The notes under the pieces are model-generated. The model made no database searches and was not told the origin of the DNA. It saw nothing but the letters and a program-made list of their open reading frames with translations. A DNA stretch of 6,620 bases from positions 1 to 6,620 of the IMG/VR virus record IMGVR_UViG_3300005859_000085. One strand, written 5' to 3'. The translations under genes and the position numbers were made by a program. This document shows, piece after piece, positions 1 through 6,620 of this stretch. How positions within the stretch are numbered: the stretch's first letter is position 1; each line of letters begins with the position of its first letter.

Positions 1-253
1 ACGAAGCTAAACGATGTCTTACAAGTTGATGAGACGTTACTCTTGAAATTCCTTCAATTGAAAAAGTGTATATACTGTGTTCTAGTACAGACCAATACCC
101 ATGAATTATAGCATCTCTTATCCACAATTCTATTTCATCATCTGTCATTTTCTCTTTATGATATTCCCATCCTTTTCTTGACCTAGACATTTTAGAGGCA
201 ATTGCAATAATTCTTTCTCCGTCTGGAGTATAAGAAACTAAAGTTACTTTCAT
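1..253 (-). CDS. thyX: Flavin-dependent thymidylate synthase ThyX (5' part; runs off the window start)
   Basis: Manual translation from ATG at 253: [84 protein letters not shown]. It has the ThyX signatures [29 protein letters not shown] Shine-Dalgarno lies at 259-263. Not in the ORF track because it is truncated. Confidence 0.95.
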
Positions 254-265
254 TTTTTTCACCTT

Positions 266-469
266 TTACCTTCTTAATTTTGGCCCTTTCTCTACTTTAA
301 TTTGTAGATTTTCCTCAACTTTTTGTTCTTCTTTAAAGAGTTTGTTTAATGCAAGTCTTATTACTTGAGCTTTTGACATTTTATGTCTTATAGCGTAAGC
401 TTCTAGTTGTTCATACATGTCTTCATCTACTTTAAACGTTACAACAATATTATAAACTTTTGCACACAT
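266..469 (-). CDS. Ribbon-helix-helix (CopG-like) DNA-binding protein
   Basis: VVTFKVDEDMYEQLEAYAIRHKMSKAQVIRLAL is a typical RHH pattern (alternating beta strand, helix, S+..+IR.A+ helix). GAGGTG SD just upstream, and the ATG directly abuts the upstream stop. Confidence 0.88.
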   Translation of the reverse strand: MCAKVYNIVVTFKVDEDMYEQLEAYAIRHKMSKAQVIRLALNKLFKEEQKVEENLQIKVEKGPKLRR

Positions 470-748
470 TTAAATTAACACCTCGACTTTCTTTACAATT
501 ACTATTTTTCCTATAGTTATGGAGACTGTATAATCTTCTTCATTTTTTAGTTTATTTATTCTAATTTCAAAATAAAAGTTTCTATTTCTAATTTCTAGAT
601 ATCCTTTAATAATGTTATCTTTTTTTGTATAAAATAATATTTCAAATTTTTCTAAAAAATTTACAGTTTTGTATAATAAAATTTCTATATCTTCTTTCTT
701 CATTTCTTCGATTTTATTTATTATTTCTTGAAATGGGTTTTCAGTCAT
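470..748 (-). CDS. Hypothetical viral protein (92 aa), first gene of a probable ORF92-RHH-thyX operon
   Basis: Intact ORF with a TATA+TGTCATAA promoter at 771-786 and GGGGA upstream. No recognisable motif. Confidence 0.75.
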   Translation of the reverse strand: MTENPFQEIINKIEEMKKEDIEILLYKTVNFLEKFEILFYTKKDNIIKGYLEIRNRNFYFEIRINKLKNEEDYTVSITIGKIVIVKKVEVLI

Positions 749-770
749 ATTTCCCCATATAATTATTGTA

Positions 771-786
771 TTATGACAAATAAAAA
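771..786 (-). promoter_or_regulatory. Rudiviral TATA + GTC promoter of ORF92
   Basis: Minus strand reads TTTTTATTTGTCATAA about 30 nt upstream of the ATG at 748. TATA followed by GTC is the described SIRV promoter element. Confidence 0.75.
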
Positions 787-822
787 GGCTTTTAAATTTA
801 CATCTTGTTAGATTAACAATAC

Positions 823-844
823 ATATTCAAAATATTTTGAATAT
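823..844. repeat. Perfect 22-bp palindrome ATATTCAAAATATTTTGAATAT
   Basis: The sequence is its own reverse complement. It lies at the end of cas4 and upstream of the ORF92 promoter. Confidence 0.85.
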
Positions 845-1485
845 TACTTTTTCTCAATTGTTTGTAAATAGTCTAAAACAGAACCAGAACATTTAGCTTT
901 AAATTCGCAATTTTTACAAAGATAATTATTAGCTCCTGGGATATTTTTATAGTCTGTCAATTTCAAATATTCCTTAAATTTCTTAATCCAATCTATAGCT
1001 TTTTGTATATAATCTTCTAATACATTCTTTTCAATTTGAAATTGTTTAACTTCCCTATTTATTCTATTTAAATATATAATATAGACATTATCAATTTTAT
1101 AATTTTGTAATTTTAATAAATAGTAATATATTGCAATTTGGTATAGATGATATTCTTTAATGTTAAAGTAATTATTTGAGATTGTTTTAATTTCAAGTAA
1201 ATCATTTCCACAAATCAAATCTATTCTGCCAGAAATTTTTAGACCTTCTATTTCTCCTTTTACTTCTATTTCAGTTTGGCATCCTAACTTTTCAGTGAAA
1301 TAGTTCTCTATTCTTAAATGATGTTGTTCACCAAGCTCCAAAGTAAGTTCATTTATTCCTTTTTCAAATTCAAATTTCCTAGAGAAATATGATTTTCTGA
1401 AACATATTCCAACTTCAGATGGAAATATTGTATCTTCTGGATATTTTATCTTAAAACTTTGTTTAACTAAATCTTCATAATTCAT
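844..1485 (-). CDS. cas4: Cas4-like / RecB-family ssDNA nuclease (SIRV2 gp19/ORF207-like)
   Basis: N-terminal Cys ([10 protein letters not shown]), G..H helix, GRIDL...EIKT PD-(D/E)xK motifs, QxxxY (QIAIY) and C-terminal CxxCxxxxxC ([10 protein letters not shown]) Fe-S ligands. A GGTGA SD lies within the end of the upstream ATPase gene. Confidence 0.93.
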
Positions 1486-1487
1486 TT

Positions 1488-2795
1488 CTATTCACCTAAA
1501 TTCGAAAATCTCATAAAACTGATAATTTGATTACAAATTTCTTCATTTGTTCTCTGTCCAAATTGCAAATCTATGTCAAGAGCTTGTAATAGAATTTGTA
1601 TGTCAATAGCTTGTTCTTGTCTTCTAGATTCGAGATTATCACAAATTACATAATTGTTTATACTGTTTATCTTTTGTTGTATTAAATCTACTAATGCTTT
1701 TAAAATTGATGGATATAGAACTCTGGAATTGATAATTTTTTCATAAGTCTTTTTAATTGCTAATTGTATGATATGTATTCTATCTAAAATTGCTGAAGTA
1801 AATATTTGATAATTTACAAGATAATCTTCTACATCTGGGGTTCTAAGTCTGTTTAGAGTCATAGAGTAAGGATTTCCAGCATAAATAATTGGAATACACT
1901 TTTGTATCGTTGAAGATTTTGATTCTGTGCCAGCTCCACGAGTCCAGACACAATTTTCCAAACCAGTCGAAAGTGTGGCATTTATAGCTCCTAGTTCTTT
2001 GATACTGTATCCATCTTTCCAATTCTGTATCTCATCGAAAATTAGACCATTTGACAAAAACACTGCACCATACATATTATTCCTAGCATCATAAACTAGA
2101 TTTGCATATGTTGGAGTTTCTGTATAATAACGGAAGTTAAACACTTCTTGTAATATCATAAATGTTGTAGTTTTACCGGTTCCACGATTAGATATTTCTA
2201 TATAATTTATCTGACGTTTGGTAATTGGAGATTTAAATAATGGGAATAATCTAGGAAGATACAGAAAGATATCTTGAATTTCCATTTTTGTTGGGTCATA
2301 ACCAAAAGCCTGGAGTAAGAGGGCATAAGTTTGATGTTCCTGATTTGCTAAGTCAAAAAGTTCTTTAGCAATTTCATAATTATTCGGCGGTTCTATAGAA
2401 TAAATATCGTCAATATACCAGCCATTAGCACCTTTTCTTATCTTTACAAACATAAAACTAGTTATTAAGTTATAGAAATCGTCTGGATTATCTGCTATAT
2501 AATGCGGGTCAAAACTTGCTGTAAATCCATTCTGAAATCTAGCAATTATTTTGTCATTTTTTACTTTAAAATTTGTTATTTTAGAGATAAATTTTACTTC
2601 GTCGTAATATGGCAAAGTTGCTGAAAAATATTGTTGGTCTATCCCTCTTCTATAAGCCTTCAAAATTTCATTTTTCTTCTTTTCATCTATTTGTTTTTCT
2701 GACAAGATAATATTTAAAACACGTTCTGTATCTCTTGGATTATAAAAAAAAGAATGTTGTTTGGCTTTTTCCAGGAATTGAAAGTTACTAGACAT
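1488..2795 (-). CDS. AAA+ ATPase, Lon/BrxL/MCM-like (SIRV2 gp18/ORF436-like, reported ssDNA-annealing ATPase)
   Basis: Walker [10 protein letters not shown], Walker B LIFDEIQ, sensor-1-like YAGN, arginine-finger-like AILDR. Length (435 aa) and position between SSB and Cas4 match the rudiviral cluster. Confidence 0.9.
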
Positions 2796-2810
2796 AAAAA
2801 AAATGATACT

Positions 2811-2826
2811 TTATGACATTTTAAAA
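2811..2826 (-). promoter_or_regulatory. Internal TATA + GTC promoter for the ATPase (probably leaderless)
   Basis: Minus strand TTTAAAATGTCATAA overlaps the SSB stop codon. TGTC begins 23 nt upstream of the ATG at 2795. Confidence 0.65.
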
Positions 2827-3234
2827 CTCATCTTCAACGTTCTTTTTTTGTCCTTTCTTTTGTTGTTTTTCTTGTTTTTGTTCTGTTTCATTTTCTTCTT
2901 CTATATTTTCAAGTTCTAATTCTTCCTCTTTTACTGAATTACCATTTCTTGGACTGAATTTCACATATTCATTTAGAAGGTCTTTGTATTTGTTTAGAAA
3001 TTCCGAAATTAATCTGAAATCTTCAGCATCATTTGCTGTTATTCCTATCTGTTTTCTGTAATTAGCTTGACTATGAATAGTCATCGAATATCTCACTTTT
3101 CCATTTTCTGGTATTGCATTTAATTGTACAACTATCCTTTTTATACCTTTTATCTTTAAAACTCTGCTAACTATCTTATTCTGTTCTTTAGCTTGTTTAC
3201 CAAGTTCATCTATTATTTCTTTAAGGGAAGCCAT
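2821..3234 (-). CDS. Rudiviral single-stranded DNA-binding protein (SIRV2 gp17/ORF131-like)
   Basis: MASLKEIIDELGKQAKEQNK..SR.LKIKGIKRIVVQLNA N-terminus recognised as the ORF131 family. Charged, low-complexity C-terminal tail ending in acidic EDEF, as in SSBs. Synteny with ATPase and Cas4. Confidence 0.85.
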   Translation of the reverse strand: MASLKEIIDELGKQAKEQNKIVSRVLKIKGIKRIVVQLNAIPENGKVRYSMTIHSQANYRKQIGITANDAEDFRLISEFLNKYKDLLNEYVKFSPRNGNSVKEEELELENIEEENETEQKQEKQQKKGQKKNVEDEF

Positions 3235-3260
3235 CTATTTCCCCTAATTAGTATATTAAA

Positions 3261-3277
3261 TTATGACAAATATAAAT
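3261..3277 (-). promoter_or_regulatory. TATA + GTC promoter of the SSB-ATPase-Cas4 cluster
   Basis: Minus strand ATTTATATTTGTCATAA, followed by an AGGGGA SD-like element at 3240-3245. Confidence 0.75.
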
Positions 3278-3394
3278 ATTAACAAACTTATAAGTTAGCA
3301 TATTTTTCAATATTTTTATTATAAATACAAAAAGCAATATACATTATATTTTGAATATGGGGTTTAAGAGTTAAGAAACAAAATAAAAAAATAT

Positions 3395-3667
3395 TTAAAT
3401 TAACTTAAAGAACAAAGACCTTACAAGTCTCGATATTTTTGTATTGTATTTTTTTGCTAATTGTTCTAGTTTATTGTAATATAATTGGTCTACTGTAAAG
3501 AATACTTTCCCGTCGTAAACATCAGGTCTTTCTATTAATCTAAACTCTTCTTGTTGGTTTAATAATTTATCTATTTCTTGTTTAATTAATTCCCTTTTCT
3601 CGTAAAAAATAGATTGATATTTATGTGGAATTCGAACTTCAACATATTTGTTTCTTTGTCTTCTCAT
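3395..3667 (-). CDS. Putative DNA-binding protein with a C-terminal RHH and possibly a second N-terminal RHH-like unit
   Basis: KVFFTVDQLYYNKLEQLAKKYNTKISRLVRSLF is RHH-like, and N-terminal KYVEVRIPHKY resembles a second ribbon. AGGAG SD upstream. Confidence 0.7.
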   Translation of the reverse strand: MRRQRNKYVEVRIPHKYQSIFYEKRELIKQEIDKLLNQQEEFRLIERPDVYDGKVFFTVDQLYYNKLEQLAKKYNTKISRLVRSLFFKLI

Positions 3668-3699
3668 ATTTTTTTATTCTCCTATTCTCAATTTAAACG

Positions 3700-3721
3700 T
3701 GACATTAACATTTAAATGTCA
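3700..3721. promoter_or_regulatory. rep promoter (TTTAAA-TGTC) embedded in the inverted repeat TGACATT-N8-AATGTCA
   Basis: TTTAAATGTC at 3711-3720, with TGTC beginning 22 nt upstream of the rep ATG. Perfect palindrome ACATTTAAATGT at 3708-3719. Outer arms at 3700-3706 and 3715-3721. Confidence 0.65.
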
Positions 3722-3738
3722 GATATTCATTTTGTTAC

Positions 3739-4086
3739 ATGGATTGTAAAAAAGTTTTTAATTATCACTTTCTTTACTCTTATACTTATTTTATTACAAT
3801 TTCTACGAATTATCGATACGGAGATACAACAAAAATCTATAAGAAATTTCGACAATATGTTTATAATCATGATTCAAATTCTCATGTTTTTTCTGTGAAA
3901 GAATATACAACAAAATTCCATGGACTACATTATCATGTTCTTGTCTTTACGAATAAACGTTTAGATTATTCTAGAGTACATAAACGTATGCCAAAACATT
4001 CCGACATTCGGATAGAATTAGTTCCAAAAACAAAAAGTGATATAAAAAAAGTATTAACTTATATGCTTAAAAGTCAAGTTTTCTAG
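3739..4086 (+). CDS. rep: HUH-superfamily Rep nicking endonuclease (SIRV1 ORF119 / SIRV2 gp16-like)
   Basis: Motif I YFITIST, motif II GLHYHVLVF (HUH), motif III YMLK (catalytic Tyr). Size 115 aa. Confidence 0.92.
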   Translation: MDCKKVFNYHFLYSYTYFITISTNYRYGDTTKIYKKFRQYVYNHDSNSHVFSVKEYTTKFHGLHYHVLVFTNKRLDYSRVHKRMPKHSDIRIELVPKTKSDIKKVLTYMLKSQVF

Positions 4087-4087
4087 A

Positions 4088-4384
4088 TTATTTGGTTTGT
4101 TGATTTTGGGAATTCTGATTTTGTATAACTTTCTTTTGTGCTAGATTATTTACATCTGAAAGTGTATCCATGTTTAGGAGTGCATTTACTCCAAGAGTTG
4201 TAGTATCTTTTATACTTTCAATTGCTGTAATTGTAGATTTTGACATTTCATTTACAGCGTTTTGAAAAGTCTCATTATTTTGTTTCTGATTGTATAAATT
4301 TATTACTTCTCCAACAATATATGACGCTATTAGAACACCCATTAACGTTAAAAATCCTTCTTCTACATATGGCAGGATATGCAT
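4088..4384 (-). CDS. Virus-associated pyramid protein PVAP (SIRV2 P98 / STIV C92-like) for virion egress
   Basis: N-terminal TM segment (GFLTLMGVLIASYIVGEVINLY) followed by MSKSTITAIESIKDTT.G.NALLNMDTL.DVN.LA, which closely matches the P98 sequence as recalled. Length 98 aa. Confidence 0.92.
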   Translation of the reverse strand: MHILPYVEEGFLTLMGVLIASYIVGEVINLYNQKQNNETFQNAVNEMSKSTITAIESIKDTTTLGVNALLNMDTLSDVNNLAQKKVIQNQNSQNQQTK

Positions 4385-4442
4385 ACTAATTCTATATTAA
4401 ACAAATTGTTTTGTAATAAATTTTTCGCAAAAAATCGAAACC

Positions 4443-4458
4443 TATAAATATGTCATAA
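4443..4458 (+). promoter_or_regulatory. TATA + GTC promoter of the svtR-RHH operon
   Basis: TATAAATATGTCATAA, with a purine-rich BRE-like CGAAA upstream. Confidence 0.75.
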
Positions 4459-4482
4459 TATATTTTTAGAAAATGATGGAAA

Positions 4483-4656
4483 ATGGCGGAAAAAGTAAAA
4501 TCTGAACAAAAATCAGAGAAGGTAGTTTTTGGAATAAATATAGATAAAAATCTCAAGATAAAATTGAAGAAATATTGTGCTGAACAAGATATAACAATTA
4601 CAGAAGCTATAGAACAAGCTGTTAAAGAATATTTGGAGAAGAGAGGAATGAAATGA
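4483..4656 (+). CDS. svtR: RHH transcription regulator, SvtR (SIRV1 ORF56b)-like, 57 aa
   Basis: Manual translation MAEKVKSEQKSEKVVFGINIDKNLKIKLKKYCAEQDITITEAIEQAVKEYLEKRGMK. The VFGI..DK.LK..LK.YCA......T.AIE.A.KEYL pattern matches SvtR as recalled. Absent from the ORF track, probably because of its length. Confidence 0.88.
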   Translation: MAEKVKSEQKSEKVVFGINIDKNLKIKLKKYCAEQDITITEAIEQAVKEYLEKRGMK

Positions 4657-4829
4657 GAGTAATAACAGTAAGACTTGAAGAAGATTTACTTAATAAGTTA
4701 GATAATTATGCCATGAATTATGGACTTCATAGGTCAGAAGTTGTTAGAAATGCAATTACAGAATATTTAGAAAAACATGTAAAAGATAATGGAAATAAAG
4801 AAGTCAAAGTAGAAACAATATCACAATAA
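4653..4829 (+). CDS. RHH/CopG DNA-binding protein, 58 aa (SIRV ORF59b-like)
   Basis: MRVITVRLEEDLLNKLDNYAMNYGLHRSEVVRNAITEYLEKHVKDNGNKEVKVETISQ is a canonical RHH. ATGA overlap with the svtR stop suggests translational coupling. Absent from the ORF track. Confidence 0.88.
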   Translation: MRVITVRLEEDLLNKLDNYAMNYGLHRSEVVRNAITEYLEKHVKDNGNKEVKVETISQ

Positions 4830-4866
4830 TAAAAAAATATTTTTTAAGTTATTAACTTTTTTTCTT
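4830..4866. terminator. Probable bidirectional oligo-T terminator region between the convergent RHH and dcd genes
   Basis: A7 run (T-run on minus) and T6/T7 runs on plus in a 37-nt gap between convergent stops. Archaeal terminators are oligo-T tracts. Confidence 0.45.
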
Positions 4867-5433
4867 TTAACTTCTATACATACTTCTTACATTTTTTTCT
4901 TCCTGGTTTTCTTTTTCTATTTGGAATTTTGGTAATGTAACATTTCTCTGGTATTGATATTTCCCATGATATGGTTTTTCAACTGGAGATAATGTTTTAG
5001 CGAAAATTAAATGTAGAAATCTTTCTCCAACTTCTAATTTTACTGGGAATTCTGAGCCTACAATTTCTATTGTTAATTCACCTTCAAAACCAGCATCTAC
5101 AATAGTTGGAGGTATAGAAATTCCCAACCTAGCATATGTAGAACGTAGATTTACAAAAGCCATAATATCATTTGGAAGTTCTATATGTTCAAGTGTGGTC
5201 ATTAGTAAATGTTCATGGGGCTGGACTATAATTTCGTTAGAATTTATAATTTCATAAAAATCTTCTATATTATCACCTGGTTCAAAAACTTTGTTAGTCT
5301 TTTTTAGTCTGGCAAATTGATTGCCAATTCTTAGGTCTATTCCATTTTCTCTAATTATTTCTTCCGAATATGGTATTATCTTTATCCATTTTTTTTCTAA
5401 ATAATATTTTAAATCACGGTCACTTAAAATCAT
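4867..5433 (-). CDS. dcd: dCTP deaminase / dUTPase (trimeric dUTPase superfamily)
   Basis: [39 protein letters not shown] and PYHGKYQYQ motifs of the Sulfolobales Dcd and SIRV dUTPase family. Confidence 0.93.
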
Positions 5434-5458
5434 ATTTGTTCAAGTTTCAAAATGCCAA

Positions 5459-5475
5459 TATGACAAATATATTTT
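5459..5475 (-). promoter_or_regulatory. TATA + GTC promoter of dcd
   Basis: Minus strand AAAATATATTTGTCATA, with TGTC beginning 32 nt upstream of the ATG at 5433. Confidence 0.7.
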
Positions 5476-5485
5476 CAATTATTAC

Positions 5486-5716
5486 CTATTTCTTCATTTC
5501 TGGAATTTTATCACACATATCATCTTCGAAGAATTCTATATATTCGTCATCTATAGTTCCTAACGGGTCAAAATATTCTACTCTATAACATTTATTACCA
5601 CAACGGACATAACAACACCAGTCTATACAATACATATTATCAAAATCACATTCATCTTTAATACATGTTCTACATTCGTCTTCAATTTTTTTGTTTAAAT
5701 TATCTTGTTTTTCCAT
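5486..5716 (-). CDS. Small cysteine-rich acidic protein (76 aa; start re-called to 5716)
   Basis: MEKQDNLNKKIEDECRTCIKDECDFDNMYCIDWCCYVRCGNKCYRVEYFDPLGTIDDEYIEFFEDDMCDKIPEMKK contains 9 Cys. A promoter motif at 5735-5747 lies inside the track's longer N-terminus, which favours Met at 5716. Confidence 0.7.
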   Translation of the reverse strand: MEKQDNLNKKIEDECRTCIKDECDFDNMYCIDWCCYVRCGNKCYRVEYFDPLGTIDDEYIEFFEDDMCDKIPEMKK

Positions 5717-5734
5717 AATTGTTATTTTAAAAAA

Positions 5735-5747
5735 TATGACAAATTTA
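5735..5747 (-). promoter_or_regulatory. TATA + GTC promoter of the Cys-rich ORF
   Basis: Minus strand TAAATTTGTCATA, with TGTC beginning 25 nt upstream of the ATG at 5716. Confidence 0.65.
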
Positions 5748-5754
5748 TGTCTAT

Positions 5755-5997
5755 TCATTTTGTTTTTTTCATTTTTTTAATTTCTTCTTTTAACTCATCA
5801 ATTTCATCATAAATTTCAGCAAAAATATCAAAAATTTCCACTAACAAAAATGCAAAAATTCCAGATGCAAATATTACGGCTATTATAATTTGTATTAAAC
5901 TCTTTGTTAGAATTCCTGCCGTTAATGTTCCTAATGATAAAAATATAAAAAATAGAAAAATTAAGAAAACTATTATTTCTCTACATGTTTTATCCAT
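5755..5997 (-). CDS. Small membrane protein, two predicted TM helices plus a charged coiled-coil tail
   Basis: Hydrophobic stretches IIVFLIFLFFIFLSLGTLTAGIL and LIQIIIAVIFASGIFAFLLV, then EIYDEIDELKEEIKKMKK. It has its own promoter at 6022-6038. Confidence 0.75.
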   Translation of the reverse strand: MDKTCREIIVFLIFLFFIFLSLGTLTAGILTKSLIQIIIAVIFASGIFAFLLVEIFDIFAEIYDEIDELKEEIKKMKKTK

Positions 5998-6021
5998 ATT
6001 TTATCATTTTTATTTTTCATT

Positions 6022-6038
6022 TTATGACAAATATAAAA
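6022..6038 (-). promoter_or_regulatory. TATA + GTC promoter of the membrane protein gene
   Basis: Minus strand TTTTATATTTGTCATAA, with TGTC beginning 32 nt upstream of the ATG at 5997. Confidence 0.75.
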
Positions 6039-6052
6039 GTATTTAATTTTTT

Positions 6053-6271
6053 TTATTTAGAAGACTTTGGTTTTTCTTCTAAATGTAATTCGTAATAAGC
6101 CTCAATTAATAGCTTTCTGAATTTTTCAAAATCTTCTTTAGTTTCTAGAACTAAAAATCTTTCACCGTCCTTATCTTCCACAATTTTTATAGCTTCTTCA
6201 AATACTTCCTTTACTTCGTCAAAATTGTCAAATTCTACAAAATTATCTTCTCCTTTTTTTACGTTTTTCAT
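6053..6271 (-). CDS. Small acidic hypothetical protein (72 aa)
   Basis: Intact E/D/K-rich ORF. A variant promoter TTTTAAAATTGTTAA lies at about 6288-6302, at leaderless spacing. Confidence 0.7.
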   Translation of the reverse strand: MKNVKKGEDNFVEFDNFDEVKEVFEEAIKIVEDKDGERFLVLETKEDFEKFRKLLIEAYYELHLEEKPKSSK

Positions 6272-6315
6272 AAATATATATTTTCAATTAACAATTTTAA
6301 AAACTTTATCTTGAA

Positions 6316-6615
6316 TTATGTAATTACATTTCTAACATTTCCACAAAATACAGTAATATTAAACATATTTCTATTATATCTCCAATTTATCTTTATATAT
6401 TCTGGTCTTTTGAAACTTTTAACTATATAATTTAAAATTCCAATTCCTCTTTTTTCATAAAATTCTTTCTTTACATTCATTACAATTTTTATAGTTATTA
6501 AATCATCTTCTTCTAAAACTAGAAAATCGTATACATTATCAGAGTAACGACTTTTTAACCATTTAAATATCTGGACTGTATATTTTCTACATTCAATAGT
6601 TACTAAATCTTCCAT
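6316..6615 (-). CDS. Hypothetical protein (99 aa; the true start might lie outside the window)
   Basis: Intact ORF co-oriented with its neighbours, with an alpha/beta-like pattern and no recognisable motif. Confidence 0.65.
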   Translation of the reverse strand: MEDLVTIECRKYTVQIFKWLKSRYSDNVYDFLVLEEDDLITIKIVMNVKKEFYEKRGIGILNYIVKSFKRPEYIKINWRYNRNMFNITVFCGNVRNVIT

Positions 6616-6620
6616 AGTTT

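What the first reader, a model, noticed from the sequence alone, without database searches (positions are those of the whole stretch)
741..6007. Recurring out-of-frame start codon exactly 10 nt upstream of genes behind GTC promoters (overlapping micro-uORFs)
Seen: ORF92 has ATG GGG AAA TAT GAC TGA (758-741, minus). svtR has ATG ATG GAA AAT GGC GGA AAA AGT AAA ATC TGA (4473-4505, plus). The membrane ORF has ATG ATA AAA TAT GGA TAA (6007-5990, minus). dcd has TTG AAC AAA TAT GAT TTT AAG TGA (5443-5420, minus). In all four the upstream codon is at -10 from the real ATG and 20-22 nt after the TGTC, similar to the 22-25 nt spacing at which rep, the ATPase and the Cys-rich gene have their own, probably leaderless, ATG. 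Established: Sulfolobales translate leaderless mRNAs from a 5'-terminal AUG. Inference: ribosomes could initiate on a tiny frame that overlaps the true start, giving a translational damping or re-initiation device. Alternatively the ATG/TTG only reflects an initiator sequence preference in a 10-nt leader.
Basis: partly seen in the sequence, partly recalled or inferred. Interest (0 to 1): 0.62.

Follow-up and report, generated by a model that had tools for sequence, protein, structure and literature searches.

The report
Start-site motif mimicking upstream start codons
The extra start codons 10 bases upstream of four genes in this archaeal rod-shaped-virus fragment are real and recurrent, but they are best read as an (A/T)TGA motif where the promoter's start site meets a very short ribosome-binding leader, not as tiny regulatory reading frames.

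Summary
The window is a 6.6-kb fragment of a Yellowstone-type Sulfolobus rudivirus. All four upstream codons are at the stated coordinates: ATG at 758, 4473 and 6007, TTG at 5443. In the window alone, three ATGs at one offset is weak (P≈0.08).

Across the window plus six SIRV genomes the pattern holds. About 24 gene families have short-leader 'GTC' promoters, and NTG at −10 occurs in 8.7 family-equivalents against ≤2.7 at any other offset.

The conserved unit is (A/T)TGA, not ATG:
- TTG (5.2) outnumbers ATG (3.6), and orthologues swap in CTG, TCG or ACG.
- SIRV2 lacks all four.
- Genuine leaderless ATGs are preceded by a pyrimidine (89%); the −10 ATGs are preceded by a purine (95%). The initiator rule therefore puts the start site on the G, which would cut the codon.
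- TGA at −9 is also the register of the Shine-Dalgarno GGTGA upstream of operon-internal genes.
- The putative uORFs run 1–17 codons and are not conserved.

No TSS data could be obtained, so translation of a 5'-terminal AUG in some promoters is not excluded (~10%). Ordinary; low interest.

The parts
775..786 (-). ORF92 promoter core: T-rich TATA-like box followed by TGTC (778-775; G of GTC at 777)
   Evidence: same layout in six SIRV orthologues
741..758 (-). ORF92 upstream ATG (758-756, at -10, G+19) and the 5-codon out-of-frame frame it opens; contains GGGGA (755-751), a Shine-Dalgarno-like block
   Evidence: Orthologues have TTG or TCG at -10 with GTGA at -8..-5. Only this one of the four has a pyrimidine before the ATG
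470..748 (-). ORF92 coding sequence (92 aa, no Pfam match)
4443..4454 (+). svtR promoter core: TATA box 4443-4450, TGTC 4451-4454
4473..4505 (+). svtR upstream ATG (4473, at -10, G+21), a second ATG at 4476, and the 10-codon out-of-frame frame; motif aATGATGG
   Evidence: Yellowstone SIRVs have aATGAGG at the same place, SIRV2 has CAGAG with no start codon
4483..4656 (+). svtR-like ribbon-helix-helix regulator gene (57 aa, PF21432 56B_RHH)
6026..6037 (-). Membrane-ORF promoter core: TATA-like box followed by TGTC (6029-6026)
5990..6007 (-). Membrane-ORF upstream ATG (6007-6005, at -10, G+21) and its 5-codon frame; motif aATGATA
   Evidence: Orthologues have ATGAGA (SIRV4, 5, 10, 11) or ACGAAA (SIRV8)
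5755..5997 (-). 80-aa membrane ORF
5462..5473 (-). dcd promoter core: TATA-like box followed by TGTC (5465-5462)
5420..5443 (-). dcd upstream TTG (5443-5441, at -10, G+21) and its 7-codon frame; motif cTTGAAC
   Evidence: SIRV5 has the same, SIRV2 has CTGAT (TGA kept, start codon lost). dcd is leaderless in SRV and SBRV1
4867..5433 (-). dCTP deaminase/dUTPase-like gene (188 aa, PF22769)
3241..3276 (-). SSB-gene promoter (TGTC 3268-3265) with a 33-nt G-to-ATG distance. Leader has T|A at G+21/22 followed directly by GGGG (3244-3241). It is the same architecture without a start-like codon
2795..2826 (-). ATPase promoter with leaderless ATG (2795) 22 nt after the G of GTC (2817), preceded by T
3709..3741 (+). 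rep promoter (GTC 3718-3720) with leaderless ATG 3739, 21 nt after G, preceded by C
5714..5749 (-). Cys-rich-gene promoter (TGTC 5741-5738) with leaderless ATG 5716-5714, 24 nt after G
1492..1496 (-). Canonical Shine-Dalgarno GGTGA of the operon-internal Cas4-like gene. Its GTG is at -10 and its TGA at -9..-7, the same register as the (A/T)TGA of the four promoters

Best explanation
The recurring codon is the first three bases of an (A/T)TGA motif. The motif marks the junction between the core promoter and a minimal leader in one class of rudivirus 'TATA-GTC' promoters. These promoters come in two classes. In the leaderless class the gene's ATG lies 21-25 nt after the G of GTC. In the short-leader class it lies 29-36 nt after (mode 30-31). 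In the short-leader class the T-rich proximal promoter element ends in a pyrimidine|purine step at about G+21|22-23. This is the Sulfolobales initiator, consensus (C/T)(A/G). Transcription most likely starts there, on the G of xTG. The leader that follows is 8-10 nt, purine-rich, and begins with a remnant of the Shine-Dalgarno sequence (GAGG, GAU, GGGGA). That remnant is spaced from the AUG exactly as GGTGA is in operon-internal genes. The base two positions before the start site is unconstrained A or T in this 26%-GC genome. So ATG or TTG appears there incidentally, and is probably cut in two by the start site. Shown here: the motif, its two anchors, its composition, its contexts and its lack of conservation as a codon. 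Inferred: the exact start site and the Shine-Dalgarno function.
For: (1) Two promoter classes: the distance from G of GTC to the start codon is bimodal, 20-25 and 29-36, in 197 promoter/ORF pairs.
(2) Family-weighted counts at -10: TTG 5.2, ATG 3.6, GTG 0; TGA at -9 = 7.6 of 23.7. The consensus at -10..-7 is W(A .39/T .43) T(.54) G(.49) A(.60). A and T are about equal, as expected from composition rather than codon selection.
(3) Orthologues interchange ATG, TTG, CTG, TCG and ACG at -10 while keeping the purine block. The Icelandic SIRV2 lacks a -10 start codon in svtR, dcd and ORF92, and no membrane-ORF orthologue was found in it.
(4) Initiator context: genuine leaderless ATGs are preceded by T (.67) or C (.22), and by A in only .01. 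The -10 ATGs are preceded by A (.60) or G (.35). The S. solfataricus Inr consensus is (C/T)(A/G) (PMC8448881). S. acidocaldarius TSSs have T at -1 and the TATA box near -26 (PMC10663502).
(5) Geometry: the A of leaderless ATGs lies at G+21..25 (mean 22.15). The G of the WTG lies at 21..24 (mean 22.6), while its first base lies at 19..22. About 40% of those first bases fall where no leaderless ATG begins. The first Y|R step in all leadered promoters averages G+22.0. Purine content jumps from 0.38 before the step to 0.81 after it.
(6) Shine-Dalgarno register: in 47 operon-internal starts, TGA peaks at -9, GTGA at -10 and TGAT at -9, while ATG or TTG at -10 is 0/47. Three Sulfolobaceae 16S genes end in GGATCACCTCA(C), so the SD is TGAGGTGATCC. 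A match of ≥4 nt to it is found in 66% of short leaders against 13% of shuffles.
(7) Longer leaders show the same T|A or T|G step followed at once by AGGGG, GGAGG, GGTGAG or AAGGTG.
(8) The same WTGA at -10 with a 30-nt spacing is seen in distant rudiviruses: SBRV1 SSB (TTGAT), an SBRV1 80-aa gene (ATGAT) and the ARV1 capsid gene (ATGAGG).
Against: No transcription start site is mapped for this virus or, in any text I could read, for the orthologous promoters. The start site on the G is therefore an inference from context and geometry. TATA-to-TSS geometry alone (box ending 1-2 nt before the G of GTC, TATA centre near -26) would allow a start at G+21, which is the A of three of the four codons. 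The T at -9 contributes much of the Shine-Dalgarno complementarity: ≥4-nt matches fall from 66% to 27% if only -8..-3 is transcribed. That would be better served by a start site at or before -9. In the window itself the SD remnants are weak (TGAT, TGAT, TGA, GGGGA). ORF92 has tATG, a context compatible with a start on the A. svtR keeps a second ATG 1 nt inside the predicted transcript. The family counts rest on seven related genomes, and promoter cassettes may share descent.
Confidence: 0.65

Rival explanations
1. Leaderless micro-uORFs. Transcription starts on the A of the upstream ATG. Ribosomes initiate on this 5'-terminal AUG as on a leaderless mRNA and translate a 5-10-codon frame that overlaps the true start. 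This damps or couples translation of the main gene.
For: The upstream codon sits at G+19..21, overlapping the range of genuine leaderless ATGs (G+21..25). ATG at -10 is kept in all five Yellowstone-type svtR promoters examined and in four of five membrane-gene promoters. ORF92 in the window, an SBRV1 80-aa gene and the ARV1 capsid gene have a pyrimidine before the ATG. Leaderless short ORFs that regulate downstream genes are documented in mycobacteria (PMC4633059 and bioRxiv 10.1101/834739, listed).
Against: TTG is commoner than ATG at -10, and CTG, TCG and ACG occur in orthologues. 95% of -10 ATGs follow a purine, against 11% of true leaderless ATGs. About 40% of the WTG first bases lie upstream of any leaderless start position. 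The frames run 1-17 codons, several end before the main ATG, and the peptides are not conserved. In-frame analogues at -9, -12 and -18 and out-of-frame ones at -8, -11, -13 and -14 exist, so neither frame nor offset is fixed. SIRV2 lacks all of them.
Confidence: 0.1
2. A pure Shine-Dalgarno element. The start site lies at or upstream of -10, so the whole UGAG(G) or UGAU is in the leader and pairs with the 16S 3' end. The ATG is a by-product of an A before UGAGG. It is physically present in the mRNA but is not a designed start.
For: TGAGG is the exact complement of the last five bases of the Sulfolobaceae 16S gene. It occurs as ATGAGG in the svtR promoters of the Yellowstone SIRVs, SBRV1 RHH56 and the ARV1 capsid gene. 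TGA at -9 is the SD register in operon-internal genes. Complementarity is significant only if -9 is included. One family (62-aa gene of SIRV8 and 10) has ATGAT at -10 but 26 nt after GTC, away from the predicted start site.
Against: Operon-internal genes have G, never A or T, at -10 (GTGA 6/47; ATG or TTG 0/47). The loss of G there fits a position outside the transcript or inside the AT-rich promoter-proximal element. A pyrimidine start for the TTG variants is unlikely. The composition switch is at G+22/23.
Confidence: 0.18
3. Chance, or shared descent of promoter cassettes, with no constraint at all on these bases.
For: The window-only test for ATG is weak (P≈0.08). The genomes compared are related. 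The dcd leader and the leader of an unrelated 236-aa gene are nearly identical, which suggests copying of promoter-leader cassettes.
Against: The family-weighted excess at -10 was not reached in any shuffle. The spacer between GTCATA and the motif is not conserved between families, while the motif is. The motif recurs in SBRV1 and ARV1, which use GTA or other spacers.
Confidence: 0.05

Closest known systems
SIRV1/SIRV2 'GTC' promoters (Kessler et al. 2004, J Bacteriol 186:7745; summarised in PMC5569661)
   Same: A TATA box directly followed by (T/C)GTC, repeated before most transcription units. The genes and gene order match those of SIRV-type rudiviruses.
   Different: The primary paper was not available, so I cannot say whether the (A/T)TGA at the start site or the two spacing classes were described there. 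SRV and SBRV1 carry GTA instead of GTC.
Sulfolobales initiator element. Inr consensus (C/T)(A/G) (PMC8448881). The older 'box B' (A/T)TG(A/C) of Reiter, Palm & Zillig 1988 is recalled from memory and was not checked.
   Same: Fixed distance from the TATA box. A pyrimidine|purine step at the end of an A/T-rich proximal element. (A/T)TGA matches the recalled box-B consensus.
   Different: Here it is fused to a Shine-Dalgarno remnant in a leader of only about 8-10 nt. The start site itself is not mapped.
Shine-Dalgarno-led initiation in Sulfolobus (Tolstrup et al. 2000; cited in PMC2699501: first genes of operons usually lack an RBS, later genes have one)
   Same: Sub-motifs of TGAGGTGATCC at -12..-5; TGA at -9..-7 in both operon-internal and short-leader genes.
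   Different: These are first cistrons with very short leaders. The complementarity is only 3-5 nt, and the first base is A or T instead of G.
Leaderless short ORFs upstream of genes in mycobacteria (PMC4633059; bioRxiv 10.1101/834739)
   Different: There the 5'-terminal AUG/GUG and its translation are shown by TSS mapping and ribosome profiling, and some of the peptides have conserved composition. Here the codon, frame and peptide are not conserved, and its presence in the transcript is doubtful.

Membership tests
Leaderless regulatory micro-uORF | AUG (or GUG) at the very 5' end of the transcript | not testable with these tools
   No RNA run holds the window, and the papers with mapped rudivirus start sites are not held. 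The indirect tests point the other way: a purine precedes 95% of -10 ATGs, against a pyrimidine before 89% of true leaderless ATGs; see also the geometry.
Leaderless regulatory micro-uORF | Start codon conserved as a start codon among orthologues | tested here: not met
   ATG, TTG, CTG, TCG and ACG interchange; SIRV2 lacks it; TTG 5.2 against ATG 3.6 family-equivalents.
Leaderless regulatory micro-uORF | Conserved frame relation, length, peptide or stop/start overlap with the main ORF | tested here: not met
   1-17 codons. The stop lies from 4 nt before to 44 nt after the main A. Peptides are unrelated between families. Offsets -8 to -18, in and out of frame, occur.
Archaeal initiator element (Inr) | Fixed distance downstream of the TATA box | tested here: met
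   The Y|R step lies at G+20..24 (mean 22.0), matching the A of leaderless ATGs (mean 22.15).
Archaeal initiator element (Inr) | Pyrimidine at -1, purine at +1 | tested here: met
   T .54 at -9 and G .49 or A .34 at -8 relative to the gene's ATG. T .63 at G+21, then purines from G+22/23. Consensus from PMC8448881.
Archaeal initiator element (Inr) | Coincides with the mapped transcription start | not testable with these tools
   No 5'-end data were available.
Shine-Dalgarno element | Complementarity to the 3' end of host 16S rRNA | tested here: inconclusive
   The 16S genes of three Sulfolobaceae end in GGATCACCTCA(C). A match of ≥4 nt is found in 66% of short leaders against 13% of shuffles, but only 27% against 8% without the T at -9. 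The window's own four leaders have 3-4 nt.
Shine-Dalgarno element | Spacing to the AUG as in bona fide SD-led genes | tested here: met
   TGA peaks at -9 both in 47 operon-internal starts and in short-leader promoters.
Rudivirus TATA-GTC promoter | TATA box immediately followed by GTC upstream of a transcription unit | tested here: met
   Eight such promoters in the window. TATTTGTCATA occurs 5 times on the minus strand, against 0-1 for the control. Conserved in orthologues.

The most novel reading that the evidence does not exclude
In the subset of promoters that carry ATG at -10 (svtR and the membrane gene of Yellowstone-type rudiviruses, ORF92 here, the ARV1 capsid gene), transcription might start on that A. 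The mRNA would then begin AUGAGG..., with a 5'-terminal AUG overlapping a Shine-Dalgarno core. Leaderless initiation on AUG(1) and SD-led initiation on AUG(11) would compete on one 13-nt stretch, setting or switching the output of an autoregulator and of structural genes.
Probability: 0.1. Interest if true: 0.55.

Novelty: new member of a known kind. Interest (0 to 1): 0.2.

Why it matters
If the uORF reading were true, it would be a first case of leaderless upstream ORFs controlling archaeal virus genes. As it stands, the value is practical. Rudivirus TATA-GTC promoters fall into a leaderless class and an 8-10-nt-leader class. The short-leader class carries an (A/T)TGA start-site/Shine-Dalgarno junction. 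This helps to place gene starts: for example, the Cys-rich gene here starts at 5716, and the annotated SIRV2 ORF84a start is doubtful. It also helps to predict start sites, and it warns against reading start-like triplets at archaeal initiators as coding signals.

Tried and rejected
1. Primary literature on start sites was not held: Kessler 2004 (PMC524901), Guillière 2009 (PMC2755947), Ao 2013 (PMC3811598) and Reiter 1988 (PMC334609). The Sta1 paper gives no start-site coordinates in its text.

2. Public reads: only one DNA hot-spring metagenome run holds the window, and no RNA run does. Laying its contigs showed a very diverse rudivirus population (1525 contigs at ≥85% likeness). None of the 40 variant rows shown touches the four sites, and 385 rows were not shown. 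So nothing can be concluded about polymorphism at the sites or about RNA ends.

3. SvtR operator idea. The published consensus ends in AAAATG, and the window's svtR promoter has two AAAATG copies 10 nt apart. By eye the rest of the consensus does not fit, and this could explain only one of the four promoters. Not pursued.

4. My own ORF-based gene calls matched only 40 of 54 annotated SIRV2 starts, because many annotated starts are GTG or TTG. I therefore anchored the statistics on promoters rather than on annotation.

5. GTC-anchored scans of SRV, SBRV1 and ARV1 gave mostly false hits.

6. The large protein searches, structure prediction and complex prediction were not used; the question does not turn on protein identity.

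Full report
WHAT THE WINDOW IS. The 6620-nt window is a whole IMG/VR record classed as a linear fragment, about 20% complete. It is 76-79% identical in DNA to Sulfolobus islandicus rod-shaped viruses. Its 435-aa ATPase is 82-85% identical to those of the Yellowstone SIRVs (genus Usarudivirus) and 77% identical to those of SIRV1, 2 and 3. The genes are:
- the N-terminus of thyX, an RHH protein and ORF92;
- a Cas4-like nuclease, the BrxL-like ATPase and the PHA01746-type ssDNA-binding protein (SSB);
- a 90-aa ORF, rep (PF21578), a P98-like ORF, svtR (PF21432) and a second RHH;
- dCTP deaminase/dUTPase, a Cys-rich ORF, an 80-aa membrane ORF, and two small ORFs.

THE OBSERVATION. Measured from the G of GTC, the gene's ATG lies at +21 (rep), +22 (ATPase) and +24 (Cys-rich gene; true start 5716). 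It lies at +29 (ORF92), +31 (svtR, membrane ORF, dcd) and +33 (SSB). The upstream ATG or TTG begins at +19 (ORF92) or +21 (the other three), which is where the leaderless genes have their own ATG. In the window alone, three ATGs at one shared offset among 15 starts is not significant once the offset is left free (P≈0.08). ATG/TTG/GTG at -10 occurs five times (P≈0.008). The fifth is the GTG inside the GGTGA Shine-Dalgarno of the operon-internal Cas4-like gene, which was an early hint of what the motif is.

COMPARATIVE DATA. I fetched whole genomes of SIRV2, 4, 5, 8, 10 and 11, SRV, SBRV1 and ARV1. I then anchored on promoters rather than on annotation, because my ATG-first gene calls matched only 40 of 54 annotated SIRV2 starts. 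In 197 promoter/ORF pairs, the distance from G of GTC to the start codon is bimodal. There is a leaderless peak at 20-25 (mode 22) and a short-leader peak at 29-36 (mode 30-31). The 168 SIRV-type promoters group into 53 protein families. After collapsing identical sequences and weighting by family, there are 21.2 leaderless and 23.7 leadered family-equivalents.

THE RECURRENCE IS REAL, BUT IT IS (A/T)TGA. In the leadered class, NTG start-like codons at -10 amount to 8.7 family-equivalents, while every other offset has ≤2.7. TGA at -9 amounts to 7.6. No shuffle reached these values. The split is TTG 5.2, ATG 3.6 and GTG 0. Position -10 is A .39 / T .43, position -9 is T .54, position -8 is G .49 and position -7 is A .60. 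In the class with d = 29-32, the pentamers at -10 are TTGAT, ATGAG, TTGAA, ATGAT and TTGAG in 65% of families. A selected initiation codon, above all for leaderless initiation, should be overwhelmingly AUG. Here A and T are used as base composition predicts.

ORTHOLOGUES.
- ORF92: ATG in the window; TTG in SIRV8, 10 and 11; TCG in SIRV4 and 5, with GTGA at -8..-5 in four of the five (SIRV8 has TTGATG instead). SIRV2 has an ATG-TAA, or an in-frame ATGAGG.
- svtR: aATGAGG in the five Yellowstone SIRVs examined, aATGATGG in the window, CAGAG (no start codon) in SIRV2.
- Membrane ORF: ATGAGA in four SIRVs, ACGAAA in SIRV8.
- dcd: TTGAA in the window and SIRV5, CTGAT in SIRV2. The gene is leaderless in SRV and SBRV1.
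- SSB: no start-like codon, but AGGGG, AGGAG or AGGCG at the same place in all seven.

What persists is the purine/Shine-Dalgarno-like block and the T before it, not a start codon. The frames opened by the -10 codons run from 1 to 17 codons. Several stop before the main ATG, and their peptides are unrelated. Promoter-proximal start-like codons also occur in frame at -9, -12 and -18, and out of frame at -8, -11, -13 and -14.

WHERE DOES TRANSCRIPTION START? No mapped start site was obtainable, so I used the leaderless genes behind the same promoters as internal calibrators.
- Context. Their ATGs are preceded by T (.67) or C (.22), and by A in only .01 (family-weighted n=16.2). The -10 ATGs are preceded by A (.60) or G (.35); the only pyrimidine case is ORF92 of the window. 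The Sulfolobales initiator consensus is (C/T)(A/G) (PMC8448881). S. acidocaldarius start sites have T at -1 and a TATA box near -26 (PMC10663502). Within aATGA or cTTGA, the only pyrimidine|purine step is T|G.
- Geometry. The A of leaderless ATGs lies at G+21..25 (mean 22.15). The G of the WTG lies at 21..24 (mean 22.6). Its first base lies at 19..22, and about 40% of those fall where no leaderless ATG begins.
- Composition. T-rich up to G+21 (T .63), then purines from G+22/23. Purine content is 0.38 before the first Y|R step and 0.81 after it.
- Longer leaders show the same step, followed immediately by AGGGG, GGAGG, GGTGAG, AAGGAG or AAGGTG.

All this places the start site most probably on the G. 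That would leave the A and T of the 'start codon' outside the mRNA.

THE SHINE-DALGARNO COMPONENT. In 47 unique operon-internal starts with no promoter nearby, the enriched 4-mers are GAGG, AGGT, GTGA, GGTG, TGAT and TGAG. TGA peaks at -9, GTGA at -10 and TGAT at -9, while ATG or TTG at -10 is 0/47. Three Sulfolobaceae 16S genes were reached through host dcd homologues. They end in GGATCACCTCA(C), so the full SD is TGAGGTGATCC. Short leaders contain a contiguous match of ≥4 nt in 66% of families against 13% of shuffles. This falls to 27% against 8% if only -8..-3 is counted. So the TGA of the motif sits in the canonical SD register. The G that precedes it in internal genes is replaced by A or T at promoters, as expected if that position belongs to the AT-rich promoter-proximal element or lies outside the transcript. 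The dependence on the T at -9 is the main reason I keep a rival in which the start site lies a little further upstream.

OTHER LINEAGES. SRV and SBRV1 carry GTA instead of GTC after the TATA box. With that anchor, the SBRV1 SSB gene has TTGAT at -10 (d=30) and an SBRV1 80-aa gene has tATGAT at -10 (d=30). The SBRV1 svtR-like gene has tATGAGGGAG at -13. The ARV1 capsid gene has cATGAGG at -10 (d=30). The architecture is thus family-wide. The three cases with a pyrimidine before the ATG are where a 5'-terminal AUG is least unlikely.

VERDICT. The sequence observation is confirmed and generalises. The proposed device, overlapping micro-uORFs translated from a 5'-terminal AUG, is not supported. 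The (A/T)TGA is the initiator step (T|G) fused to the 5' end of a minimal, SD-like leader, at a fixed 8-10 nt from the AUG. I put this at about 0.65. A variant in which the whole motif is transcribed as an SD gets about 0.18, functional uORFs about 0.10, and chance or shared descent about 0.05. The decisive experiment is single-nucleotide 5'-end mapping on the orthologous promoters of cultured SIRVs, or in vitro transcription of these four promoters.

LIMITS. The start site is inferred, not measured. The box-B consensus (A/T)TG(A/C) and the statement that leaderless initiation strongly prefers AUG are from my own knowledge of the literature (Reiter et al. 1988; Benelli et al. 2003) and were not checked here. 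The family weighting reduces relatedness among the seven SIRV-type genomes but does not remove it. The host 16S sequences are from Sulfolobaceae genomes found by homology, not from the unknown actual host.

Noticed in passing
window 5714-5758: The mechanical ORF list starts the Cys-rich ORF at 5758, overlapping the end of the membrane ORF. A TATA-TGTC promoter (5741-5738) lies inside that extension, and a leaderless-type tATG at 5716 follows 24 nt after it. The gene most likely starts at 5716 (76 aa).
   Followed up: partly
window 3695-3725: rep (+) and the 90-aa ORF (-) are driven by back-to-back promoters. Their TGTCA/TGACA motifs form an inverted pair around one shared AT-rich TATA region (GTGACAT ... 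ATGTCAG). This is a compact bidirectional promoter, conserved in the Yellowstone SIRVs.
   Followed up: no
window 4470-4485: The svtR promoter carries two AAAATG copies exactly 10 nt apart (the second contains the true start) and a tandem ATGATG. The published SvtR operator consensus ends in AAAATG (PMC5569661). The rest of the consensus did not fit by eye.
   Followed up: partly
window 6018-6020: A further ATG lies 8 nt after the G of GTC in the membrane-ORF promoter, well upstream of any plausible start site. It illustrates how often ATG arises by chance in this 26%-GC sequence.
   Followed up: no
L006 (SIRV2) 12271-12285: The annotated start of SIRV2 ORF84a (ATGAGGAAT then ATGAGT) is probably three codons too early. 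The first ATG sits at the predicted start site and contains GAGG, and the second ATG aligns with the N-termini of all orthologues.
   Followed up: partly
L007-L011, rep genes (e.g. L007 6886): The Yellowstone SIRVs and SIRV2 start the leaderless rep gene with GTG, 21-22 nt after GTC, whereas the window has ATG at the same position. Non-AUG leaderless starts are therefore apparently tolerated in this family.
   Followed up: no
L012 (SRV) and L013 (SBRV1), promoters genome-wide: SRV and SBRV1 do not use GTC after the TATA box. They use GTA (SRV ...ATGTATTC; SBRV1 ...ATATGTAAGAT), so the virus-specific element downstream of TATA differs by genus while GT is kept.
   Followed up: partly
window 5433-5465 versus the 236-aa gene of SIRV11 (L009, CDS 28090-28800): The dcd leader (acTTGAACAAAT-ATG) is almost identical to the leader of an unrelated 236-aa gene in SIRV11 (acTTGAACAAAA-ATG). 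This suggests that promoter-leader cassettes are copied between genes.
   Followed up: no
window 650-6100 in run X1: The single hot-spring metagenome that holds the window contains more than 1500 contigs at ≥85% likeness, with hundreds of variant positions and several joints (e.g. 2868 to 4606). The sample holds a very diverse, recombining rudivirus population.
   Followed up: no
window 2-262: The window begins inside a thyX (thymidylate synthase, PF02511) gene on the minus strand, so only the N-terminal 87 residues are present. Among the genomes whose annotation I fetched, thymidylate synthase is annotated in SRV and ARV1 but not in the six SIRVs.
   Followed up: no
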